Sequence record: OP177727.1
Reading direction: 5' to 3' (one strand)
Source: Escherichia phage pEC-M2929-1AR.1
Length of the DNA stretch: 64,000 nucleotides
The notes beneath the pieces were generated by a model that worked only from the letters and a program-made list of their open reading frames with translations, was not told the DNA's origin and ran no database searches. The position numbers and the translations under genes are program-made. Below, piece after piece: positions 1 through 64,000 of the stretch; positions within the stretch are counted from its first letter, which is position 1, and each line of letters begins with the position of its first letter.

Positions 1-169
1 AAGCTACAACACCATCTTGTCTGTCGTAACCTTCCCAATGATATTGAATAATTACTTCATCTTCTAAGCAATAAAAGAATTCTTCTTCATTTACTACGAA
101 TGGTACAGTGTTATAAATTCTTACTTCCTCTTCTTGAGGAAACTTGCGAATTACTTTTAAAGTATACAT
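1..169 (-). CDS. hypothetical protein, 5' portion only (continues beyond window start)
   Basis: Open minus-strand frame from window edge to ATG at 167-169, GGAG-type RBS just upstream (plus 175-179); absent from ORF track because no stop lies in window. Confidence 0.45.
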   Translation of the reverse strand, partial: MYTLKVIRKFPQEEEVRIYNTVPFVVNEEEFFYCLEDEVIIQYHWEGYDRQDGVVA

Positions 170-280
170 AATATCTCCTGATAAGTATTTAGTAGTAGTG
201 GTATGTGCGTTAAGGAGTCGCACCCCTCCATCTCAGAAGGAACTAGGCTTGTTCTTCGAAGACACCGCTGGCACGGAGTT

Positions 281-356
281 TGGTCGTGGTAAACGGAGTC
301 GAACCGTTGTTTCTCGATTATCGGTCGAGTGTACTAACCATCTGTACGATACCACA
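281..356 (-). tRNA. tRNA, anticodon GAU (Ile-type); CCA encoded
   Basis: Hand-folded cloverleaf: acceptor 7 bp, D stem GTAC/GTAC, anticodon stem CTCGA/TCGAG with loop CCGATAA, T arm AACGG-TTCGACT-CCGTT; position 33 is C, which is unusual. Confidence 0.55.
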
Positions 357-361
357 ATAAT

Positions 362-450
362 TGGCAGCAAGGTGAGGAATCGAACCCCTTGATCTATGGT
401 TTGGAGCCATATTGAGTACCATACTCTTTTAAATCTACCCGGCTATGAGT
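362..450 (-). tRNA. tRNA-like element, possible degenerate tRNA (anticodon-like loop CCA)
   Basis: Good anticodon arm (TATGG-CTCCAAA-CCATA) and T loop TTCGATT with CCA end, but no acceptor or D stem could be paired by hand. Confidence 0.3.
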
Positions 451-502
451 TCCTTGAAGTGTCAATGTAACTTAATCATTACACCAGAAGGGAGGTATTT
501 AT

Positions 503-581
503 TGGAGGCGGGAGTTGGATTTGAACCAACGATCTCCAGCATATGAAACTGGCGAGGACGACCAGACTCCTCTATCCCGCA
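503..581 (-). tRNA. tRNA, anticodon CAU (Met, fMet or Ile2 type)
   Basis: Acceptor TGCGGGA/TCCCGCC with 1-72 mismatch, D stem GAGG/CCTC, anticodon arm CCAGT-TTCATAT-GCTGG, T arm GTTGG-TTCAAAT-CCAAC, CCA encoded. Confidence 0.6.
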
Positions 582-596
582 CAATCTGTAATAATT

Positions 597-672
597 TGGT
601 TGATAGTAAGAGAATCGAACTCTTCTCGCAATGCCTTATGAAAGCACTCGAAACGCCAGCTTCACACTATCA
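597..672 (-). tRNA. tRNA, probable anticodon CAU
   Basis: Acceptor TGATAGT/ACTATCA, T arm AAGAG-TTCGATT-CTCTT, anticodon loop TTCATAA; D arm not cleanly resolved by hand. Confidence 0.5.
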
Positions 673-764
673 ATGGCTAACCCTTTATAACCCGTCTTGG
701 CGTGGTATCCTTGATAGGACGGTGGATATCCGTTGCAAACCCTATGATATCTCTTAGATATGGT

Positions 765-844
765 AGCTAAGGTGAGACTCGAACTCACAATCCCCTGGGG
801 CAATACGTTCTAAGCGTATCGTGTATACCATTCCACCACTTAGC
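765..844 (-). tRNA. tRNA-Leu, anticodon UAG (type II, long variable arm)
   Basis: Acceptor GCTAAGT/CCTTAGC, anticodon arm ATACG-CTTAGAA-CGTAT, variable stem CCCC/GGGG, T arm GTGAG-TTCGAGT-CTCAC; CCA not encoded. Confidence 0.6.
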
Positions 845-922
845 CATAATAAGTACACCACTGTAAGAAGCCTCAATGTGCTATTGACAGTTAACCAAGT
901 CTACTCCTTGGATGGTGTTATT

Positions 923-997
923 TGGTGCAGAGAGATGGTAACGATCCATCCTTTCTACCTTTTCAGGGTAGCACTAATCCGTCTCAGCTATCTCTGC
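923..997 (-). tRNA. tRNA-Phe, anticodon GAA
   Basis: Acceptor GCAGAGA/TCTCTGC, anticodon arm CTACC-CTGAAAA-GGTAG, T stem GATGG/CCATC with atypical T loop ATCGTTA. Confidence 0.55.
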
Positions 998-1002
998 AAA
1001 TT

Positions 1003-1078
1003 TGGTCAGTGCGGCAGGACTCGAACCTGCGACCCGAAGCATCCAAAGCTCCCACGCTACCAACTGCGCTACGCACTG
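1003..1078 (-). tRNA. tRNA-Pro, anticodon UGG
   Basis: Acceptor CAGTGCG/CGCACTG, D stem GCGC/GCGT, anticodon arm GGAGC-TTTGGAT-GCTTC, T arm GCAGG-TTCGAGT-CCTGC, CCA encoded. Confidence 0.65.
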
Positions 1079-1085
1079 TAAATAT

Positions 1086-1160
1086 TGGCTGGAGATCTAG
1101 GAATCGAACCTAGTCATCACGACTTCAAAGGCCGTTGCCTTCCCACTAGGCTAATCTCCA
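1086..1160 (-). tRNA. tRNA-Gln, anticodon UUG
   Basis: Acceptor TGGAGAT/ATCTCCA, anticodon arm ACGGC-CTTTGAA-GTCGT, T arm CTAGG-TTCGATT-CCTAG, CCA encoded. Confidence 0.65.
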
Positions 1161-1259
1161 ATAAAACTAAAAATCACTTAAAAAGAACCGCTAGAGTTTG
1201 AAGGAGAAAACCATGAGCGAAAAGAGAAATTTTCTCTAGCGATTCCATTTAAATAATCT

Positions 1260-1333
1260 TGGAGCGAGTAACAGGACTTGAACCTGCACCTGGAGGGTGG
1301 AAACCTCATATGCTACCATTAACACTATACCCG
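1260..1333 (-). tRNA. tRNA-Gly, anticodon UCC
   Basis: Acceptor GCGGGTA/TACTCGC (one G-U), anticodon stem GAGG/CCTC with loop TTTCCAC, T arm GCAGG-TTCAAGT-CCTGT. Confidence 0.6.
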
Positions 1334-1389
1334 CTTAACAATATTACTCTAACATATTATTAGCCCCTTTGTCAAGAGGCTTTTGATAT

Positions 1390-1719
1390 TTATTTTAAAA
1401 TAGTAGATGCACCACGTCTGTTTAGATATGCAATAGTAAAATCCAAATCACCTATTTCTTCAGGTTCCCACTGACCTTCTAAACCATAACAAGAACAATG
1501 ATATGCGTGTACTTCATAAAACAAAGATGTTTTCATATCATAAAAATAAACGTGAGATTCACCTTCATAATATGCACAATCATAAGTGGCAGAAAGAATT
1601 ACAATGTTATCCTTATCTAACTCTACTTCATAATATCTTTCAACATCTTCAATATCATCAAAACCATCGAAAACATTGATATTAAAATATTTCTCTAACT
1701 CTTTTTCTGTCACATACAC
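1390..1719 (-). CDS. hypothetical protein (109 aa) embedded in tRNA cluster
   Basis: ORF track; AAGGAG RBS 5 nt upstream of ATG on minus strand; flanked by tRNA genes. Confidence 0.6.
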   Translation of the reverse strand: MYVTEKELEKYFNINVFDGFDDIEDVERYYEVELDKDNIVILSATYDCAYYEGESHVYFYDMKTSLFYEVHAYHCSCYGLEGQWEPEEIGDLDFTIAYLNRRGASTILK

Positions 1720-1736
1720 TCCTTTAGAGTTAAAAT

Positions 1737-1811
1737 TGGTGCTCCCACAAGGACTCGAACCCTGATAAGTTGCTTACAAGGCAACCGTAATAGCCGTTAT
1801 ACGATAGGAGC
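1737..1811 (-). tRNA. tRNA-Thr, anticodon UGU
   Basis: Acceptor GCTCCTA/TGGGAGC, anticodon arm GTTGC-CTTGTAA-GCAAC, T arm CAGGG-TTCGAGT-CCTTG, CCA encoded. Confidence 0.65.
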
Positions 1812-1890
1812 AAAATATTTGCTTGGTAGGATTTGATACCTACAATTCTAGAAAATTCTAGAGGTTTCTATTAACTCTACAAGCACTATT

Positions 1891-1975
1891 TGGCGATGGA
1901 TCAAGGATTTGAACCTTGCTAGAACTTTCGTTCACGGATTAACAGTCCGTCGCCCAACCACTAGGCCAATCCATC
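1891..1975 (-). tRNA. type II tRNA (long variable arm) with anticodon GUU (Asn-type anticodon on Ser/Leu/Tyr-type body)
   Basis: Acceptor GATGGAT/ATCCATC, anticodon arm ACGGA-CTGTTAA-TCCGT, variable arm stem GAAC/GTTC, T arm CAAGG-TTCAAAT-CCTTG. Confidence 0.5.
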
Positions 1976-1982
1976 TTTAATT

Positions 1983-2070
1983 TGGTGCAGGTAGTTGGAC
2001 TCGAACCAACGAAGCCCCGAAGGGCAGGAGATTTACAGTCTCCAGCAATTGCCGCTATGCGATACCTACG
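1983..2070 (-). tRNA. tRNA-Tyr, anticodon GUA (type II)
   Basis: Acceptor GTAGGTA/TACCTGC, anticodon arm GGAGA-CTGTAAA-TCTCC, long variable arm, T arm GTTGG-TTCGAGT-CCAAC. Confidence 0.65.
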
Positions 2071-2074
2071 TGTT

Positions 2075-2150
2075 TGGTACATCGTGAAGGATTCGAACCT
2101 TCGACCTTGGAGTTAAAAGCCCCTTGCTCTACCAACTAAGCTAACGATGT
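2075..2150 (-). tRNA. tRNA-Lys, anticodon UUU
   Basis: Acceptor ACATCGT/ACGATGT, D stem GCTT/GAGC, anticodon loop CTTTTAA, T arm GAAGG-TTCGAAT-CCTTC. Confidence 0.65.
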
Positions 2151-2284
2151 ATAAATTATCTTTAAAATAGCCAGTGTTTGCGGCACTTGACTATGAAGTA
2201 TTAGGGTATCGGTAAGATGGTGGAGGCCATCTGCCGAAAGTTTACTCTATTAAAGTAAGATTACAAGCTACATTAAAGATAACT

Positions 2285-2370
2285 TGGCGGTAGATGTAGG
2301 ACTTGAACCTACACGCCGTTTCCGACGACAGTTTAGCAAACTGTTGTGGCTACCATTTCACCAATCTACC
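2285..2370 (-). tRNA. tRNA-Ser, anticodon GCU (type II)
   Basis: Acceptor GGTAGAT/ATCTACC, anticodon arm ACAGT-TTGCTAA-ACTGT, long variable arm, T arm GTAGG-TTCAAGT-CCTAC. Confidence 0.65.
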
Positions 2371-2378
2371 GTTCTTAA

Positions 2379-2531
2379 TTATTCAAAACAACCGGAATCT
2401 TTTTGTTCTGCTTTTACCATACGAATATTTTTACCATCTTCAGATTGTTGAAGATTAGAATACTCATAAACAACTTTATTATCTACAATCTTAACTCCGG
2501 TAACAACCTGTCCAATAGTTTTATAATTCAT
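2379..2531 (-). CDS. small hypothetical protein (50 aa)
   Basis: Track ORF 2379-2579 trimmed to internal ATG at 2531 because the upstream part overlaps a tRNA; AGGAG RBS 4 nt upstream of that ATG. Confidence 0.45.
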   Translation of the reverse strand: MNYKTIGQVVTGVKIVDNKVVYEYSNLQQSEDGKNIRMVKAEQKDSGCFE

Positions 2532-2549
2532 AAAGCTCCTAGTTGAATT

Positions 2550-2639
2550 TGGAGGAAGATAATGGAGTCGAACCATCACCGTATCGCTACAATGGGCCAG
2601 GGTTCAAACCTGGTTGCGCACCGCTGCGCCCTACCTTCC
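2550..2639 (-). tRNA. tRNA-Ser, anticodon UGA (type II)
   Basis: Acceptor GGAAGGT/ATCTTCC, anticodon arm CCAGG-TTTGAAC-CCTGG, T arm GATGG-TTCGACT-CCATT, CCA encoded. Confidence 0.55.
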
Positions 2640-2702
2640 CGTTATCATACTTTAAATCTAACATAAAACTATCTTGTTTGTCAAGTAGTTTTTAAAACTT
2701 TT

Positions 2703-2784
2703 TGGTCGGGGTGACAGGATTCGAACCTGCATACTCCAATTACTCGGTTAACGCCTGATTAGAAGTCAGGTGAGATACACCCCG
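2703..2784 (-). tRNA. tRNA, identity unresolved (candidate anticodon loop CTTCTAA = UCU, Arg-type)
   Basis: Acceptor CGGGGTG/CACCCCG and T arm GCAGG-TTCGAAT-CCTGT are clear; the 47-nt interior could not be folded into a canonical D plus anticodon arm by hand. Confidence 0.4.
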
Positions 2785-2856
2785 TTTTCACAGTAACTAT
2801 AACAAAAAACTAAGTGAATGTCAAGATATTTTTACTAAAATTATTATTTAAATTGA

Positions 2857-2962
2857 AGCCTAGTTATGGAATCGAACCATATTTCGTATTTAGTTAGACA
2901 AAGCGGTCTAACATATTTTTCAGGCTTTGATGGCCTCGGAATTACCAAATACCCTACTAGGC
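2857..2962 (-). ncRNA. oversized tRNA-like RNA (about 106 nt)
   Basis: Perfect 7-bp acceptor-like pairing (GCCTAGT/ACTAGGC) and canonical T arm (TATGG-TTCGATT-CCATA) enclose a 74-nt interior containing hairpin GTTAGAC-CGCTTTG-GTCTAAC. Confidence 0.35.
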
Positions 2963-2964
2963 GT

Positions 2965-3050
2965 TGGTGCAAGTGGAGGGATTCGAACCCTCAATCATTT
3001 AAGCGTTGCGTTTTAAGCACAATGTGTATCACCAATTCCACCACACTTGC
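2965..3050 (-). tRNA. tRNA-Leu, anticodon UAA (type II)
   Basis: Acceptor GCAAGTG/CACTTGC, anticodon arm TTGTG-CTTAAAA-CGCAA, long variable arm, T arm GAGGG-TTCGAAT-CCCTC. Confidence 0.6.
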
Positions 3051-3081
3051 ATATAGGAGATGCATAGCATCTCCTTTTAAA

Positions 3082-3157
3082 TGGTGGTTCCCCAGGGTTA
3101 CAATCCCTGCCCTCGACACTTATGAGGTGTGCGCTCTCGTCAGTGAGCTATGGAACC
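3082..3157 (-). tRNA. tRNA, anticodon CAU (Met-type)
   Basis: Acceptor GGTTCCA/GGGAACC, D arm GCTC-ACTGACGA-GAGC, anticodon loop CTCATAA, T stem CAGGG/CCCTG with atypical loop ATTGTAA. Confidence 0.5.
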
Positions 3158-3164
3158 TTGAATA

Positions 3165-3431
3165 TTAAGCATACTGGGTCATTTCACCAGCTTCGCGTTT
3201 CTCCAGAAGAACTGTAATCAAAGCAATAGCTGCTTCTTCTTCGTGCGGAAGCCCCATTTCATCCAGAAGAGCAAGGAAGTCAATTACCAAACTTTCTGTT
3301 TTAAGGCTAACGCTACCATTTTCGTTTTCAGTAAGAACTGATTCAGGTTCAAAAATAAAGATTGCTCCACCTTTATTATCAATCAATACGTGCTTCTCAA
3401 TCAATTCTTTACCATAAGTACGTTCTGTCAT
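3165..3431 (-). CDS. hypothetical protein (88 aa)
   Basis: ORF track; AAAAGGAGAAAACT directly upstream of ATG on minus strand. Confidence 0.6.
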   Translation of the reverse strand: MTERTYGKELIEKHVLIDNKGGAIFIFEPESVLTENENGSVSLKTESLVIDFLALLDEMGLPHEEEAAIALITVLLEKREAGEMTQYA

Positions 3432-3481
3432 AGTTTTCTCCTTTTTGTTTAACTTGTGCTTATCTTAGCAAATAACTAGCT

Positions 3482-3598
3482 ATGTTGTCAACTAGTTTTT
3501 ACAATATTTTTTCTTGATCTGTAACCTAGTGTATAACCGCATACAAAAGATACAATAGCAATAAAAACAGATAAGCCAAAAATAATTTCTGTAGACAT
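3482..3598 (-). CDS. small hydrophobic protein (about 38 aa, predicted membrane peptide)
   Basis: Hand-translated MSTEIIFGLSVFIAIVSFVCGYTLGYRSRKNIVKTS; AAGGAA RBS upstream; below the ORF-track size cutoff. Confidence 0.35.
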
Positions 3599-3611
3599 AC
3601 TGTTTCCTTAA

Positions 3612-3833
3612 TTATGTGAAATCTAATTCCTCCTCTGGTGTTGTGTAATTTAGAAGAAGATCAGTTACACTTTGATGTTGATAAACCCTTTCGGGACTGT
3701 CATCGAATGCCAAACTTGTACAAATCGAGCATAGATCCGACTCTTGAATATTACCATTCCTGTCTCTACGGGAATGATTAGTCAAGTGTCTGTTACAGGC
3801 TCGGCAACGAAAATAAAAATTATGTTGTTTCAT
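3612..3833 (-). CDS. small Cys-rich (zinc-ribbon-like) protein
   Basis: ORF track; CRAC and CSIC pairs; AAGGA RBS upstream of ATG. Confidence 0.5.
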   Translation of the reverse strand: MKQHNFYFRCRACNRHLTNHSRRDRNGNIQESDLCSICTSLAFDDSPERVYQHQSVTDLLLNYTTPEEELDFT

Positions 3834-3904
3834 AAATCCTTCGTGAAGCCCATCCAGGGCAGTTGTAGGCTCTCCTTACCTTAATCTTATCACGAAGTTT
3901 TTAT

Positions 3905-5638
3905 TTAGTCAACCTGGATGGTTCCCATAGTACGAAGAACCTCTACATCAACACGGTTGCGGATATCAGTGAATGTTTCATCACGTCCTTCTACTTGTGG
4001 TGTAATAACCTTACCATTCTTGAAGATAACTTGTAACTCATTGTCTTCATCCTGGATATCTTTAAAAGAAAGATTATCTACAAGAGAAAGATTACCATTG
4101 GTATCCTTAACAACCTTAATAAAACCTTTTGCAGAGCGTTTACCAGGATCAGTTTTAGGCTCCTTACTTACCAAAATTTCGTGTTCACCGATGATACTAC
4201 CTGTTGCTTTAACAGCAAAACCAAAAGTATCTCGTGTATTGAACTGATAAGTATAACTACCAACACCAAATACAATATTGGAAGCTGCAAAACCTTTCTT
4301 CTTCAGTCGGCGTAAGATCTCGTGTTCTCGTTCAACAGTAATAGAATCACCATAAATCATACCGATATGCTGATCAAGAACCTTGTAACCTTTTCGGTTG
4401 ATAGTACCACCAAACACTTCCCAAAGGATTTGAATAGAACCTACTGCTTCACAATAAGGAATCTCATAAGTTTCATCAATGCAATCAGCAACACTGCAAT
4501 CCTGAAGAACATTGTAATACTTATTAACATCAGCCAAATGAACTACTTCAGTGGCTGTCGCAATACCATTATTTAAGAGGTCTTCATAGTTATCAAAAGA
4601 TTCAACATTGTATCCTGCAACAACTTTAACCGGATCTCCTGAATCTGGACGAATAACAAGACGACCATTTCGTGACATAATGGAATCTTTCAATTCTACC
4701 AGAATGCGAGTCAATACAGCCCAATAGTCATAAGAGTCTGCTACATATGAACAAAAACCTTCTGGAACAATTTCTTCGATATAACGACGAAGAAACTCTT
4801 TTTCTGCTACATAACGAAGCCCATCTACATCATCTTTAAGATGTGGAAAATGTTTCTTCAGATCTTCAACAATAGCTCCAATGTTAGTCGTTGCTACTGA
4901 ATGTTCTGTTGCCGGAATCGAACCTGCAACAAACTGATCATAATCAATACCATAATAATCATGCACAGTTTCAATAGCCAGAATATTATCTGTTCCTGTG
5001 AACGATGCCAAGTGAGCGATACCACTCTTATAACCATCTTCGATATTACTTAAACCACGTAGGCTAAAGTCATGACACTGGAAGTTAACGTGATCAATAT
5101 TATCACACGTTGCCATCGCATATGCCATAGCGATACGCTTATACTGAAAAGCTGCTGTAGCGTTAGTCATTGTCTTCCAAGTTTCATCTGACAACAGTGT
5201 TTCCACATAGTTAGTTAACCAAAAGAATTTTTCTAAAGTATTATGCACAGTAAACACAGGAACACCAATAGGACACAAAACACCTTCTGGCAGAGATCGA
5301 ACTTCCAGCGGAAGATAACCTAAATCGTGCAATTCTCCCCAACATTCAGCAGAAGGAGCAGAAGCACCTAATGCATTTTTAGACATACGATAAAATTTAT
5401 TTACTGCTGCACTACGAGACATTTTAAAGAAGCTATCCCACATAGTTACAAGAGCATCAGTGACTGCTCGACGAATACCTAAAACAATCACACCACGTGC
5501 TTCACGATCTGCATAGTGTGCAAAGTTTTTATCATTACGAGGAGTTAAATTAGAGAAAATAAGTTTTGTATTTTGGTTGTACATCTGCTTGTGACCAGGT
5601 TTGTACCAATCAGTAGCAAAAGGTGCAAAAATATTCAT
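3905..5638 (-). CDS. nadV: nicotinamide phosphoribosyltransferase family protein (NadV/NAMPT-like; candidate Namat of a NARP1-type module)
   Basis: 577 aa; NAMPT-family blocks DWYK, LPLEVRSLPEG, FTVHNT, HDFSLRG, SFTGTDN, RPDSGDP recognised by eye against known NAMPT sequences. Confidence 0.85.
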   Translation of the reverse strand: MNIFAPFATDWYKPGHKQMYNQNTKLIFSNLTPRNDKNFAHYADREARGVIVLGIRRAVTDALVTMWDSFFKMSRSAAVNKFYRMSKNALGASAPSAECWGELHDLGYLPLEVRSLPEGVLCPIGVPVFTVHNTLEKFFWLTNYVETLLSDETWKTMTNATAAFQYKRIAMAYAMATCDNIDHVNFQCHDFSLRGLSNIEDGYKSGIAHLASFTGTDNILAIETVHDYYGIDYDQFVAGSIPATEHSVATTNIGAIVEDLKKHFPHLKDDVDGLRYVAEKEFLRRYIEEIVPEGFCSYVADSYDYWAVLTRILVELKDSIMSRNGRLVIRPDSGDPVKVVAGYNVESFDNYEDLLNNGIATATEVVHLADVNKYYNVLQDCSVADCIDETYEIPYCEAVGSIQILWEVFGGTINRKGYKVLDQHIGMIYGDSITVEREHEILRRLKKKGFAASNIVFGVGSYTYQFNTRDTFGFAVKATGSIIGEHEILVSKEPKTDPGKRSAKGFIKVVKDTNGNLSLVDNLSFKDIQDEDNELQVIFKNGKVITPQVEGRDETFTDIRNRVDVEVLRTMGTIQVD

Positions 5639-5709
5639 AGTTATGTCTCCTTGTTTGTTAATGTGGGAGTATCTTACTAAGCATACTCCCTATTGTCAAC
5701 ACTTATTAT

Positions 5710-6603
5710 TTAAAAATTCCACACATATGGAGATACAATTTGTTGTTGCAAATCTGACTGATTCTTAACAAGAACACCGGAATCTTCTTGGATGTTATCT
5801 TCCCACACATTAAGAGAGTGAATACAGTCAAAGTGCTCACTTAACTCTTTAAGACCTTTAGAAAAGATACCGTGTGTAACATATAGCTCAATCTTACCTG
5901 CGTTACGAGCACGTAGCACTTTAGCCAATTCGATAAAAGTTCTACCACCATCACAGATATCATCTACGATCATCAGGTTACGCTTATTGAAATCCTGTAC
6001 AGAAATGTCTGTACGAACAATAGCACCTGTTGCGGTATCTCTAACCTTCTCTGCACAGAACACATCTAAAGACATTTTCTTAGATAATTTAAATATTTTC
6101 TTAAGAGCACCACCATCAGGGCTAACAAGAGCAAAATTCTCCATACGTAACTTCCACTTTAAAGTTTCGTAAGCAATCTCTTCTTGAGGTATTACACAGA
6201 GTCTGTCAAACACTGCTGGAGTAACATCACTATGCGGATCAGCAACGATAACACGTGAGAAATTTAATGAATTAATTATAGAAGCAAATGCTTTAACTCC
6301 AAATGCTTCCCCAGGCTCACACACTCTGTCTTGTCGTGCATACGGCACATACAACATGAGTAAATCAACACAATATGGTTTATGATATAGCATATTGTCC
6401 AATGCATTCTTAGTCATAACCAAAGTCATCAAGTCTTTAGCAGATCTTACTTCTAAAGTGAGTAAGATTCTGTCTGTAGTATGATTGAAAACTGATAGAT
6501 TCGTATCTAACTGAACATGTTGTTCTCCACCAGAGAATGTAAACACTTTAACGTCTACATCAGTAACATAACAGTCAACACCATGCAGAATACTAACTTT
6601 CAT
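5710..6603 (-). CDS. prs: ribose-phosphate pyrophosphokinase family protein (Prs-like; candidate Adps of a NARP1-type module)
   Basis: 297 aa; PRPP-synthetase blocks VPYARQDR, LVSPDGG, PRPP-binding loop MIVDDICDGGRT, VTHGIFS. Confidence 0.8.
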   Translation of the reverse strand: MKVSILHGVDCYVTDVDVKVFTFSGGEQHVQLDTNLSVFNHTTDRILLTLEVRSAKDLMTLVMTKNALDNMLYHKPYCVDLLMLYVPYARQDRVCEPGEAFGVKAFASIINSLNFSRVIVADPHSDVTPAVFDRLCVIPQEEIAYETLKWKLRMENFALVSPDGGALKKIFKLSKKMSLDVFCAEKVRDTATGAIVRTDISVQDFNKRNLMIVDDICDGGRTFIELAKVLRARNAGKIELYVTHGIFSKGLKELSEHFDCIHSLNVWEDNIQEDSGVLVKNQSDLQQQIVSPYVWNF

Positions 6604-7012
6604 TCTTTATCTCCTTAGTTGAGTTAGGACTTTATGTTCTCTACTCTACATACAGATAGATCTAAAGTCAATAGATATTTATTATTTAATTAATAATAAA
6701 ATTAATAAATAATCTATTGTTAGTATAGAGCATGTATGTTAGTATTATATACATAACATAGTGCTATATGTAGACTACTCAGTTGTCTGTTAGATCATGT
6801 ATCACAAGATTAGATAACACCCCCTCGCTGCGCTCGGCGTTTTTCGGGGGTTAGGGTAGCATACTTTTTTGCGTTTGTCAACACCTTTTTAGATTATTTT
6901 TAAGTACAACCTGAACCTCCTAAAAACGATTGTAACGAGTTTTACTGTGAGGTAAGGTGATTGCATATCTTAGGTGCTATTAGCTCGTTACAGAGCCATA
7001 CAGGAGGGAATA

Positions 7013-7381
7013 ATGAGGGTCACACGTTACGTTAGAAGTGAAACAATAGATGGAGGCATAATGTATGCTTTCTACGATGATAAAACTTTTTGTTCTGCAT
7101 TCTATGAAGAAGACTTGTCTACTGAGTGGCAACAAATCATCTTCTTACTTGACATTTTGAAAAGAAGAGATAACCTTGAAGGTATTGAGTGGACAGTGGG
7201 AAGCAAAGTTATCGTTGCAGGTTTAAGCAAACATGAGTTGCTTGACTTAGACTGTAAACTTTGTAATTATCAATTCTCAAAACGTTTACCATTAGAAAGA
7301 CAGTTAGGAGTTGAGATTCATGTTGACTTGGGCGATGGAGTATCCTATACTCTCAACAATCATAGTGCTGACATTAATTAG
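7013..7381 (+). CDS. hypothetical protein; first gene of long plus-strand array
   Basis: Track ORF 6974-7381 trimmed to ATG at 7013 preceded by CAGGAGGGAATA. Confidence 0.5.
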   Translation: MRVTRYVRSETIDGGIMYAFYDDKTFCSAFYEEDLSTEWQQIIFLLDILKRRDNLEGIEWTVGSKVIVAGLSKHELLDLDCKLCNYQFSKRLPLERQLGVEIHVDLGDGVSYTLNNHSADIN

Positions 7382-7447
7382 TGGGATCACAAAGTGCGTC
7401 ACAAGCATTTGCGATTGTTTAACACATTTTAAACAAAGGAAAAATAA

Positions 7448-7645
7448 ATGAATCAAACTATGCAAACAATCTATAGAGTAATCCTTGGTGAGTTCCATGT
7501 TGTTAAGTCAACATTGAATTATGAAGAAGCTAAAGAGAATTTCTTGCTATGGGTTGAAGCATTTTCTGAAGTTGAAAAGGTAAGTTACAATTGTGTAACT
7601 TTAACTGCTGATCACGTACCTGTATTGGAGTTTATTAAGAAATGA
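7448..7645 (+). CDS. hypothetical protein (65 aa)
   Basis: ORF track; AAAGGAAAAATAA upstream of ATG. Confidence 0.5.
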   Translation: MNQTMQTIYRVILGEFHVVKSTLNYEEAKENFLLWVEAFSEVEKVSYNCVTLTADHVPVLEFIKK

Positions 7646-7881
7646 AAAAAGAAATTTTAACTGATGTAACATATTCTTGTATTAGCAAAGGCGGTTTATA
7701 TCGTGTAGTTGGCTTTCCTAAACCAGCGGGTGTATCTAAAGTATTTGATCCTGTTGTGATCTACGAAGATGTAAGGACTGGTCAACAGTATTGGCGATTC
7801 CAGCAAGATTTCTTACACCGCATGGAGGTTGTTGATGGCGAAAACACCGAAGAAGCGATCCGTAACAAAGCGCGCATCTAA
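7642..7881 (+). CDS. hypothetical protein (79 aa)
   Basis: ORF track; ATGA start/stop overlap with upstream gene. Confidence 0.5.
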   Translation: MKKEILTDVTYSCISKGGLYRVVGFPKPAGVSKVFDPVVIYEDVRTGQQYWRFQQDFLHRMEVVDGENTEEAIRNKARI

Positions 7882-8170
7882 AGATGGGGCGGCAAAAGCC
7901 GCTCCTAAGAAACAAAAATTTGACACAGAGGCTTTTGTCTTTGATACTCCAATAGAAAAGATAGAAGAAGCTCTTGCTAAATTTGAAGCACGTGATGCAG
8001 ATCCTATGGCAGATCCTTTCACAGAAGATGAATTGTACTGGTTTGGCTGGTGGGTTTTGAATCTACCAGAAGCTAAAAAACGAGGAATGAAGTCAGTTCC
8101 TATTTGCGCAAAAGAGTCGGCTGTGTTAGGTTTATACGAGAAGCCTAAAAGAAGGAGCAAAAAGAAATGA
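7835..8170 (+). CDS. hypothetical basic protein (Lys/Arg-rich termini)
   Basis: Track ORF trimmed to ATG at 7835 with GGAGG 6 nt upstream; overlaps previous gene in another frame. Confidence 0.45.
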   Translation: MAKTPKKRSVTKRASKDGAAKAAPKKQKFDTEAFVFDTPIEKIEEALAKFEARDADPMADPFTEDELYWFGWWVLNLPEAKKRGMKSVPICAKESAVLGLYEKPKRRSKKK

Positions 8171-8445
8171 GAAAAACTTATCTGAAGTGTTTGTCTGTTG
8201 TGCAAAATGAATGGTATTCAGGTTTGCTGACAGCAGGTAAGAAATATGAAGTGCTCAATAAACCAGGGGCAAGATTTTCATTAATTAAGAACGACAAAGG
8301 CACTGAAATGCTTATTTCAGTTGCAGATTCTATGTATGGTACTTTTGAGTTGGTCTATGAATATGTACCAATTATTCTTGAATACAGCGGTACAAACAAA
8401 CCTTACACAGCTTTAGATGTGATCAACAACAAAAGGAATAAGTAA
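8167..8445 (+). CDS. hypothetical protein (92 aa)
   Basis: ORF track; overlapping start with upstream stop. Confidence 0.5.
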   Translation: MRKTYLKCLSVVQNEWYSGLLTAGKKYEVLNKPGARFSLIKNDKGTEMLISVADSMYGTFELVYEYVPIILEYSGTNKPYTALDVINNKRNK

Positions 8446-8636
8446 TGTTCCTTATTTATTCAGGTAAAGCCAAATACATGCAAGGTGTGAAGCGTGTAGA
8501 AGTAGTAGATACTGTAACTATAGGAAAATCCTTTATTCTTTATTTGTTTTATATCAATGGAGAAAGATTTGCTGTTTCTAAGAAGTTGGTAGATAATGGT
8601 AAAACTTGGAAAGAAGAGAAACAGGAAGGGGGTTGA
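8445..8636 (+). CDS. hypothetical protein (63 aa)
   Basis: ORF track; ATG overlaps upstream stop (TAATG). Confidence 0.45.
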   Translation: MFLIYSGKAKYMQGVKRVEVVDTVTIGKSFILYLFYINGERFAVSKKLVDNGKTWKEEKQEGG

Positions 8637-8637
8637 T

Positions 8638-8980
8638 AGTGGCTAAAATTCTTTGGTTAGATGATTTAAGAGATCCTAAAGATTATGGTTATGAGGATGC
8701 TATTTGGTTAAAATCTTTTGAGGATTGGTTATCTTTTGTTTCAGATGAAGATAATTTCAATAATATCTCAGAGATACACTTCGATAATGATCTTGGAGAA
8801 GATCAGGAAGGATATCATGCATTCTTAGACGTAGAATGTATGTTGTATGCGGGTGAATGGGATGCTCTTAAGACTATCTATGTCCATACATCAAACCCTT
8901 CTGCTGCTGGTAAATATATGTTAGCTAAGGAAAATTTTATTTCATCCTATGGTGTTGAAATTAAACGTGTTAACTATTAA
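8638..8980 (+). CDS. hypothetical protein
   Basis: Track ORF 8606-8980; probable GTG start at 8638 after GGAAGGGGG. Confidence 0.45.
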
Positions 8981-8989
8981 GGAGGTGTT

Positions 8990-9136
8990 ATGCTTTATGT
9001 TATTTGGATAGATGAAGGGGATGGGTTTTATATATACAAACACACTAACCATTGGCCCGATGTAGAAAAAGCACTTGCAACTTTTGAAGATTGCTTTTAC
9101 GATATACATACAGACGAAGAGTATGAAGAAAATTGA
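8990..9136 (+). CDS. small hypothetical protein (48 aa)
   Basis: Hand-translated MLYVIWIDEGDGFYIYKHTNHWPDVEKALATFEDCFYDIHTDEEYEEN; AAGGAGGTG RBS; below ORF-track cutoff. Confidence 0.45.
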   Translation: MLYVIWIDEGDGFYIYKHTNHWPDVEKALATFEDCFYDIHTDEEYEEN

Positions 9137-9495
9137 TGTGCGCTACTAATCAACATGATATTTGTTACCAACCTCTTACTTGGATTGGTGAGGATCACTA
9201 TGCTCAACGTGTTATAGTATGCGCTGCGAATAAGTATATTCTCAACAATGGCGAAGAGTTAATTATTCCTTGTGTTAGGCATGCAAATCCTGTACTATCT
9301 GCACAACTTAATGTTTTAAAAGATGCAGGATTGATTGATAAACTGTTTTGCTTACCTGATAATCAAGGGTTTATTGATCAGTATTATAACTGGTGGAGTC
9401 GCAAAGATGCTTATATCATTGCAGATAATGCCAAACAAATTAATTATGAAAGAAATGGTCACGACAGTGAACTATTCAGCGAGGGATTATACTAA
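9133..9495 (+). CDS. hypothetical protein (120 aa)
   Basis: ORF track; overlapping stop/start with neighbours. Confidence 0.5.
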   Translation: MMCATNQHDICYQPLTWIGEDHYAQRVIVCAANKYILNNGEELIIPCVRHANPVLSAQLNVLKDAGLIDKLFCLPDNQGFIDQYYNWWSRKDAYIIADNAKQINYERNGHDSELFSEGLY

Positions 9496-10046
9496 TGTTT
9501 ATTACAAGTGATTTGCATTTTATGCACAAACGTATCCGAGAGTTTGCTCCTGAATATCGCCCGTGGGAAGATATGGAGCATATGACAGAAGCACTGATCG
9601 AAGCATGGAATAAATGTGCCACAACACCAGGAGTAAAGATGTACCATCTTGGGGACTTCTGTTTCGGGACTGAAGAAGATACCCGTAAAATTGCTTCACG
9701 TCTTCAAGGTGATATTACTTACTGTGTTGGGAACCATGATTACAGCAAACACCGAGAAGTGCTTGCAGAATATGGTGAGGTTGTGTATTATGACGAAGTG
9801 AAATATCAGAAACTGTTCTTCGTCTTAAGTCATTATCCTATGGCTTCCTGGAATAAACAAGGACATGGATCAATCATGCTACACGGGCACTCTCACGGAT
9901 CATTCCCTGATCATTTGTATGGGAAAATGTTGGATGTTGGTTGGGACGCACACGGAAAAATCTTGCATTTTGACGAAATCATCTCTATTATGGATAAACG
10001 TGATATTGTTGTTGTAGACCATCATAAGATAATCAAAGGAGATTAA
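9495..10046 (+). CDS. calcineurin-like metallophosphoesterase (candidate RNA/DNA 3'-phosphatase)
   Basis: Motifs DLHF, GDFCFG, GNHD, HGHSHG typical of the metallophosphoesterase superfamily. Confidence 0.7.
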   Translation: MFITSDLHFMHKRIREFAPEYRPWEDMEHMTEALIEAWNKCATTPGVKMYHLGDFCFGTEEDTRKIASRLQGDITYCVGNHDYSKHREVLAEYGEVVYYDEVKYQKLFFVLSHYPMASWNKQGHGSIMLHGHSHGSFPDHLYGKMLDVGWDAHGKILHFDEIISIMDKRDIVVVDHHKIIKGD

Positions 10047-10047
10047 G

Positions 10048-10980
10048 GTGGCTAAGTTCAATTGTGATGACCTGATTGCAAAAGGTTTAGTGCATAAAAA
10101 AGAAGTTAAATCTGGAGAGTATGCTGGTCTTGCTGTACTTAAATACAAAAACAATGTATTCTGGGATAACTTGTGGAACGTTGACAAACGACTTCTAGAT
10201 TGTCGTGGGTTGGTTGTTGACTCAGAAGATAATGTTGTTATTTGGCCTTTTACTAAAATCTTTAATCGTTTTGAGAATGGTACAGATCTTCCAGCAGACC
10301 AGCTTGTAGATGCTGTCCGTAAAGTAAACGGTTTTATGGCATCTGTAGGTGTGTACAAAGGGCAACTTATTGTATCAACAACAGGGAGCCTAGAGTCAGA
10401 TTTTGCAACTCTTGCCAAGAACCATATTGTTTCCGAGTGTGATGACATAGAATATTTCATTAAGTGGACAGAAAGTGCAAAAGCAACTTTCCTTTTTGAA
10501 ATCTGTGATCCTTCTGATCCACATATTGTTGAAGAAGAACCAGGTGCATACTTAATTGGAGCAAGAATTCAAAATGATGATGGGACAAGTTTCATGCTAC
10601 CTGAAGGTGTGCTCGATGGGATTGCATCTATTACAAAATTTAAACGTCCTGAAGTTTATCCGATGATTAAATTTTCAGATGTTGTTGAAATGTCTAAACA
10701 TTGTAAGCACGAAGGGTTTGTTGTTCGTGAAACAAACTATCCGTTTAACTTGCTGTTAAAGATTAAGTCACCATACTATCTTGCTAAGAAATTCCTTATG
10801 CGTGGTGGCAATAAGAAGTGGGATATGATTTGGGACAACCCAAAAAATGCTAAACAAATTGTTGACGAAGAATATTATACTTTGCTAGAATGGCTTCGAA
10901 ACAACTTTACTAAGACTCAATGGGCTGCTTTAGATCCACAAGAGCGACGTAAAGAAATAGAAAACTTCTTTGGAGGCTAA
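10048..10980 (+). CDS. ATP-dependent RNA ligase-like nucleotidyltransferase
   Basis: Covalent nucleotidyltransferase motifs: KVNG (motif I), FLFEICDP (III), EGFVVRE (IV), LLLKIKSP (V). Confidence 0.6.
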   Translation: MAKFNCDDLIAKGLVHKKEVKSGEYAGLAVLKYKNNVFWDNLWNVDKRLLDCRGLVVDSEDNVVIWPFTKIFNRFENGTDLPADQLVDAVRKVNGFMASVGVYKGQLIVSTTGSLESDFATLAKNHIVSECDDIEYFIKWTESAKATFLFEICDPSDPHIVEEEPGAYLIGARIQNDDGTSFMLPEGVLDGIASITKFKRPEVYPMIKFSDVVEMSKHCKHEGFVVRETNYPFNLLLKIKSPYYLAKKFLMRGGNKKWDMIWDNPKNAKQIVDEEYYTLLEWLRNNFTKTQWAALDPQERRKEIENFFGG

Positions 10981-11385
10981 ATGAAACAACTTATCATTTT
11001 ACGTGGTGTTTCAGGTGCAGGTAAATCTACAGTAGCAGAAATTATTTCTGAAGGTTATTGGCCTATCTGTGAGGCAGATCAATATCATTACACAGAAAGT
11101 GGTGTTTACGATTGGAAGCCAGAGAATGTAGGTAAAGCACACGCATGGTGTCAGAGTATTGTTCGTGATGCTATGGCATCTAATATTAAAAAGATTATTG
11201 TCTCTAACACTTCAACCACAGAGAAAGAACTTAAACCTTATTTTACTCTTGCTGAAGAGTTTGGTTATCAAGTTATCTCCTTAGTTGTTGAAAATAGGCA
11301 CGGTAACGACTCAATTCATGAGGTTCCACAACATACTCGTGATCAGCAAGAGAAACGTCTTCGCAGTTCACTTAAGTTACAATAA
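10981..11385 (+). CDS. P-loop kinase (polynucleotide 5'-kinase-like)
   Basis: Walker A GVSGAGKST near N-terminus, about 134 aa; directly follows the ligase with ATGA overlap. Confidence 0.55.
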   Translation: MKQLIILRGVSGAGKSTVAEIISEGYWPICEADQYHYTESGVYDWKPENVGKAHAWCQSIVRDAMASNIKKIIVSNTSTTEKELKPYFTLAEEFGYQVISLVVENRHGNDSIHEVPQHTRDQQEKRLRSSLKLQ

Positions 11386-11394
11386 GGAGAGTGT

Positions 11395-11715
11395 ATGGAA
11401 ATTTATTCTGGTGAAGGTAAGTATTTTACAGTAGTCGATAATGGTGAAATTATTATTTATCGCTACGGAAGTGAGTGGAGGAACGAGACAGGAGACGGCT
11501 ATATCTTATCTTTGCTCCGTTTGATTAATGATCTTACGGAAGAACTTGAAGAAACAAAACGTTCATATGATGATCAAGTAGATTCATTAGAAAACATTAT
11601 TTCAGATCTAAATGAAGAAGTTTGTTATTTGAGTGGACAAGTTTCAGAGTTAACACTGGAATGTGAAGATTTAGGTGATGTTATTGCAGATTTAAATGAA
11701 CGTCTTAAGGATTAA
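11395..11715 (+). CDS. hypothetical acidic protein with predicted coiled coil
   Basis: ORF track; GGAGAG RBS upstream. Confidence 0.5.
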   Translation: MEIYSGEGKYFTVVDNGEIIIYRYGSEWRNETGDGYILSLLRLINDLTEELEETKRSYDDQVDSLENIISDLNEEVCYLSGQVSELTLECEDLGDVIADLNERLKD

Positions 11716-11718
11716 TAT

Positions 11719-11943
11719 ATGAGTACAGCTATCTATGTTAAAGGTGTAAGCGAAGATCAACAAATGTTATTCTCATTTGGTGAGAATACTGAAATGGAAG
11801 ATATGTTTAATGATATCCTTGATGCTCTTTCTTCGGAAGGGTTCACAATGATTACATACTTTATGGCAACATCTTCTGAATACGTTGATACAGATCTTGA
11901 AGATTTGATGGAAGAGATTCAAACTCTTGTGTATAATTGGTAA
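11719..11943 (+). CDS. hypothetical acidic protein (74 aa)
   Basis: ORF track. Confidence 0.45.
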   Translation: MSTAIYVKGVSEDQQMLFSFGENTEMEDMFNDILDALSSEGFTMITYFMATSSEYVDTDLEDLMEEIQTLVYNW

Positions 11944-11951
11944 GGGTAACT

Positions 11952-12140
11952 ATGACATTTATTGAAGAACTAACGAGAATTGCAAACGCACCTAACAGTA
12001 GCGAAGATCCTTACTTTATGGTGGATGATTACACTGGTGGTAATATTGATGATGCCTATGAACTAGGCAGACTACACGGTGAAATTGAAATGGCTAAATG
12101 GGTTCTTTCGCAACTGGAGGTTAAAGATGAAACAAACTAA
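11952..12140 (+). CDS. hypothetical protein
   Basis: Track ORF 11937-12140; ATG at 11952 preceded by AAGGGTAACT. Confidence 0.4.
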   Translation: MTFIEELTRIANAPNSSEDPYFMVDDYTGGNIDDAYELGRLHGEIEMAKWVLSQLEVKDETN

Positions 12141-13242
12141 TCCTACATTGTATGGTAAAACTTCTACAGGTAAAATTAAACAGTGGTCAGTCTATACCGA
12201 AGGTAGTGTTGTAACTGTTGCTCATGGTCAATTAGGTGGAAAGATTACTAGCAAATCTTATACAGCAGAACCTAAAAATATTGGTCGCTCAAATGAAACA
12301 ACAGCAGAAGAACAAGCTGAAATAGAAGCTCTTGCCAAATGGACAAAGCAACTTAAGAATGGGTATTATAAAACAAAAGAGGAAGCTGAAAACCATGTTC
12401 CTTCCACACCCATGAAATGTCAGGATTATAAAGATTATGCTGATCGTGTTTTGTTCCCAGGTTATGCACAGTATAAATTGAATGGTCTACGTTCAATGAT
12501 TAACATGCAAGGTGAATGTTTATCTAAAGCTGGGGAGGTATATAAACTTCCACCTCACTGGAAAGAAATTCCAACCTTCATTAAAGAAGTAGTTGGTCAT
12601 CCTCTTGACGGTGAAGTTTTTGCTGGTTTGGGTGTCCTTAGCCTTCAACAAATTAATAGTGCGTGGAAAAAGCATAATGCTAACACTCCGCTTCTTAAAT
12701 ACTATGTATATGATGTTCCTGTACCATCTGTACCATTTGAGAAGAGGGTTGAAGTTTTGGCTGCTCTAAAAGAAGTAGTTGAAGATAAAGGTTTAGATGA
12801 ACTTATTTGTGTAGTGCATACAGAGTACATTGAAAACCAAGAGCAGTTTGATGCATTCTATGCAAAAGCTCTGCGTGAGAAAGCTGAAGGTGTTGTTTAT
12901 CGTAATGCACAAGGTGTTTACGAGTTTGATAAACGTTCTTATGATGTTATTAAACGTAAACCACGTCAGACACTTGAAGTTAAGGTGGTAAGTGCAAAAC
13001 GTGATAAAAATGGTGACGGGGTATTGACAGGCGAGATGGAAAATGGTAAAGTAGTCGAATTCCTGATGCGTAAGGATTCAGATGAAACCATTAACTATCG
13101 TAAAGAAGAAAATGCTTTGACACTTATTGGTCAATTTGTTGAAATTGAGTACGAAGAATTTTCAGACGAAGGTATTCCTACCAAGCCTGTTGGGGTACGT
13201 GTACGTAAGATGATTCCAGGTACTTGGGAACCAGCAGAGTAA
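12127..13242 (+). CDS. ATP-dependent DNA ligase-like nucleotidyltransferase
   Basis: Motif I KLNG, motif IV EGVVYR, motif V VIKRKP; N-terminal extension; ATG at 12127 preceded by GGAGG. Confidence 0.6.
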   Translation: MKQTNPTLYGKTSTGKIKQWSVYTEGSVVTVAHGQLGGKITSKSYTAEPKNIGRSNETTAEEQAEIEALAKWTKQLKNGYYKTKEEAENHVPSTPMKCQDYKDYADRVLFPGYAQYKLNGLRSMINMQGECLSKAGEVYKLPPHWKEIPTFIKEVVGHPLDGEVFAGLGVLSLQQINSAWKKHNANTPLLKYYVYDVPVPSVPFEKRVEVLAALKEVVEDKGLDELICVVHTEYIENQEQFDAFYAKALREKAEGVVYRNAQGVYEFDKRSYDVIKRKPRQTLEVKVVSAKRDKNGDGVLTGEMENGKVVEFLMRKDSDETINYRKEENALTLIGQFVEIEYEEFSDEGIPTKPVGVRVRKMIPGTWEPAE

Positions 13243-13251
13243 GAGGTAAAT

Positions 13252-13431
13252 ATGGTATTAGTAACATTTCTTATGATGTTAATTGCTATTGCAATTATAA
13301 TGTTAGCCTCGTTTCCAGTGAACAAATGGTACTGCAATTTTTGTAGATTTGTTGTTTTCCTCTGTGCTGGGGCGTATATGGGCGAATCGGTAGTTCGCAT
13401 TAGTGTTTTTTTAGAACAATATTTTAAATAA
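13252..13431 (+). CDS. small membrane protein (59 aa)
   Basis: Hand-translated hydrophobic ORF MVLVTFLMMLIAIAIIMLASF...; AAGAGG RBS; below track cutoff. Confidence 0.4.
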   Translation: MVLVTFLMMLIAIAIIMLASFPVNKWYCNFCRFVVFLCAGAYMGESVVRISVFLEQYFK

Positions 13432-13440
13432 GGAGAAACA

Positions 13441-14163
13441 ATGATCGAGAATTTTTTCAAACAAGTAAAAGTGGACAATAGCTTCTTTATCAAGGCTGCC
13501 GATCAAATTGTTGCTTGGAATGCTAAGGCACGTGGTGGCGTAACCCCAGAATTTACTCAAGAGATGTTTGAAGCTCAACTTTCTTTTGTACGAGAAGAAC
13601 TAAAAGAGTTCCAAGCAGCAGCACAGGAAAATGATCACGTTGAATTACTTGATGCAGCAGCAGATATTTTTGTGGTAGCATCCTACCTGGCATTTATGTT
13701 CTTTGGTAAAGAAGGTGTTGATAAAGCTCTGGAAATGCCGACAGGAGATGTTCTGGCAGAAAACATTTACGACGTTATCATTGAATTTGATAAAATGATA
13801 GAAAATGACTTGCAATTTGCCCTAATGTCTCTTACACTTACACGTATGGCACGAGATACTTTGGTACGTTCTGTTTATAACGAGAAGAAGGTTATGCGTG
13901 AAGTGTTGAATAGCAATGAGTCCAAGTATCCTACCAAAAAGCAACTCCTGGCTATTTGGGAAACTAAGGATATTGTTGAAGCTCTTGAAAAAGAGTGTGA
14001 TGCTATCGAGATGCGAAGCAAAGATCGTGCAGAAGGTTCTTATACTGGAGTACATGCTGTATATAACGAAGTTCAAAAGGTATACGTATTCTTTGATGAC
14101 AAAGGTAAAATTATGAAGCCATCTACCTTTGTTAAACCTAATATCGCAGCAATCATTGCTTAA
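13441..14163 (+). CDS. MazG-like all-alpha NTP pyrophosphohydrolase (tentative)
   Basis: EExxE...E..D pattern (REELKEFQAAAQENDHVELLDAAADIF) resembling MazG/dCTPase family; GGAGAAACA RBS. Confidence 0.35.
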   Translation: MIENFFKQVKVDNSFFIKAADQIVAWNAKARGGVTPEFTQEMFEAQLSFVREELKEFQAAAQENDHVELLDAAADIFVVASYLAFMFFGKEGVDKALEMPTGDVLAENIYDVIIEFDKMIENDLQFALMSLTLTRMARDTLVRSVYNEKKVMREVLNSNESKYPTKKQLLAIWETKDIVEALEKECDAIEMRSKDRAEGSYTGVHAVYNEVQKVYVFFDDKGKIMKPSTFVKPNIAAIIA

Positions 14164-14167
14164 GAAA

Positions 14168-14192
14168 TAAAGCCCCTTCGGGGGCTTATTGG
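14168..14192 (+). terminator. intrinsic terminator-like hairpin (AGCCCCTTCGGGGGCT)
   Basis: GC stem with TTCG loop after stop of upstream gene, followed by T-containing tract. Confidence 0.4.
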
Positions 14193-14199
14193 AGGTATT

Positions 14200-14478
14200 A
14201 TGTTAACAGCAGAAGATATCTTTAAACACGGTTTGCGTCAGGTAATCAAATCCTTGAAGAATGCAGGTATTGAAGATATCACACAGGAAATTGTTGGTTT
14301 AGAAAAAGAAGGTAAGAGAACAGAATTTAAGTTTTACACAGAAGAACAGTGGTTGAGTAATCCGCAAAACAAAGCTAATGAGGCTGTTAGTCTGTTTGGT
14401 AAATCTTATAAAGGATTTAAATATCCTGATCATATTGTCGAATATGATGGTGTAAAATATTTTGTAGTTGTTATTTGA
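14200..14478 (+). CDS. hypothetical protein (92 aa)
   Basis: ORF track; GGAGGT RBS. Confidence 0.5.
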   Translation: MLTAEDIFKHGLRQVIKSLKNAGIEDITQEIVGLEKEGKRTEFKFYTEEQWLSNPQNKANEAVSLFGKSYKGFKYPDHIVEYDGVKYFVVVI

Positions 14479-14488
14479 GGAGAAAACT

Positions 14489-15373
14489 ATGTTTGCTAAA
14501 AATTTCAAATCTTGCGTAACCCTGATTTCTGGTGATGGTCTGTCTATTTCAGCACTGAACACAGTAACAGACAAACCGCTTGATTTTGTTGTGGCACAGG
14601 GGCAACAAGCACATACCATTGGTCTTGTTCGTTTTGAAGATGATGGTTCCTATGTAAAAGTGTTCTCTGGTTTAGAGGTTATTAAAGTAGGGCAATCTGT
14701 TAAGAAAGTTAACAAGAAGAAAGTTAAACGCATTCTTAATGAAAAACTCCAGGAGATGGAACAAGAGTTTATTGCTGCAAATCCTACTAAAGAGTTCTTC
14801 TTGGACAAAGAAAGCAAAAAAGCAATTGAGGCTGATATTGTGTTTTCTTTGCTCCCAGAAACAGAGGCAGATGATTTCTATAACTATGTTGTTGTAGACA
14901 CTGAAAACAGTATTACCTATGTTCTTAATGGTACTAAGAAAATTAGTGAAGATATTGCTGTATTTCTTCGTGAGGTGTTGGGTACTTTCCCAGTTCTGCC
15001 GTTTAGTGTACACGAAGAAGCCATTATTAAAGGTTTTGATACCATCTTAGAAGAACATGAAGCTGAACGACTGACCCTGGGTAATTATATTAAACTTGAA
15101 GATTCGGAAGGTGTGGTTGTATGGAGTAAAGAGTCCCTTTATGAATCTCGTGCAGTAGAACTTATGGAAGATGGTAAGCACGTTGTTGCCATTGGCCTGG
15201 AATATGACGGCTTCGTTAACTTTATTGTTGATAAAGAATTTAAGTTGAGTGGTATTAAATTCCCTAAATACTTTAATGATGAAGAAGGATCTTTTGAAGC
15301 ATCTGTCCTTCTGTGCTTTAACGAAATCCGTGGTATTATGCAAGACCTTATCAAGTCAACTATTCAAAAATAA
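14489..15373 (+). CDS. rdgC: RdgC-like recombination-associated protein
   Basis: Block IVFSLLPETEADDFYNYVVVDTENSITYV...FLREVLGTFPVLPFSV closely parallels E. coli RdgC (HSLLPRAF...LGSLPVVPLS); GAGGAG RBS. Confidence 0.6.
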   Translation: MFAKNFKSCVTLISGDGLSISALNTVTDKPLDFVVAQGQQAHTIGLVRFEDDGSYVKVFSGLEVIKVGQSVKKVNKKKVKRILNEKLQEMEQEFIAANPTKEFFLDKESKKAIEADIVFSLLPETEADDFYNYVVVDTENSITYVLNGTKKISEDIAVFLREVLGTFPVLPFSVHEEAIIKGFDTILEEHEAERLTLGNYIKLEDSEGVVVWSKESLYESRAVELMEDGKHVVAIGLEYDGFVNFIVDKEFKLSGIKFPKYFNDEEGSFEASVLLCFNEIRGIMQDLIKSTIQK

Positions 15374-15447
15374 TACTTGACTTACTAATTTAATATGTGT
15401 TAATATGCCTACCTACTTAGTTAGGTGGGCTTTTAAGGAGACACACC

Positions 15448-15660
15448 ATGAAAAAACTTCTTGTCGGTTTACTTCTAGTAATCAGTTCTTATTCTTATGC
15501 TGGTCAAATAACTTTAATTAATTCTGGAGAACAAGTTTCTGGAAGTACAAAATACTGTTTTTACTCTAACGGTATGTACGACAAGGTTATAGAGGTTTCT
15601 GCAAGTCGTCAGTGTCCCTACACACGAACATTCTCAACAGAGAGTTCAGATGATGAATAG
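15448..15660 (+). CDS. small secreted protein (signal peptide, 70 aa)
   Basis: N-terminal MKKLLVGLLLVISSYSYAG signal-peptide-like; AAGGAG RBS. Confidence 0.5.
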   Translation: MKKLLVGLLLVISSYSYAGQITLINSGEQVSGSTKYCFYSNGMYDKVIEVSASRQCPYTRTFSTESSDDE

Positions 15661-15668
15661 GAGGTAAT

Positions 15669-16787
15669 ATTAGCGGTTACATTTTAATCCAACCGGAAGA
15701 CCTGCACAAATATGTTGACGAGAACACAATTCTTGCAATAGACTACGATCAAGTGGCGTTCCAAGCGTCTTCAGCTTTAGAACAAAGAAAAATCCACGCT
15801 GTACACAAGGCTTCCGGTAATGTAAAAGAGTTTGAAACAAGAACAGACTTTTGGGGTAAATCTTCAAAAAATATTGGAGGATGGTTAGGAGCACTTAACG
15901 CGCAACGCGAAGCTGCTGGTAAAAAGTTGTTCTCTAGAGAAGATTTTGAAATAAAAGACGTTCAAATAGTCCCAGATAATATTTCTTTTACGTTTCAAGC
16001 TGCAAAGACAAAAATAACCCAGATGATGGATCACCTAAAACTTCAAAAGTATTGCGGTGTCATCGGGGTAGGAAAAACCTTCCGGCATTCTTTCAAAATG
16101 CCAAAAGAATATAAATCAGAACGATCAGATTTAAGACCAATCCATTTATCAGATACTAAAGATTATCTAGTTGAAAAACATAACGGTGACGTTGTTACTG
16201 GTATTGAGGCAGATGATGCTTTAGAGATCTATGGGTATGCAGGGTATAAAGCCTATAAGGAAACTGGTAAGTTTTCTCATATTGTAGCATCTATCGACAA
16301 AGATAGCTTGCACACACCAAGTTTACTCTTTAACTTTTATAAAGAGGATGGTGTTTATAAAAATCCTTGTATTATTCTGATTGATGAATCTATCGGTGAT
16401 ATCTGGATCGTAGAAAAAGGTAAGAAAAAAGAAATTAAGGGTTGGGGTAGTTACTGGTTAGCTTATCAAATGCTAATGGGCGATAAGACAGATAGTATTC
16501 GACCTTACCAAGATTTCGATGTTAAGTTTGGAGATATTACTTGCTTTAATCTTATTTCCAAATGTAAAACACAGGCTGAACTTTTTCAGACAGTTAAAGA
16601 TCAGTATTATGAATGGTTCCCAGATGGCGTTAAATTTACTTCTTGGGATGGTGAAGAAGTAGAGATGACAACTGATGAATGGATAGAGACAATTTTTCAG
16701 TTGGTATATATGAAACGTTGGGCGAATGATGAAACAACTTTTGAAAGTATGCTACAAGCATATATTTCAGAGCAGGAGGAACATTGA
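15669..16787 (+). CDS. 5'-3' exonuclease / flap endonuclease (RNase H-like, FEN family)
   Basis: GDKTDSIRP matches the FEN GDxSDNIPG motif; conserved N-terminal block ILAIDYDQVAF lies upstream of the track start (GTG 15753), so a non-AUG start near 15669 just after AGGAGG is inferred. Confidence 0.65.
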   Translation: MSGYILIQPEDLHKYVDENTILAIDYDQVAFQASSALEQRKIHAVHKASGNVKEFETRTDFWGKSSKNIGGWLGALNAQREAAGKKLFSREDFEIKDVQIVPDNISFTFQAAKTKITQMMDHLKLQKYCGVIGVGKTFRHSFKMPKEYKSERSDLRPIHLSDTKDYLVEKHNGDVVTGIEADDALEIYGYAGYKAYKETGKFSHIVASIDKDSLHTPSLLFNFYKEDGVYKNPCIILIDESIGDIWIVEKGKKKEIKGWGSYWLAYQMLMGDKTDSIRPYQDFDVKFGDITCFNLISKCKTQAELFQTVKDQYYEWFPDGVKFTSWDGEEVEMTTDEWIETIFQLVYMKRWANDETTFESMLQAYISEQEEH

Positions 16788-17746
16788 GTAAATTAACAGA
16801 CGAACAGAAAGCCTTGATTGTATCTATGAAAGCACAAGGTTATTCTTCGCGTAAGATTGCACAAGAGGTGTTGGGAAGTTCTACTAAGAAGAGCACAGTA
16901 AATGATTACTTAGCTCGTGTAAATTCACCACATCGCGGTGCTCCGCAAGATAAAGGTGGGCCAGTAATTAAAATTATTGACGTAGAGACAGCACCGGAGA
17001 TTGTGTATAGCTTCTCACGTTTCAAAGCCTTTATTGCACCTGAACAAGTTATTCGTCGAGGTTACTTGCTTTCCTATTCATCTGCTGATTTAGAAACAGG
17101 AGAAGTAGAAGGTAAGAACCTTAGCAATTACTCTCTGTTTGACATAGATCATACAGATGATTGGGAATTATGTCAAGATCTGTGGCACTTGCTTGACGAT
17201 GCAGATATTGTGATCGCGCACAACGGTATTAAGTTTGATAAGGCTTATATTAACCAACGTTTTGCTTTTCACGGTATGGAGCCACCATCGCACTATGTTG
17301 TAATTGATACACTCAAGGCAGCTAAGAAGCAGTTTGCACTACCTTCTAATGCGCTTAAAGAAATGTGTTTGTATTTTGATACAGAAAACTTTAAACTTGA
17401 TAATGAAGGTTTTCCTTTGTGGAAAGCATGTTGTGAAGGAGACAGACACGCCTTCTTCCGTATGCAAACATACAATGATGGTGATGTTGTTTCTCTTAGA
17501 GATCTTTACATCAAACTTCGTGCGTGGATTCCACAACATCCTAACGTATCTGCATTCTATGACGATGAAAAACTTCGTTGTCCTCGTTGCGGTAAAGAGC
17601 ACCTTGAAGTTGTTCCTGGTAAGGTTTACACAACAGCGGTTAGTACATTCCAAGTGCTAAGATGCACATCATGTAATAGCCTGTCTCGTGGACGTGTTAA
17701 TTTGCGTAGCAAAGAGAAGCGTGTAAACACTGTTATTGGAATTTAA
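16784..17746 (+). CDS. DEDD-type 3'-5' exonuclease with C-terminal zinc ribbon
   Basis: IIDVETAPE (exo I), HNGIKFDKAY (exo II), YNDGDVVSL (exo III); C-terminal CPRC...CTSC. Confidence 0.6.
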   Translation: MSKLTDEQKALIVSMKAQGYSSRKIAQEVLGSSTKKSTVNDYLARVNSPHRGAPQDKGGPVIKIIDVETAPEIVYSFSRFKAFIAPEQVIRRGYLLSYSSADLETGEVEGKNLSNYSLFDIDHTDDWELCQDLWHLLDDADIVIAHNGIKFDKAYINQRFAFHGMEPPSHYVVIDTLKAAKKQFALPSNALKEMCLYFDTENFKLDNEGFPLWKACCEGDRHAFFRMQTYNDGDVVSLRDLYIKLRAWIPQHPNVSAFYDDEKLRCPRCGKEHLEVVPGKVYTTAVSTFQVLRCTSCNSLSRGRVNLRSKEKRVNTVIGI

Positions 17747-17776
17747 TAAAAAGGGGCGAAAGCCCCTTTATTTTTG
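17747..17776 (+). terminator. intrinsic terminator (AAAAAGGGGCGAAAGCCCCTTTATTTTT)
   Basis: GC stem with GAAA loop followed by T-run immediately after stop codon. Confidence 0.7.
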
Positions 17777-17784
17777 GAGGATTT

Positions 17785-18186
17785 ATGACTACAGCCCTGG
17801 ATATTCAAATTGATGGTGATCACTACAAACGTATGCGTATGCAACCTTTGGAACTTGCATATCTAATTGGTGCAACTCCTTGTTTCACTAAGTTAGCTAA
17901 GTATGCTTGTCGAAACAAAGGTGATCGTGTGATCAACCTAAACAAAGCGATTCACGTTATTCATATTGAAAAAGAATTGAGTGATAAATATTACAATATG
18001 TTGTATGAAGCCTACCCTAACTTAAAAAATCCTGTAAAAATTGAGTTAGCTAATCAGCTAATTGATTTATACACAGACGATGATCTTGTTCGTAAGGCTT
18101 TAAAAGCAATGTATAAAGGTAAGTATATTGAAGCAGCAGATGCTATTGAACAATTGAAGGAGAGTGTAGATGGCTTCTCACGGTAA
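17785..18186 (+). CDS. hypothetical protein (133 aa)
   Basis: ORF track; GGAGG RBS after terminator. Confidence 0.55.
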   Translation: MTTALDIQIDGDHYKRMRMQPLELAYLIGATPCFTKLAKYACRNKGDRVINLNKAIHVIHIEKELSDKYYNMLYEAYPNLKNPVKIELANQLIDLYTDDDLVRKALKAMYKGKYIEAADAIEQLKESVDGFSR

Positions 18187-18364
18187 ACAATACGGAGAGG
18201 GTGAAGTGTATAAAATATACAATAAACGTGGAGATAAACTCCTATATACAATCACAATCCCAGAAAACATGTGTAAGGCTGGTTTAGACCGTATGCTTTT
18301 CTTTAAATATAACATTCCACCTGGAGATTATGTAGCTAAAAAGGTGAGCACTATTGGAAAATAA
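18170..18364 (+). CDS. hypothetical protein (64 aa)
   Basis: ORF track; GAAGGAG RBS. Confidence 0.5.
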   Translation: MASHGKQYGEGEVYKIYNKRGDKLLYTITIPENMCKAGLDRMLFFKYNIPPGDYVAKKVSTIGK

Positions 18365-18929
18365 AGAACCTAAAGTTATTTGGGGAGATGGAACACCTTG
18401 GAAAACTCAAGCAGCCTTTTATACATATTTAAGGGGTTGCTTAAGGAAAGCATGGGTGAGACACCCGAATAAGATAAAAAAGATCCAATCTGTACGATTT
18501 AAAGCCGATAGGTTGGATAAAGATGGCAATGTAGTTTTAGATAAGAAAACAGGCAAACCGAAACAGGTTTGGAATTGTCAATGTGAATTGTGTGGACATA
18601 CAGGAGGTATGAAAGACTTTCAAGTAGACCATATTAATGCAGCAGGTACATTAACCTGTTATGAAGATATCCCAAGTTTTGTTTTACGCCTATTGTATGT
18701 AACAGAAGACGACCTGCGTGTAGTTTGTAAGCAGTGTAACGCTATCCTAGCTTATGCTGACAAGCACGATATGACATTCAGGGAAGCAAAAGCGGAGAAG
18801 GAAGCGATAGCTTTATGCCAGTCTAAAAAGGATAAAAATTGGCTAACGAAGCGCGGAATTTCACCAGAAAGTACAGTAAGTAAGCGAAGAAAACAAATAG
18901 TAAAAATTCTTCTTGACGAAGAGAAATAA
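18354..18929 (+). CDS. HNH endonuclease (possible homing endonuclease)
   Basis: CQCELCGHTGG...QVDHINAAG...CKQCN matches HNH zinc-finger nuclease signature. Confidence 0.7.
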   Translation: MENKEPKVIWGDGTPWKTQAAFYTYLRGCLRKAWVRHPNKIKKIQSVRFKADRLDKDGNVVLDKKTGKPKQVWNCQCELCGHTGGMKDFQVDHINAAGTLTCYEDIPSFVLRLLYVTEDDLRVVCKQCNAILAYADKHDMTFREAKAEKEAIALCQSKKDKNWLTKRGISPESTVSKRRKQIVKILLDEEK

Positions 18930-18974
18930 TAAAGTATTATCGCTCCCACAAATGGGAGCGTTAGAGGAGAAAAT

Positions 18975-19538
18975 ATGGCTAAACTTTATTTCCGATATAG
19001 TCCGATGAACAGTGGTAAAAGCACACATCTTCTACAAACAGCTTGGAACTATAAAGAAAGAAATATGAAAGTTCTTCTTTTAACTTCAGCTTTAGATACC
19101 AGATCTGGTGGTGCTATTGCTTCTAGGATAGGTATTAAAGAGGAAGCAAAACCAGTTAAAACAAAAGAAGATATGCTGGAAATTTATACACAACTTAAAG
19201 AGAATCCAGTAGATGCAGTATTTGTGGACGAATCACAATTCCTAACTAAAGATATGGTTGACATTCTTGGAGATGTGGTAGATAATTACGATATTCCTGT
19301 ATTCTGCTATGGACTTAAAACAGATTTTGCTACAGAATTGTTTGAAGGTTCTGAACGGTTATTAGCCATAGCAGATTCCATTACAGAATTGAAAAGCATT
19401 TGTAAATGTGGAAGAAAAGCTATTTTCAATGCTAGACTTATCGACTCTAAAGAACAGATTGTTATTGGAGGAGAAGACATTTACGAAACAATGTGTAGAA
19501 AATGTTATAACAGGAGAAATAATGCGTCTAGTATGTGA
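18975..19538 (+). CDS. tdk: thymidine kinase
   Basis: P-loop YSPMNSGKST, FVDESQF, C-terminal CKCG...CRKC zinc motif typical of type II thymidine kinases. Confidence 0.85.
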   Translation: MAKLYFRYSPMNSGKSTHLLQTAWNYKERNMKVLLLTSALDTRSGGAIASRIGIKEEAKPVKTKEDMLEIYTQLKENPVDAVFVDESQFLTKDMVDILGDVVDNYDIPVFCYGLKTDFATELFEGSERLLAIADSITELKSICKCGRKAIFNARLIDSKEQIVIGGEDIYETMCRKCYNRRNNASSM

Positions 19539-20112
19539 TTGGGATTTAGTAATAGCTCCAGCGGATATAGAATGGTTAAATTGGTTAAATGCGGTAAGTA
19601 GATCTAATATCAAATTTGATAAGACACATAAAACTGTGCACTATGATATTACGAAATATTTCCCTGATTTTAAAAAGCAATTTGGTGTAGATCCTTATTC
19701 TTTTTGGGATAACCAACATCTATATGATACTATGGGAGTAGTACCTAATAGTACAGATGTTGTTCATCGTATAATTGCAAATGGAGCTAATATATCTATA
19801 GCGAGCCACACTAAGGGTGGACACCTTAGTTCTAAATATAGACACGTAACACGATCTTTAGATAAAGTGGATTTTAGTAGAACATCTGGTAATGGTTTTT
19901 TCGCAACAAAAGAAAAATACTTATTACCTTGCGATGTAACTATTGACGATAGGGCTGAAAATCTTGTCCTGTTTCCAGATGAAACGTTGAAAATATATTT
20001 CAACACTATTTACGAAGATCCATATTTGGAAGAGTTAAAGAAACTTCCTAATGTAATTATCACTGGTTTAGATAATCAGTGGGAAGAAATTGAAAGTATT
20101 TTACTACCTTAA
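19522..20112 (+). CDS. HAD-family 5'(3')-deoxyribonucleotidase-like protein
   Basis: N-terminal CDWDLV (DxD motif) and TIDDRAEN (IDD motif); ATG at 19522 after CAGGAGAAAT; overlaps tdk 3' end. Confidence 0.5.
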   Translation: MRLVCDWDLVIAPADIEWLNWLNAVSRSNIKFDKTHKTVHYDITKYFPDFKKQFGVDPYSFWDNQHLYDTMGVVPNSTDVVHRIIANGANISIASHTKGGHLSSKYRHVTRSLDKVDFSRTSGNGFFATKEKYLLPCDVTIDDRAENLVLFPDETLKIYFNTIYEDPYLEELKKLPNVIITGLDNQWEEIESILLP

Positions 20113-20121
20113 GGAGAAATA

Positions 20122-21093
20122 ATGACAAATTCTATTTCAGCAAAAATTATTGCACACTCTCAAACATCCGAAGGTAAGGATATTGTTACCTTTGAACTTG
20201 AATATCCTCGAATCATTCACTCTGAATTGATGACGCATCGTTTGTTTTCTCGTAATGCCGCATCAAGTCGAGCTATCCCTGTTAAAACCCTGATTGAAAT
20301 GGTACGGCAATCTCCAGCACGTCCTTATCGTTTTGGTGCTAACCAACCAGGTATGCAAGATAAAGGCACAGATCACGATGCCCTGATTGATGCAGGTTAC
20401 ACTGCAAAAGAATGGTGGGACTTGGCTGCGCTAAGTGCTGCACGTTTTGCAGAAGAGTTTGCCCTTGCTGGTTATCATAAACAGGTTGCAAACCGCCTAC
20501 TAGAACCATTTCAGCGTATGAAGACTGTAGTAACCACTACAGAGCTAGAAAACTTCTTGTGGTTGCGCGTAGATGCTGATGCAGATCCTACTATTGAGGC
20601 TCTTGCTAAAGAAATTAAAAAACTGTATGAATCTTCTGAACCATATCTTCTTTTCCCAGGAGAATGGCATACACCTTACGTTAATCGTGATCGAGATCCA
20701 GAAACTGGTATGATCCGTTATTTCTTGGGTGAAACCTTCTCCAACGAGAAAATGTTGACAGAAGATGAAGCAAAAGCTATTTCAGCTTCTTGTTGCGCTC
20801 AGGTAAGTTATCGTAAGTTGAATGATACTAAAGATAAAGCATTGGATATCTATTCTCGTTTGCTGTCTGGACAAAAGGTACATGCATCTCCGTTTGAACA
20901 CCAGGCAACGCCAATGAAAGAAATGGATTTGTCAGGATTAAAACAACAGAAAGGTGGTATTAATATTCCTCCGTTCCCTTCCTCTTGGGAAGAAGGTATT
21001 ACACATATGGATCGTAAACATCGTTTGTGGAGTGGAAACTTCTGTGGTTGGATTCAACATCGTCAACTTTTGACGAACCATACAAAATGGTGA
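20122..21093 (+). CDS. thyX: flavin-dependent thymidylate synthase (ThyX-like)
   Basis: THRLFSRNAASSRA resembles the ThyX RHR-x7-S signature (first Arg replaced); located between tdk and nrdAB. Confidence 0.6.
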   Translation: MTNSISAKIIAHSQTSEGKDIVTFELEYPRIIHSELMTHRLFSRNAASSRAIPVKTLIEMVRQSPARPYRFGANQPGMQDKGTDHDALIDAGYTAKEWWDLAALSAARFAEEFALAGYHKQVANRLLEPFQRMKTVVTTTELENFLWLRVDADADPTIEALAKEIKKLYESSEPYLLFPGEWHTPYVNRDRDPETGMIRYFLGETFSNEKMLTEDEAKAISASCCAQVSYRKLNDTKDKALDIYSRLLSGQKVHASPFEHQATPMKEMDLSGLKQQKGGINIPPFPSSWEEGITHMDRKHRLWSGNFCGWIQHRQLLTNHTKW

Positions 21094-21190
21094 TCAACTT
21101 AAAATTATAGTTGACTTTTAATTGAGATTCGTGTAGTATAGGCTAACGTTAGGAGAGCTATGCTCTCCTTAAAAGAGAGAAGGAGAATTT

Positions 21191-21601
21191 ATGTCACTAA
21201 TTAATACAACCATTTGGGCGACCGTAAGTATGTCTACCATTAAGGCTACACCGATCTGGAAAGAAATGGCTAAAAAACACGGAGGAAAAATTCCTCACGA
21301 GTATCATAACACTACATTGCGAGCAGCATTAGTAATGCTTGGTATGTCTACCGATGGACATTATACAGTAGAACGTGGTGTTAATATTCGTAGTAACAAC
21401 AATCGACGTGTGGTGTTTGCAAATACTACATTGTATACTTTCCCAGTTCGACAAGACTATAAATATAAGCGAATCTATCAAGGTGTAGATATTTTGCACT
21501 TTGGAGAAGAAGATTTTACAGGTTGGGGTAGCTCTCATATCAAAATGGAAGACTTCGGAAATGAACATGATCCATCACGAGATGATGATTCTGAATTCTA
21601 A
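21191..21601 (+). CDS. hypothetical protein (136 aa)
   Basis: ORF track; AGAGAAGGAG RBS. Confidence 0.5.
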   Translation: MSLINTTIWATVSMSTIKATPIWKEMAKKHGGKIPHEYHNTTLRAALVMLGMSTDGHYTVERGVNIRSNNNRRVVFANTTLYTFPVRQDYKYKRIYQGVDILHFGEEDFTGWGSSHIKMEDFGNEHDPSRDDDSEF

Positions 21602-21862
21602 TTGAGAGGCCAAATGACAGAAAGTAATAAATATGAAGGCTGTGAAATTGAAGTCTATTTTGATGAAACATTAGGTTGCAATGTAACAGTTATCCTTGAT
21701 ACATCTAAAAGATTATCCCCAAAAAGACAAGAAGCAGACCGCAAAGCAAAGGCAAAAGGTTTTGAAGGTATAGATCATTTTGAAGGTTTTCTATACGCAA
21801 ATGGCTTATATAATGAGATGCGTGGCGGTTATGATGTAGATGTTCTAAACATGCACAATTAA
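21602..21862 (+). CDS. hypothetical protein
   Basis: ORF track; true start may be ATG at 21614. Confidence 0.45.
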   Translation: MRGQMTESNKYEGCEIEVYFDETLGCNVTVILDTSKRLSPKRQEADRKAKAKGFEGIDHFEGFLYANGLYNEMRGGYDVDVLNMHN

Positions 21863-21873
21863 TAGGAGAGGAA

Positions 21874-24135
21874 GTGACTCAGTATCTAAGCAAATCTATC
21901 CGTTATGTAACAAAAACAAACGGCAAGAAAGAAGAATTTAATCCAGAAAAACTTCGTAAATGGTCAGAGTTTGCTGCTGGTAAATTAAATTGGTCTGAAA
22001 TTGAACTTGAAGCTGTTAAACGTTGTTACGACGGTGTGCCTACTCGTGATTTACATAAAGCTATGATAGCAGCATGTATTGATAAGAAAGATCAGGCATA
22101 TAGTGATATGGCAGGTCGGTTACTTCTTGGTATGATTTATAAACAGGCTCATGGGGGATATCACAATATCCCCTCCCTCCTGGATTTCTACAATATGTCT
22201 GTAAGTAAAGGCTATTGGGGAAAAATGGATTATACAGAAGAAGAAATTATTGAGATTGGTAAAATTGTCAATCACGATAAAAACCTAACTTATGGTTATT
22301 CCGTACTGCGCCAGATGGTTGATAAGTATCTTGTGAAAGATGCGATCAATGATGTTGTTTTTGAATCACCACAGTTTTTATTCATTGGTGTAGCAATGAA
22401 GGTAATGGAAATCCAACCAAAAGATCGCAGAGTAGAAGACATTAAACGTCTATATACCTACGTAAGTGATCTTAAGATTAATTTACCATCGCCTTATTTA
22501 ACAACTTTGCGTACTAAGATTAAAGGTAGTGCTTCTTGTTGTCTGTTTAGAGCAGATGATACAGCAGAATCTTTAGCAATTGCTAACTATCTTGCGCATG
22601 AGTATACATTGAATAATGCAGGTATTGGTGTTAACCTTCAAACCCGTGCCACAGGACAAGGTGTTAAGAACAACCGTATCGTTCACGGTGGTCTTTTACC
22701 ATATCTGAAATGGATGGAGACAAGTGTTGGAGCATCAAAACAAGCAAGTCGTGGTGGAAGTGCAACAGTAACGTTTACAATATTAGAACCTGATTTTGAA
22801 GATCTGGTACGTTTGAAAAACCCAACTACTGTTAGTGAAAAACGAGTAGATAAACTTGATTACTCTATCGTAGTAAACAATGCTTTCCTGCGCCGTGCAG
22901 CAAAAGGTAAAGATTGGATGCTAGTTAGTTATGACGAAGCACCAGAACTCTATGAGGCACTTTATAAAAGTGAGGAAGAGTTTGAAGAAGTATATGAAAA
23001 AGTTAGTCGCAAACGTATTAAGAAGAAGTTTGTAAAAGCACGAGATCTTCTGGCAGAAATTATTACACAAAGAGCAGAGACAGGACGTATTTATATGTTC
23101 TTTGCGGATAATGCTAATAGGCATACTCCGTTTAAGGATGTTATTTATCAGTCAAACTTGTGCCAAGAAATTTTCTTACCTACGAAAGCATTTCACAATA
23201 TGACTGATCTTTTCACAGGTGAGAATACAGAAGATCAAGAATTGGCATTATGCTTCCTGTCTTCTATTGTAGCTGGTCGTGTTACACCAGAAGAATATGA
23301 AGATGTTGCATATTATACAGTTCTAACTATTGATAATGTTATTGAAACAATGCAGTATCCGTTTAAACATAACGAAATCACTGCTAAAGCACGTAGGTCT
23401 ATCGGTGTAGGTATTACAAACCTTGCACATTATCTGGCAAGTAATTTTGTTACTTATTCAGATCCTTACGGCAAAAAACTAATTCACGAATTAGCAGAAA
23501 GGCATTATTACTGGTTAGCAAGAGCTTCTCTTCGTTTGGCAAAAGAGAAGGGTAATGCAGAATGGATGCATAAAACCAAATGGCCTGAAGGATGGTTGCC
23601 TATTGACACCTACGCTAAAGCTGTAGACGATATTGGCAATTTTAAACTTAAAATGGATTGGGAAGGTTTACGACAAGATATCATTGCACAAGGCGGTATC
23701 CGAAATAGTGTATTAGCAGCTATTGCTCCGAATGAGTCCAGTAGTCTTGTAAGTAATACGACTAACTCTGTGTATCCTGTACGTGATACTATAGTTTATA
23801 AACAAAGCCAAAAAGGTAATGTCCTGTTTATTGTGCCAGACTATGATAAACTAAAAGATATTTACCAATCGGCTTGGGATACGCCAGATAAAGATATGGC
23901 TGAAGCATATGGATTATTGACTAAATTCTTAGATCAAGGTGCATCATGTGATAAGTGGATTGACTATTCTAAGATGGAAGGTGGTCGTTTATCCATTAAA
24001 TCAGAAATGCAATATATTCTTCAGTTTGCAAAACTTGGTGGTAAATCTTTGTACTATCTAAATAGCAGAACAAAATCGGCAACCTCACTCGCTCAAGAGG
24101 ATGAAGAATCCGGTTGTGAGGCTTGTAAGATGTAA
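21874..24135 (+). CDS. nrdA: ribonucleoside-diphosphate reductase large subunit (class I)
   Basis: 753 aa; N-terminal ATP-cone-like region, SNLCQEI active-site block, C-terminal GCEACKM redox tail; AGGAGAGG RBS, GTG start. Confidence 0.9.
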   Translation: MTQYLSKSIRYVTKTNGKKEEFNPEKLRKWSEFAAGKLNWSEIELEAVKRCYDGVPTRDLHKAMIAACIDKKDQAYSDMAGRLLLGMIYKQAHGGYHNIPSLLDFYNMSVSKGYWGKMDYTEEEIIEIGKIVNHDKNLTYGYSVLRQMVDKYLVKDAINDVVFESPQFLFIGVAMKVMEIQPKDRRVEDIKRLYTYVSDLKINLPSPYLTTLRTKIKGSASCCLFRADDTAESLAIANYLAHEYTLNNAGIGVNLQTRATGQGVKNNRIVHGGLLPYLKWMETSVGASKQASRGGSATVTFTILEPDFEDLVRLKNPTTVSEKRVDKLDYSIVVNNAFLRRAAKGKDWMLVSYDEAPELYEALYKSEEEFEEVYEKVSRKRIKKKFVKARDLLAEIITQRAETGRIYMFFADNANRHTPFKDVIYQSNLCQEIFLPTKAFHNMTDLFTGENTEDQELALCFLSSIVAGRVTPEEYEDVAYYTVLTIDNVIETMQYPFKHNEITAKARRSIGVGITNLAHYLASNFVTYSDPYGKKLIHELAERHYYWLARASLRLAKEKGNAEWMHKTKWPEGWLPIDTYAKAVDDIGNFKLKMDWEGLRQDIIAQGGIRNSVLAAIAPNESSSLVSNTTNSVYPVRDTIVYKQSQKGNVLFIVPDYDKLKDIYQSAWDTPDKDMAEAYGLLTKFLDQGASCDKWIDYSKMEGGRLSIKSEMQYILQFAKLGGKSLYYLNSRTKSATSLAQEDEESGCEACKM

Positions 24136-24141
24136 TGAAAC

Positions 24142-24165
24142 TAGGGGGCTTTGTCCCCCTTTCTT
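24142..24165 (+). terminator. terminator-like hairpin (AGGGGGCTTTGTCCCCCT)
   Basis: GC-rich stem-loop followed by TTTCTT directly after nrdA stop. Confidence 0.4.
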
Positions 24166-24175
24166 AAGGAGGAAT

Positions 24176-24511
24176 ATGCCTACATTAGTTGTATTACCTG
24201 GAGCAACACCACAAAGACGTTGGGGAAATTATACACTGGTAGATAGTAAAGATTTTACATTCGATTGGTGTTGCCATTATATTGCAGGTTTTCAATTTTC
24301 CAGTGTTGAAATATGGGCTTCCAATGATCCAGAAGCTACCTGGTATGCTTTAACCAGGGCAAGATATGATGGAGAGGTTACTATACTACTCACAAAGAGT
24401 GTATGGAACGCATTAGAGAAGGCTTACATAGAGAATGGTATGGAGAGAAAACACATTGATACAATAAAAGCAATGTGTGATATTGTGGAGGATTTAAATG
24501 GCAGCGATTAA
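24176..24511 (+). CDS. hypothetical protein
   Basis: Track ORF 24101-24511 trimmed to ATG at 24176 after AAGGAGGAAT. Confidence 0.45.
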   Translation: MPTLVVLPGATPQRRWGNYTLVDSKDFTFDWCCHYIAGFQFSSVEIWASNDPEATWYALTRARYDGEVTILLTKSVWNALEKAYIENGMERKHIDTIKAMCDIVEDLNGSD

Positions 24512-25583
24512 TTTATACAACGACACTTACAAAGAAGGTTTCTATCCTGTATTTTTGGGAGAACAGTTAGGTATTTTTGATTCTATTAATGTAACATACC
24601 CAGAAATGCATCGTCTGTACAAACTACAAAAACAGCAAGATTGGGATGAAAACGAGGTAGACTTAGATCAGACACGAAAAGATTTCGTAGCTTGTTCTAA
24701 AAGCAACTATGATGTTATGATCAAAAACCTATCTTTCCAATGGGAAAATGATTCACTTGCTAAATCAATTATCACTTTGTTTGCACCATTTTTAAGCAAC
24801 AACGAAGCATGTGCAATGATGATGAAGCAATCGGAAATGGAAGTTTTACACGCTTTGACATATTCTGAAATTATTCGTCAGTGTATCCCTAATCCAAATG
24901 AAGTTATCGATCAGATTATGGAGAATGAAAGAATCTTCCAGAGGATGGGTATAGTTGAAGAGGTAATGAGTGATCTGGCAGAAGCAGGACATAAATATGC
25001 TCTAGGTCTGATTGAGAAGGATGATAACCTTCGTCTACTGATCCTGAAAGGAATGATTGCACTTATCGGTCTGGAAGGCATTCAATTCATATCCTCTTTT
25101 GCTGCAACATTTGCTTTAGCAGAGCAGCAACTGTTTGTAGGTGCAGCTAAACTCATTCAAAAAATTATGTTGGATGAACTATTGCACGTTAAAATGGATT
25201 ATGCTATTATTGATGCACTGCTGAAAGATCCTGTTTGGAGAAAAGTATACGAAGATAATATCGACGTTCTGACAGAAATTCTTGACACGGTAGTTGGACA
25301 AGAGGAAGATTGGTGTGACTATCTGTTTAGTGAAGGAAGGGTTATCGTTGGTGGTAACGCAGAGTTGTTCAAACTTTGGGTTTACTTCAATGCTGCACCT
25401 ATCTATCGCAGACTGAAAATGAAACATAAATTCCGTGCACCGAAGAAAAGTCCACTGCCTTGGATGGATGTTTGGTTAAATCCAGATCAAATTCAAGCAG
25501 CAGCACAGGAGATCCAAATTACAGCTTACAAACTGAATTCAGCAAATAAAGATGTAAGTGATGACGAGGAGTTAGACTTCTAA
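24498..25583 (+). CDS. nrdB: ribonucleoside-diphosphate reductase small subunit (class I)
   Basis: 361 aa; ferritin-like helices with E..H diiron ligands (EVLHALTYSE, ELLHV); immediately downstream of nrdA. Confidence 0.8.
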   Translation: MAAINLYNDTYKEGFYPVFLGEQLGIFDSINVTYPEMHRLYKLQKQQDWDENEVDLDQTRKDFVACSKSNYDVMIKNLSFQWENDSLAKSIITLFAPFLSNNEACAMMMKQSEMEVLHALTYSEIIRQCIPNPNEVIDQIMENERIFQRMGIVEEVMSDLAEAGHKYALGLIEKDDNLRLLILKGMIALIGLEGIQFISSFAATFALAEQQLFVGAAKLIQKIMLDELLHVKMDYAIIDALLKDPVWRKVYEDNIDVLTEILDTVVGQEEDWCDYLFSEGRVIVGGNAELFKLWVYFNAAPIYRRLKMKHKFRAPKKSPLPWMDVWLNPDQIQAAAQEIQITAYKLNSANKDVSDDEELDF

Positions 25584-25801
25584 TGAAACTACTTTGTGTT
25601 GGATTAATTTCTGACTTCAAAGACGTTTTCGAAAAGGGAGCCTCTTATGAGGCTTCCGAATTACAGAATGGTTTCTGTGATGTTTACGGTAAACGTTTAA
25701 AAAAGAATGGTGATCATTGGCTAGGAGTTATGTCTTGCGGTCACATTATAGTTAATGGTGTAGCCAAGTTTGAAATTATCAAAGGAGAAAAAGATGATTG
25801 A
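25583..25801 (+). CDS. hypothetical protein (72 aa)
   Basis: ORF track; ATG overlaps nrdB stop. Confidence 0.45.
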   Translation: MKLLCVGLISDFKDVFEKGASYEASELQNGFCDVYGKRLKKNGDHWLGVMSCGHIIVNGVAKFEIIKGEKDD

Positions 25802-25976
25802 TTTTGTTGATGTGGATATTAATTCTGACTTAACAGAAGATGAAGGTGGTGCTTTTGTGTGTTCAGATGGAGAAAAATGTTTTACTCTGATGGTAGAAAC
25901 TTATGATGGTATCACAGAAATTCTGTTAACAGAGAATGAGTTAAAACAGATGTTAGAAAAGATTGAGGAGCTTTAA
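25794..25976 (+). CDS. hypothetical acidic protein
   Basis: Track ORF 25770-25976 trimmed to ATG at 25794 after AAAGGAGAAAAAG. Confidence 0.45.
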   Translation: MIDFVDVDINSDLTEDEGGAFVCSDGEKCFTLMVETYDGITEILLTENELKQMLEKIEEL

Positions 25977-25978
25977 TA

Positions 25979-26125
25979 ATGGATGATGTAAGTATTTGTC
26001 CTATCTGCGGCGGCACTGGGAATTTTATTGTTAGTATGGAACAATTTATTCCTTGTTGGAATTGTAACGGCTTAGGTTTCGTTCATACAGAAGAAAAAGA
26101 AGAGGAGGAAGATAGTGGGAGTTGA
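25979..26125 (+). CDS. small zinc-finger protein (48 aa)
   Basis: Hand-translated MDDVSICPICGGTGNF...CWNCNG with two CxxC pairs; below track cutoff. Confidence 0.4.
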   Translation: MDDVSICPICGGTGNFIVSMEQFIPCWNCNGLGFVHTEEKEEEEDSGS

Positions 26126-26441
26126 TATTGCATGGCGTATGTTACAGGGTGCACCTTTTAATAAATGGGAAGAGGCTGTAGGAGAAGATCCTAAAATTGA
26201 AGAAGAATTTGATGGAGATTTGAACTGGTTCTTACAAGAAGGTCTTGATTTAAGTCGTATCTCTCCTTTCTATGATGCTGATGAATCTTATTGCATATAT
26301 GGCACTTATTTAGAAGGTGGCGAAGGAAGTATAGCTGTAGATCTTGAGCAACTAAATAAGAATGCAAAAGAAGCCTACGTACAACTTCTTGAAAAATATA
26401 ACATTGAAACGGAAACTATTATTTCTCAACACGTTTGGTAA
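26115..26441 (+). CDS. hypothetical acidic protein
   Basis: ORF track; GAGGAGGAAGATA upstream of GTG start. Confidence 0.45.
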   Translation: MGVDIAWRMLQGAPFNKWEEAVGEDPKIEEEFDGDLNWFLQEGLDLSRISPFYDADESYCIYGTYLEGGEGSIAVDLEQLNKNAKEAYVQLLEKYNIETETIISQHVW

Positions 26442-26454
26442 GGAGGATAGTAGA

Positions 26455-26652
26455 ATGATGCTAGATCGACTGATCAATGCTCCTCGCGTAACAGTAAGTC
26501 CAAAAACATTTGCATCACTTTTAGAAGATGCTAGAGAGGTTTATAACTTTACTGAAGAAGAGATTCCTGTTCCTGTTGAAAAAGGTTCCAGATGGTTGTT
26601 TTATGAAGGTATTATTTTTACTGAAGGAAATAATTGGAAGGAGACTAAATGA
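26455..26652 (+). CDS. hypothetical protein
   Basis: Track ORF 26362-26652 trimmed to ATG at 26455 after AAGGAGGATAG. Confidence 0.45.
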   Translation: MMLDRLINAPRVTVSPKTFASLLEDAREVYNFTEEEIPVPVEKGSRWLFYEGIIFTEGNNWKETK

Positions 26653-27638
26653 AATACTTAGTAACAGGTGGTTTAGGCTTTATTGGAAGTGCAGTAGTTC
26701 GTTTCCTGGCTAAAAATACTAAGAATGATATTTACGTTATAGATAAATGGGGTTACGCTTCAGACCCTAGAAATTTATCAGAAACACCTAATGTAAAGTT
26801 TTGTCGTGTTGACTTGACAAATGCTCAGTTAACTGCTAAGATTGTGGCAGATGTTAATCCAGATTATATAATGCATCTTGCAGCAGAAAGTCACGTAGAT
26901 AATTCAATAGCATCACCGAGTGTTTTTATAAATTCAAATATTGTTGGAACATTTAATCTTCTAGAAGCTGTTCGTTTAATGGGAGATAAATCAAATCTTA
27001 AAATGTTTCATCATATTTCAACAGATGAAGTGTATGGTGATATGGAAGAAGGGGATTATCCGTTTACAGAACAGAATCCTTATAAACCAAGTAGTCCATA
27101 TGCTGCATCTAAAGCTGCAAGCGATCATTTGGTAAGAGCGTGGCATCGTACTTATGGTATTCCGACAGTTATAACAAATTGTTCAAATAATTTTGGAGCA
27201 TATCATCATCCAGAAAAACTAATACCTAAAACGATAACAAATATCTTGATGCATAAACCAATCCCTGTTTATGGTAATGGTCTTCAAGTAAGAGACTGGT
27301 TATACGTTGACGATCACGCAGAAGCATTACACCTAGTAGTAACTAAAGGCAAATCTGGAGAAACATATAATATTGGGAGCAGAAACCCTAGAACTAATAT
27401 TGATGTAATCTATATGATTTGTGATTATATGGATGCGGTGTATCCATCTGAAACAGATGCTTGTAGCCTCATTGAGATGGTTACAGATAGACCTGGGCAT
27501 GATTTAAGATACGAAGTGAATCCTTATAAGATTGAAAAGGAATTAGGGTGGAAAGCTAAAGGCACATTTGAAGAAAAACTTTATTCAACCATTGATTGGT
27601 ATGTAGATAACAAAGAGTGGTGGGAAAATAAAGTTTAA
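26649..27638 (+). CDS. rmlB: dTDP-glucose 4,6-dehydratase
   Basis: N-terminal [14 protein letters not shown]-binding motif, catalytic YAASKAASD (YxxxK), about 329 aa. Confidence 0.85.
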
Positions 27639-27646
27639 GGAGGAGT

Positions 27647-28516
27647 ATGAAAGGTATTATCTTAGCAGGTGGTAGTGGAACAAGACTTTACCCAGTTACT
27701 AAAGGGGTTAGTAAACAACTATTACCAATTTACGATAAGCCTATGATTTATTATCCACTCTCTGTCCTAATGCTTTCTGGAATTAGGGAAATACTAATAA
27801 TTACAACACCAGAAGATCAAATTAATTTTGTAAATCTTCTAGGTGATGGTTCTTCTTTTGGTATTTCCCTACAGTATGCAATACAAGAAAGCCCGAAAGG
27901 TTTAGCAGAAGCGTTTATTATTGGTGAGAGCTTTATTGGCGAAGATTCTGTAGCACTTGTGCTAGGTGATAATTTATTCTTTGGTCAGAGTTTTGGTAGC
28001 ATTTTAGATTCTGCTAAAGAATATATTGAAAAGAATGGTGGAGCTAATATTTTTGGGTATCACGTAAATGATCCTGAAAGATTTGGTGTTGTTGAGTTTG
28101 ATTCTGAAGGTACAGTGGTGAGTATTGAAGAAAAACCAAAAGCACCAAAAAGCAACTACGCAATCACAGGCTTGTACTTTTACGATAATTCTGTTATACA
28201 GAAAGCTAAGAGCGTTAAACCTTCTGCTAGAGGGGAGTTAGAGATTACAGATATAAATGAGATGTACTGGAAAGAAAAGACTTTACGTGTCTGTAAACTA
28301 GGAAGAGGTTTCACTTGGCTGGATACAGGAACACATGAAAGTCTTATGGAAGCATCTCAATTTGTTCATGCAATAGAAAAGCAACAAGGTATGAAGGTTG
28401 CATGCCTAGAAGAGATTGCTTTTAAAAATGAATGGATTACTTTAGACTCTGTAAAAAGTTCTGGAGAGGTTTTAAGTAAAACAGACTACGGTAAGTATTT
28501 ACTTAAATTAAAATAA
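27647..28516 (+). CDS. rmlA: glucose-1-phosphate thymidylyltransferase
   Basis: [18 protein letters not shown] nucleotidyltransferase signature, 289 aa. Confidence 0.9.
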
Positions 28517-28528
28517 AGGGGGAATTAA

Positions 28529-29083
28529 ATGATTCAAGCAACAAAAATCGAAGATTTGTTGATCATTCAACCTGACGTTTACGGAGATGAACGTGGCTTT
28601 TTCTTAGAAAGTTTTAATCAGGCTTTATATGATCAATACATAGGTAAACAAAACTTTGTCCAGGATAACCACTCACGTTCTATTCGAGGAGTTCTACGTG
28701 GGCTTCATTTTCAAAAGAAAAACCCACAAGGGAAGTTAGTACGTTGTGTTCGTGGTGAAGTTTATGATGTTGCTGTAGATATTAGGGTTGGTAGTCCGAC
28801 ATTTGGAGAATGGGTAGGTGTTCTTTTATCTGAAAAGAATAAAACACAATTTTGGATTCCTCCTGGTTTCGCTCATGGCTTTGTTGTGATTAGCGACATT
28901 GCTGATTTTGAATATAAATGTACAGAATATTACGATCCGACTTCAGAGTGTAGTCTTGCGTGGAATGATCCAGATATCAATATAGATTGGGGTTTTGATT
29001 TAATCTTTAATGATATTAATTTTAAACCTATCTTGTCACAAAAAGATCAGCAAGCCAAAACACTAAAGGAGATCATATTTTGA
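28529..29083 (+). CDS. rmlC: dTDP-4-dehydrorhamnose 3,5-epimerase
   Basis: Cupin-fold epimerase with RGLHFQ signature, 184 aa. Confidence 0.85.
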   Translation: MIQATKIEDLLIIQPDVYGDERGFFLESFNQALYDQYIGKQNFVQDNHSRSIRGVLRGLHFQKKNPQGKLVRCVRGEVYDVAVDIRVGSPTFGEWVGVLLSEKNKTQFWIPPGFAHGFVVISDIADFEYKCTEYYDPTSECSLAWNDPDINIDWGFDLIFNDINFKPILSQKDQQAKTLKEIIF

Positions 29084-29910
29084 CAAAATTTTTAATCTTT
29101 GGTTCAAAAGGTCAATTAGGACAGTCTTTGGCAAAAGTTGCGCCCGAAGATGTTATTTTGATTGAAGCAAGTGATATAGACATTACCAACTTTAAAGATG
29201 TTATGAATAGTCTTGTACAGCACGTGCCTGATGTTGTTGTGAATTGTGCAGCTTACACGGCAGTAGATAAAGCTGAAGAAGATGTTAACACTTGTATAAA
29301 TGTTAATGCATACGGCGCAACAAACATTGCCAAAGCATGTAATGATTTACTGATACAGTTTGTACATATTTCAACAGACTATGTTTTTGATGGGCATGTT
29401 GCTGGCACAGAAGAGAGTAAAACAAACCCCTTGAACACCTACGGTTACAGTAAACAATTAGGTGAAACTTTAGTACAAGCAGTTTGTCCTACAGCACTTA
29501 TTATCAGAACAGCTTCTGTTTATAGTGAATTTGGACATAACTTTTTGAAAACTATGTTGGAACGCTACAACGGTGGTCAAAAAGAATTTAATGTAGTATG
29601 TGATCATTTGTCATGTCCTACTTATGCACCTGATCTTGCAGAAACAATTTTTAAACTTGTAAAAGATGGTGTAAATAGTAAAATTGTACACTATGCAGGT
29701 GCAGATTATATTTCTTGGTATGATTTTGCACGTAAGATATTTCTTGTTATAGATTTATCTGTTACAGTTAATCCTGTATCTGCTTCAACCTATAATTCTA
29801 AAGCAGTCAGACCAGCAACATCTTATTTAAAAACAGATCCTACTTTAAATCCGCGAAGTGTTGATAGCGGTATTGTAAGAACTTTAACTATACTTTTAAA
29901 CAAGGAGTGA
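29080..29910 (+). CDS. rmlD: dTDP-4-dehydrorhamnose reductase
   Basis: Short-chain reductase fold, FGSKGQLG N-terminus and YGYSK (YxxxK) catalytic motif; completes rmlBACD. Confidence 0.75.
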   Translation: MTKFLIFGSKGQLGQSLAKVAPEDVILIEASDIDITNFKDVMNSLVQHVPDVVVNCAAYTAVDKAEEDVNTCINVNAYGATNIAKACNDLLIQFVHISTDYVFDGHVAGTEESKTNPLNTYGYSKQLGETLVQAVCPTALIIRTASVYSEFGHNFLKTMLERYNGGQKEFNVVCDHLSCPTYAPDLAETIFKLVKDGVNSKIVHYAGADYISWYDFARKIFLVIDLSVTVNPVSASTYNSKAVRPATSYLKTDPTLNPRSVDSGIVRTLTILLNKE

Positions 29911-30173
29911 AAATGAATTTTATTATCTACGGTAAACCAAATTGTCCTTTCTGCACTAACGCTAAGATTCTACTAGAACAGCGTGAACAGGATTTTAAAT
30001 ATCTTACCTTAGATGAAGACTATTCTTTAGATCAGATTCAGAATCTGGTTTTAGAGAAAACAGGTGTTCTACCACGCACATTCCCTCAGATTTTTGTGGA
30101 AGATGGTGAACAGCTAACCCACGTAGGAGGTTTTTCTGAACTACGTGAATTCATGGCTCAGATTGCGGAGTAA
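29907..30173 (+). CDS. glutaredoxin (NrdH-like redoxin)
   Basis: 88 aa with CPFC active site near N-terminus. Confidence 0.75.
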   Translation: MKMNFIIYGKPNCPFCTNAKILLEQREQDFKYLTLDEDYSLDQIQNLVLEKTGVLPRTFPQIFVEDGEQLTHVGGFSELREFMAQIAE

Positions 30174-30176
30174 CAA

Positions 30177-30320
30177 TATGAAAGGTAAACAGAAACGTAA
30201 GATCTTTTCTCGTGCTTTGGCAACAGAGCTTAAGTCCCAAACTAAAAAGACGAAGCCTAAACGTGAAATGTCTCCTGAACACCTACTGTTTCAAGAGCTA
30301 GATCATGGGGAGGGCGACTA
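30177..30320 (+). CDS. small basic protein (about 47 aa)
   Basis: Hand-translated MKGKQKRKIFSRALATELKSQTKKTKPKREMSPEH...; GGAG upstream; below track cutoff. Confidence 0.35.
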
Positions 30321-30333
30321 ATATAAGGAAAAC

Positions 30334-30834
30334 ATGGCTAAAGTAGTTGATGTGTTTGATATGTTACGTTTTGATGAAGGACTAAAGCTAACTGTATATC
30401 CTGATACCGAAGGATATTGGACAGTTGGTATTGGACACCTTCTGACAAAACTCAAAGATAAAGCAGAAGCTATACGCATTCTTGATAACTTAGTAGGTAG
30501 AAAAACCAATGGAGTTATTACCGAAGCGGAAGCTAGAAGAATCTTTGAGAGTGACGTAAAGAAAGCGATACAACAAATCCATTCAAGTACCATACTATCT
30601 CCTATTTACGATAAAGTAAGTCCTAATCGTAAAATGGCTATTATTAATATGGTATTTCAAATGGGCTTGAAAGGTGCAGAATCTTTCAAAAATAGCTTGA
30701 CTTTAGTGAGTAATTCATATTATACTCAAGCCTCTATAAATTTACGTAAAAGTAAATGGTATCGCCAAACGCCTAATCGCGCAGAGCGTGTAATTCAGGT
30801 GCTTAAAACTGGAACATTAGACGCTTATAACTAA
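30334..30834 (+). CDS. e: T4-type lysozyme (endolysin, glycoside hydrolase family 24)
   Basis: N-terminus FDMLRFDEGLKLTVYPDTEGYWTVGIGH closely parallels T4 lysozyme ([28 protein letters not shown]). Confidence 0.9.
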   Translation: MAKVVDVFDMLRFDEGLKLTVYPDTEGYWTVGIGHLLTKLKDKAEAIRILDNLVGRKTNGVITEAEARRIFESDVKKAIQQIHSSTILSPIYDKVSPNRKMAIINMVFQMGLKGAESFKNSLTLVSNSYYTQASINLRKSKWYRQTPNRAERVIQVLKTGTLDAYN

Positions 30835-30835
30835 A

Positions 30836-30860
30836 CAAAGGGGCGAAAGCCCCTTTTATA
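30836..30860 (+). terminator. intrinsic terminator (AAAGGGGCGAAAGCCCCTTTT)
   Basis: GC stem, GAAA loop, T-run directly after lysozyme stop. Confidence 0.65.
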
Positions 30861-30872
30861 AGGAGTGCAAAC

Positions 30873-31625
30873 ATGGGAAATAAAACCGCAAAGGCTCGTC
30901 GTCAATCAGCAGCCAATGATGACAAACGTGCCAGTCGTTATGCGGCTAAAGCAGTAGGAAATGATGATTACCGTCTTGATGAATTTACCCCTGTTGGGAA
31001 TCAAGAAGCTATTGTAAGAAGCATGGTTTGGAATGATTTAACCATTGTTAATGCCCCAGCAGGAACAGGAAAAACGACAACAGCACTATGGAAAGCATTG
31101 CAAATGCTTAAAGCTGGTGACTTCAGAAAGTTGATTTTCCTTAAAAACCCGACAGAAGTAGGTGATGACCAAATTGGTTTCTTATCTGGAGATAAGACTG
31201 ATAAACTAGCAGCACACTACGAGTCAACTAAAAGAATTTTCCAACAGTTTATGACTGCAAATAAATTGGAAAACGATATTGCAAGTGGCAAAATTGAACT
31301 TAATATTCCGAACTATGCACTAGGTGCTACGTGGGATAACAGCATTATTCTTATTGATGAAGTTCAACTTATGTCACCAAACACAGTAAAACTTCTCCTT
31401 GAGCGAGCAGGTCTTAATACACGTATTGTCATTATGGGCGATGTTAATCAAACATATGCAATTAAACGAAGAGCTAACGGGTTAGGTGATTTGTTAGATC
31501 GTGTTGTTCCTATTAACGAAGAAGGAGAAAGGGAAGCTATTGTAGATTTTATTGGTTATGTTGAAATGACAACTGCTGATAACCAACGTTCCCGTTTGTC
31601 TCAGTTCATCACGGAAGTATATTAA
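30873..31625 (+). CDS. phoH: PhoH-like ATPase
   Basis: Walker A VNAPAGTGKTT and PhoH-like length (250 aa). Confidence 0.8.
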   Translation: MGNKTAKARRQSAANDDKRASRYAAKAVGNDDYRLDEFTPVGNQEAIVRSMVWNDLTIVNAPAGTGKTTTALWKALQMLKAGDFRKLIFLKNPTEVGDDQIGFLSGDKTDKLAAHYESTKRIFQQFMTANKLENDIASGKIELNIPNYALGATWDNSIILIDEVQLMSPNTVKLLLERAGLNTRIVIMGDVNQTYAIKRRANGLGDLLDRVVPINEEGEREAIVDFIGYVEMTTADNQRSRLSQFITEVY

Positions 31626-31661
31626 TAATTACAAGGCAAGGATGCCTGTTATGGAGGTTAA

Positions 31662-32156
31662 ATGACGCTAATTGAGATTGATCGCAATGGTATTGATGAA
31701 TGCTATCAAGCTGGCTTAGTTAAGCCGAATGAGTTTAGACAGATTTATATTGACAAGATTGAAAAAGAAATATCTCTTCGTTTAGAGAACATGACAACTT
31801 TGCAAAAAGTTCAGATGTTTTTTAGTTGGTTAAAAGGAGAGGATTGGCTAACTAAATATTACCAGGAATTATCTGATAGTCAAGAAGGCTTGTTTGAGTG
31901 TATAATAAATGTAGCTGGGTCTAATTCAGAATTACTCCTGATTGATGAAGAAGATTCTAAACTTCTTTTTCTTAGCAGTATCTTTCACAAGAAATCTATG
32001 TTAGTAAGAAATTGCAGTGATTTACTAAATCATCCACTAACAAGAACCAATAAAATTCTTGTGGATAAAGAAACACTAAGAGCTATTGATTACCTACGTA
32101 AGTATGTAAGCGGTGGTAAAGCAGTCCTTAAAACACTACAGGAGGAAGTACAATGA
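31662..32156 (+). CDS. hypothetical protein (164 aa)
   Basis: ORF track; GGAGG RBS. Confidence 0.5.
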   Translation: MTLIEIDRNGIDECYQAGLVKPNEFRQIYIDKIEKEISLRLENMTTLQKVQMFFSWLKGEDWLTKYYQELSDSQEGLFECIINVAGSNSELLLIDEEDSKLLFLSSIFHKKSMLVRNCSDLLNHPLTRTNKILVDKETLRAIDYLRKYVSGGKAVLKTLQEEVQ

Positions 32157-32806
32157 CAACAATTATTGCAACACATAACAAAATTCTATCTGACGGTAAA
32201 GTAACAGTAGGTAATCGAGTAGACACTTTAAATTTCAAGAAAGTGCGTAAAATTGGGGATTACCTTGTTGGTGGTGCAGGACGTCTGTCTTCTATCCTGA
32301 CTTTCTTTTCTTGGTTCGAACAAAACTTACAGTGCCAGGCAGCACAAGAGACAATCCCAGGTTTGGTGATCCAGTCAGATCCTGATAAAGAAGATGAAGA
32401 GTTTGTGGCATTGGTTGTTCACCCAGACGGTAAAATTTATATGCACGAGGGTAATAATCCAACGCGAGCATATCCTTTAACTGAAGATTACTATGCTGTT
32501 GGTAGTGGGGCAGATTTTGCTTTAGCAGCTTTAGACGCTGGGGCAACCCCAGAAGAAGCGATGGAAGTTGCAAAACTACGAGATGCTTTTTCAGGCGGTG
32601 AAACTTTTGTCGAAGAGATCGAAGAACAACTGGAGCTAACAGCGGAAGATATTCTGAACTTCAGCAAGGAGCAACTAATTAGTATGCTGTTGACTGGTGA
32701 TCCTGATAGTGATGAAGCTGAAAGTATTTTAGCAGAGATGAAAGAATCACAAGAAAAAGTATTGACAGTCTCTGAAAAACTTGATAAAGTATCCTCTGAT
32801 AATTAA
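32153..32806 (+). CDS. HslV-like Ntn-hydrolase peptidase with acidic C-terminal extension
   Basis: MTTIIA (Thr right after Met), GGAGRLSSILTFFSWFE and AVGSGADFALAAL blocks parallel E. coli HslV (TTIVSV..., AGFAGGTADAFTLFELFE, AIGSGGPYAQAAA). Confidence 0.55.
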   Translation: MTTIIATHNKILSDGKVTVGNRVDTLNFKKVRKIGDYLVGGAGRLSSILTFFSWFEQNLQCQAAQETIPGLVIQSDPDKEDEEFVALVVHPDGKIYMHEGNNPTRAYPLTEDYYAVGSGADFALAALDAGATPEEAMEVAKLRDAFSGGETFVEEIEEQLELTAEDILNFSKEQLISMLLTGDPDSDEAESILAEMKESQEKVLTVSEKLDKVSSDN

Positions 32807-32814
32807 TCTAACAT

Positions 32815-32838
32815 AAACCCCCTCACGGGGGTTATTAG
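32815..32838 (+). terminator. terminator-like hairpin (ACCCCCTCACGGGGGTT)
   Basis: GC stem-loop after stop of upstream gene followed by T-containing tract and RBS of next gene. Confidence 0.4.
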
Positions 32839-32846
32839 GAGGAGAT

Positions 32847-33275
32847 ATGTTACCAGTACCTGTAATCTTTGTAGAAAAAGCCTACTACTCTTTAGAACAA
32901 AACTGTAAAAGGGCTAAAAATTTTATTGAAAGTTTAGCAGAACAGCGTTACACTGTATCTAAAAAGAGATGGTTCAGAACTTCACAATATTTAGTCAACC
33001 CTTTCGGAGAAGTTCGTGTGTTGTACGGCAACACAGAAAATATCTTAGAAAGAATGTTAGAACTAGATAGGATCTCCTCCTGTGATTATCAACTGTTGAA
33101 ATTTTACGATGTGTCAGAAAACGTTAAAAACTTTCTTGACGACTTATGTAAACGAAAAACAGAAGAAGATACAATACCAGTATCTATGGAAGAATTAACG
33201 TTCTTAAGAGATATTATGGTTTTTGAAGAAAACCCTGAAATCACAAAAGAGGAGATTTTAAGTAGTGGCAAATAA
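32847..33275 (+). CDS. hypothetical protein (142 aa)
   Basis: ORF track; AGGAGGAG RBS. Confidence 0.5.
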   Translation: MLPVPVIFVEKAYYSLEQNCKRAKNFIESLAEQRYTVSKKRWFRTSQYLVNPFGEVRVLYGNTENILERMLELDRISSCDYQLLKFYDVSENVKNFLDDLCKRKTEEDTIPVSMEELTFLRDIMVFEENPEITKEEILSSGK

Positions 33276-33774
33276 GTATGATCGTCCACCAACTGATTAC
33301 TATCCTACTCCACAAAAATGTATAAATGCATTATTTAGTGTAATAGATTTTAATAACCTTAAAGAAGAAGGTTTTATTTTTGCAGAACCGTGTAAAGGTG
33401 CTGCTGCTGCAATTTATCAACATTTTCCAGAAGGATCAGAATATTGTGAGTTAGAAGAAGGGAAGGATTATTTTAACCACGAATGGCATACTAAGCCGGA
33501 TATTATAATCACAAATCCACCATTCAGACTTGCACTTGAGTTCTTGCAAAAGAGCTTAAAAGAAGCAGACGTTTGCATATACTTGTTGCGTCTTGGGTTC
33601 CTAGAGTCTATTAAACGAAGGGAATTCCATAAACAGAACCCACCAACAAATTTGATTGTTCTTTCTGAACGACCATCTTTTGTTGCAGGTGGTACTGACA
33701 AGACAGCATATGCTTGGTACGTCTACGACCCAAAAAACAGGCTGGGTTTAACTCAACCTTTCTATTTTGTTTAA
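33265..33774 (+). CDS. small DNA N6-adenine methyltransferase-like protein
   Basis: FAEPCKGAAAA (SAM-binding motif I-like) followed by IIITNPPF (motif IV NPPF). Confidence 0.5.
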   Translation: MANKYDRPPTDYYPTPQKCINALFSVIDFNNLKEEGFIFAEPCKGAAAAIYQHFPEGSEYCELEEGKDYFNHEWHTKPDIIITNPPFRLALEFLQKSLKEADVCIYLLRLGFLESIKRREFHKQNPPTNLIVLSERPSFVAGGTDKTAYAWYVYDPKNRLGLTQPFYFV

Positions 33775-33787
33775 GAGGAGCATTTTT

Positions 33788-34018
33788 ATGACCGAGAAAT
33801 TTATTGTTACTATGGAACTCACCTTTGATGAAGAAGATTTTGATCTTCATGTATCAACTAAAGCAGATAACATTCACACAACACAGAGTGTTGCAATCGC
33901 TATGTTCTTTAAGCAAGCAATTGCAAAACAAGCTGAAGTGTGTGCTGGTTTAGCTGTAGAGTACGCAGAAGTTGTCAAGGTTCTTGAAAGTGCTCGAAAC
34001 AACGATTGGGATGAATAA
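33788..34018 (+). CDS. hypothetical protein
   Basis: Track ORF 33767-34018 trimmed to ATG at 33788 after AAGAGGAG. Confidence 0.45.
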   Translation: MTEKFIVTMELTFDEEDFDLHVSTKADNIHTTQSVAIAMFFKQAIAKQAEVCAGLAVEYAEVVKVLESARNNDWDE

Positions 34019-34221
34019 TGGCATACAATTACTATCTGGTATATTTTAACGAAACTAAGAAAAAAGACACAGGAACTAATGTTTATGCGGAATCCGAAGA
34101 ACACGCAAAAGCTATTGGTTCAGTGCTTCTTTCTAGAATAGCAGGTGAAGAAATTCCTGTAGAGGCTATCTTTGCAGAAGTTGACCCTGATATTCAAGAA
34201 GATGATATTACCACTACTTAA
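34018..34221 (+). CDS. hypothetical protein (67 aa)
   Basis: ORF track; ATG overlaps upstream stop. Confidence 0.45.
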   Translation: MAYNYYLVYFNETKKKDTGTNVYAESEEHAKAIGSVLLSRIAGEEIPVEAIFAEVDPDIQEDDITTT

Positions 34222-34278
34222 CTGTTGACTTTAACATTGAGGTAGTGCATACTTCCTGCAACAGAACAGGAGGGTATT

Positions 34279-34941
34279 ATGAAGTTTGTACTGTATCATC
34301 GACTTTCTAAGAAGAAACAACAAGGCAACCAGTATGGTATAGAGTCACAGGAAGCAGATATCCAACGCTTCCTGGATTCACAAGAAAATTATACTATTGT
34401 AGGTAGCTTTGCAGAGTTTTATTCTGGTAAAGGCGATTGGAAGCAACGTAGAGAGCTTGTAAAAGCTGTTAATCTTTGCAAAGAAACAGGTGCTACACTT
34501 GTTGTTGCTAAGGTTGACCGTCTGGGACGTAACACAGCTTCTGTTGCAACCTTGTTAGAGATGATTAATGTACGGATAGCCACTATGCCCTCCGCTGAAA
34601 ATATGATAATAAATATTTTAGCAGTTCTGGCAGAAGAAGAGGCTCGTGCAATATCTGATCGTGTTAAGAAGAGCCTTAAGGTAGCAAAAGCGAAGGGAAC
34701 GCTTCTTGGTGCAGCAAACCCTAAATACAAAAGAACAGATTATACGAAAACGGAAGAAGCAAAACGCTCAAAAGAGTTTGCACTTTCTTTAAAAGATTCT
34801 TTAGTTGCATACAGAGCTTGTAAAACGCCATATATGACGATTGCAAAGCATCTGAATGAATCAGGAAAGAGAACTATTCGTGGGAGTTTGTTCGATGCCA
34901 AAGCGGTACAACGTCTTTGTGCAAAATTGAATATTAAATAA
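34279..34941 (+). CDS. small serine recombinase (resolvase/invertase family)
   Basis: N-terminal catalytic domain YHRLSKKKQQ (Ser near position 10) and VVAKVDRLGRN; 220 aa. Confidence 0.65.
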   Translation: MKFVLYHRLSKKKQQGNQYGIESQEADIQRFLDSQENYTIVGSFAEFYSGKGDWKQRRELVKAVNLCKETGATLVVAKVDRLGRNTASVATLLEMINVRIATMPSAENMIINILAVLAEEEARAISDRVKKSLKVAKAKGTLLGAANPKYKRTDYTKTEEAKRSKEFALSLKDSLVAYRACKTPYMTIAKHLNESGKRTIRGSLFDAKAVQRLCAKLNIK

Positions 34942-34950
34942 GGAGGAAAC

Positions 34951-35154
34951 ATGGCAGTTCAATCTTTTGAGGAGACTGTTAAAAAACAATTCCTATCGAA
35001 GCGAGCGATGGTTGAATTTTTGCATTTTCTCGAAGTAGATAGGGTACTTATTGAGACTACACCAGATGGTAACTGGCAAGTCTCGTATATTGCCACCAGG
35101 CATATCGTAGACAGTACGAAAGAAGAAAGTTCGGAAGTTACGGTTGCTAGTTAA
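34951..35154 (+). CDS. hypothetical protein (67 aa)
   Basis: ORF track; AAGGAGGAAAC RBS. Confidence 0.5.
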   Translation: MAVQSFEETVKKQFLSKRAMVEFLHFLEVDRVLIETTPDGNWQVSYIATRHIVDSTKEESSEVTVAS

Positions 35155-35165
35155 AGGAGTTAAAT

Positions 35166-35738
35166 ATGCGTTTAGCTTTTAACGGGAAGATAAGCACAGC
35201 AAACATATTGTCAGCAGTAGGATTATTAGGTAAAAAATTCACACCTTTCAGTTTACCAGTTTGTGTAGATTTTGATCATGTGTTTGATATTAATAATCCT
35301 TCACGTTGTATCGCCAGAAGTAATATTGATAACCCAAGTGAAAATCTGTTTTATATTACTAAACCATCCCAAGCAATTTTGAATCAATGGGAAGCAGGTC
35401 TGATTAAACCAGGTAAATATTTTGCATTACTACCTTGTAAATCATTGGCTATAGAGGACAGTCTAAACTATGCAAACAATCTTGTTGTTACAGCATTCAT
35501 TGTCTCAGAAAAAGAAGAAACTGCGGCACTTGCAAATACTGTTAAATCTTTGTATGATGCTTTGGGTGTTACTTACACTACATTCGTTTGTGAAGATATT
35601 CCACATTGCGTTGAATTTGTAGTAAATGGTGTAACTGTATGTCGTGTAGAAACAACGCAAGATGAGGACGTTTTTATTACTGTAGCCGATGTAATATCTG
35701 AACCTGTGTTTAGTTACGCAGTTTCATTAACACATTAA
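35166..35738 (+). CDS. hypothetical protein (190 aa)
   Basis: ORF track; AAAGGAG RBS. Confidence 0.5.
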   Translation: MRLAFNGKISTANILSAVGLLGKKFTPFSLPVCVDFDHVFDINNPSRCIARSNIDNPSENLFYITKPSQAILNQWEAGLIKPGKYFALLPCKSLAIEDSLNYANNLVVTAFIVSEKEETAALANTVKSLYDALGVTYTTFVCEDIPHCVEFVVNGVTVCRVETTQDEDVFITVADVISEPVFSYAVSLTH

Positions 35739-35748
35739 GGAGAAGGGG

Positions 35749-36075
35749 ATGAAAATAACGACAGAACAGGCTTTAATAGACAAAGGAAGGGAAATCTTAG
35801 AAAGTCATTTGGAGGATATTCAAAGGACTCCAGGGTATCTCGGCTGGCGTATACAAGAAGCCGTCGATTTTCTACCCCGCAAAAATAAAGAGATTGAGGT
35901 AAGATCTCTATTCCTCCTTGTTAAAGTAGATGGTGACGCTATATACAAAGATGTAGCGTCTCACATTGAACAAATAGAAGAAAAAGCCTACAAAGAATTT
36001 GCAGATCTTGTTGTAGAACATAATATAGAAGGTAAAGTTAATATCTTTATACTTATGGATTTTGAGGAGAGTTGA
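35749..36075 (+). CDS. hypothetical protein (108 aa)
   Basis: ORF track; AAGGAGAAGGGG RBS. Confidence 0.5.
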   Translation: MKITTEQALIDKGREILESHLEDIQRTPGYLGWRIQEAVDFLPRKNKEIEVRSLFLLVKVDGDAIYKDVASHIEQIEEKAYKEFADLVVEHNIEGKVNIFILMDFEES

Positions 36076-36818
36076 TGCTAGTATATCAAGAAATTAGTGT
36101 AAAAGATGATCAAGACCTGTTTATTATTGGTGATTTACATGGTTGCTTTGATTTATACCAGAAAGGTGTTAATACTTTAGGTATCCGAGATCAAGATGTT
36201 GTTGTATCTTTAGGAGATCTTACAGATCGCGGCAAGCAGAATTTTCGTTGTACCGTTGAATTCACCAGAAAGCTAAATCGCTATGCTATTCGTGGAAATC
36301 ACGAAGATATGATGATTAAAGGGTTGCTAGAAGGTGATAGGCGATATTACGAATGTTGGTTTCAGAACGGAGGCCATACAGTTCTAAATGAGTGTGGAGA
36401 AGAAGGTGCAACTGCTCTTGCTTTGATGCTAGAAGACTTACCTGTTGTACTTGTTGTCAATTATCGTAATATGAAACTAGGCTTTATTCACGGAGGGTAT
36501 CCTTCAGTTTTGGAACATTTACCAGTGACAGAAGTTTTGCCATTTTGTTTGAATATGGATAAAGAGCAAGTTTCTCGATTCACAGAATCTTTAATGTGGG
36601 ATCGTGATATGATAGATTGCGCACTTGAAGGGATTCTTCTTCCTAGAGTTTCAGGAGTAGATTATGTATTTCACGGGCATTCTTATGTTCCTAAACCTGT
36701 AATTAGCAGTAATAGGGTATATATGGATACAGGATCTTGCTTCAATGGTAATTTAACCTTTGCATATTTTGATGATTCAAATACGTTACAATTTTATTCT
36801 ACTCTAGAGGAGGACTAA
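36072..36818 (+). CDS. Ser/Thr protein phosphatase (PPP-family metallophosphatase, lambda-PPase-like)
   Basis: GDLHG, GDLTDRG and RGNHE metallophosphatase signature motifs in canonical order. Confidence 0.75.
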   Translation: MMLVYQEISVKDDQDLFIIGDLHGCFDLYQKGVNTLGIRDQDVVVSLGDLTDRGKQNFRCTVEFTRKLNRYAIRGNHEDMMIKGLLEGDRRYYECWFQNGGHTVLNECGEEGATALALMLEDLPVVLVVNYRNMKLGFIHGGYPSVLEHLPVTEVLPFCLNMDKEQVSRFTESLMWDRDMIDCALEGILLPRVSGVDYVFHGHSYVPKPVISSNRVYMDTGSCFNGNLTFAYFDDSNTLQFYSTLEED

Positions 36819-37138
36819 TGTATAAAGTCACAATTAAAGAGACGGTAGGGAATATTACGAAAGAAACTACTATTGAAACGGAAGACGTTGAGTTAGTCAA
36901 AGAGCTTTTATTTCCAAAGTCAGAAATAAAAGATAATGACGAACAGTTGGATGAAGATAACGATACAGCAAGGGATAAATGGAAAAAACAACTAGCGGAG
37001 ATTTGGAAAAAGCCTCAAGTAACGCCTCCATTTGATCCTCGTACACCTTATAGTCCTTGGGAAATTGGAAGCCCTTGGTTTACGTACCCTATTACTCCAA
37101 TTGTTACTCCCAGTATTATTCCCAATATTACTTGTTAA
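36818..37138 (+). CDS. hypothetical protein (106 aa)
   Basis: ORF track; ATG overlaps upstream stop. Confidence 0.45.
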   Translation: MYKVTIKETVGNITKETTIETEDVELVKELLFPKSEIKDNDEQLDEDNDTARDKWKKQLAEIWKKPQVTPPFDPRTPYSPWEIGSPWFTYPITPIVTPSIIPNITC

Positions 37139-37148
37139 GGAGAAAACC

Positions 37149-37727
37149 ATGAGCGATTTATTCTACACAGGTGTTGGTAGCAGAGATATTACAGACGAAG
37201 AATGGGACACTATGGTAGCTGTTGCAAAATGGTTATCTACATGGTTCATTTTGCGATCTGGTAAAGCAGAAGGTGCAGATTCCGCATTTGAATGCGGGGT
37301 ATATGATAGTGGAAACAACACAAAGAAAGAAATATACATTCCTTGGCCTTCGTTTAAAGGTAATGAGATAGAGGGAGAGGTTATTGTTCTTGACAGACCA
37401 GATAGTGTAAACTATGCTCTGACCTTGCAATATGCAAAAGAATTGCATCCGGCTTGGGACAGATTATCTCAAGGTGCTAAAAAATTGCATCAAAGGAATA
37501 TCCACCAAGTTCTTGGCAAAGATCTTGAGAATCCAAAACCGTCTTGTTTTCTTTTAGCTTGTGCAAATACAGATAAAAATGGAGATCCTTTGGGTGGTAC
37601 AAGAACAGCTTGGATGTTGGCTAAAAAGTTTAATGTTCCTTGTTTTAATATTCGAGGTAAAAGTAAAAAACAAATCTTCGAATTTATTAAACCTATTTTA
37701 GAGGAGAATGGTCTTGTCCAGAAATAA
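37149..37727 (+). CDS. DprA/SLOG-like Rossmann-fold protein (tentative)
   Basis: GVGSRDIT, SGKAEGADSAFE and QRNIHQVLG blocks resemble DprA/Smf-type Rossmann domain; ATG at 37149 after AAGGAGAAAACC. Confidence 0.35.
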   Translation: MSDLFYTGVGSRDITDEEWDTMVAVAKWLSTWFILRSGKAEGADSAFECGVYDSGNNTKKEIYIPWPSFKGNEIEGEVIVLDRPDSVNYALTLQYAKELHPAWDRLSQGAKKLHQRNIHQVLGKDLENPKPSCFLLACANTDKNGDPLGGTRTAWMLAKKFNVPCFNIRGKSKKQIFEFIKPILEENGLVQK

Positions 37728-38232
37728 TATAAGCGTCATTAAAGATAGCTTTATTGATGTAACAAACGATATTGTACCTACAATACAATATATAGTTGAG
37801 GCACAAGGTTTAAACTTCATACGTGATAAAGTTAAGATCGTTTTTCATAATACTCCAGGTTTTGTAACAGTGGGTTCAACAAAAACACCGTGCACTACAG
37901 ATCTGATTACTTTAGACAAAAACTTAACACAAGAAGAAGTAGAAATTCTTAACCTCTATTGGTTAGGTTTTAAAAGATACGAGGATACAGCTTTATCCCG
38001 AATGTCAACTATTTTAGCTAATATTCTGGTTCGGAAAATTTCTAAAATATGGGATGAAGAAAATCCAGATGAAATAGTTTTACACTTTGCTAAACCGGAA
38101 GATGGGGCATACGATATAGACACATCTGAAATGGCTTATGGGTTTATTATTTCTGGTAATGTCTTACAGATGGAATCTTTATTGTATGTTGAGACAGTAA
38201 AACACAATAACAATTACGAGGAGGTTGTATGA
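37708..38232 (+). CDS. hypothetical protein (174 aa)
   Basis: ORF track. Confidence 0.45.
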   Translation: MVLSRNNISVIKDSFIDVTNDIVPTIQYIVEAQGLNFIRDKVKIVFHNTPGFVTVGSTKTPCTTDLITLDKNLTQEEVEILNLYWLGFKRYEDTALSRMSTILANILVRKISKIWDEENPDEIVLHFAKPEDGAYDIDTSEMAYGFIISGNVLQMESLLYVETVKHNNNYEEVV

Positions 38233-38486
38233 AAGGTTTAGAGTTTAACTTTGTAGATGCGTGGGAAGGATGGGATGAACTAGGAGTAGGGGATTTATGT
38301 TTTTATGATGTTACCTTGAAGGAAGAATACAAACATCTAGCTCCTAGTGAAGATTGCGATGTGATTCTATCTATTCTATTAAGTCAGTCTATAGTGCAAT
38401 TCGATTTCTTAAAAGGTAGTGAATGTATTGAAAGTAAAGCATTCCGTTTGGAAGTTTCTCTTGGTGAAGAAATTCCTGTAGAATAA
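38229..38486 (+). CDS. hypothetical acidic protein (85 aa)
   Basis: ORF track; ATGA overlap with upstream gene. Confidence 0.45.
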   Translation: MKGLEFNFVDAWEGWDELGVGDLCFYDVTLKEEYKHLAPSEDCDVILSILLSQSIVQFDFLKGSECIESKAFRLEVSLGEEIPVE

Positions 38487-38489
38487 TAT

Positions 38490-38515
38490 AAACCCGCTTC
38501 GGCGGGTTTTTTTTG
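38490..38515 (+). terminator. strong intrinsic terminator (AAACCCGCTTCGGCGGGTTTTTTTT)
   Basis: GC stem with TTCG loop and 8-T run immediately after stop codon. Confidence 0.8.
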
Positions 38516-38544
38516 TTGACAACACCAGTTTTTTCGAATAAACT
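38516..38544 (+). promoter_or_regulatory. sigma70-like promoter (TTGACA-N17-TAAACT)
   Basis: Consensus -35 hexamer directly after terminator, 17-nt spacer, -10-like TAAACT, then AAAGGAG RBS of 38571 gene. Confidence 0.5.
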
Positions 38545-38570
38545 ACACAAAAACAGAAAAGGAGATTAGC

Positions 38571-38984
38571 ATGTATTATAGTGACTATTTTGTAAACCCA
38601 ACAAAAGAACAACTTCAATCAGCAGTGGATAAGATGCAGATTGTAGTTAAAGAATGTGAGAAAATAAGAAAACAACTACAAGAAGAGACTGTTGTTGTTA
38701 GTAAATGGTTTGGTCTTAGAAAGAAGGTTGTTAGTAAACACAATATCATCCTTGAAAAAGCAAAAACGACAGGAACTAGTTACGCCTTACAAGGCTTGTT
38801 GCTAAATTACATTGATATAGAACAACATTCTCTTCTGCACTGTTGGCTCCACAGTCCTAGTATTGAGGATCTCTTGTTCTGGTTATCGTGTGAATCTGTA
38901 CTTTTAAATGAAAATGAGGCTTACCGTTTAAACTTCTGCTTGAAGGCAGAATTACCAGCTAGTGTTAAGGAGAAGAAGCAATAA
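38571..38984 (+). CDS. hypothetical protein (137 aa)
   Basis: ORF track; AAAGGAG RBS. Confidence 0.55.
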   Translation: MYYSDYFVNPTKEQLQSAVDKMQIVVKECEKIRKQLQEETVVVSKWFGLRKKVVSKHNIILEKAKTTGTSYALQGLLLNYIDIEQHSLLHCWLHSPSIEDLLFWLSCESVLLNENEAYRLNFCLKAELPASVKEKKQ

Positions 38985-39973
38985 TGAAAGTTTTAAGTCT
39001 TTTTGATGGTATGTCAGGAGGAATGCTTGCACTAAAAAGTGCAGGTATTGAAGTAGATAAGTATTATGCCTCAGAATTGGACAAATTTGCCATAGCTGAA
39101 AGCCAAGCCAATTTTCCAGATATTATTCAATTAGGTGATGTTACAAAATGGAGAGAATGGGATATCCCGTGGGGAGAAATTGACCTTTTGTTAGGTGGTA
39201 GCCCGTGCCAAGGCTTCTCTTCTTCTGGTAAGGGTTTGAACTTTCAAGATCCGCGATCTAAACTGTTCTTTGAATATGTTGAAATTCTTGAACATATTAA
39301 AAAGTTTAACCCTAATGTTAAGTTCATGCTTGAAAACGTTAAGATGAAGGTGGAGTGGGAAAACGTGATCACAAGTTACTTAGGTGTTGATCCCGTATTC
39401 ATTAACTCCGCAGATTTCACTGCACAGAATAGACAACGTTTATACTGGTGCAATTGGGAAATAAAACCTTGGGATATTACCAATGAAGTGTTGCAAGATA
39501 TCATTGAAGATGATAGTATCGTAGACAGAGATAAGGCTTATTGCATAGATGCAAATTATGCCAAAGGTGGTAATATAGAACAGTATTTTGAAAAGAGTCG
39601 CAGACAACTGGTTTTTTATCCAGCAGCAATATATGGGCGTAGAATTAATGAAAATGGCAAACGTAGTACATCTAAAACTGATCGTTTGGTACATTGCTTG
39701 GAAGTTCAGGACAGTGAAAAAACTCGTTGCCTCACGACTGTGCCGAAAGACGTACTATTAGCCTACATTCCACCTGGAAGATATCTGGATGCCTTTGAAA
39801 AATTGAGTGAAGGTGTGCATTATAGAAAGTTAACGGTTAAAGAGTGTTGCCGCTTACAAGGTGTTCCAGATGATTACTTTAAAGTGAGTAGTAACACACA
39901 AGCATATAAGATGTTAGGTAATGGTTGGACTATACCTGTCATTGCACATATTCTTAAGTGTATGGAGGAATGA
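38984..39973 (+). CDS. DNA (cytosine-5)-methyltransferase
   Basis: FDGMSGG (motif I), GGSPCQGFS (motif IV with catalytic Cys), ENV (motif VI). Confidence 0.85.
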   Translation: MKVLSLFDGMSGGMLALKSAGIEVDKYYASELDKFAIAESQANFPDIIQLGDVTKWREWDIPWGEIDLLLGGSPCQGFSSSGKGLNFQDPRSKLFFEYVEILEHIKKFNPNVKFMLENVKMKVEWENVITSYLGVDPVFINSADFTAQNRQRLYWCNWEIKPWDITNEVLQDIIEDDSIVDRDKAYCIDANYAKGGNIEQYFEKSRRQLVFYPAAIYGRRINENGKRSTSKTDRLVHCLEVQDSEKTRCLTTVPKDVLLAYIPPGRYLDAFEKLSEGVHYRKLTVKECCRLQGVPDDYFKVSSNTQAYKMLGNGWTIPVIAHILKCMEE

Positions 39974-40088
39974 TGGAAACATTGTGGAAAGGCTGGAAGA
40001 CTGCTCTGATAGCTTTTATAATTCCATTAACTTTTCTTGGTTGGTGTTTTTGGGAATTTATCTTTTGGTTAATTTCCCATATACATTG
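39963..40088 (+). CDS. small membrane protein (about 41 aa)
   Basis: Hand-translated MMETLWKGWKTALIAFIIPLTFLGWCFWEFIFWLISHIHWG; GGAGGA RBS; below track cutoff. Confidence 0.35.
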
Positions 40089-40096
40089 GGGGTAAT

Positions 40097-40708
40097 ATGA
40101 CTCAAAAAGTTGCATATCAAGTAGATCGTGAAGATGGTGAAGGTAGTGTTGTAGTTTTTGATACACATGGTCTTGCAGCAAGACGCAAAGGCGCTTGTAT
40201 GCTGGATATTGGTGGTGAAGATGAATACTGCACTGTACGTAGAGTAAAAGAATTTGATCAATACGCTGAAAAAGGTTTTGTACCTGCGAAAGCACTATTA
40301 GAAGCTGGATGGTGGATACCTAGCGCACATGATTATGATATTTTGGAGTCAGATACAGACGATTTTAACAGTGAGAATTTTGTTTTTTCTCTGGATGAAA
40401 AATGCGTTTGGAAAGATTGGGATGAAATGGAACGCCATGCTTATTTTATAAACGAAGCATTAGATCGTAAAACTTGGTTTGAAAATACAGTTAAAGCAGC
40501 GTATCCTCAATTTACTTTTACAGAGTTTTGGGGTGGCCCACACCATATTACCCACGTAGCATACTTCGAGTTCCCAGGCTCACGCTATAAAGGTACTGTC
40601 TATTGGGATTGGGAAGAGGACAAAGAACCTTCTGCTCAAGACTTCCGTTGCTATGTTTGTCAAGGTGATCAAGAAGCACTTGACAACTACCTTAAAAGTC
40701 TGGTATAA
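40097..40708 (+). CDS. hypothetical protein (203 aa)
   Basis: ORF track; GGGGG RBS. Confidence 0.5.
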   Translation: MTQKVAYQVDREDGEGSVVVFDTHGLAARRKGACMLDIGGEDEYCTVRRVKEFDQYAEKGFVPAKALLEAGWWIPSAHDYDILESDTDDFNSENFVFSLDEKCVWKDWDEMERHAYFINEALDRKTWFENTVKAAYPQFTFTEFWGGPHHITHVAYFEFPGSRYKGTVYWDWEEDKEPSAQDFRCYVCQGDQEALDNYLKSLV

Positions 40709-40724
40709 TCCGTAAAACTTAACC

Positions 40725-40750
40725 AAAGCCCCAACTAGGGGCTTTATTTG
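40725..40750 (+). terminator. terminator-like hairpin (AAAGCCCCAACTAGGGGCTTTATTTG)
   Basis: GC stem-loop with short T tract between 40097 gene and next gene. Confidence 0.45.
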
Positions 40751-40762
40751 TCTGGAGGATAT

Positions 40763-41317
40763 ATGGGTTTTGATGATATGTTATTATATGAGGAGGCTTG
40801 TGTGAAAGAAGCTATGGCTTTACCAGTTTTATCTATTGATATTACAACAGTAGACACTTTTTCAGATTGTGAAACGTGTGGATCGTATTCATCTATTGTA
40901 CATGAAGTCAGTGGGGATTTAGGCACTTACGAAGATGGAGATTATGCAAGTTGTTTAGGTGATAATCGAGATGGTGAAGTGGCGAATGTTGCAAACTGGA
41001 TTGCTTCTAAGTTAAAAGAAAGAAATCGTCCGTTCCCTAATCTTCTTACACCAGAAGCTATGCTTAAAGCTGAAGAAGAGATGTATGATTATGGTGATAA
41101 AGTAGCTCATGATTACAATGATCCTAATTATAAAAAATTGAGTGATAAGTATTGGGAACTAGCTAATGCTTATGATAAATACTACTCTACAGAAAACATT
41201 GTTAAATTGTTTTTAGATTTTGGAGTAGAAATTAATTGGGATTTCGAAGAGGAAGAGCGTTACGACGCATCTTCTTGGGATGATGATTACGAAGAGGATA
41301 TTGAATGCGAAGAGTAA
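40763..41317 (+). CDS. hypothetical acidic protein (Asp/Glu-rich C-terminus)
   Basis: Track ORF 40748-41317 trimmed to ATG at 40763 after GGAGGATAT; C-terminus EEEERYDASSWDDDYEEDIECEE. Confidence 0.5.
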   Translation: MGFDDMLLYEEACVKEAMALPVLSIDITTVDTFSDCETCGSYSSIVHEVSGDLGTYEDGDYASCLGDNRDGEVANVANWIASKLKERNRPFPNLLTPEAMLKAEEEMYDYGDKVAHDYNDPNYKKLSDKYWELANAYDKYYSTENIVKLFLDFGVEINWDFEEEERYDASSWDDDYEEDIECEE

Positions 41318-42117
41318 TTTTTGTCAGTGGTGCAGGTTTAAGTGCAGACAGTGGGATTCGAACATTCCGAACAGACACAGACAGTGGTCGTGCTTTATGG
41401 GAAGAATATGATTTAGAAGAGGTCTGCGATATTGGAGCTTTCCAAGCAGGTTATCGTGTGAGAACATCTCCAGATCTTCCAGTGGTTGGTGGTGTAGACG
41501 AAAATGGTATGGATTTGTATGCCAAAACACACGAATTTTATAACAAAAGACGTGTTGAGCTTAAAGATGTACAACCTAATGCTGCACATATTCAAATAGC
41601 AAAGTGGTTTAAGGAATATCCTAACCAAGTAATAAACTTGACAACAAACGTTGATGATCTACTAGAGCGAGCAGGTGTAGACAGAGATTCGGTTATTCAC
41701 GTGCACGGATATCTTCCTGAAGTAGTTTACCGTATGCATCCTGGAGATTACAAAACACTGGTAGATATTGGTTACAACAGCATAAACATAGATGATTATA
41801 ACTGGGTGAAGCCTAATGTTGTATTTTTTGGTGAGGCTGCACCTTTGTATGCAGATATGGCTCACTTGTTCGATACTTTGACCATGCAAGATTTGGTTGT
41901 TGTAGTAGGATGTTCAAACCAAGTTATCAATTTTAATTGGGAATTATTCCCTGCACTTAATATGGGTACAAAAATGATTGTTGTTAACCCAGGAATTAAT
42001 TACGAAGAAACTCTTCTTTACGAAGATAGAGGAGTCTTTGTTTATCGAGAAAAAGCCGCAGATGCTTTTAGCAATCCTGCTTTCATAAAAATGATAGAAG
42101 ATCATTTGACTAAATAA
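41305..42117 (+). CDS. Sir2-family (sirtuin-like) NAD-binding protein lacking zinc-ribbon cysteines
   Basis: GAGLSADSGIRTFR, TTNVDDLLERAG, HVHG, VVFFGE and VVVVGCSNQV blocks in sirtuin order; no CxxC pairs between the His and FGE blocks. Confidence 0.7.
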   Translation: MRRVIFVSGAGLSADSGIRTFRTDTDSGRALWEEYDLEEVCDIGAFQAGYRVRTSPDLPVVGGVDENGMDLYAKTHEFYNKRRVELKDVQPNAAHIQIAKWFKEYPNQVINLTTNVDDLLERAGVDRDSVIHVHGYLPEVVYRMHPGDYKTLVDIGYNSINIDDYNWVKPNVVFFGEAAPLYADMAHLFDTLTMQDLVVVVGCSNQVINFNWELFPALNMGTKMIVVNPGINYEETLLYEDRGVFVYREKAADAFSNPAFIKMIEDHLTK

Positions 42118-42123
42118 CTTAAC

Positions 42124-42148
42124 CAAGGGGGCGAAAGCCCCTTTTCTT
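42124..42148 (+). terminator. intrinsic terminator (AAGGGGGCGAAAGCCCCTTTTCTT)
   Basis: GC stem, GAAA loop, T tract directly after Sir2 stop. Confidence 0.6.
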
Positions 42149-42161
42149 ATAGGAGAATATT

Positions 42162-42419
42162 ATGACCACAGAACAAATCGTTAAAGACCATTTTATGATG
42201 CACTACGTTTATTACTTCAATAACAATCAACAGAAAGGTGAGGGATTTTGTTATCTATCCGCACAACAAGGTTTTGGTATCCGTCAAGCAGATATTAACG
42301 GGGCAGTGGCTGGGATTACAAAAGGCTTGGTTGAAAACCTTAAAGACAATGTTGTTGTTGTCCCAACGTGCATCTCTTATCTCTCAACCTGCCCTGAAGA
42401 AGATTTTATGCATTCCTAA
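42162..42419 (+). CDS. hypothetical protein (85 aa); last gene of plus-strand array
   Basis: ORF track; AGGAGAAT RBS. Confidence 0.5.
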   Translation: MTTEQIVKDHFMMHYVYYFNNNQQKGEGFCYLSAQQGFGIRQADINGAVAGITKGLVENLKDNVVVVPTCISYLSTCPEEDFMHS

Positions 42420-42484
42420 AACCTCCTGTAACGCATTCTAACGCACTTTTTATTTTAGTAATACGTTTCCCTACCTAATGCAAA

Positions 42485-42521
42485 CAAAAGCCCCTAGAAG
42501 CGATTCTAGGGGCTTTATTTT
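42485..42521. terminator. bidirectional intrinsic terminator at convergence of plus and minus gene blocks
   Basis: AAAAGCCCCTAGAAGCGATTCTAGGGGCTTTATTTT: 8-bp GC stem flanked by A-run and T-run. Confidence 0.7.
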
Positions 42522-42594
42522 AGTCTTCTGTAAAATATCCTATGACAATAATGATAAAGATGATTAACACTACAATACTCTCTAGTAAATTCAT

Positions 42595-42816
42595 CTATAG
42601 ATCTCGTTCATATAGTTCAATTATCAATTCATCCTCTGCTGTTATTGTACCAATTTGCCAAGTGTGAAGATAAACCTCAGTATAAGAGTGTATCTTACTA
42701 TCTAACAAGCACAACCACGTATTGTTGCTTACCTTTTCTTGAATATGAACCTTAACCACGAAAGGGTGAGGGTTATCTACTAAGAAACCAATACTACCTT
42801 CTACAACTACAGACAT
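42595..42816 (-). CDS. hypothetical protein (73 aa)
   Basis: ORF track. Confidence 0.45.
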   Translation of the reverse strand: MSVVVEGSIGFLVDNPHPFVVKVHIQEKVSNNTWLCLLDSKIHSYTEVYLHTWQIGTITAEDELIIELYERDL

Positions 42817-42873
42817 AATACCTCCTATTGTTTATGTTAGAAGTGTTTATAACAGATAAAGAGCATATATACA

Positions 42874-42898
42874 AGAAAACCCGCCGAAGCGGGTTTAG
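42874..42898 (-). terminator. intrinsic terminator (minus strand: AAACCCGCTTCGGCGGGTTTTCTTG)
   Basis: GC stem with TTCG loop and T-run downstream of 42901 gene stop on minus strand. Confidence 0.6.
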
Positions 42899-42900
42899 TG

Positions 42901-43224
42901 TTATACAATGTGTTTTGTTTTAACGTGCGAAGATTTAAAAATCTTATTATGTGATGAAATACAACTATCACGGAACACATAATAATTAACAACATCTGGC
43001 TTATCAACACAGAGTGTAACCACAACTTTCATAGGTATAGATACATTTTCACGAAGAGTAACACTACCTTTCAAACGTTCAGATGAAATGTGAATCAAAC
43101 CTTCTTTTTCGTCAATGATAACTTCTTTAACATTTTTGAAATTATAACAAGAGTTATCAACATAAGATACTCTTGCTTTTGTTTGCTTCTGTTTAGGACG
43201 AGAACCAGTGTTTATTTTTTGCAT
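42901..43224 (-). CDS. hypothetical protein (107 aa)
   Basis: ORF track. Confidence 0.5.
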   Translation of the reverse strand: MQKINTGSRPKQKQTKARVSYVDNSCYNFKNVKEVIIDEKEGLIHISSERLKGSVTLRENVSIPMKVVVTLCVDKPDVVNYYVFRDSCISSHNKIFKSSHVKTKHIV

Positions 43225-43232
43225 AGTTTTCC

Positions 43233-43520
43233 TTATTTGCTTTCACGAGCAAAATAATAATTTTCATATTCATTACGTGTAACGATTTCTGGATGATCAG
43301 GTTCACCGTAACTAAGTTTAACTTCAGGATACACTTTGGTGTTGAATAGACACGTAACGCCTCTCATATAATATCCTGTAGGACTTAAAACAACATCATC
43401 TTCACTTACACTTGAGAATTTTATTTCACCATTAGTATCTTTGACGACAATAAGAGCATGTTCAGGCCAATCAAGATTCTCTTCTTTTAGTTTTTCATAA
43501 ACTTCTTGTACTAGTTCCAT
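43233..43520 (-). CDS. hypothetical protein (95 aa)
   Basis: ORF track; GGAGG RBS on minus strand. Confidence 0.5.
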   Translation of the reverse strand: MELVQEVYEKLKEENLDWPEHALIVVKDTNGEIKFSSVSEDDVVLSPTGYYMRGVTCLFNTKVYPEVKLSYGEPDHPEIVTRNEYENYYFARESK

Positions 43521-43526
43521 ATTGCC

Positions 43527-43703
43527 TCCTCAGATTACAAATTTTTCTTCTTCTGGTTTCTCGTAGTTGGGAGAATAAACGTGGGATGGATTAAAACCTT
43601 TAAAGCTACCTCGCCCTTTTCGTGGACAATTGAACGTCTTAGCTTGGTGATCACCAAAAGATTTACCACAATGTACACATTTATAATTGGTATCTTTGAA
43701 CAT
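43527..43703 (-). CDS. small zinc-ribbon protein (58 aa)
   Basis: Hand-translated MFKDTNYKCVHCGKSFGDHQAKTFNCPRKGRG...; AAAGGAGAG RBS; preferred over overlapping track ORF 43535-43732 which lacks an RBS. Confidence 0.5.
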
Positions 43704-43859
43704 TTTACTCTCCTTTGAAAGATAGGCTGCACAATAGTACAGCCTTTTAAAAAATTAGTGTTTAAATTTTTCGATTACTTCGTCAACTTTAGCGATGATA
43801 ACATCCTGATACTTGTGACCAAAATAACCAACAACAACACCAACAATAAACGTCATCAT

Positions 43860-44459
43860 TTACTTCTCCTTTTTAACTATAATGGCTTCTTCATTCAGAG
43901 TAAACAGCAAGGAAGATGTATCACCAACACACCTTGCACCGGGAATGAGTTCTAAAATTTTAGAGGATATAGCAATAGTAGTGTCATCCAGTACGTATTC
44001 CCCAGGTAACAATCTTAATGTTATTGGAAAATCTACAGATGCCAGACCAGAGAACATCCCATCATTCAGAAGAATAACTTCTAAACCGCTATCTTCTTGT
44101 TGTGCATTATGCACTTTTTCAGGTAAGAAGTCAATACATTGATTTAAAATTTCTACATCTAATTCTACACCAGTCCTAGCCTTATAAACTCTAGCCAAAT
44201 CTATGATCCGAGAATCAATGTTGGCGTAAGGAGATTCCAAGTGTTTTGGGTCAATAGGAGCAACGCGCAATTTACTATCGAGAGATATCCACGTTACAAT
44301 CCACATTTCACCAACCCCAGGTTGATCTCGCGCAGTAAGGAATTCTACTAATGCTCCAGGATTAGGCATTATGTAATCTTGTGTGATCAACATGTTCTTT
44401 ACTCGCAAAAGCATCCCTGGCTTTAGCAAGCCCTTCTCACCACTCCAATATTCTTTCAT
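43860..44459 (-). CDS. hypothetical protein (199 aa)
   Basis: ORF track; AGGAG RBS. Confidence 0.55.
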   Translation of the reverse strand: MKEYWSGEKGLLKPGMLLRVKNMLITQDYIMPNPGALVEFLTARDQPGVGEMWIVTWISLDSKLRVAPIDPKHLESPYANIDSRIIDLARVYKARTGVELDVEILNQCIDFLPEKVHNAQQEDSGLEVILLNDGMFSGLASVDFPITLRLLPGEYVLDDTTIAISSKILELIPGARCVGDTSSLLFTLNEEAIIVKKEK

Positions 44460-44473
44460 TTTTACTCCTGCTT

Positions 44474-44746
44474 TTAATGTCGTAGTTCACTAAACTTACA
44501 AACAAAGTGAACGTTAAGAAAAGTTAGTTTTCGATCTGGTGTAAACTCTGTTACTGTTTTATACACCTGGGCAATACCGAACCTGTTGACAGCAGGTACT
44601 GACAATTGGCTTATACATTTCATAGCTGATAGTTTTGCCTCTTCTTCAGAAGCAAAATAAGTAAACATACCTTCTTCGTCAACTATAATTTCTTGTGTAA
44701 CACAATCTACAAAACAAAAGAAAACATTAGGTAAGTTTTCCGACAT
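44474..44746 (-). CDS. hypothetical protein (90 aa)
   Basis: ORF track. Confidence 0.45.
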   Translation of the reverse strand: MSENLPNVFFCFVDCVTQEIIVDEEGMFTYFASEEEAKLSAMKCISQLSVPAVNRFGIAQVYKTVTEFTPDRKLTFLNVHFVCKFSELRH

Positions 44747-44747
44747 A

Positions 44748-44960
44748 TTAGTTGTTCCTGTACTTAGAGAACAAAGTATTGATTAACCAATCAGCAAACA
44801 GTAGTCCAAGTGTACCAATACCGTAACCGATAAGCATAATGTAAGGCACTGCCTTATTTTCATTACCTGTCATCACTTCAGGAAAAATCAAAAATACAAT
44901 ACCGTTACCAACGATAATCCAGAACATAAGAAACACAAAAACACGAAGCAACATTCCCAT
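44748..44960 (-). CDS. small membrane protein (70 aa, two predicted TM helices)
   Basis: ORF track; hydrophobic segments FVFLMFWIIVGNGIVFLIF and IMLIGYGIGTLGLLF. Confidence 0.5.
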   Translation of the reverse strand: MGMLLRVFVFLMFWIIVGNGIVFLIFPEVMTGNENKAVPYIMLIGYGIGTLGLLFADWLINTLFSKYRNN

Positions 44961-44961
44961 A

Positions 44962-45144
44962 TTATTCTTCCTCCTTCACTTCTTCAACTTTACGAAGCAT
45001 ACGTTTATCAAATGTAGCTTTCTGTAGTTGCTCATTAACATCAAACCACACCACTTCGCAAGTATCGTAAGTAGATACCATTACAGTCATTAACATTTCT
45101 TCGCTGGCAAGACGTACAATATCACCTGTTTTAATATTTACCAT
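44962..45144 (-). CDS. hypothetical protein (60 aa)
   Basis: ORF track; GGAGG RBS. Confidence 0.45.
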   Translation of the reverse strand: MVNIKTGDIVRLASEEMLMTVMVSTYDTCEVVWFDVNEQLQKATFDKRMLRKVEEVKEEE

Positions 45145-45548
45145 AACTCCTCCAGAAGTTTACCAAGTTTAGTTTTAAATTCATTATCCCACGCTATGCT
45201 AACTATGTCAAGATCACCTTGTGAATTACGTTTTGTCTCTAAATAGTAACCACCACGCTCATAGCGGTGTTTTATATGCTCGATCAGACGTTCTTTATCA
45301 CTCTTAGATAAATAATCATCAAACTCCCCATTGAAAAGATCTAAGATTGTTTGTCTATTATCTCCTAATTGAGTGATTCTAAAGCTAATCAGACACCCCT
45401 GTAAACCTATATCTGTTTGTTTAAGAGAAAACCCATGACCAAAGCCGCCTGTAACTATAACAAGCGGTTTTCCTGTGATAGAGCTTTTAATAACATCTTG
45501 CTTAGGTTCTGCCAAAGATGTTAGAAACCCTTTTAACCATTTGAACAT
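45138..45548 (-). CDS. hypothetical protein (136 aa)
   Basis: ORF track; AGGAGG RBS. Confidence 0.5.
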   Translation of the reverse strand: MFKWLKGFLTSLAEPKQDVIKSSITGKPLVIVTGGFGHGFSLKQTDIGLQGCLISFRITQLGDNRQTILDLFNGEFDDYLSKSDKERLIEHIKHRYERGGYYLETKRNSQGDLDIVSIAWDNEFKTKLGKLLEELW

Positions 45549-45653
45549 AAACCCTCCTGTGTGGCGTGGCTTTGCCTAAGCGCCGAAGGCGCGGATCAAA
45601 TATAAGCTGAATTTATTACGCCCAGGTAGCCAGGGCGCATAAATATCAGAAAT

Positions 45654-45902
45654 TTACCATCGAATAACTATTCGAGTAAAGTTTTCGTCGTAATGAGATG
45701 TTTCTGTATCAATAAAAGTTGAAAAACCTTCAGCATCCAAGTTAACTTTTACAAAAGTTGGATAAAGCGTGTATATAGCAACTTCTCTGTCTCCATCTTT
45801 AGCTGCTCTCTCAATATACGAGTAGATATTTTGTAGACTATCCTTTGCTTTGTTAAGTTCTGCGTTTTCTGCCAGTTCTCTCATTTTATCTGCTACAGTC
45901 AT
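45654..45902 (-). CDS. hypothetical protein (82 aa)
   Basis: ORF track. Confidence 0.45.
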   Translation of the reverse strand: MTVADKMRELAENAELNKAKDSLQNIYSYIERAAKDGDREVAIYTLYPTFVKVNLDAEGFSTFIDTETSHYDENFTRIVIRW

Positions 45903-46171
45903 TTGTCAGTATCCTTTTCAATAAATCCTGTGGTTTTACAAGGCACACATTCGTACATTTGTCCAACATCTGCAACCACCCAACCCATTCCACTGCAATA
46001 AGGGCAGATTGTTTTGTTCTCTTTAGCATACACAGCCAGAAGTCTTTCTTCTAGCTTATTGTAATCAGCAAGAAGAACATAATCCCCTTCTGGATCTGGT
46101 ACAATATCACATTGACCAGCAGCACCTTGACTGTACACCTCTAAGCCATATCGTGTAACCATTATTCCCAC
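45899..46171 (-). CDS. Cys-containing small protein; shares CDIV-DP-G-DY block with 50666-50890
   Basis: ORF track; CPYC...CVPC cysteine pairs; shared N-terminal block with a second gene. Confidence 0.5.
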   Translation of the reverse strand: MGIMVTRYGLEVYSQGAAGQCDIVPDPEGDYVLLADYNKLEERLLAVYAKENKTICPYCSGMGWVVADVGQMYECVPCKTTGFIEKDTDK

Positions 46172-46380
46172 TCCGCAATTAGTTTTGGATTTTCTGCACG
46201 AGAATAGAATGTTGTAATGTCACCGTAAGTGTACTCTTGTTCCGACAGTTTTACAAGAGAGATCATTTCACGATCTGGAGTACCAGAGATCCAATCGAAC
46301 ACAGCAACACCACGAGGTGTTACATAGAAACCAGATGTATTACCCGTAAACTTATCTTTTGCTTTATATAATTTGTACAA
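46162..46380 (-). CDS. hypothetical protein (72 aa)
   Basis: ORF track; GAGGAG RBS. Confidence 0.5.
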   Translation of the reverse strand: MYKLYKAKDKFTGNTSGFYVTPRGVAVFDWISGTPDREMISLVKLSEQEYTYGDITTFYSRAENPKLIAEWE

Positions 46381-46587
46381 TTTCTACTCCTCATAGATAA
46401 AATCTATTAAAAACCTGCTATCAATCGGTACAAACAGTTTTACTTTTCGTAAAAAACATGCTACCCTAATCTTATATACCGAGCGATAGCGAGGTAGAGA
46501 ATATTCCATGTTATACATGGAAAGAGTATATGTAATGTTACTAACTCTATAACTAACTATATACTCTTTATATCTTACTTACTACTC

Positions 46588-46851
46588 CTATTGAAGTTCA
46601 AAGATATCCCCATCTCCATCATATCCATACTCTAACTCTCCTGTATCATATAATACAATAAAGTCTGTATCATCTTCAATAAAAGATTTAGCATAATCTA
46701 CTAACTCTTCATTATCTTCATAACCTTCCAGGTACTCAATACGACCATTGATACATTTAGCTGCAACAACTCCTGGGCCATTGCTTGGAGTCCACTCACT
46801 GTATACTCGCATGCCTAATTCTTTAATCATTGTTTGTCTCCTCATAATCAA
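46588..46851 (-). CDS. hypothetical acidic protein (87 aa)
   Basis: ORF track. Confidence 0.45.
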   Translation of the reverse strand: MIMRRQTMIKELGMRVYSEWTPSNGPGVVAAKCINGRIEYLEGYEDNEELVDYAKSFIEDDTDFIVLYDTGELEYGYDGDGDIFELQ

Positions 46852-47047
46852 CGTAATTGTAACACTTATTCTTTAAGAAATCTTCTGCTTGTTTATTATG
46901 TTTTAGAATGGTGCACTTCTCTATGTTATGTTCTACATTGTTGTGTAGATTGTATAAGTTAGCTGCACCATACAGAATACCAATTAACAAAAGCAAAAAG
47001 ATTGCTGTTGATAACAAAAATTGTTGCAACTTGTTTACAGACTTCAT
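46823..47047 (-). CDS. small membrane-anchored protein; shares C-terminal block with 50900-51148
   Basis: ORF track; N-terminal TM helix; shared C-x-KH...AE-FL...C-YV-Y block; AGGAGGA RBS. Confidence 0.5.
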   Translation of the reverse strand: MKSVNKLQQFLLSTAIFLLLLIGILYGAANLYNLHNNVEHNIEKCTILKHNKQAEDFLKNKCYNYVDYEETNND

Positions 47048-47270
47048 GAATCCTCCTTATCGTTAGTACACATTGATACTAACAAGAAGTTAAGATCGTG
47101 TCAACATCTTTGTGTTAATTTTATCCACTGTTCACATTCTTCTTTTGTGTCATACTCTACAGGCTTTCCTGTATCATTTCCACAACCATCTCCGAATGTA
47201 GCCCACCAGGAGAATAGAAAACAAGTTTCTCTTACTCTCCACTTATTGGCATAAGGTACAACATAATAAC

Positions 47271-47522
47271 TCATAGGATTGTGATCCTTAGTTCATTTTC
47301 TAAAGTATGTCTCACACATTCTTTGAAATTGTTATCAATATAAACCACACGTACTCCATGAGGTGTTTCTTTGCATTCAAACACATTGTATACAGTGTCA
47401 GATAAGACATGTTGTACGTTTACTTGTCCAACACCATTTTTAACCACAACCATTACTTTCAGTAAACTTGTATGGTTTTTAACTTCATCTTCTACGTATG
47501 CGACAACATCTTTGATATTCAT
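47271..47522 (-). CDS. hypothetical protein (83 aa)
   Basis: ORF track. Confidence 0.45.
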   Translation of the reverse strand: MNIKDVVAYVEDEVKNHTSLLKVMVVVKNGVGQVNVQHVLSDTVYNVFECKETPHGVRVVYIDNNFKECVRHTLENELRITIL

Positions 47523-47818
47523 CGTTCCCCCTGTTTAAGTACGATATAGGATTGACGAGATTTCCATCGCCCTATCTTAACAAGGCAAATAATGCCTCTC
47601 TTTAACAAATATTTCATATCTTCGTCATAAGCTGTTTGCAATTGCCACTTACTGTTAACAGGAAGCGAACCATGTACCCTCAAATGAGCTAACAAATACT
47701 TTCTTCGCTCCTTCCCATAAGGCAGATATTGCCATTCTTTCTTTGATACAGGTTCATGTACTTTACGATGCCAGTAAGTAAGGTGTCTTCTTTTATGTAA
47801 ACCCCTGTTCCTTACCAT
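47519..47818 (-). CDS. hypothetical basic protein (99 aa)
   Basis: ORF track; Arg/Lys/His-rich. Confidence 0.45.
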   Translation of the reverse strand: MVRNRGLHKRRHLTYWHRKVHEPVSKKEWQYLPYGKERRKYLLAHLRVHGSLPVNSKWQLQTAYDEDMKYLLKRGIICLVKIGRWKSRQSYIVLKQGER

Positions 47819-48057
47819 TATACCTCTACCTCCGTTACCCCAGGATCTCTAGTCCAGGTGTAGTAGAGCATACCATCTTCTTTCAGTGCAATGCGATCAC
47901 TTTCGTCTCGAAGATATAGGTCACAAACTACGCGCAGTTGCGGATCTGATCCGAGTAGTTCTGAAACAATAAGGTCATCACCGCTCATACGAGCAACAAT
48001 CACTGCATATTGACCAGTATCTGCATCAAAAATTGGTTGTCCGATGTTTAATTGCAT
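47818..48057 (-). CDS. hypothetical protein (79 aa)
   Basis: ORF track. Confidence 0.45.
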   Translation of the reverse strand: MQLNIGQPIFDADTGQYAVIVARMSGDDLIVSELLGSDPQLRVVCDLYLRDESDRIALKEDGMLYYTWTRDPGVTEVEV

Positions 48058-48308
48058 TGTGTTGTCTCCTTATTCAGTACGTTGTTTTGTGCTGCGCACC
48101 AGCACTCATAAAAACCTTGGGTTAATGGCATAGTGTAGTTTCCAGAAGGATCTCTTTCGAGATCCCCATCTGCATAACAACCACTACCTAAGAACCATTT
48201 TTCAAAATCGGATAAATCATCCCAGTCTACGCTATTTTTCATATTATACCGTCTTATACCCGACAATAGCAACCTGATTCGTAGGCTTCCAACGACCAAT
48301 AATCTCAC
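48048..48308 (-). CDS. hypothetical protein (86 aa)
   Basis: ORF track. Confidence 0.4.
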   Translation of the reverse strand: MRLLVVGSLRIRLLLSGIRRYNMKNSVDWDDLSDFEKWFLGSGCYADGDLERDPSGNYTMPLTQGFYECWCAAQNNVLNKETTQCN

Positions 48309-48702
48309 CAGAAATCTCTGTGCTACTGTTTATGTATTGGTAATGGGTATCATCATGATTAACCCACGCCATAACGTCAAGGGTAGGGGTTTTGACGTGT
48401 ACCAGCAGTGTAGCCCATTCTGGGGCTTCTTTAATATCCACAGACTCTTGCCAATCTTCTTCGATGTGCCAAGTAGGTTCACCATCAACATCTGTAACGA
48501 AGAAACGAGCTTTCATACGTTTAAAGAACATTGGTGTATACCCATGATCGCACTCTGGGATAAAATCATCCATCGTTTCGTCATAGGTGAAATATTGTCC
48601 ATCTTTATAATGAAAAGATGCGCAAAACAGTTCATTACGAGCAGGAACATGCCATACAGCTACAAAACTACGACCATGTGGATAATGTTTAACCTCTTGC
48701 AT
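48244..48702 (-). CDS. hypothetical protein
   Basis: Track ORF 48244-48735 trimmed to ATG at 48702 after AAGGAGAAAACT. Confidence 0.5.
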   Translation of the reverse strand: MQEVKHYPHGRSFVAVWHVPARNELFCASFHYKDGQYFTYDETMDDFIPECDHGYTPMFFKRMKARFFVTDVDGEPTWHIEEDWQESVDIKEAPEWATLLVHVKTPTLDVMAWVNHDDTHYQYINSSTEISGEIIGRWKPTNQVAIVGYKTV

Positions 48703-48712
48703 AGTTTTCTCC

Positions 48713-49063
48713 TTATTTTTCTTCAAAAGAATCAATTCGATTTTGTTCTATGTCAATTGCAGCATCTAAGATAAGTTTTAATGCTTCAAATTGCAAGTCT
48801 TCTTCTAAAGAGAAGACATATAAAACAACGGACTCCAAGTAAGACAGCACCCCAAGACTAAGAGTTGCAATCTCTACTCCTGCATCGGAGAAGCCTGTTT
48901 GCAAAACTTCTTTGAAGAAACGTTGTTTATCAACAATAGCAGATAAAATAAGCGTTTTACGCTCCTCTGCTGATCGCACTGTGCAGTATATGTTGCTAAA
49001 AGAATCCAGCCACATTTTGATCATACCTTGTCGGTACATAAGGATTTCAATATCAGCCAACAT
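48713..49063 (-). CDS. hypothetical protein
   Basis: Track ORF 48713-49162 trimmed to internal ATG that abuts the stop of the upstream gene. Confidence 0.4.
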   Translation of the reverse strand: MLADIEILMYRQGMIKMWLDSFSNIYCTVRSAEERKTLILSAIVDKQRFFKEVLQTGFSDAGVEIATLSLGVLSYLESVVLYVFSLEEDLQFEALKLILDAAIDIEQNRIDSFEEK

Positions 49064-49064
49064 A

Positions 49065-49232
49065 TTATTTATCCCCTGGAGAAAGATTTGTATTAATTTG
49101 ATAGTAAAAATCAAAATCCTTGTGTTGATCGCACCATTCTTGAGCCTCTTTAAATGACGCAAATTGCATAGTGAATGTTGCCATCCACGTGTTCATATTT
49201 TTGTTGAACTTGTCGATAAAAAATGTTTGCAT
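49065..49232 (-). CDS. hypothetical protein
   Basis: Track ORF 49065-49253 trimmed to ATG at 49232 (TAATG overlap with upstream stop, GGGAGGAATA RBS). Confidence 0.4.
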   Translation of the reverse strand: MQTFFIDKFNKNMNTWMATFTMQFASFKEAQEWCDQHKDFDFYYQINTNLSPGDK

Positions 49233-49465
49233 TATTCCTCCCATTTTATCCAAAGGCAGTATTCTGGAACATAAACCTCCTTCCCTTTGTTATTCACAAA
49301 GGTGTACTCCACAAATTCTGCTTTATATGTTTTGTTATACTCCTGTGCTGCTGGCACAGGACATTTTGTAATGCGCGTTTCAGTCCAACGGCGGTGTATA
49401 ACCGCCTTGTTCTTTGGATCAAACGGATGTATAAAGTGCGTTTTACTCATGTGCCATTTCCACAA
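49232..49465 (-). CDS. hypothetical protein (77 aa)
   Basis: ORF track. Confidence 0.45.
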   Translation of the reverse strand: MWKWHMSKTHFIHPFDPKNKAVIHRRWTETRITKCPVPAAQEYNKTYKAEFVEYTFVNNKGKEVYVPEYCLWIKWEE

Positions 49466-49847
49466 GATTTTTAATCATAGTTTCTCGACAGAGATTCCAC
49501 ATATCTGAAGCAACCATAGAAGCATATTCATCGGGGTTGGATTCTGGTAAAATCTCTTTAACTGCTTCTGGTGTCGGGTTGCACATAGCAGGTAGTGCTT
49601 TAAGTGCATCTTCAATAGAGAGCTTCTTACCTTCACTGTAAATAACTTCGTAACCATAGTCATTTACATCTTCTGGAATATCCCGATCCAGGAAACGTAC
49701 AGTAGAGTTATGCATTTTGTTCATAGCTTCACTAACACCAGCGCCACAAAGCTGTGCAACTTCTTCAGAGATACAATCACAAATAACAACTTCGTAAGGT
49801 TTTCCACCATAATACTGCGCATTATATTTGATTTTAACAGACCACAT
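49443..49847 (-). CDS. hypothetical protein (134 aa)
   Basis: ORF track; AAGGAGAG RBS. Confidence 0.5.
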   Translation of the reverse strand: MWSVKIKYNAQYYGGKPYEVVICDCISEEVAQLCGAGVSEAMNKMHNSTVRFLDRDIPEDVNDYGYEVIYSEGKKLSIEDALKALPAMCNPTPEAVKEILPESNPDEYASMVASDMWNLCRETMIKNLVEMAHE

Positions 49848-49902
49848 ATCACTCTCCTTATTTAACGTGTTTTAGCAATTCAATAAAACATAATCTCTTT
49901 CA

Positions 49903-50487
49903 TTACACATCCTCCATTTGGAACATCTCTTTGTGGTTAGAATAGATCTGTTTGAAAATCTTGTCAAGACGTTCATATGATTCTTTGTGCTCTTGTTTCC
50001 ATCCTTGATTTCGGATTTTATCTGCCAGATCATAAGCCTCGCATAAAACTTTGGCAAAATTGGTATTATCTATAGCACAAGCCTCAAAACCCTGAACTAA
50101 ACCCTCTACATCGTACCACGTGTAATCAGAGTTACTAGGAGGCTTTCCTGCGTCGGCTAAACGTTGCCTTACCCATTCAATACGTTTTTCATTCAAATGG
50201 CACTTACCTTCCCTACACTCTTGTTCTAATTCTTCTTTAGATTCGTTGAATGGGTGAAGGACAGGAAGTTCTGCTTTTTGCAATTGCTCCAGGTATTCAC
50301 CTACAATGCGCATAGCTTCACTGTGTGTACACTTTCTGCCTGTGTGCCAATAACGGAAGATACTTTCCGTTAAACAGATACTTTTACTAAACATCGCATT
50401 GTCTTTAACATTCGATCTAGTAACCCAGTCTATATAATATACGTAAAACTGCAATAATTCATAACTGCTTGGTATAATTTTACTCAT
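49903..50487 (-). CDS. member 4 of paralogous early-protein family (194 aa)
   Basis: Shares LLQFY, GLC/ICL and HPFN blocks with 51111-51479, 53260-53634 and 53775-54191. Confidence 0.55.
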   Translation of the reverse strand: MSKIIPSSYELLQFYVYYIDWVTRSNVKDNAMFSKSICLTESIFRYWHTGRKCTHSEAMRIVGEYLEQLQKAELPVLHPFNESKEELEQECREGKCHLNEKRIEWVRQRLADAGKPPSNSDYTWYDVEGLVQGFEACAIDNTNFAKVLCEAYDLADKIRNQGWKQEHKESYERLDKIFKQIYSNHKEMFQMEDV

Positions 50488-50494
50488 GACCTCT

Positions 50495-50665
50495 CCTTAA
50501 TTGTGAAAAATGTTATCGATCAGTATGACTAGTAGTACGAGGATAGAAGGGAGCAGGAATAGAAATCTTAACATTATGTGACGCGTGTGAGAAGCGGCTT
50601 TAGCTCCAGCCGCCAATAAGCCTACTAGTCCTACAATAAAGAGCAGTTGTTCAGGGACACCCATA
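50495..50665 (-). CDS. small membrane protein (about 56 aa)
   Basis: Hand-translated MGVPEQLLFIVGLVGLLAAGAKAAS...; start overlaps upstream stop; below track cutoff. Confidence 0.35.
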
Positions 50666-50890
50666 TTATGGAACACTTGGATACTCCGTAAGTTTGGCTA
50701 ACAGTTGAATATGTGGACACGTGAATTGTTGTCCTGGGTAGCGTGAGCTAATATCATCCAGCAAGGCAATCACAGCATTGTGCAATGCTTCGTAATCTTC
50801 ATAATACACCATTTCTCCATTAGGATCTTCCACAATATCGCAGTGACAAGCGTGAGCAGTACACGCATCCCATTCCAGACGTTTTACCAT
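50666..50890 (-). CDS. small protein sharing CDIV-DP-G-DY block with 45899-46171
   Basis: ORF track; AAGGAGGATTT RBS. Confidence 0.5.
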   Translation of the reverse strand: MVKRLEWDACTAHACHCDIVEDPNGEMVYYEDYEALHNAVIALLDDISSRYPGQQFTCPHIQLLAKLTEYPSVP

Positions 50891-50899
50891 AAATCCTCC

Positions 50900-51148
50900 T
50901 TACTCATACATTTGATATGATACATAACGATTGCAATCAAGTGCGAGAAACTTTTCAGCATTTCTTTGATGCTTGAACACAATACACTGTTCTTTTTTAG
51001 CTTCACTTTCACGAGCTTCTCTTGCCATATGATCACCTAAACGAATGATACCAGAGAATAACACGTATGCAAGAATAAGACAAACAGAGATTGCACAGAA
51101 AGTTTTAAACTTAACCATTATATTCCTCCATATCACGAATACGATCAA
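50900..51148 (-). CDS. small membrane-anchored protein; paralog of 46823-47047
   Basis: ORF track; N-terminal TM helix and shared C-terminal block. Confidence 0.5.
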   Translation of the reverse strand: MIVFVIWRNIMVKFKTFCAISVCLILAYVLFSGIIRLGDHMAREARESEAKKEQCIVFKHQRNAEKFLALDCNRYVSYQMYE

Positions 51149-51479
51149 TCACCCATTGTACACGTTCTTTGTTAAGGTGTGCAATGCCTAACTCTGTTTC
51201 TGTAAAGTAATGTGAGAAATCTGTATTAAATGGGTGTAAATGGTTCAAACCCGCTTTCTTAAACTGTTCCTTCATTTCCTCTCGTACAGAGGCTTGGAGG
51301 TTTGCTACATTCTCAACGTCTTTTATCCAAGCAATATTGTATAAGAAGTCTACGAGACACGTGCAAAGACCATAATGCTTTTTGCTAAAGTTTGTATCTT
51401 CTTGTTCTAACCACCACTCATAAAATTGTAGCAAATAGGGGCTGCTTTTCATGTTACACACTTTATTATTCTCTTGCAT
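51111..51479 (-). CDS. member 3 of paralogous early-protein family (122 aa)
   Basis: Blocks LLQFYEWW, GLCTCLVDF, HPFNTDF, VQWVIDRI; AAGGAGAG RBS. Confidence 0.55.
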   Translation of the reverse strand: MQENNKVCNMKSSPYLLQFYEWWLEQEDTNFSKKHYGLCTCLVDFLYNIAWIKDVENVANLQASVREEMKEQFKKAGLNHLHPFNTDFSHYFTETELGIAHLNKERVQWVIDRIRDMEEYNG

Positions 51480-51488
51480 GATCTCTCC

Positions 51489-51788
51489 TTAATGCCAGTC
51501 TACGATCACTGAATCTACAAAACCCTCTTTGGTGTTTAAAGCATACACCTTACTAAGTCCACGCTCTCGTAGTGCTTCCATAGCAAGATCAATCAAATCC
51601 ACTTGGCGTTTCTTTGCTTGTTCATTTGTCGGATAGTCATCCAAACCGAAAACAGATGGTTTAAATGCCTTGGAGTATTTGCCAGTTTTTGCCTGATCAT
51701 AACAATCCTGAATAACTTCATCAATAGGAAACCACAAGCCTTCCCCGCTTTGCTTTGCAATACAGCGCAGTTTTTCTGTAACAGTCAT
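51489..51788 (-). CDS. hypothetical protein (99 aa)
   Basis: ORF track; GGAGAGGAAG RBS. Confidence 0.5.
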   Translation of the reverse strand: MTVTEKLRCIAKQSGEGLWFPIDEVIQDCYDQAKTGKYSKAFKPSVFGLDDYPTNEQAKKRQVDLIDLAMEALRERGLSKVYALNTKEGFVDSVIVDWH

Positions 51789-52006
51789 TCTTCCTCTCCT
51801 TTCAATTTACACTCAAAGATACCATTCTTAATGTTATCTGTCAAATAAAGGCTATCTTCTATCTCTTCTTTTGTATACACATAAGCCTCCTTTTCCACGT
51901 CTGTCAGACCTTGCATCGGAGCTAGTAGCCACCAGCCCCGCCAGTCAAACATTGGAGACTTATCAGATACACGAAGAATGTATCTATCATTACACATATT
52001 ATACAA
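51785..52006 (-). CDS. hypothetical protein (73 aa)
   Basis: ORF track. Confidence 0.45.
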   Translation of the reverse strand: MYNMCNDRYILRVSDKSPMFDWRGWWLLAPMQGLTDVEKEAYVYTKEEIEDSLYLTDNIKNGIFECKLKGEEE

Positions 52007-52451
52007 TGTTCACATGAATATCCGCAACACCAATAAGAGAATATACTTCAACTACACTCTGTGTACGATCCAGTTTGTAACGTTTTGCCTCTTTTTCAAC
52101 TTCCTCACGGTAGATGGTTTCCATGATTGGAACTCCGTCCACTACGAGCAGGTATTTCTCTTCATGTTTACTTTTTGGTGCTTCCTCTAATACTTCTACA
52201 AAGTATTCAAACTCAGCTTCTGCAAGTAAGGTGTAACACAGAACAAAGTCTCCTTCATTTTGAGTGATAATTTCTTGTTCTCCTGCTAAGGATTGTAAAG
52301 AAGTTACACCATACCAGGCATCCACATCTAATACACGAAAACAGGAATCACCTAAGAAAGAAGCAATCCTGCTATTGCACTCAGACACATTACCAAACTT
52401 ACGGATATAAGATGCGTTTTTAAAACGATACACTTTACCAATTTCAAACAT
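51999..52451 (-). CDS. hypothetical protein (150 aa)
   Basis: ORF track. Confidence 0.5.
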   Translation of the reverse strand: MFEIGKVYRFKNASYIRKFGNVSECNSRIASFLGDSCFRVLDVDAWYGVTSLQSLAGEQEIITQNEGDFVLCYTLLAEAEFEYFVEVLEEAPKSKHEEKYLLVVDGVPIMETIYREEVEKEAKRYKLDRTQSVVEVYSLIGVADIHVNIV

Positions 52452-52459
52452 TACACAAA

Positions 52460-52639
52460 TCCTTATTGTTCAAGAATAAAAGGAATGATTTCACCATAGC
52501 TGTATTGCATGGCATTCACTTCTGCTTCTGCACGTTGTGCTAGTTCTAATGTTGCACAGATCTTGTAAGGAACAGTGCTGCATTGGCTCCAGCCTGGGGT
52601 ATTCTTTGTTACTAAGTACACAGTAGTTTGTTTATCCAT
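52460..52639 (-). CDS. hypothetical protein (about 59 aa)
   Basis: Hand-translated MDKQTTVYLVTKNTPGWSQCSTVPYKICATLELAQRAEAEVNAMQYSYGEIIPFILEQ; AGAGGAAAAGAAG RBS; below track cutoff. Confidence 0.4.
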
Positions 52640-52654
52640 CTTCTTTTCCTCTCT

Positions 52655-52912
52655 TTAAACAGTATATTCGTGTGGAAGGAAAACATAGTCTTCTCCTTCA
52701 ACAACATCAACCACTTCCCAATTCCAGCCAGGTACTTGGCTCATTGTCTTGAATGACACATAAGCAACTCCGCTGTAAGCTATATCGGCATCCAATATAA
52801 GAGGGAAAGCAACGTGTGTCAACCCCAGATAACCACAATTATTTTCAATACACACCTTAATGCTTTTCATGTTATGCTCCATTAAAGACGGGGCGTGTAG
52901 CATTACGTTCAT
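52655..52912 (-). CDS. hypothetical protein (85 aa)
   Basis: ORF track. Confidence 0.45.
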   Translation of the reverse strand: MNVMLHAPSLMEHNMKSIKVCIENNCGYLGLTHVAFPLILDADIAYSGVAYVSFKTMSQVPGWNWEVVDVVEGEDYVFLPHEYTV

Positions 52913-53189
52913 CGTTCACTGTAATAAGGTTTTTCATAACCATAACACCCTGAATATAGCCTAGCCAGCGATGGCGTTTGGTTTCAGACATACCATTACA
53001 CCCATCCTGAATTTCACTCAACATCCACAGTAAGTGGGAAGCACCTGTTTCACTAGTATCTGGATCTTCTACAGAGCTAAGAATTGTTTCATAGCGTTCA
53101 CAAATTTCTGGGTAGAATTCATAATCCTGTTCTACATCTCGCATTTCTCGAATGGAGTGACGATCAATATACAAAGCTAAGGTTTTCAT
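52872..53189 (-). CDS. hypothetical protein (105 aa)
   Basis: ORF track. Confidence 0.45.
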   Translation of the reverse strand: MKTLALYIDRHSIREMRDVEQDYEFYPEICERYETILSSVEDPDTSETGASHLLWMLSEIQDGCNGMSETKRHRWLGYIQGVMVMKNLITVNDERNATRPVFNGA

Positions 53190-53259
53190 TTACACCTCTC
53201 ATTAGTAGTTTGTTATGCGCGGTATTGCATATCTTATGGAACACAGTGTACAGACATTT

Positions 53260-53634
53260 CTACTCAATGCAAGCATTATTTGCATCTTCGATTCTGTCTT
53301 TCACCCATTGAAGACGTAATGTGTTGGTATGACATGCCAAGTCTATACACTCTGAAAGGTAATCCATGTAATCTGTATTGAACGGAAGATAGTAGTCCAG
53401 CCCTGCACATTCAAACTGTTTCCTCATTTCGTATTTCAAACTATCCAACAAACGATCACGCCATCTTCTATCTTCTTCTCTAGTTATCTCACCAACAAAA
53501 TCATCTACATAATCTACCAGACAAACACATAAGCCACTCGTTGTGCGATTCATTGCAGGATGGTTGGCAATCCATGCTTTATAGAATCGTATTAAAGCTG
53601 CACTACTCAACGGAATATTACTTTTCATTATCAC
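53260..53634 (-). CDS. member 2 of paralogous early-protein family (124 aa)
   Basis: Blocks LIRFYKAW, GLCVCLVDY, LPFNTDY, LQWVKDRI. Confidence 0.55.
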   Translation of the reverse strand: MIMKSNIPLSSAALIRFYKAWIANHPAMNRTTSGLCVCLVDYVDDFVGEITREEDRRWRDRLLDSLKYEMRKQFECAGLDYYLPFNTDYMDYLSECIDLACHTNTLRLQWVKDRIEDANNACIE

Positions 53635-53800
53635 CTCCCAACTTAAGTATTCTACCTAACAGATAAAATAATGCCTGTATTGCACTAAGGAACATACACA
53701 AAATTATAAGAAGTCCGAAACCAACAAAACCTGCTTTTATCATTAACCAAACTATCCCAATCAATTCCAACATTCTACACATCCTTACATGCATCGGCAA
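53618..53800 (-). CDS. small membrane protein (about 60 aa)
   Basis: ORF track; hydrophobic helices IGIVWLMIKAGFVGFGLLIILCMFL. Confidence 0.4.
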   Translation of the reverse strand: MPMHVRMCRMLELIGIVWLMIKAGFVGFGLLIILCMFLSAIQALFYLLGRILKLGGDNEK

Positions 53801-54191
53801 TACGATCTTTCACCCACTGCAATCTCTTTGGGTTGGTATGGCAAGAATGTGTCTTACCTTCATCTTCATAACACAGAAGATCATAATTAAAGGGTAGGAA
53901 GGAGGATAACCCAGCACACGTGAATTGCAATTTCATCTCTTCCAGCGTTTTGCTACGAACCATTTTGAAATGTTCTATATCTTCTTGCGTAGGTTTTTTC
54001 TTTGACATAGTGGTTGCCAGGTAATCCATAAGGCAATTACACAAACCAACATTCTCACGATGCATTGAGGAATGATCTTCCATCCATGCTTTGTAAAATT
54101 CTAACAGCAGTGGACTGCTAAGAGGAACACACATATCAGACTCCTTTATAAATTTACGTTTCATGCCACACATCATATAGCATCTTTTCAT
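53775..54191 (-). CDS. member 1 of paralogous early-protein family
   Basis: Blocks LLEFYKAW, GLCNCLMDY, LPFNYDL, LQWVKDRI; exact start uncertain (several in-frame Met). Confidence 0.5.
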   Translation of the reverse strand: MKRCYMMCGMKRKFIKESDMCVPLSSPLLLEFYKAWMEDHSSMHRENVGLCNCLMDYLATTMSKKKPTQEDIEHFKMVRSKTLEEMKLQFTCAGLSSFLPFNYDLLCYEDEGKTHSCHTNPKRLQWVKDRIADACKDV

Positions 54192-54496
54192 CTATTACAA
54201 GAACAGCAACATAGGAACATCATTAATGAAGGATTTAGTATAGGATTTCCCTATCAATTATTCTATATATACCTATTATTTTTAACACACCCCTTTGTAC
54301 ATAATATAGACAAATAAATATCTATGCCACAAAAATTTTCCGGTATACCCGATTTATTTCGACACACCCCCTTTTCATAAGCGTAAAGTCAATAATATCA
54401 ATAACTTGCCGCAAAATACTGCTCGCTTGCGAGAGGTGCTTAACGCGATTTTCAGCACCCCCCGATTTCTGCCGACCGTCTCCCTCAAATATCAAT

Positions 54497-54526
54497 GAGA
54501 ATTATTATCATTTGCATTATCATTCA
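54497..54526. promoter_or_regulatory. Fur-box-like AT-rich palindrome
   Basis: GAGAATTATTATCATTTGCATTATCATT resembles the enterobacterial Fur box GATAATGATAATCATTATC. Confidence 0.35.
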
Positions 54527-54691
54527 ATGACTTATAAGACTTTTGATTATTTTCTGAACAATAAAGGCACTATTTCACGCAGGATCATTTCATTTGGCAA
54601 GGTGTAGATAGATGTTTAGACTTGCCAAGTCATTGATTTACTTAGAATTTATCTGTTTTGTTGGGAATAGTGCCACCCGTGGAAGATAGCT

Positions 54692-54710
54692 GATAATGAT
54701 TATCATTTGC
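54692..54710. promoter_or_regulatory. Fur-box-like palindrome (GATAATGATTATCATTTGC)
   Basis: Matches 16 of 19 positions of the consensus Fur box GATAATGATAATCATTATC by eye. Confidence 0.45.
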
Positions 54711-54783
54711 ATACTTTCTATACTATAAAACGCCCTAAAAATCAAGATAATTCTAATTTATTGCGCTTTTAAAAAAGTAGGCT

Positions 54784-54871
54784 CAACAAATAGCAATAGT
54801 TAGGGCAACAAATAACAACAAATAGGCTATAACTATACTCAACAAATAGGGAGGTACATTGCAACAAATAG
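54784..54871 (+). repeat. iteron-like direct repeats, five copies of CAACAAATAG/A
   Basis: Copies at 54784, 54807, 54817, 54840, 54862; spacings 23, 10, 23, 22 bp. Confidence 0.7.
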
Positions 54872-54942
54872 GGATAGTATTGTGGCAATAGTATGAAAAA
54901 CCATCTATTCATATATAAATAATTTTGCGCAATAATGGTAAT

Positions 54943-55000
54943 ATTTTTCTTGACAAGAAAGATTTCTTTGTGTTCACATAGCGCCCCCTGGAAGGTGGCG
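54943..55000 (+). promoter_or_regulatory. plus-strand promoter-like element (TTGACA) followed by GC hairpin, pointing into the non-coding region
   Basis: TTGACA at 54943-54948, then TCACATAG and hairpin GCGCC-N11-GGCGC; same architecture as the minus-strand early modules but opposite orientation and no obvious downstream gene. Confidence 0.3.
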
Positions 55001-55299
55001 CATTATGATCATCAGGGTCATTATTCACTATGTTTATTATTGGATAGCTTATATTATAGCCAATGTTCCAAACATTAGCTAATAATAACGCACCGCAACA
55101 ATGTAAGGGAATACAATATACCATGTATATTGTTGCGCTTGCAGTTGTTGCAAGCTACATAAGCACAAATAATAACTATCGGTGATGGTTATTATGTGAG
55201 GTGTGTAGTTGCGTTATTATTAGCCGCCTATGTGTCCGGCATAGGCTGCTAATGATACGTTTGCGAATTATATTTCTTGTTATAGTTATTGTATGAAAT

Positions 55300-55620
55300 G
55301 ATTACGGTATGAAATGATTATTTAGGTAATAGATAGTAAGGTAAAGATTAGATCATAAATAGATAGGATATTAATTATTTAGTAATGTTACTAACGATTT
55401 AATAGTTACTTTGTGCAATAATTTAATAGATTATAGTTATAGTTTTAAAGGTTAGATAGATTATATTTAGCTTAGTAATGATTTATATTAGTTATTGTTG
55501 TTTAATATAAGGTTATCAATGAGATAGTAACAGTAAGTTATAAATAAAAGTAAGATAATTAGTTTTAATTTAGTTAGATAACTTATTATTTTATAGGTTA
55601 GATGGTCTTAAGTTAAGAAT
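55300..55620 (+). repeat. cytosine-depleted, AT-rich low-complexity tract (TAGATA/TTAGTA-rich)
   Basis: Plus strand almost devoid of C over about 320 bp; strong strand asymmetry. Confidence 0.6.
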
Positions 55621-55643
55621 GATTATCATTATTGCATTATTCA
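55618..55643. promoter_or_regulatory. Fur-box-like palindrome (GAATGATTATCATTATTGCATTATTC)
   Basis: Core AATGATTATCATTATT close to the Fur consensus core; a weaker copy lies at about 55675-55692. Confidence 0.4.
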
Positions 55644-55893
55644 GTTTATTGCATAAATAATCAGCTATAAATGAGAATGATTATTATTTAAGAGGAAAGA
55701 TAAGAAAAAGGCTGTTTTTGCCAGATAGTTACATGGAGAAATTAAAAATAAGCGGTCTAAAACACGTTGTAAGCGCCTTATGATCTTCATGGTATGGTTA
55801 TTCATCTGCTCCTTGATTAGCTCGATACCGCGATCTATTCACTTTTTTCGGTGAACGTTTTTGATAGGTAAAAGCTATCATCTTTATTGAGGT

Positions 55894-55923
55894 AAAAAGA
55901 AAGGGCGCTTATTGCGCCCTTGT
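55894..55923 (-). terminator. intrinsic terminator for minus-strand gene 55936-56319
   Basis: Minus strand GGGCGCAATAAGCGCCC followed by TTTCTTTTT. Confidence 0.65.
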
Positions 55924-55935
55924 ATGGAATGTTAT

Positions 55936-56319
55936 TTACTGATAAGCTGGATCGTTTGTTATATCAATCCAATGAGTTAAATTAATTTTATTTTTTGCTT
56001 TCATTTTCTCGATCAACCGTTCGGCTAATGTTTCGGAACGAATATAAACATAATCGCTAAAATCTTGCCCCGTTTCTTCGTCGATCATTTCGCGATATTC
56101 AATTTTCCCGATAAACGCGTGATTCAGCGCATAAGTTTTACCCGTGTACCAGTTATGTAAATGGATCTCGCATTTATAATCGTCGCTATAACCTTCGGTT
56201 GTTCTAACTTCAACCAGATCGCCTTTAAACACTGATAAGCACCACATAGGATCACGATCTACAGCGCCGTTAAAGTCTTTACCGTTTACAGTAGCCGCCA
56301 GGTTGATGATATTGCTCAT
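55936..56319 (-). CDS. hypothetical protein
   Basis: Track ORF 55936-56394 trimmed to ATG at 56319 after AAACGAGGAATCACC; the upstream track portion overlaps the promoter. Confidence 0.5.
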   Translation of the reverse strand: MSNIINLAATVNGKDFNGAVDRDPMWCLSVFKGDLVEVRTTEGYSDDYKCEIHLHNWYTGKTYALNHAFIGKIEYREMIDEETGQDFSDYVYIRSETLAERLIEKMKAKNKINLTHWIDITNDPAYQ

Positions 56320-56342
56320 GGTGATTCCTCGTTTACCGTTTA

Positions 56343-56410
56343 AAATGATTTGCCCTACGTGATACATCTTATTATAAGGGCGATCCGGTGTCAATAGGTA
56401 GAATTGTAAA
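56343..56410 (-). promoter_or_regulatory. early promoter module, hairpin-less variant (TTGACA-N17-TAAGAT, then GTATCACGTAGGGC)
   Basis: Minus-strand TTGACA at 56404-56409, conserved initial transcribed motif TATCACGTAGGGC. Confidence 0.5.
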
Positions 56411-56740
56411 GATTTGATAGTTTATTCCTTTGATGTTTTGTTGTTTGATAGTTATTAGCTATCAATATATAGCGGGGTCGTCCGGTGATTATCTTCCCCT
56501 GTCCCCCAGGTGCCGCCCGTTCCATAATAATAATCAAAAGCAGAATAAAAGGCAAGATAAAAAGCAAATTATTTCCTATGTGCTTTAAACGCTCTAAACA
56601 GCTTTATAACAGCTTTTTCATCCTGGCAAGGTGATTAGTCATTATTACCTTGTTTAAGCGGTTATAATCGGTTTTAGGCTGTTTTACGCCACCTTTACGC
56701 CTATTCTTTACGTGTTGTTTCCATCGTGAAAAAAGAATAC

Positions 56741-56772
56741 AAAAAAGGGCGCTTAGTGCGCCCCTTTCTTTT
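56741..56772. terminator. bidirectional intrinsic terminator (AAAAAAGGGCGCTTAGTGCGCCCCTTTCTTTT)
   Basis: GC stem flanked by A-run and T-run, downstream of 56781 gene on minus strand. Confidence 0.7.
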
Positions 56773-56780
56773 ACCGTGTA

Positions 56781-57170
56781 TTAATATTCGTTATAATACA
56801 TCGCTAACTTTTCATCAAAAGCCGATTGACGATCAGCATACTCCCAAAACATTTCCTGATCCTGTTGTTCGTCATCGTCCATCATATTAAATTGCGCAAC
56901 CTCCTGGTAAGTGATCGCCATATTATAACGATAGGTGATCTCTTCTGCGATGTTTTCCGGTAAAAATGATTCTACACTGTCTAACAGCATATGTAACATC
57001 ATTTCAGCCGCTTTTTCATCATTGTCAAAGCAGTAAGCAGACCATGCCGCATGATGTTTATTTTTCATCTTTGCAATCAAGCCATTGACTAAAAAAGGCG
57101 CTACGTTGTTAACGATACCCTGTAAAGATTGGAATTTTTCAACGTTAGAAACAGAAACCAGGTTGCGCAT
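56781..57170 (-). CDS. hypothetical acidic protein
   Basis: Track ORF 56781-57206 trimmed to ATG at 57170 (AAAGGTAAATACT upstream); the track start lies inside the promoter hairpin. Confidence 0.5.
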   Translation of the reverse strand: MRNLVSVSNVEKFQSLQGIVNNVAPFLVNGLIAKMKNKHHAAWSAYCFDNDEKAAEMMLHMLLDSVESFLPENIAEEITYRYNMAITYQEVAQFNMMDDDEQQDQEMFWEYADRQSAFDEKLAMYYNEY

Positions 57171-57193
57171 AGTATTTACCTTTTTGATTACCT

Positions 57194-57251
57194 GGCGGGA
57201 AACCATTTCCCGCCTACGTGGTAAATAATACCATATTGGGGATCGGTGTCA
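57194..57251 (-). promoter_or_regulatory. early promoter plus hairpin module (TTGACA-N16-TATTAT, hairpin GGCGGGAAATGGTTTCCCGCC)
   Basis: Minus-strand -35 TTGACA (57246-57251), -10 TATTAT, conserved TTACCACGTAG, perfect 9-bp-stem palindrome 57194-57214 just before the RBS. Confidence 0.6.
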
Positions 57252-57258
57252 ATACTTT

Positions 57259-57645
57259 TTATTCAATATAAATCAAATTATCTTCACCAATGTAAGCCGA
57301 CACGTCCGGCATGACCTCGGCGGCACTGGTTAGGCGGTTCGCCGTGTTAGGGGTATATATTTCAGGGCGATCCCAAAAACCAACGCCGTGACCGTTACGG
57401 GTAAAATGTAAATCATTCCCGATCTGGTTTGCTGTTGCGCCGTCGCTCATTGCCTCAGAGATAGCCGCATCATTGGCATCACAATAAGCCGCTACGTCAT
57501 GAATGATCCGCTGATGGGCTTGATCTGAAAAATCATAATCGCCTAGATTCTCAATATATTCCCCATTGTGATCCGTCGCTGGTTCGGCAAAAATAAAGGC
57601 TTCTTTATAGCCGTTGATGATTTCAATAATGATTTCTGTTTTCAT
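57259..57645 (-). CDS. hypothetical protein (128 aa)
   Basis: ORF track; noticeably GC-richer coding sequence than most of window. Confidence 0.5.
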   Translation of the reverse strand: MKTEIIIEIINGYKEAFIFAEPATDHNGEYIENLGDYDFSDQAHQRIIHDVAAYCDANDAAISEAMSDGATANQIGNDLHFTRNGHGVGFWDRPEIYTPNTANRLTSAAEVMPDVSAYIGEDNLIYIE

Positions 57646-57875
57646 GCTGTACGCTCAACAATGATAATGGTTTGCGGGATCTCGTTTTCTGCAACTATCA
57701 AGGCTTTTTTCTGTGTGATAGATATTTTAACACGTTGTAAAGTAGCGGTGAAATCTTTCATTTCGTCACGTGGTGTTTTAGTGCAATACCAGATCTCAGG
57801 CTTGCCGATCTGCAAGTTACGTAAAAATTCCGTTTTACCTGTTTTGTTCGTGATCATTTGTTTCACCTTATCCAA
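57642..57875 (-). CDS. hypothetical protein (77 aa)
   Basis: ORF track; ATGA overlap with downstream gene. Confidence 0.45.
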   Translation of the reverse strand: MDKVKQMITNKTGKTEFLRNLQIGKPEIWYCTKTPRDEMKDFTATLQRVKISITQKKALIVAENEIPQTIIIVERTA

Positions 57876-57989
57876 TACCGTGGGAAGATAGAATCATGTT
57901 AGCCATAGTTGCAATCACTCCAACCGATAACGCCAGGCCCACTATTACAACCGTGAAAATTTTCTCTAACATGATGCTACCCTCATTAG

Positions 57990-58052
57990 TGGGCGTTGCC
58001 TTATTGCCCCCGCCCTATGTGATACATATTATCAGCTTATTAGCCGTTGTCA
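57990..58052 (-). promoter_or_regulatory. early promoter plus hairpin module (variant hairpin GGGCGGGGGCAATAAGGCAACGCCC)
   Basis: Minus-strand TTGACA (58047-58052), -10 TAATAT, GTATCACATAG, GC hairpin, then a short hydrophobic ORF. Confidence 0.5.
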
Positions 58053-58177
58053 ATTACTTTTTTAAACTTCTTTCAAAGAGAAGATCATCGATCTCAGAAA
58101 CAATAAGCGTTATCAAAGGAATAATAACCGCCGCGCACATCATGGTAAGAATAATCATTTTAGTTCTCTCTATTCTG

Positions 58178-58236
58178 GCGGGAAACCATTTCCCGCCCTA
58201 CGTGGTACACTTTACCAGATAACCGCATATTGTCAA
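58178..58236 (-). promoter_or_regulatory. early promoter plus hairpin module (TTGACA-N16-TAAAGT, hairpin GGCGGGAAATGGTTTCCCGCC)
   Basis: Minus-strand TTGACA (58231-58236), TAAAGT, GTACCACGTAG, identical hairpin to other modules. Confidence 0.6.
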
Positions 58237-58237
58237 A

Positions 58238-58432
58238 CTATTTTTTACAAGGGATCAGTAAACTTCTCGCTACTGCTTCACGAAAACCTTTACTTTTTAT
58301 TAGATCTATTGTTGCAGGGTGACAAGTAAAAGCCTTTGACCATTTTTGATCACCTGGTTTACGGGCGAAAATGTATACTTCCCCGTCAATTTCATCCCAA
58401 CGAGTATTGCTTGTTAGTTTTTTAAGCGCCAT
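58238..58432 (-). CDS. hypothetical protein
   Basis: Track ORF 58238-58480 trimmed to ATG at 58432 after AAAAGAGAAATCATC; the track N-terminus overlaps the promoter hairpin. Confidence 0.5.
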   Translation of the reverse strand: MALKKLTSNTRWDEIDGEVYIFARKPGDQKWSKAFTCHPATIDLIKSKGFREAVARSLLIPCKK

Positions 58433-58453
58433 GATGATTTCTCTTTTAGTTGT

Positions 58454-58511
58454 GAGCGGCACTATTGCCGCCCTACGCAATACATTCTACCCTATTTATA
58501 ATTATTGTCAA
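58454..58511 (-). promoter_or_regulatory. early promoter plus hairpin module (TTGACA-N17-TAGAAT, hairpin GCGGCAATAGTGCCGC)
   Basis: Minus-strand TTGACA (58506-58511), TAGAAT, GTATTGCGTAG, hairpin variant shared with the 62262 module. Confidence 0.55.
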
Positions 58512-58512
58512 A

Positions 58513-58782
58513 CTATTTTTTCAAGCTCGACCAGTCAAAACACGGCGGGATCTCGTTAAAACTTGTGCCCTGTAAAGCACATAATTTTTTAGCAATAGCC
58601 GCCGTGACCTGGCGCTGTACGCGCGGATCTGCTACTGATTGGAGAAAGTAGGCGGCTTTATATGTGATCATGCTTTCGCCTGTTTCCTTGCTAACATGAT
58701 GCACTATTTTAGCCTTATCATCTTTTACCAGGGTGTAACCGGATTCGATGGCCTTGATTGCAACGTCCAATGATATTTTCAT
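58513..58782 (-). CDS. hypothetical protein (89 aa)
   Basis: ORF track. Confidence 0.5.
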   Translation of the reverse strand: MKISLDVAIKAIESGYTLVKDDKAKIVHHVSKETGESMITYKAAYFLQSVADPRVQRQVTAAIAKKLCALQGTSFNEIPPCFDWSSLKK

Positions 58783-58801
58783 GATTTATCTCTTTATTGA
58801 T

Positions 58802-58822
58802 GGCGGGGAATACTCCCCCGCC
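58802..58822 (-). promoter_or_regulatory. stand-alone intergenic hairpin (GGCGGGGGAGTATTCCCCGCC) without an adjacent promoter
   Basis: Perfect palindrome between the stop of the 58829-58999 gene and the RBS of 58513-58782; upstream sequence is coding, no TTGACA. Confidence 0.5.
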
Positions 58823-58828
58823 TTATTA

Positions 58829-58999
58829 ATTACTCTTCATCGTCGCCGTTGTAGTATTCAATGCCGTTTTCATCGGTTACGGTAATATTAACGCCACCGA
58901 TAGCAACACGATCACGGGCAAATGTCATGGCTTCATTTAAATCTTCAGACCAAAAAATATTGTGACCTTTGCGCGATACGTAAAACATAGTTGGGATCA
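58829..58999 (-). CDS. small hypothetical protein (about 56 aa)
   Basis: Hand-translated MIPTMFYVSRKGHNIFWSEDLNEAMTFARDRVAIGGVNITVTDENGIEYYNGDDEE; below track cutoff. Confidence 0.4.
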
Positions 59000-59021
59000 T
59001 GATTTGTTTCTCTTCTGCTGT

Positions 59022-59083
59022 GAGCGGGAAACCATTTCCCGCCCTATGTGATAAACTTTACTACGTTGTTTGCCTACTGTCAA
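59022..59083 (-). promoter_or_regulatory. early promoter plus hairpin module (TTGACA-N17-TAAAGT, hairpin GGGCGGGAAATGGTTTCCCGC)
   Basis: Minus-strand TTGACA (59078-59083), TAAAGT, TTATCACATAG, hairpin. Confidence 0.6.
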
Positions 59084-59084
59084 A

Positions 59085-59369
59085 TTATTTTTTAATGTTT
59101 TGCCCTACAAAATTGATCACTTCCTTAAGCTGTTTCTCAGTCATGATCGTGCCTGGTAATTCTTGTTTTATTTCTTCCGGCAAATAGATATTACCGCGCC
59201 AGGTTAATAAACAACCGTTTTGATCTTCGCAGATAGAATAAGAGAAGATCCACTCATTATCATTCTCAAGCTCCCAAAAGCACAAAAAATCTTCTTTCCC
59301 TAAGTTTTCAACGGTTAAGCATAAGCCGCGACGTGCTGCATAGTTGGAAAGTGCTTTTGTGATCTTCAT
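59085..59369 (-). CDS. hypothetical protein (94 aa)
   Basis: ORF track. Confidence 0.5.
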   Translation of the reverse strand: MKITKALSNYAARRGLCLTVENLGKEDFLCFWELENDNEWIFSYSICEDQNGCLLTWRGNIYLPEEIKQELPGTIMTEKQLKEVINFVGQNIKK

Positions 59370-59388
59370 ATCTTATCTCTTCTGTTAA

Positions 59389-59451
59389 GGCGGGGAAACC
59401 ATTTCCCCGCTCTATGAGATACAATATATTACTTATCAGGTGTGCTGTCAA
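59389..59451 (-). promoter_or_regulatory. early promoter plus hairpin module (hairpin GCGGGGAAATGGTTTCCCCGCC)
   Basis: Minus-strand TTGACA (59446-59451), conserved CATAGAG motif, hairpin variant with one extra G-C pair. Confidence 0.55.
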
Positions 59452-59775
59452 TCAATAATCTTTAATATTTTCTACATTTACAAAAGTGAGTTTATTTTCT
59501 AAGTTTTCGCCGTACCATTGCCCCATGTTGATTTCTGCGGTGCGCAACCAGGACATGCCGCGTTCTATCTTTTTGCTTGCAATGTCGATCCGGCTTTTAC
59601 ATAGTGCTTTAGCTTGCAATGTAAAAACACTATTGCCCTGTAATGCTTCCAGGTCATCATGTGCAAGGCGATACTCTTTAAAGCCTGATTCTATCATTTC
59701 AATCGCATCAAGTAAACGCGCACGATGATAGAAAAAATCAGAGTTATCCAAATAAACACCGATCACAGATTTCAT
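59452..59775 (-). CDS. hypothetical protein
   Basis: Track ORF 59452-59835 trimmed to ATG at 59775 after AAAAGGGTAAAATT; promoter TTGACA-N16-TAAAAT at about 59825-59857. Confidence 0.5.
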   Translation of the reverse strand: MKSVIGVYLDNSDFFYHRARLLDAIEMIESGFKEYRLAHDDLEALQGNSVFTLQAKALCKSRIDIASKKIERGMSWLRTAEINMGQWYGENLENKLTFVNVENIKDY

Positions 59776-60104
59776 AATTTTACCCTTTTGTTTGCGGCCT
59801 TTGCCGTTTTCAAGATATATTTTAAAGCATAACAAAAAATTGTCAAGCCTTTAAAGCGTACAACTATAAAACCTATTAAAACACAGTGTATAATAACATG
59901 GCTATAGTGGCAATACAACATAAAGCCATGCTTGTTTTCCTTCCTTCCTCATATGCTGGATTTATTACGCTATACTGTACGGGAATAATTTTCATGCTGT
60001 TTCCTTAATGTTTTAAAACGTGGTTTACAATAGAAACAAGCATACAGAAGAAAAAAGATCCTGTCAATAAGATCCCGAAAAATAAATGTAAATAGGGCAT
60101 GGTT

Positions 60105-60407
60105 TTACTCCTTAAAAAAATCATTGACAATTAAACTGATAACGCCCAGCACCAGATCACCAGGTAGCGCCGCGCTTTCGTTGTTGCTTGTTTGCACTTC
60201 CTCACTAGTATCAGCATTATAGATCGCATGGTAAGCAATAGTATAATAACCTTTTGTTATTTCTTTAAGATTAATGATTAGCACGTTATTTGTTTCATCT
60301 TGAAATAATTTAGCGGTGATAGTATTGTTTTCTTTTACACTATCGACTTTTATTGATGGATCATTTACACCAGAAAAAAGAAAAAACGTTTTAGCTATGC
60401 CGTTCAT
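60105..60407 (-). CDS. hypothetical protein (100 aa)
   Basis: ORF track; AAAGGAGAACCAC RBS; own TTGACA-N17-TAAGAT promoter at about 60425-60458. Confidence 0.55.
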   Translation of the reverse strand: MNGIAKTFFLFSGVNDPSIKVDSVKENNTITAKLFQDETNNVLIINLKEITKGYYTIAYHAIYNADTSEEVQTSNNESAALPGDLVLGVISLIVNDFFKE

Positions 60408-60454
60408 GTGGTTCTCCTTTGTTGTGTGTATCTTATAACGTGCTTTCTATATTG

Positions 60455-60856
60455 TCAATCTTTTATCTCGGTACATTTTGCTAGGGTATACGTTGCAAGT
60501 GCTGACACTAGTTTTTCATTGCTACGATCTGCGGCGGTGCTGTGTACCTTTTGAATACTTTTTAACCACGGTGTAAAATTTTGAGTCGTTAGCACACTGG
60601 TAATAATTTCACATGGTACATCTTCATTTAAGCCATTAACAATAGATTTATCTATTTTTGCCGTTAATTGTGTAACAGCACCATAAGCGATCATGTGTGA
60701 ATCCTCCATGATTTCATCGGGGATCGCGTTATTAATGATCATGACGTTTTCCATTGCATCAACGGCGCTTAATTCTGCTACTGTGGAGGATATCGCCGCG
60801 CTAGATGTTCCAACCATGCCAAAAGAGATTAAACCAGCGATCAATAATTTTTTCAT
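60455..60856 (-). CDS. secreted or periplasmic protein with N-terminal signal peptide
   Basis: Track ORF trimmed to MKKLLIAGLISFGMVGTSSAA start at 60856; signal-peptide-like N-terminus. Confidence 0.5.
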   Translation of the reverse strand: MKKLLIAGLISFGMVGTSSAAISSTVAELSAVDAMENVMIINNAIPDEIMEDSHMIAYGAVTQLTAKIDKSIVNGLNEDVPCEIITSVLTTQNFTPWLKSIQKVHSTAADRSNEKLVSALATYTLAKCTEIKD

Positions 60857-60864
60857 TTCTTGCC

Positions 60865-61107
60865 TCATATATGTTTTATTGAGATTATATTGTCACTATA
60901 TACAACGTTTTTCAACGTGTCAATAAAAATTTTATTGCCTTCAATCCCCAGGATCACGCCGCTAGTTATAAAGCCATATTGATCACGATATCGGGCGCAT
61001 AACCTTTGCCCCTGGGCTAGTGCCTTGCTTATTTCGTCTAATTTCATTTTTAAAGCTCCTGTAAAGCTGTCTAACGTTGATTTATAGGCTTGCCCTGGCG
61101 TTACCAT
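60865..61107 (-). CDS. hypothetical protein (80 aa)
   Basis: ORF track. Confidence 0.45.
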   Translation of the reverse strand: MVTPGQAYKSTLDSFTGALKMKLDEISKALAQGQRLCARYRDQYGFITSGVILGIEGNKIFIDTLKNVVYSDNIISIKHI

Positions 61108-61137
61108 TGCCTATGGGTAACAAGCCTCTATATAAGC

Positions 61138-61166
61138 TAAAAGGGCGCTTATTGCGCCCTTTTTGT
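61138..61166. terminator. bidirectional intrinsic terminator (AAAAGGGCGCTTATTGCGCCCTTTTTG)
   Basis: GC stem flanked by A-run and T-run, immediately after stop of small basic gene. Confidence 0.7.
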
Positions 61167-61303
61167 TATTCGTTCCAGTGTCTTTTTGTGCTGCGATCTC
61201 TCTTTGTTTTGTTCCGCTTGTCGCCTTTCTTGGTGATCTCTTCGTTCCAATCTTTACGCGCTTTGTTGCGGTTGAATTTTTCGATCTGCTGTGATGCGTT
61301 CAT
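61166..61303 (-). CDS. small highly basic protein (45 aa)
   Basis: Hand-translated MNASQQIEKFNRNKARKDWNEEITKKGDKRNKTKRDRSTKRHWNE; AAGAGGAAAAAC RBS; terminator directly downstream; below track cutoff. Confidence 0.5.
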   Translation of the reverse strand: MNASQQIEKFNRNKARKDWNEEITKKGDKRNKTKRDRSTKRHWNE

Positions 61304-61317
61304 GTTTTTCCTCTTAA

Positions 61318-61677
61318 TTACGCTACGTTATGATATTTTGCCAAAGTTACGATCATGCTTGCAATATATAACCAATAATTTTCCCGCTCACGGGTAACGG
61401 TTGTTTCTTTGCTTGTTTCTTTTATGTACTTCCATTCAATTAATAATTGATCGATCTCGTTATAATTAAAAGCGATATTGATATCTGACGGTAAACCTTG
61501 TAACCAGCTTTTGACACCTTGTACCATGTTGTTATTATAACGATCACGATTAGATTGATACCAGTATTCAGAATTAAAACGGCGCATCAGTTCGGTGATT
61601 TTTTCTTTTTCGGTTGTAGTACCATCAAAAGAAATAGCCGACAAAATGTAAGTTTTAATTGCTTTTGCTGATTTCAT
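61318..61677 (-). CDS. hypothetical protein (119 aa)
   Basis: ORF track; AAAGAGATAAGATT upstream of ATG. Confidence 0.55.
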   Translation of the reverse strand: MKSAKAIKTYILSAISFDGTTTEKEKITELMRRFNSEYWYQSNRDRYNNNMVQGVKSWLQGLPSDINIAFNYNEIDQLLIEWKYIKETSKETTVTRERENYWLYIASMIVTLAKYHNVA

Positions 61678-61697
61678 AATCTTATCTCTTTATTGAT

Positions 61698-61756
61698 GGC
61701 GGGAAACCATTTCCCGCCGTTGTTGTTACTTTACTTATAAATGATGCTACTGTCAA
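61698..61756 (-). promoter_or_regulatory. early promoter plus hairpin module (TTGACA-N17-TAAAGT, hairpin GGCGGGAAATGGTTTCCCGCC)
   Basis: Minus-strand TTGACA (61751-61756), TAAAGT, hairpin 61698-61718 directly upstream of the RBS of 61318-61677. Confidence 0.6.
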
Positions 61757-61770
61757 GCGAATATTATTTA

Positions 61771-61935
61771 TTTTTTAACGTTAATGTTCCCAGCTTATCA
61801 GCGTGACGCAGACCAGGAAAGATCCATTTTCCTGATTCATCTTTCACCGGGGCTTTAAGCGTAGCGCCCAGGTTGGCGGCGTTAACTTTACGTGCAACGT
61901 TGCGAGCGGCTTCACGGGTGGCGAAAGTGATCATG
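61771..61935 (-). CDS. small GC-rich hypothetical protein (about 54 aa)
   Basis: Hand-translated MITFATREAARNVARKVNAANLGATLKAPVKDESGKWIFPGLRHADKLGTLTLKNK; AGAGGAAACATC RBS; below track cutoff. Confidence 0.4.
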
Positions 61936-62024
61936 ATGTTTCCTCTTCTCTTTGTTAGGCGGTGGGCTATTCCACCGCCTTAATGAATATAGTTTACTTT
62001 ATTTTACCAGGTTTGCAAGTAGTT

Positions 62025-62240
62025 TTATGAAATAATTGTCAAAGTAAAATCATAATCTTTTGACAATTTATATTGCACCTTGTTACCGTATATGTCACCT
62101 TTACGTAAAGATCCACGGATACCGATAACATCCTTCACGTCTTTTAAATTTTTCACGCCTGTAATGTCTTTGTTGAAATACTCGTCATCTGAAAATAAAA
62201 CTTGACTTGCATTTTTTAACAGTGTGCGGATATTAGCCAT
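62025..62240 (-). CDS. hypothetical protein
   Basis: Track ORF 62025-62288 trimmed to ATG at 62240; the track N-terminus overlaps the promoter hairpin. Confidence 0.5.
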   Translation of the reverse strand: MANIRTLLKNASQVLFSDDEYFNKDITGVKNLKDVKDVIGIRGSLRKGDIYGNKVQYKLSKDYDFTLTIIS

Positions 62241-62261
62241 TTTGATAATCTCTCTCACTAG

Positions 62262-62319
62262 GGGCGGCACTATTGCCGCCCTATGCATTACATTTTACTG
62301 ATTTTAGTTATCTTGTCAA
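62262..62319 (-). promoter_or_regulatory. early promoter plus hairpin module (TTGACA-N17-TAAAAT, hairpin GGCGGCAATAGTGCCGCC)
   Basis: Minus-strand TTGACA (62314-62319), TAAAAT, GTAATGCATAG, hairpin variant. Confidence 0.6.
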
Positions 62320-62327
62320 TATTATTT

Positions 62328-62555
62328 TTAGTTTAATTGATCCAGGCACAACAAGCGATCAACATTTAGATCGGTTAGGCTAATCGTTGGCACCTGGTAG
62401 GATTCGATGTACTCAACGCTCGACCATTGCCCAAAGTTAGCGACCGCCCAGCTATTCAAGGAGGAGTGAAGATCATCCCCTTTCTTCTCGGTGATAACTG
62501 CTACTACCTGGGAGATCCCAACCGTACCGGATACGCGAACAATAACGATAGCCAT
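62328..62555 (-). CDS. hypothetical protein (75 aa)
   Basis: ORF track. Confidence 0.5.
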   Translation of the reverse strand: MAIVIVRVSGTVGISQVVAVITEKKGDDLHSSLNSWAVANFGQWSSVEYIESYQVPTISLTDLNVDRLLCLDQLN

Positions 62556-62578
62556 AATGTTAACCTTTCTTTGATTTG

Positions 62579-62637
62579 GCGGGAAACCATTTCCCGCCCT
62601 ATGTGATACACTTTACCAGATTAAAAAACGTTGTCAA
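62579..62637 (-). promoter_or_regulatory. early promoter plus hairpin module (TTGACA-N16-TAAAGT, hairpin GGCGGGAAATGGTTTCCCGCC)
   Basis: Minus-strand TTGACA (62632-62637), TAAAGT, GTATCACATAG, hairpin 62579-62599. Confidence 0.6.
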
Positions 62638-62646
62638 CTGCTTTTA

Positions 62647-62886
62647 TTACATTCCTACCATAGCGGCGCGGATACTGGTTTTGCTGAATTTATAGCCATC
62701 TGGCGTAGTATTTTGGCCCATTTCGTTAAGTAGTGACATCATTTCACGCGCGGCGTTATCTTTATTGTTGTTCACGGCTATAAATTCTTTTGCCATATTA
62801 TAAAAACCTGGATCGTTATTAATCCAAAGGCTTACATTCCAATGAGTTTTATTTTTGTGACCGTTGTACATTTTAGATTTAGCCAT
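62647..62886 (-). CDS. hypothetical protein (79 aa)
   Basis: ORF track. Confidence 0.5.
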   Translation of the reverse strand: MAKSKMYNGHKNKTHWNVSLWINNDPGFYNMAKEFIAVNNNKDNAAREMMSLLNEMGQNTTPDGYKFSKTSIRAAMVGM

Positions 62887-62908
62887 GATTTTTCTCTCTT
62901 TTTCAGTG

Positions 62909-62969
62909 AGGCGGGAAGTGTTCCCGCTCTCTATGTAATATAGTTTACTCTTTTTATTCGTGCTGTCAA
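62909..62969 (-). promoter_or_regulatory. early promoter plus hairpin module (hairpin GCGGGAACACTTCCCGC)
   Basis: Minus-strand TTGACA (62964-62969), TTACATAGAG, hairpin variant. Confidence 0.55.
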
Positions 62970-62975
62970 TGCTTT

Positions 62976-63341
62976 TTATAAATCTTTTTTACGTTTTACA
63001 TCGCTCGCATGACTGTATACAGCGATCCCATTATCACGGCAAAAACGGGAAAGGTAGGCATAATTTGAAAATTCTTTACCTTCCAGGTTGATAACCTTGC
63101 TAAATTCTTCCAGGGCGACGGTATCAAAATGATCACCATAGCCATATTGAAACGGAACGTTAACCACTTCGATCAGTTTACCGCCGATCTCAACGTCAAC
63201 CATCAAAGAGAAATAAGTATTACCATAAGACTTTTGAAACCAGCGACGGGCGCTAATATGTACCGCTTCAATGCTGGATAGTTCAATTTTAGCAGTGTTA
63301 GCTAGGGTAGCATAAGCAGAAACATTGATATTTTTAGCCAT
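62976..63341 (-). CDS. hypothetical protein (121 aa)
   Basis: ORF track. Confidence 0.5.
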   Translation of the reverse strand: MAKNINVSAYATLANTAKIELSSIEAVHISARRWFQKSYGNTYFSLMVDVEIGGKLIEVVNVPFQYGYGDHFDTVALEEFSKVINLEGKEFSNYAYLSRFCRDNGIAVYSHASDVKRKKDL

Positions 63342-63428
63342 GATTTTATTCCTTAGTAACGCTTTAATTTATATAAGCATTATAGCTTACTGATTTCAGG
63401 TGTCAAGTGATTTTTTATTTCACTTTAT

Positions 63429-63484
63429 GGGGCGTTGCCCCGTTCTATGTGGTATATATTACGGTGCTTGTTTGCATATGTCAA
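63429..63484 (-). promoter_or_regulatory. early promoter plus hairpin module (short hairpin GGGGCAACGCCCC)
   Basis: Minus-strand TTGACA (63479-63484), ACCACATAGAACGGGGCAACGCCCC. Confidence 0.5.
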
Positions 63485-63487
63485 ACC

Positions 63488-63970
63488 TTACACAATGCAA
63501 TTTTCATAATTTTTTAAGGCTTGTCTTTTTTCCTCTTCCGTCGGCATGTATGGCTGGATCTCTTCCTCTTCCAGGGTAGGCATGATTTCTTCCTCTTCCT
63601 CCTGGTCGCCCTGGTCTTCCTCTTGCGCTATGGTAACAAGTTTATTGATCTTCTCCTGGGCTTTAATTAGTTTTGCATCTAGCACCATTTTAGCGGTGTT
63701 GTATACAGTCCATGCCATGCGCTTTTCTGCGTATGCCTTATCTAGTGCGGCTAATTTAGCGGGATACTCTTCCAACACCTTAAAAGCCGGATCAATGCTG
63801 TACAAGGGATTATTTTTAGCGTCATCGCTTGGATCTGCGGCGCTTGCAATGTCAGCGTTACCATTCGCCAGCCATCCAGGGCGAACGGATCTCGTCCTGG
63901 TGTTGCCGTTGCTCTTTGCCGCTCGATTTCCTATCTGCTCCCCGCTATACCCTACCATGTGATCGATCAT
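63488..63970 (-). CDS. hypothetical protein with acidic EEEE-rich N-terminal region and basic C-terminus
   Basis: ORF track; start may be internal. Confidence 0.45.
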   Translation of the reverse strand: MIDHMVGYSGEQIGNRAAKSNGNTRTRSVRPGWLANGNADIASAADPSDDAKNNPLYSIDPAFKVLEEYPAKLAALDKAYAEKRMAWTVYNTAKMVLDAKLIKAQEKINKLVTIAQEEDQGDQEEEEEIMPTLEEEEIQPYMPTEEEKRQALKNYENCIV

Positions 63971-64000
63971 GTCATCTGGTATTATGCGCGGATCATTTGC

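Follow-up and report, generated by a model that had tools for sequence, protein, structure and literature searches.

By the textbook rule, long variable arms belong to the Leu, Ser, bacterial Tyr, and Sec tRNAs only. The tRNA gene considered here lies on the minus strand at positions 1891-1975 of the window, by which we mean the whole stretch of 64,000 nt that was analysed (Escherichia phage pEC-M2929-1AR.1, record OP177727.1). It resembles the class II tRNAs (Ser, Leu, bacterial Tyr, and Sec) in that its variable arm forms a helix capped by a tetraloop and in having U8-G9 and a D stem of 3 bp, both common among them, and it shares with tRNA-Tyr in particular a 3-nt spacer on the 3′ side of the arm. 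It differs from them in having the anticodon and the discriminator of Asn, without the acceptor signature of Ser or the A73 of Tyr and Leu, and its body, once the arm is removed, resembles Ser, Leu, or Tyr no more closely than it does type I Asn or Cys. The E. coli tRNA-Asn encoded by asnT has the same GUU anticodon, the same CUGUUAA loop, 16 of the 17 anticodon-arm bases, G73, CCA, and the identity set of asparaginyl-tRNA synthetase (AsnRS) (PMC9976931). The two differ in the variable region (a 5-nt loop in asnT, a 15-nt arm in the phage tRNA), in the D stem (4 bp and 3 bp, respectively), and in the acceptor pairs, which are U1:A72/C2:G71/C3:G70 in asnT and G1:C72/A2:U71/U3:A70 in the phage.

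Two described groups of tRNAs also combine a long arm with an unexpected anticodon. The nev-tRNAs (PMC3333845) bear an arm together with an anticodon foreign to Leu or Ser; they descend from tRNA-Leu, have retained its determinants, and accept Leu, whereas the determinants of the phage tRNA match its Asn anticodon and no Leu or Ser ancestry is visible. An identity of the nev-tRNA kind, in which a Leu- or Ser-derived body keeps its determinants, is ruled out by the missing A73 and the missing Ser acceptor signature. The allo-tRNAs (PMC5389517) are likewise non-canonical; they have a long arm, their anticodons cover many amino acids, and some of them occur in phages. Their acceptor/T helices are of the 8/4 or 9/3 type and their identity is Ser or Ala, while the phage tRNA has the standard 7/5 geometry, which rules out an allo-tRNA.

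With respect to biological role, the nearest described cases are the nuclease-resistant spare tRNAs of phages, namely the T5 tRNA-Lys, tRNA-Thr, and tRNA-Asn against PARIS (PMC12409363), a phage tRNA-Thr against P2-OLD (PMC12445682), and a phage tRNA-Tyr against retron Eco7 (PMC11555353, PMC10264068). The present gene, like these, is a phage copy of a host tRNA targeted by defence systems. In those spares the escape comes from base changes within the anticodon stem or loop, whereas the present tRNA-Asn keeps the host sequence there and adds an arm. Long-arm Asn genes are also found inside mycobacterial and other mobile tRNA array units of the type described in PMC12803027, in Mycobacterium, Micromonospora, and planctomycetes. 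The M. avium array paper (PMC12803027) reports that array tRNAs differ in their D, anticodon, and variable arms, and makes no mention of tRNA-Asn or of an added arm. No description of a long-arm tRNA-Asn was found by full-text searching, the older T5 papers lying outside its reach; many GenBank phage records already list the gene as tRNA-Asn, while the long-arm class appears to be undescribed.

The minus-strand sequence of positions 1891-1975 is GAUGGAUUGGCCUAGUGGUUGGGCGACGGACUGUUAAUCCGUGAACGAAAGUUCUAGCAAGGUUCAAAUCCUUGAUCCAUCGCCA, and its parts are as follows.

1891-1975, minus strand: whole tRNA-Asn(GUU) gene of type II architecture with encoded CCA, 85 nt (ARAGORN, Rfam, minimum-free-energy fold)
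1969-1975, minus strand: 5′ strand of the acceptor stem, GAUGGAU, with G1:C72, A2:U71, and U3:A70 (ARAGORN; all 7 acceptor pairs covary among relatives)
1952-1966, minus strand: D arm, GCC-UAGUGGUUG-GGC, with C11:G24 and with G18 and G19 present (ARAGORN and alignment of relatives)
1934-1950, minus strand: anticodon arm, ACGGA-CUGUUAA-UCCGU (comparison with E. coli asnT)
1941-1943, minus strand: anticodon GUU, reading AAC/AAU (ARAGORN and Rfam)
1919-1933, minus strand: long variable arm, GAAC-GAAA-GUUC plus UAG, 15 nt (ARAGORN, Rfam, minimum-free-energy fold, covariation)
1902-1918, minus strand: T arm, CAAGG-UUCAAAU-CCUUG (ARAGORN, Rfam, alignment)
1895-1901, minus strand: 3′ strand of the acceptor stem, AUCCAUC (ARAGORN and alignment)
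1891-1894, minus strand: discriminator G73 at 1894 and encoded CCA at 1891-1893 (ARAGORN)

ARAGORN calls a tRNA-Asn (gtt) of 85 nt at 1891-1975 on the minus strand, with the anticodon at position 33 of the gene, and draws it with an acceptor stem of 7 bp, a D stem of 3 bp, an anticodon stem of 5 bp, a T stem of 5 bp, and a variable arm of 4 bp, a GAAA loop, and 3 unpaired nucleotides. The Rfam tRNA model RF00005 gives 56.5 bits (E 1.3e-10), to be compared with a gathering score of 29 bits, and U8, A14, G18G19, U33, a purine at 37, and the T loop are all in place; the alignment sets a 12-nt insertion within the variable region and the loop CUGUUAA around the anticodon. The minimum-free-energy fold (−29.5 kcal/mol, z −2.57) is a cloverleaf with an extra hairpin and matches both. 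The variable stem begins directly 3′ of N43, and the 3 unpaired nucleotides (UAG) precede the T stem. Class II tRNAs are defined by a variable region of at least 10 nt that forms a paired stem-loop, and here it is 15 nt with 4 bp and GAAA, in place of the short loop of 4-5 nt that is canonical for tRNA-Asn.

The first-pass annotation had read this gene as a type II cloverleaf with a GUU anticodon in the loop CTGTTAA, and the three methods agree with that reading. It had also allowed for a misfold of its own, which is refuted by their concordance and by the covariation of the variable stem described below. A type I tRNA-Asn fold is not what the covariance model returns, since RF00005 places the 12-nt insertion in the variable region, and another anticodon register is favoured by none of ARAGORN, RF00005, and free-energy folding. 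The long-arm tRNA-Asn(GUU) at 1891-1975 is thus confirmed as a real gene with a real fold.

The window belongs to a phi92-like E. coli phage. Sequence identity in the region is 99.8% with Escherichia phage vB_EcoM_AMO3598 and about 98% with phage phi92 (Justusliebigvirus, Stephanstirmvirinae), in whose record the identical gene is annotated as tRNA-Asn with anticodon GTT. The gene is part of an array of 16 tRNA genes found by ARAGORN on the minus strand at 281-3157. The surroundings that matter here are listed below.

1737-2150, minus strand: Lys-Tyr-Asn-Thr run (ARAGORN)
2075-2150, minus strand: tRNA-Lys(UUU) (ARAGORN)
1983-2069, minus strand: tRNA-Tyr(GUA) (ARAGORN)
1737-1811, minus strand: tRNA-Thr(UGU) (ARAGORN)
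2655-2684, minus strand: promoter-like site, TTGACA-18-TAGATT with TG, upstream of the Ser-Ser-Lys-Tyr-Asn-Thr run (consensus match)

The spacers among the Lys, Tyr, and Asn genes are only 5-7 nt, the tRNA-Asn lying 7 nt downstream of the tRNA-Tyr, and its transcription as part of the minus-strand array, followed by the same processing as for the neighbouring genes, is probable. The window has a GC content of 37%, and its long open reading frames use Asn codons at 50 per 1000, with AAT alone at 32.5 per 1000. Heavy use is also made of AAA, TAT, and ACA, so that the heavily used codons match the adjacent Lys(UUU), Tyr(GUA), Asn(GUU), and Thr(UGU) genes. Codon supply is therefore a sufficient reason for carrying a tRNA-Asn, yet it leaves the arm unexplained.

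The gene is at least 99% identical in 52 phage records, including phages in which it is 100% identical although the surrounding 801 nt are only 93-98% identical, and such identity next to diverged flanks indicates purifying selection. Long-arm GUU homologues are present in phAPEC8, PVP-SE1, and the T5-like phage Lindwurm, with the variable stems GUUC/GAAC, GAGU/ACUC, and GUC/GAC and a GAAA loop throughout. In an alignment of 24 diverse long-arm GUU tRNAs, the five-helix structure is paired in 98.9% of the cells, as against 68% when the sequences are shuffled and 35-48% when the partners are slid. All five helices covary. The variable stem itself is paired in 97.7% of the cells, and three of its four pairs show changes on both sides; one of them is A:U in 14 members, U:A in 7, C:G in 2, and G:C in 1, and another is G:C in 12, C:G in 8, U:A in 2, A:U in 1, and U:G in 1. 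The first pair, a G:C directly after N43, is invariant (24/24), as is an A one position ahead of N48 (24/24). The combination N15:N48 is A:U in 10 and G:C in 4 of the 24, and from these counts the final nucleotide of the arm region probably plays the part of a normal N48. The long variable arm is a real, selected helix.

As for the distribution, a BLAST search with the window copy finds relatives in 154 phage records and one with the T5-like copy in 695, the latter including many Tequintavirus relatives, T4-like Klebsiella and Enterobacter phages (CC31, PKO111), and Serratia phage CHI14. IMG/VR was scanned with the pattern TGTTAANCCG-N13-24-GGTTCRANTCC, and the matches, together with other loci that were fetched, contain at least 117 unique GUU tRNAs with a variable region of at least 10 nt. 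When the gap is widened to admit short loops, long-arm genes make up 20 of the 120 IMG/VR matches listed, i.e., about 17% of the viral tRNA-Asn with the same anticodon stem among those matches. Since CCG at 40-42 and the T loop are fixed in the search patterns, the family statistics given here and below describe biased samples rather than a census.

The same pattern, applied to 185,579 species genomes, finds at least 29 long-arm tRNA-Asn genes in bacteria and archaea. Among the 29 listed, 18 belong to arrays that comprise 7 to 36 tRNA genes, the genomes including those of Mycobacterium, Micromonospora, and planctomycetes, and 11 are the sole tRNA of their locus. Most of the other pattern matches listed for genomes were rejected as chromosomal type II Asn genes, neither ARAGORN nor Rfam recognizing a tRNA there, and a blastn search of 5,426 complete E. 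coli genomes found no similar sequence. Among the matches listed, the long-arm tRNA-Asn thus forms a large family with few members outside phages and mobile tRNA arrays. The same arrays hold sporadic arm-bearing tRNAs of many other isotypes, and type I and type II Asn genes occur together in 16 of the 145 loci among the matches listed.

The amino acid carried by this tRNA can be judged from its identity elements. The E. coli AsnRS recognizes G34, U35, U36, and G73, a set that can be transplanted into the body of tRNA-Lys (PMC9976931), and all four elements are present in the tRNA at 1891-1975. Among the 117 type II Asn tRNAs listed, which were compared with other isotypes of the same loci, the anticodon loop is CUGUUAA in 109 and UUGUUAA in 8, and G73 is found in 104 (89%), whereas A73 is found in 57/60 Tyr and 76/78 Leu tRNAs (95-97%). 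The pair U1:A72 occurs in 59% of the type II and 61% of the type I Asn tRNAs, as compared with 0/84 Ser tRNAs. A variable loop of 4-5 nt is seen in 32 of the 33 type I Asn tRNAs in the same data.

The genomic context points in the same direction. Among the matches listed, the long-arm gene is the only GUU tRNA in 43 of the 52 loci with at least 15 tRNAs, and in several arrays it completes a 20-isotype set that already holds Ser and Tyr tRNAs. At one site, the tRNA-Asn gene is of type I and 78 nt long in T5 but of type II and 83 nt long in Lindwurm; the downstream flank is near-identical in the two, while the upstream side is rearranged in T5. This exchange suggests that the two types are functionally interchangeable. 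When the arm is removed and the anticodon masked, the bodies of the type II Asn tRNAs are closest to one another and then to type I Asn. The nearest bodies from outside the family are spread over several isotypes (type I Asn 25, Cys 20, Leu 15, Ser 13, Tyr 8), and by this comparison no clear parent emerges, so an ancestry from Ser, Tyr, or Leu was rejected.

G34-U35-U36 with G73, the sole Asn slot, the locus swap, and the body likeness make Asn charging the best-supported reading. The host AsnRS most likely charges the tRNA with Asn via the anticodon and G73, and the product most likely reads AAC/AAU, which are heavily used in this AT-rich phage. Class IIb synthetases approach the tRNA from the variable-loop side, and the arm could for that reason hinder AsnRS.

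We now turn to the anticodon arm. AriB of PARIS cleaves E. coli tRNA-Asn, which is no more than a secondary target of it, between positions 40 and 41 in the context U36AAUC/N41, where the slash marks the cut (PMC12409363), and P2-OLD cuts after C28 and C40 in paired CNG motifs of substrates that include tRNA-Asn (PMC12445682). Since retron Eco7 PtuAB in turn targets tRNA-Tyr (PMC11555353), the Lys-Tyr-Asn-Thr run of the phage mirrors the known target set. The anticodon stems compare as follows.

Asn: phage ACGGA/UCCGU, E. coli GCGGA/UCCGU; all motifs kept (U36AAUCC41, C28GG, C40CG, A37)
Lys: phage AGGGG/CUCCA, E. coli GUUGA/UCAAU; motifs lost in the phage
Thr: phage GUUGC/GCAAC, E. coli ACUGA/UCAGU; motifs lost in the phage

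The Asn anticodon arm is equal to that of asnT at 16 of the 17 positions, and positions 28-43 are identical. The phage tRNA-Asn therefore differs from that of the host mainly in its body, and the added helix starts at position 44, 3 nt on the 3′ side of the cut between 40 and 41. As in the described spares, its anticodon is that of a host tRNA cleaved by defence nucleases, here AriB and P2-OLD acting on tRNA-Asn(GUU). The sequence change that makes those spares resistant is absent, however: the cut site has no substitution, and U36AAUC/C41 and both CNG motifs are kept. With these motifs in place the phage tRNA-Asn could be shielded, a decoy, or simply unprotected. The link to a host anticodon nuclease, which the first-pass annotation had proposed in the form of a decoy, is a possible hypothesis and no more.

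Some observations on related tRNAs bear on the same region. Two type I tRNA-Asn genes of enterobacterial phages are altered at position 39, to G39 in T5, where U30 and U40 are also mismatched, and to A39 in Kuttervirus SJ3, which would agree with an alternative between stem change and arm. The type II copy of PVP-SE1 is also altered there, to G39, and a strict rule by which either the stem is mutated or an arm is added was rejected on that account, the sample being small. The published rescue from PARIS used the T5 tRNA-Asn (PMC12409363), which fails as a proof for type II tRNAs, the T5 gene being 78 nt, of type I, and different in its anticodon stem. Phage Bas34, which has its own tRNA-Asn, still needed that of T5 for rescue (PMC12409363). 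Bas34 is phage SelmaRatti, in whose type II copy the 3′ acceptor strand is unable to pair; ARAGORN rejects that gene, and because of its broken acceptor stem it is uninformative as a natural test of a type II tRNA.

The explanation that best joins these results, and to which we give a better than even chance, is that of a functional phage tRNA-Asn, charged with Asn and reading AAY, in which the arm would remodel the body. Why the body should be remodelled is a more tentative matter. Among the explanations of the arm we favour, at less than an even chance, a change of shape directed against tRNA-targeting defences, which would work in the following way. The arm would alter the shape of the tRNA beside the 3′ strand of the anticodon stem, while the anticodon arm would stay identical to that of the host, as aminoacylation, modification, and decoding would favour; AsnRS, the Q34 and t6A37 modification enzymes, and decoding presumably all prefer it so. 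The phage tRNA-Asn might then stay usable while PARIS AriB or Toprim enzymes of the P2-OLD type are active. In the AlphaFold 3 model of the PARIS paper, the AriB dimer spans from C40-A41 to U16-U17 of the D-loop (PMC12409363), and a steric effect of an arm lying in between is plausible. In its strictest form, the arm would be a dedicated anti-defence device, the helix 3 nt from the AriB/OLD cut making the tRNA a poor nuclease substrate; this is possible but doubtful. We also note that the kept AriB and OLD motifs could equally mean a tRNA without protection.

Below shape remodelling we rank, in this order, a tolerated fixed scaffold, a decoy, and mischarging. The first of these, which we regard as rather unlikely but as the most serious competitor, is a tRNA-Asn that works in the ordinary way and for which the arm serves no particular purpose, either because a long-arm scaffold was recruited once or because a hairpin was inserted. 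AsnRS would read only the anticodon and G73, and the arm would have become fixed and spread by horizontal transfer of arrays. It agrees with the independence of Asn identity from the tRNA body (PMC9976931), with the mutual proximity of the type II Asn sequences without a parent isotype, with the interchange of type I and type II at the T5-like locus, and with the occasional arm-bearing tRNAs of many other isotypes in the same arrays. It does not account well for the retention of the first G:C pair, the invariant A before N48, and mostly GNRA loops across very divergent members, for a family that is very large for Asn alone and, among the matches listed, almost restricted to phages and mobile arrays, or for the 16 of 145 listed loci that keep both Asn types. 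Three features, namely the confinement to phages and mobile arrays, the constant details at the base of the arm, and the presence of both types in some loci, lean towards a conflict-related role, although none of them is decisive.

A decoy is improbable. Here a tRNA with little role in translation would titrate AriB or OLD as a competitive inhibitor through its host-identical anticodon arm, in line with the 16 of 17 positions shared with asnT and the retention of all known cleavage motifs, and with the competition by overexpressed viral tRNAs that is raised as a possibility in the PARIS paper (PMC12409363). Against it, the features on which translation depends (G73, the encoded CCA, the T loop, G18 and G19, and the N15:N48 pair) are all intact, and the long-arm gene fills the Asn slot of full arrays. 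Furthermore, the heavy use of AAY represents a direct translational need, and Asn is merely a secondary target of AriB (PMC12409363).

Mischarging is more improbable still. In this scenario, which the first-pass annotation had put forward as a recoding or mischarging tRNA, SerRS (through the long arm and G73) or TyrRS (through the long arm with G34 and U35) would place Ser or Tyr at Asn codons. Ser identity indeed rests mainly on the variable arm with the anticodon ignored, and changes from A73 to G73 bring about switches from Leu to Ser identity (PMC9976931); a precedent is provided by the nematode nev-tRNAs, which insert Leu at Gly and Ile codons (PMC3333845). The window tRNA has G1:C72, C11:G24, and G73. 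However, its pair 2:71 is A:U, whereas bacterial tRNA-Ser is marked by G2:C71 (PMC9976931), found in 79/84 Ser tRNAs of the same loci (94%), and its pair 3:70 is U:A where A3:U70 is found in 72/84 (86%). The arm is followed by 3-4 unpaired nucleotides in type II Asn, as compared with about 1 in Ser, 2 in Leu, and 3 in Tyr, and the commonest parsed Ser arms have stems of 5-7 bp with 1 unpaired nucleotide on the 3′ side, while that of the window tRNA has 4 bp and 3 unpaired. The tRNA-Tyr features are also missing, with G73 in place of the required A73 and GUU in place of the GUA anticodon. The Asn hallmark U1:A72, in 59% of the members listed, is never found in Ser, and most large arrays listed have the long-arm gene as their sole Asn tRNA next to Ser and Tyr tRNAs. 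As Asn accounts for 5% of the phage codons, mistranslation would be pervasive, yet the gene is conserved in hundreds of phages. The comparison with the identity elements of the host tRNA-Asn and tRNA-Ser thus comes out as Asn-type, with the Ser acceptor marks missing, and the recoding proposal is left unsupported: the AsnRS set is complete, G2:C71, A3:U70, and A73 are absent, and the gene holds the only Asn slot in 43 of the 52 large arrays listed.

Across the long-arm family, the Ser signature G1C72/G2C71/A3U70 is absent overall, the T5-like members aside for G1:C72 and G2:C71. The combination of a long arm and G73 is in itself partly Ser-like, and in the T5-like members it is accompanied even by these two pairs.

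An artefact, i.e., a misjudged type I tRNA-Asn, a pseudogene, or another anticodon register, is of negligible probability in view of the agreement of ARAGORN, Rfam, and the free-energy fold, the five covarying helices, and the at least 99% identity in 52 records, and the nearest such case, the broken acceptor stem of Bas34, belongs to another phage.

A large covarying family of long-arm tRNA-Asn in phages and mobile elements, with the Asn marks kept, appears to break the rule on long arms, and a widespread natural type II tRNA-Asn would surprise a tRNA specialist. If AsnRS charges such a type II tRNA, a class IIb synthetase tolerates a full extra helix, with consequences for identity rules and for the engineering of tRNAs. 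Should the arm hold off defence nucleases, shape remodelling would be a new mechanism by which phage tRNAs serve as anti-defence spares, and it would help to explain the odd-looking tRNAs in mobile arrays. Reshaping the tRNA instead of mutating the site would then be a general, so far unrecognised strategy, common to thousands of phages and mobile arrays and used mainly for Asn and occasionally for Lys, Asp, Cys, Trp, and others. Isotype callers and annotators of phage genomes should in any case expect a long-arm class of tRNA-Asn.

As a final observation on the arrays, Tyr and Asp genes are about 2.5-fold enriched as neighbours of type II Asn, which is suggestive of ancestry at most.

The long variable arm is not confined to tRNA-Asn. 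In the loci L006-L245, taken from phages, IMG/VR viral contigs and bacterial genomes, at least 47 further unique tRNAs of isotypes that usually carry a short loop have a hairpin variable arm, including Lys, Asp, Cys, Trp, Glu, Ile, Met, Thr, Pro, and others. The discriminator base of these non-Asn tRNAs mostly agrees with the isotype given by the anticodon (U73 for Cys, G73 for Asp and Trp, and A73 for Lys). Departures in the opposite direction are found for tRNA-Leu, 60 of the 138 unique genes from phages and mobile arrays among the listed loci L001-L245 having a short variable region (e.g., phage Lindwurm, L004 1698-1774). These short-arm genes look like type I tRNAs and are the reverse counterpart of the long-arm tRNA-Asn.

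A replacement of one type by the other is seen at a single site in two phages, which is occupied by a type I tRNA-Asn in T5 (L005 8953-9030) and by a type II tRNA-Asn in Lindwurm (L004 3495-3577). The downstream flank, consisting of rna3, an ORF, and tRNA-Asp, is nearly identical in the two, and T5 has an extra ORF, T5.069, that overlaps the 5′ end of the tRNA-Asn. A small protein encoded close to the tRNA region of T5 (T5.081, L005 16618-17052) is annotated as a "tRNA amidotransferase".

In the type II tRNA-Asn of phage SelmaRatti (Bas34, L349 601-683), the 3′ acceptor strand ACCCGCU is unable to pair with GGGUCGU, and ARAGORN makes no call on the gene. Judged from its sequence, this copy is probably dead, which, if so, would account for the requirement of Bas34 for the T5 tRNA-Asn in the PARIS study.

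Irregular tRNA-Lys genes are present in two other phages, phi92 and PVP-SE1. The tRNA-Lys of the phi92 reference (L001 3326-3401) differs from the window copy (2075-2150) by one base, located in the anticodon stem; ARAGORN assigns to the former a 6-nt loop and the anticodon "(tt)", while the window copy is a normal Lys(UUU). The "tRNA-Lys" of PVP-SE1 (L003 3348-3433), 86 nt as annotated, retains an intact UCCGA-CUUUUAA-UCGGA arm, with additional sequence separating the D arm from the anticodon arm, and the ARAGORN output is an undetermined 4-base anticodon.

The window itself contains three other unusual tRNA-like features:

365-425, minus strand: weak tRNA-like match, 22.9 bits, under the threshold (Rfam)
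503-581, minus strand: tRNA-Met(cat), 79 nt, anticodon at position 37 (ARAGORN)
2703-2784, minus strand: tRNA-like gene, 40 bits (Rfam)

The phAPEC8 homologue of the tRNA-Met(cat) is annotated as tRNA-Pseudo-CAT. The gene at 2703-2784, which scores 40 bits with Rfam and receives no ARAGORN call, has a 7-bp acceptor stem, a 7-nt linker in place of the D arm, a CUUCUAA anticodon loop giving UCU (Arg), and a variable region of ~20 nt with a small hairpin. Its T arm is normal, its discriminator is A73, and the CCA end is encoded in the gene.

Repeats resembling the 3′ half of tRNA-Asn, from the anticodon loop to the T arm, occur in bacterial genomes (e.g., L134 3874-3910 and 4198-4234, and also L133, L139, L145, and other bacterial loci), and were rejected as tRNAs by ARAGORN and Rfam. 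In Verrucomicrobia, some of these repeats follow true type I tRNA-Asn genes at a distance of 60-400 nt on the downstream side, and another such repeat is present in multiple copies in Pseudomonas, Denitrificimonas, and Thiopseudomonas.

Finally, four records named "Campylobacter phage" (MG065639, MG065645, MG065656, and MG065689) are 98% identical in the tRNA region to the phi92-like E. coli phage of the window, and probably represent mistaken host labels or contaminated samples.

Follow-up and report, generated by a model that had tools for sequence, protein, structure and literature searches.

Positions 2857-2962 of the 64,000-nt sequence from Escherichia phage pEC-M2929-1AR.1 (OP177727.1) analysed here, hereafter the window, raise the question of whether an element with the end helices of a tRNA, and an interior too long for one, is a gene at all and, if so, what its product might do. 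The phage itself is a phi92-like E. coli phage (Justusliebigvirus). In the initial annotation, a 7-bp acceptor helix and a canonical T arm were described as bracketing a 74-nt interior with an extra 7-bp hairpin, and a tRNA-derived structured RNA, a processing signal or a decoy was proposed. Helix, T arm and hairpin were all recovered, and the interior measures exactly 74 nt (2955-2882); it is, however, not a mere spacer but is ordered, containing a D arm and an anticodon arm, and 2854-2962(-) reads as a complete cloverleaf with acceptor, D, anticodon, variable and T arms. The parts are as follows:

2854-2962, minus strand: complete oversized tRNA-like gene of 109 nt, the 3' U-UCA tail included, G1 at 2962 (family models R1 and R2)
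2956-2962, minus strand: 5' strand of the acceptor stem, GCCUAGU, 7/7 paired with ACUAGGC (2858-2864)
2938-2953, minus strand: D arm GGUAUU-UGGU-AAUUCC, a 6-bp stem with one U:U and a 4-nt loop, preceded by A8 and G9
2922-2936, minus strand: anticodon arm AGGC-CAUCAAA-GCCU, lying between G (2937) and G (2921)
2928-2930, minus strand: triplet UCA of the anticodon loop CAUCAAA, with A33 at 2931
2882-2920, minus strand: variable region of 39 nt, formed by AAAAAUAU, the 7-bp hairpin (2893-2912) and UAAAUACGAAA
2912-2893, minus strand: variable-region hairpin GUUAGAC-CGCUUU-GUCUAAC, 7 bp
2865-2881, minus strand: T arm UAUGG-UUCGAUU-CCAUA
2858-2864, minus strand: 3' strand of the acceptor stem, ACUAGGC, followed by the discriminator U73 (2857) and UCA (2854-2856)

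Standard tools pass over this locus. ARAGORN made no call at 2854-2962, and Rfam gave no match there, either at the gathering threshold or at E up to 10. The same was found under any shift of coordinates, which disposes of the idea that an ordinary tRNA had merely been misplaced. A covariance model built from other phage lineages, with the Justusliebigvirus sequences left out (R2), recognised 2854-2962(-) in the 64-kb window with 78.3 bits and an E of 2.6e-19, the next best matches being ordinary class II tRNAs at 22.7 bits. With the family model R1 the window copy reached 92.2 bits, among the lowest scores in a family where most members attain 99-125 bits. In addition, the fold is more stable than expected by chance (MFE z-score -2.8, with 2 of 200 shuffles equally good).

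The comparison with other phages demonstrated that 2854-2962(-) is a genuine gene, whose RNA is shaped like a tRNA and belongs to a family conserved among phages. Homologues of 100-110 nt lie within the tRNA arrays of rV5-, PVP-SE1-, Mydo- and Hena1-like phages (genera Henunavirus, Seunavirus, Mydovirus and Avunavirus, plus rV5-like contigs), and further ones occur in one N4-like phage (Schitoviridae) and in several metagenomic contigs. Each genome has a single copy, which in every case lies within a tRNA array and as a rule begins 1-5 nt behind the CCA of the tRNA preceding it. Pattern searches of bacterial and archaeal genome contigs returned no copy, and within the genome collection and patterns used the family appears to be restricted to phages; the hits L014, L017-L019, L045-L047, L049 and L050 were discarded as chance pattern matches in coding DNA or beside ordinary tRNAs. 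Among existing annotations, only Henunavirus records carry the gene, as tRNA-sup(tca), the homologue in the Hena1 and pEp_SNUABM_01 records being labelled tRNA-TERM/suppressor, and our literature search found no description of this RNA.

In an alignment of 25 family sequences, 99.5% of 565 cells are paired, changes on both sides are seen in 13 of the 23 pairs, and every helix is supported by compensatory changes, which affect four of seven acceptor pairs, three pairs of the D stem, the outer pair of the anticodon stem (A:U to G:C) and three of five pairs of the T stem. The tertiary pair 19:56 between the D and T loops covaries as well, being G:C in 17 sequences and U:A in 8. None of 500 shuffles reached the observed score, and sliding the structure by 1-3 columns reduced pairing to 34-49%. 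Moreover, the functional strand is the minus strand, because on the plus strand the G:U pairs of the stems would turn into C:A mismatches. In the common frame, acceptor and T stem form a 7/5 branch, the D arm has 6 bp and a loop of 4 nt, and the elbow pair G19:C56 and the anticodon arm are present. The variable region measures about 39 nt, or 30 nt in the rV5 type; in it, conserved A-rich linkers surround a central hairpin that folds in every member, its sequence differing and its pairing being kept. The sequences flanking the hairpin, GAAAA(A)UA and AAUACAUAG, are conserved. Position 8, an A, faces A or C, and the acceptor cannot be extended by it. The window copy fits this architecture, with its 7/5 branch, its 6-bp/4-nt D arm, its G...G-flanked anticodon arm and a hairpin-bearing variable region, the variable arm being GAACUAACAGUA.

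This covariation bears directly on the idea that the element is a signal only, that is, a tRNA-like mark for RNase P/RNase E or an antisense terminator in which a hairpin and an A-run act on the plus strand. The tight packing among tRNA genes would suit such a role, the plus-strand hairpin 2893-2912 followed by ATATTTTTCA scores as terminator-like, and all the family keeps the A-rich linker on the 5' side of the hairpin. Nevertheless, an acceptor/T minihelix would suffice for processing, leaving the covariation of the D stem, of G19:C56 and of the anticodon stem unexplained together with the invariant identity-type nucleotides, and no upstream plus-strand gene in need of termination is present. 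As sole explanation, both versions were discarded on account of the strand-specific G:U pairs and of the covariation beyond the acceptor/T helix, and a signal-only role is considered very improbable. Thus, of the two functions first proposed, the pure signal does not account for the elbow pair, the variable-region motifs or the triplet/discriminator sets described below, whereas a decoy, still a possible role, is taken up again with the preferred reading.

A separate matter is whether the gene is still in use in this particular genus. The family could be functional elsewhere and the Justusliebigvirus copy be a decaying pseudogene with no role, an explanation which we judge rather unlikely and which has several points in its favour. 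The sole unpaired cells of the family alignment are the U12:U23 of three Justusliebigvirus rows; the CCA encoded in relatives has been lost in two different ways, to UUCA in the window copy and to UCCC in the sister variant L011/L015; the otherwise invariant AAUACAUAG is replaced by AAUACGAAA in the window copy; and the R1 score is low (92 bits). In addition, the element is present in 30 of about 55 Justusliebigvirus records and missing from about 25 (about 45%), phi92 included; PaulScherrer and muut are among the carriers, and JohannJBalmer is among the phages that lack it. Deletion has occurred independently at least twice, with pieces of the gene left behind: CUAGGC-U in the KKE7M type and the first 5 nt in the Paula/phi92 type. 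Both empty alleles thus retain gene fragments, which ruled out insertion instead of deletion as the origin of the difference. On these sequences the gene looks accessory in Justusliebigvirus and its constraint relaxed, and the window copy, whose D stem contains a U:U, whose CCA is not encoded, whose motif is altered and whose outer T stem is all A:U, may have no role. Decay, however, is at odds with an acceptor (7/7), a T stem (5/5) and an anticodon stem that are still whole, with T-stem changes that are compensatory and not disruptive, with a new and perfect 7-bp variable hairpin of the same place and length as in relatives, and with a loop, CAUCAAA, identical to that of distant lineages. Nor need the loss of CCA point to decay, since many phages ordinarily have tRNA genes that lack it and the CCA-adding enzyme can supply it.

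As regards the kind of tRNA represented, the features of a canonical elongator (RF00005) are found in part: the four helices and G19:C56 are present by covariation, while U33, a variable region of 4-5 nt or an arm of up to some 20-odd nt, and detection by standard tools are lacking. With class II tRNAs and tRNA-Sec (RF00005/RF01852) the family shares the 5-bp T stem, the T loop UUCGAUU, G19:C56 and a cloverleaf with a 7-bp acceptor, as well as an extra arm between the anticodon and T arms, the location in a tRNA operon and, in most members, a discriminator followed by CCA. It departs from both in its 39-nt variable region with conserved single-stranded linkers of 7-8 and 10-11 nt, in having A8 instead of U8 and A or C at position 33, and in a G:G atop the anticodon stem, often with a 6-nt loop. 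To our knowledge, a variable region of 39 nt exceeds that of any tRNA described, decoding tRNAs included.

The label of selenocysteine tRNA, sometimes given to long-variable-arm UCA tRNAs of related phages, would be understandable here, since the window lineage has the UCA triplet, the 6-bp D stem with its 4-nt loop and a long variable arm, and tRNA-Sec is the best Rfam model for the relatives (24-42 bits); in fact, 'tRNA-SeC' genes have been reported in SSBI34, a Vequintavirinae phage (PMC8879037). The reading is nevertheless contradicted because the acceptor/T branch has 12 bp (7/5) where tRNA-Sec has 13 bp (8/5), and because the discriminator is U73, not G73. Furthermore, position 33 is A and not U, the scores of the relatives lie below the gathering score of 47 and are comparable to those of ordinary tRNA-Ser, the window copy gives no match, and most family members have no UCA. 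As for the 'serine tRNA ligase' of SSBI34, it proved to be a hypothetical protein of 196 aa, and no member of the oversized family lies in the first 30 kb of the SSBI34 genome. A selenocysteine identity is, in our view, scarcely credible.

There remain the nucleotides on which synthetases depend. The pairs G1:C72 and C2:G71 are invariant (25/25 sequences), and the discriminator is U73 in all members except the rV5 type (A73) and SPLA5a (C73), U73 being combined with an encoded CCA in almost all of them. The loop triplet changes with the lineage: UCA, UCC or GCC accompany U73, UCC or GCC being found in the PVP-SE1, Mydovirus and 4MG groups, and UUU accompanies A73. Members with UCA, UCC or GCC all have A or C at position 33; most members, the PVP-SE1 and Mydovirus groups among them, have a 6-nt loop and no U33, and near-identical Mydovirus copies differ at loop positions 33 and 34. 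When compared with the E. coli Gly and Lys tRNA identity sets summarised in PMC9976931, the pairings of triplet and discriminator agree with GlyRS (UCC/GCC with U73) and LysRS (UUU with A73) identity, a match which spans only two identity classes and from which Av-05 (UAU with U73) falls outside. This lineage-specific pairing suggests charging by host synthetases. The window copy holds all the GlyRS acceptor determinants (U73, G1:C72 and C2:G71); of the anticodon determinants C35 and C36 it has C35 but A36, and the set U73, C35 and A36 would fit CysRS too. Both PVP-SE1 and the window have a normal tRNA-Gly besides the family member.

The UCA triplet deserves separate attention, as it has been kept in six divergent lineages with variable neighbouring loop positions (AAUCAAG in L048). 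Such conservation looks like selection on the triplet itself, which decoding or recognition of A36 would fit better than GlyRS, with its C36. The RNA could then be a genuine opal suppressor, accepting Gly or Cys, brought to the ribosome by EF-Tu and reading UGA through UCA, which may serve low-level read-through of phage or host genes or compensation for a host response. We regard this as unlikely on balance, though it is the likeliest of the alternatives. The window lineage combines a 7-nt loop with UCA followed by A37; the triplet recurs in Justusliebigvirus, Henunavirus, Ithacavirus, L016, L020, L048 and NINP13076 with positions 32 and 38 varying; the suppressor labels of the Henunavirus records imply the same function; and the L020 array also holds a tRNA with the anticodon CUA. 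E. coli glyT mutants changed from UCC to UCA are classical UGA suppressors. Also, grafting a hairpin into the variable arm is reported to leave tRNAs able to translate (PMC7590224). Against suppression stand the A33 at a position where U33 is near-universal, the G:G at pair 27:43 atop the anticodon stem, the size of the variable region and the 6-nt loops of sister lineages. Moreover, no convincing sign of UGA read-through was seen in the 64-kb window, where only two short, chance-level open stretches separated by TGA were found and TGA is the stop of 15 of the 74 long ORFs (20%), and the gene has been deleted in phi92 and many relatives with no visible compensation.

The surroundings of the gene complete the evidence. 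The neighbouring features are:

3082-3157, minus strand: tRNA-Met, upstream of the oversized gene (ARAGORN)
2965-3050, minus strand: tRNA-Leu(UAA), upstream of the oversized gene (ARAGORN)
2796-2824, minus strand: promoter-like site TTGACA-17-TATAGT, 11/12 matches

The CCA of tRNA-Leu(UAA) ends 2 nt before G1, and the order Met, Leu(UAA), oversized element recurs in L016, L020 and L048; the three genes presumably form one transcript. The promoter-like site lies 30 nt downstream of the oversized gene, before the next tRNA-like gene. An odd tRNA at 2706-2784 was also considered as a possible relative and rejected, as it gave no match with the family models at E up to 1.

From sequence comparison, the function is inferred to be that of a charged tRNA mimic or of a weak opal suppressor, and the first of these is tentatively preferred, short of an even chance: the family would supply a charged mimic, acting as decoy or alternative substrate for host enzymes that attack tRNAs, and would not be a routine decoder. 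The gene would be co-transcribed with the neighbouring tRNAs, its RNA excised by RNase P and the 3' tRNA-processing enzymes and its CCA repaired or added. Aminoacylation through the acceptor end is then predicted, because G1:C72, C2:G71 and U73 are the acceptor determinants of E. coli GlyRS. Synthetase identity would thereby be kept in an RNA which, having no U33, mostly a 6-nt loop and a bulky extra arm, would be poorly suited to routine decoding, and the charged product could offer itself to host enzymes attacking tRNAs or aminoacyl-tRNAs during infection. In the window lineage, with its 7-nt loop and UCA, any ribosomal activity would probably be a weak read-through of UGA (opal). A role of phage tRNAs against defences that target tRNAs has been proposed or demonstrated (PMC10264068, PMC11464382), and the toxin TacT recognises U73 plus G71 (PMC9976931). 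A stoichiometric decoy is, on the other hand, a weak strategy against a catalytic toxin. We know of no host enzyme that targets an RNA of this kind.

A bolder version of the charged mimic would make the family a new class of anti-defence RNA, charged by GlyRS (LysRS in rV5-like phages) and unreadable by the ribosome, which would divert acetyltransferases of the TacT/AtaT2/KacT type or anticodon nucleases. In such a scheme, the absence of U33, the 6-nt loop and a bulky extra arm binding protein or RNA would make the RNA unreadable, the toxins trapped or diverted would be those recognising tRNA-Gly by U73 and G71, and an arms race would be recorded in loop positions 33 and 34, which change fast. 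It is put forward as a long shot.

Several known systems help to place the charged-mimic reading. The tRNA-Lys of T5, acting against PARIS (PMC11464382), and the anticodon-loop variants of PMC10264068 resemble the present family in being accessory genes of virulent-phage tRNA arrays, with an anticodon stem-loop off the host consensus and fast change between close relatives. Unlike it, they are canonical, decoding tRNAs whose target has been demonstrated, whereas here the body is remodelled and decoding doubtful. The allo-tRNAs (Mukai et al. 2017, PMC5389517) have an 8/4 or 9/3 acceptor/T branch and serine identity, and some of the irregular tRNAs of the same study occur in phages and polycistrons and were proposed to be suppressors or regulatory RNAs. 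A non-canonical cloverleaf, a long variable arm and switching anticodons, including readers of stop codons, are common to these and to the oversized family, which differs from allo-tRNAs in its 7/5 branch, its glycine-type (or lysine-type) acceptor end and its presence in enterobacterial phages and not in Acidobacteria or alpha-proteobacterial phages. There is also a likeness in concept to the non-proteinogenic tRNA-Gly of Staphylococcus, a glycine acceptor diverted from the ribosome, which is of normal size and feeds Fem peptidoglycan cross-bridge synthesis (PMC7826273). The oversized family lies in a tRNA operon, a setting shared with species 1 and species 2 of T4, and itself has a full cloverleaf and identity-type nucleotides. 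The two T4 species are small stable RNAs of a phage tRNA gene cluster, released by tRNA-processing enzymes. For the phages considered here, or their hosts, we know of no Fem-type tRNA-Gly pathway.

The phages concerned are by no means rare, since phi92-, rV5- and PVP-SE1-like phages are widely isolated and are found in phage-therapy collections and in the BASEL reference set. This conserved RNA gene has nevertheless been absent from nearly all their annotations, from Rfam and from the literature searched. It extends the known limits of tRNA architecture, since a variable region of 39 nt and the absence of U33 are here joined to a core like that of tRNA-Sec, set on a 7/5 frame. Should the decoy or the suppressor prove true, a new mechanism would enter the debate on the purpose of phage tRNA arrays, a question that natural variants with and without the gene in one genus make directly testable. 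An 860-nt unannotated gap adjoining the PVP-SE1 copy was also inspected and held no further RNA.

A second element, at 362-450, had been credited with good anticodon and T arms and with no pairable acceptor. The two arms were indeed present, but the ends pair as well, and the element is as follows:

362-444, minus strand: tRNA-Trp-like RNA of 83 nt, with A1:U72, G73-CCA, loop CUCCAAA and an 8/4 acceptor/T branch

It scored only 14-15 bits with the family models and was rejected as a member of the oversized family. Its acceptor has 8 bp, with one C:U mismatch and one G:U, and its T stem 4 bp, an 8/4 layout like that of allo-tRNAs; this acceptor/T pairing is backed by a pair of compensatory changes seen in Klebsiella phage FKP3.

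The window comes from a virulent, phi92-like E. coli myophage in the genus Justusliebigvirus (subfamily Stephanstirmvirinae), and its first 8 kb show 97-99% identity to vB_EcoM_AMO3598, EC.P2, PHB05, ECGD1 and others. Its tRNA array, comprising 16 tRNAs called by ARAGORN and one further gene recovered with Rfam, is laid out as follows.

Features of the tRNA array and its surroundings
3905-6603, minus strand: two long ORFs adjoining the array
3157 to 281, minus strand: tRNA array
2965-3050: tRNA-Leu(UAA), neighbour of the element on one side
2962-2854, minus strand: the oversized tRNA-like RNA gene (the element), 109 nt including the 3' tail
2893-2912, plus strand (antisense): variable-arm hairpin followed by ATATTTTTCA, scoring as an intrinsic terminator; its T-run stems from an A-rich linker conserved family-wide
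2796-2824, minus strand: near-consensus sigma-70 promoter-like site, TTGACA-17-TATAGT
2706-2784, minus strand: the extra tRNA, neighbour of the element on the other side
2655-2684, minus strand: near-consensus sigma-70 promoter-like site, TTGACA-18-TAGATT
362-444, minus strand: a second non-canonical tRNA

Since the promoter-like sites precede individual tRNA genes, the array seems to be split into several short transcription units and not to form a single operon. The adjoining ORFs are annotated in relatives as nicotinamide phosphoribosyltransferase and ribose-phosphate pyrophosphokinase; this NAD+ salvage gene pair is a known type of counter-defence.

The element reads, from 2962 to 2854(-):
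GCCUAGU AG GGUAUU-UGGU-AAUUCC G AGGC-CAUCAAA-GCCU G AAAAAUAU-GUUAGAC-CGCUUU-GUCUAAC-UAAAUACGAAA UAUGG-UUCGAUU-CCAUA ACUAGGC U UCA

The acceptor, T arm, 74-nt interior and 7-bp hairpin described in the initial annotation are all present in this sequence, and the interior also holds two arms that had gone unseen, namely a D arm (6-bp stem with one U:U, 4-nt loop) and an anticodon arm whose 7-nt loop has UCA as its central triplet, the remainder being a variable region of 39 nt. Of 200 shuffles, 198 fold less well than the element. The idea of an ordinary tRNA displaced by a coordinate shift is rejected, since ARAGORN makes no call and Rfam gives no match even at E up to 10.

BLAST with the element returned about 30 near-identical Justusliebigvirus copies and, at about 70% identity, Erwinia Henunavirus phages and the Salmonella N4-like phage UTK0002. 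Wider searches used metagenomic and Henunavirus-like versions as queries, and full-length homologues are found in Seunavirus (PVP-SE1, SSE121, 4MG, Cronobacter and Enterobacter phages), Mydovirus (KPP-1, Ro1, Mydo and others), Avunavirus (Av-05), rV5-like phages (IMG/VR contigs) and contigs without taxonomic class; two search patterns found none in 185,000 bacterial and archaeal genomes. Each genome carries one copy, always within a tRNA array and typically starting 1-5 nt past another tRNA's CCA, and the order tRNA-Met, tRNA-Leu(UAA), element is common to the window and three unrelated contigs. Members are almost all unannotated or covered by spurious small ORFs. The sole existing label is that of suppressor tRNA in Henunavirus GenBank records ('tRNA-TERM / tRNA-sup(tca)', 108 nt), and full-text literature searches found no description of the family, which is rated as a new structural variant among tRNAs. 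For the members on two rV5-like contigs (L038:1714-1812, L039:270-367), ARAGORN's call is 'tRNA-???', with atcc as a 4-base anticodon at position 37, which is a mis-parse of a 98-99 nt RNA.

In a model-based alignment of 25 sequences, standard pairing was found in 99.5% of 565 cells, with both-side changes in 13 of 23 pairs; the observed covariation score was reached by none of 500 shuffles, and sliding the partners by 1-3 columns lowered the pairing to 34-49%. An 18-sequence MAFFT alignment gave the same picture. In eight sequences, the elbow pair of tRNAs, G19 in the D loop with C56 in the T loop, changes jointly to U and A, and this concerted switch speaks directly for an L-shaped tRNA fold. 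The variable-region hairpin is always present at one fixed place, between the conserved flanks GAAAA(A)UA and AAUACAUAG, while its sequence is replaced group by group and its loop GAACUAACAGUA is conserved in one subgroup. Moreover, a covariance model without any Justusliebigvirus sequence gave 2854-2962(-) a score of 78.3 bits (E 2.6e-19), against 22.7 bits for the highest-scoring ordinary tRNAs of the window. The family structure is under selection, and the element is shown to be a genuine gene for a conserved, tRNA-shaped RNA, belonging to a family that standard tools and annotations miss. G:U pairs mark the tRNA strand as the functional one, and a mere processing or antisense-termination signal is very improbable.

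The acceptor/T branch of the family is 7/5, which makes it neither tRNA-Sec, with a branch of 8/5, nor allo-tRNA, with 8/4 or 9/3 (PMC5389517). Although the 6/4 D arm and the long extra arm recall tRNA-Sec, the branch leaves that reading hardly credible. RF01852 is the best Rfam model for relatives, yet it stays below threshold.

Loop, central triplet and discriminator in the family
Window group, Henunavirus, UTK0002, metagenomic contig L016 and contig L020: CAUCAAA; UCA; U73
Contig L048: AAUCAAG; UCA; U73
NINP13076: CCUCAA; UCA; U73
PVP-SE1 and Mydovirus groups: CAUCCA, CCUCCA; UCC; U73
K54lambda, 4MG: CCGCCA, CAGCCA; GCC; U73
rV5-like contigs: UUUUUAA; UUU; A73
Av-05: UUUAUAA; UAU; U73

G1:C72 and C2:G71 are invariant, and U73 plus an encoded CCA comes close to it. 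For E. coli GlyRS, G1:C72, C2:G71 and U73 serve as the acceptor determinants, U73 and G71 form the signature read by the TacT toxin, and the glycine and lysine identity sets are UCC or GCC with U73 and UUU with A73, respectively (PMC9976931). The match of triplets and discriminators to these sets, with only two identity classes, suggests but does not prove that host synthetases charge the family RNAs.

Routine decoding is argued against by the lack of U at position 33 among UCA, UCC and GCC members, the 6-nt loop of the largest groups, the differences at positions 33 and 34 between near-identical Mydovirus copies, and the separate, normal tRNA-Gly encoded by PVP-SE1 and the window phage. TGA terminates 15 of the 74 long ORFs in the window, where only two TGA-interrupted open stretches occur, both short and at chance level; the window shows no sign of recoding. 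A true opal suppressor is rather unlikely. The retention of UCA across six divergent lineages, despite variation at positions 32 and 38 of the loop, leaves weak opal suppression in contention, as well as a protein that would recognise A36.

Tentatively, our best guess is that the element would be a charged tRNA mimic, which host enzymes directed at tRNAs would take as a decoy or an alternative substrate. It would share a transcript with its neighbouring tRNAs, mature through the tRNA-processing machinery and be charged via its glycine-type acceptor end, any ribosomal activity in the window lineage being limited to weak UGA read-through. This anti-defence reading draws on work in which phage tRNAs other than this family were proposed or demonstrated to counter tRNA-targeting immunity (PMC10264068, PMC11464382).

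Within the family, the Justusliebigvirus version deviates most. It holds the sole unpaired cells of the alignment (U12:U23), ends in UUCA or UCCC versus the UCCA encoded by relatives, has AAUACGAAA in place of an invariant family motif and an A:U-rich T stem, and scores 92 bits with the family model versus 99-125 for most members. The element is carried by 30 of about 55 genus records, at least two independent deletions having removed it and left gene fragments: the KKE7M type lacks nucleotides 1-66+, starting exactly at G1, and in the Paula/phi92 type the first five nucleotides survive. Since these deletions include that of the type phage phi92, the element is dispensable for growth on laboratory hosts, and in this genus it is probably accessory and relaxed. 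The helices are nevertheless still intact and a new, perfect 7-bp hairpin is maintained, which counts against decay; a decaying relic in this genus is unlikely. The phi92-type deletion is also present in MG065639, MG065645, MG065656 and MG065689, named 'Campylobacter phage' (host C. jejuni), which share about 98% identity with E. coli Justusliebigvirus in this region; these are probably mislabelled or contaminant genomes.

Together with 362-444 and 2706-2784, the element brings to at least three the structurally deviant tRNAs of the array in which synthetase identity nucleotides are preserved. The gene at 362-444(-), conserved in all Justusliebigvirus records, is an 83-nt tRNA-Trp-like RNA (A1:U72, G73-CCA, loop CUCCAAA) with a 10-nt linker before the D arm, a 4-bp T stem and hence an 8/4 layout of acceptor and T stem. 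It had been thought to lack a pairable acceptor; in fact, it has one of 8 bp (C4:U mismatch, G5:U), with compensatory changes in Klebsiella phage FKP3 there and in the D and anticodon stems. ARAGORN missed it (Rfam tRNA, 22.9 bits), and tests with the family models rejected it as a member. The tRNA-Arg(UCU)-like gene at 2706-2784(-), also missed by ARAGORN (Rfam tRNA, 40 bits), has no D arm, only 7 nt leading from acceptor to anticodon stem; its variable region contains an additional hairpin, and it has A73-CCA and a promoter-like site of its own (2824 to 2796). Two relatives label its counterpart tRNA-Undet or tRNA-OTHER, and even genomes that deleted the element retain this gene.

Between the PVP-SE1 family member and tRNA-Leu lies an unannotated stretch of about 860 nt (L054:4453-5312; PVP-SE1 65952-66811), in which ARAGORN and Rfam (E up to 1) found nothing. 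Immediately 3' of the L016 member, a 97-nt tRNA-like sequence (L016:2542-2638) combines a 6-bp acceptor with T-arm motifs twice in succession (UUGGG-UUCGAUU-CCCAA, GAAGG-UUCGAUU-CCUUC) and another hairpin. Finally, a CUA-anticodon, amber-suppressor-like tRNA (L020:2791-2865; ARAGORN 'tRNA-Pyl') shares a 17-tRNA array with a UCA-type family member, and the L020 phage may use stop-codon-reading tRNAs.
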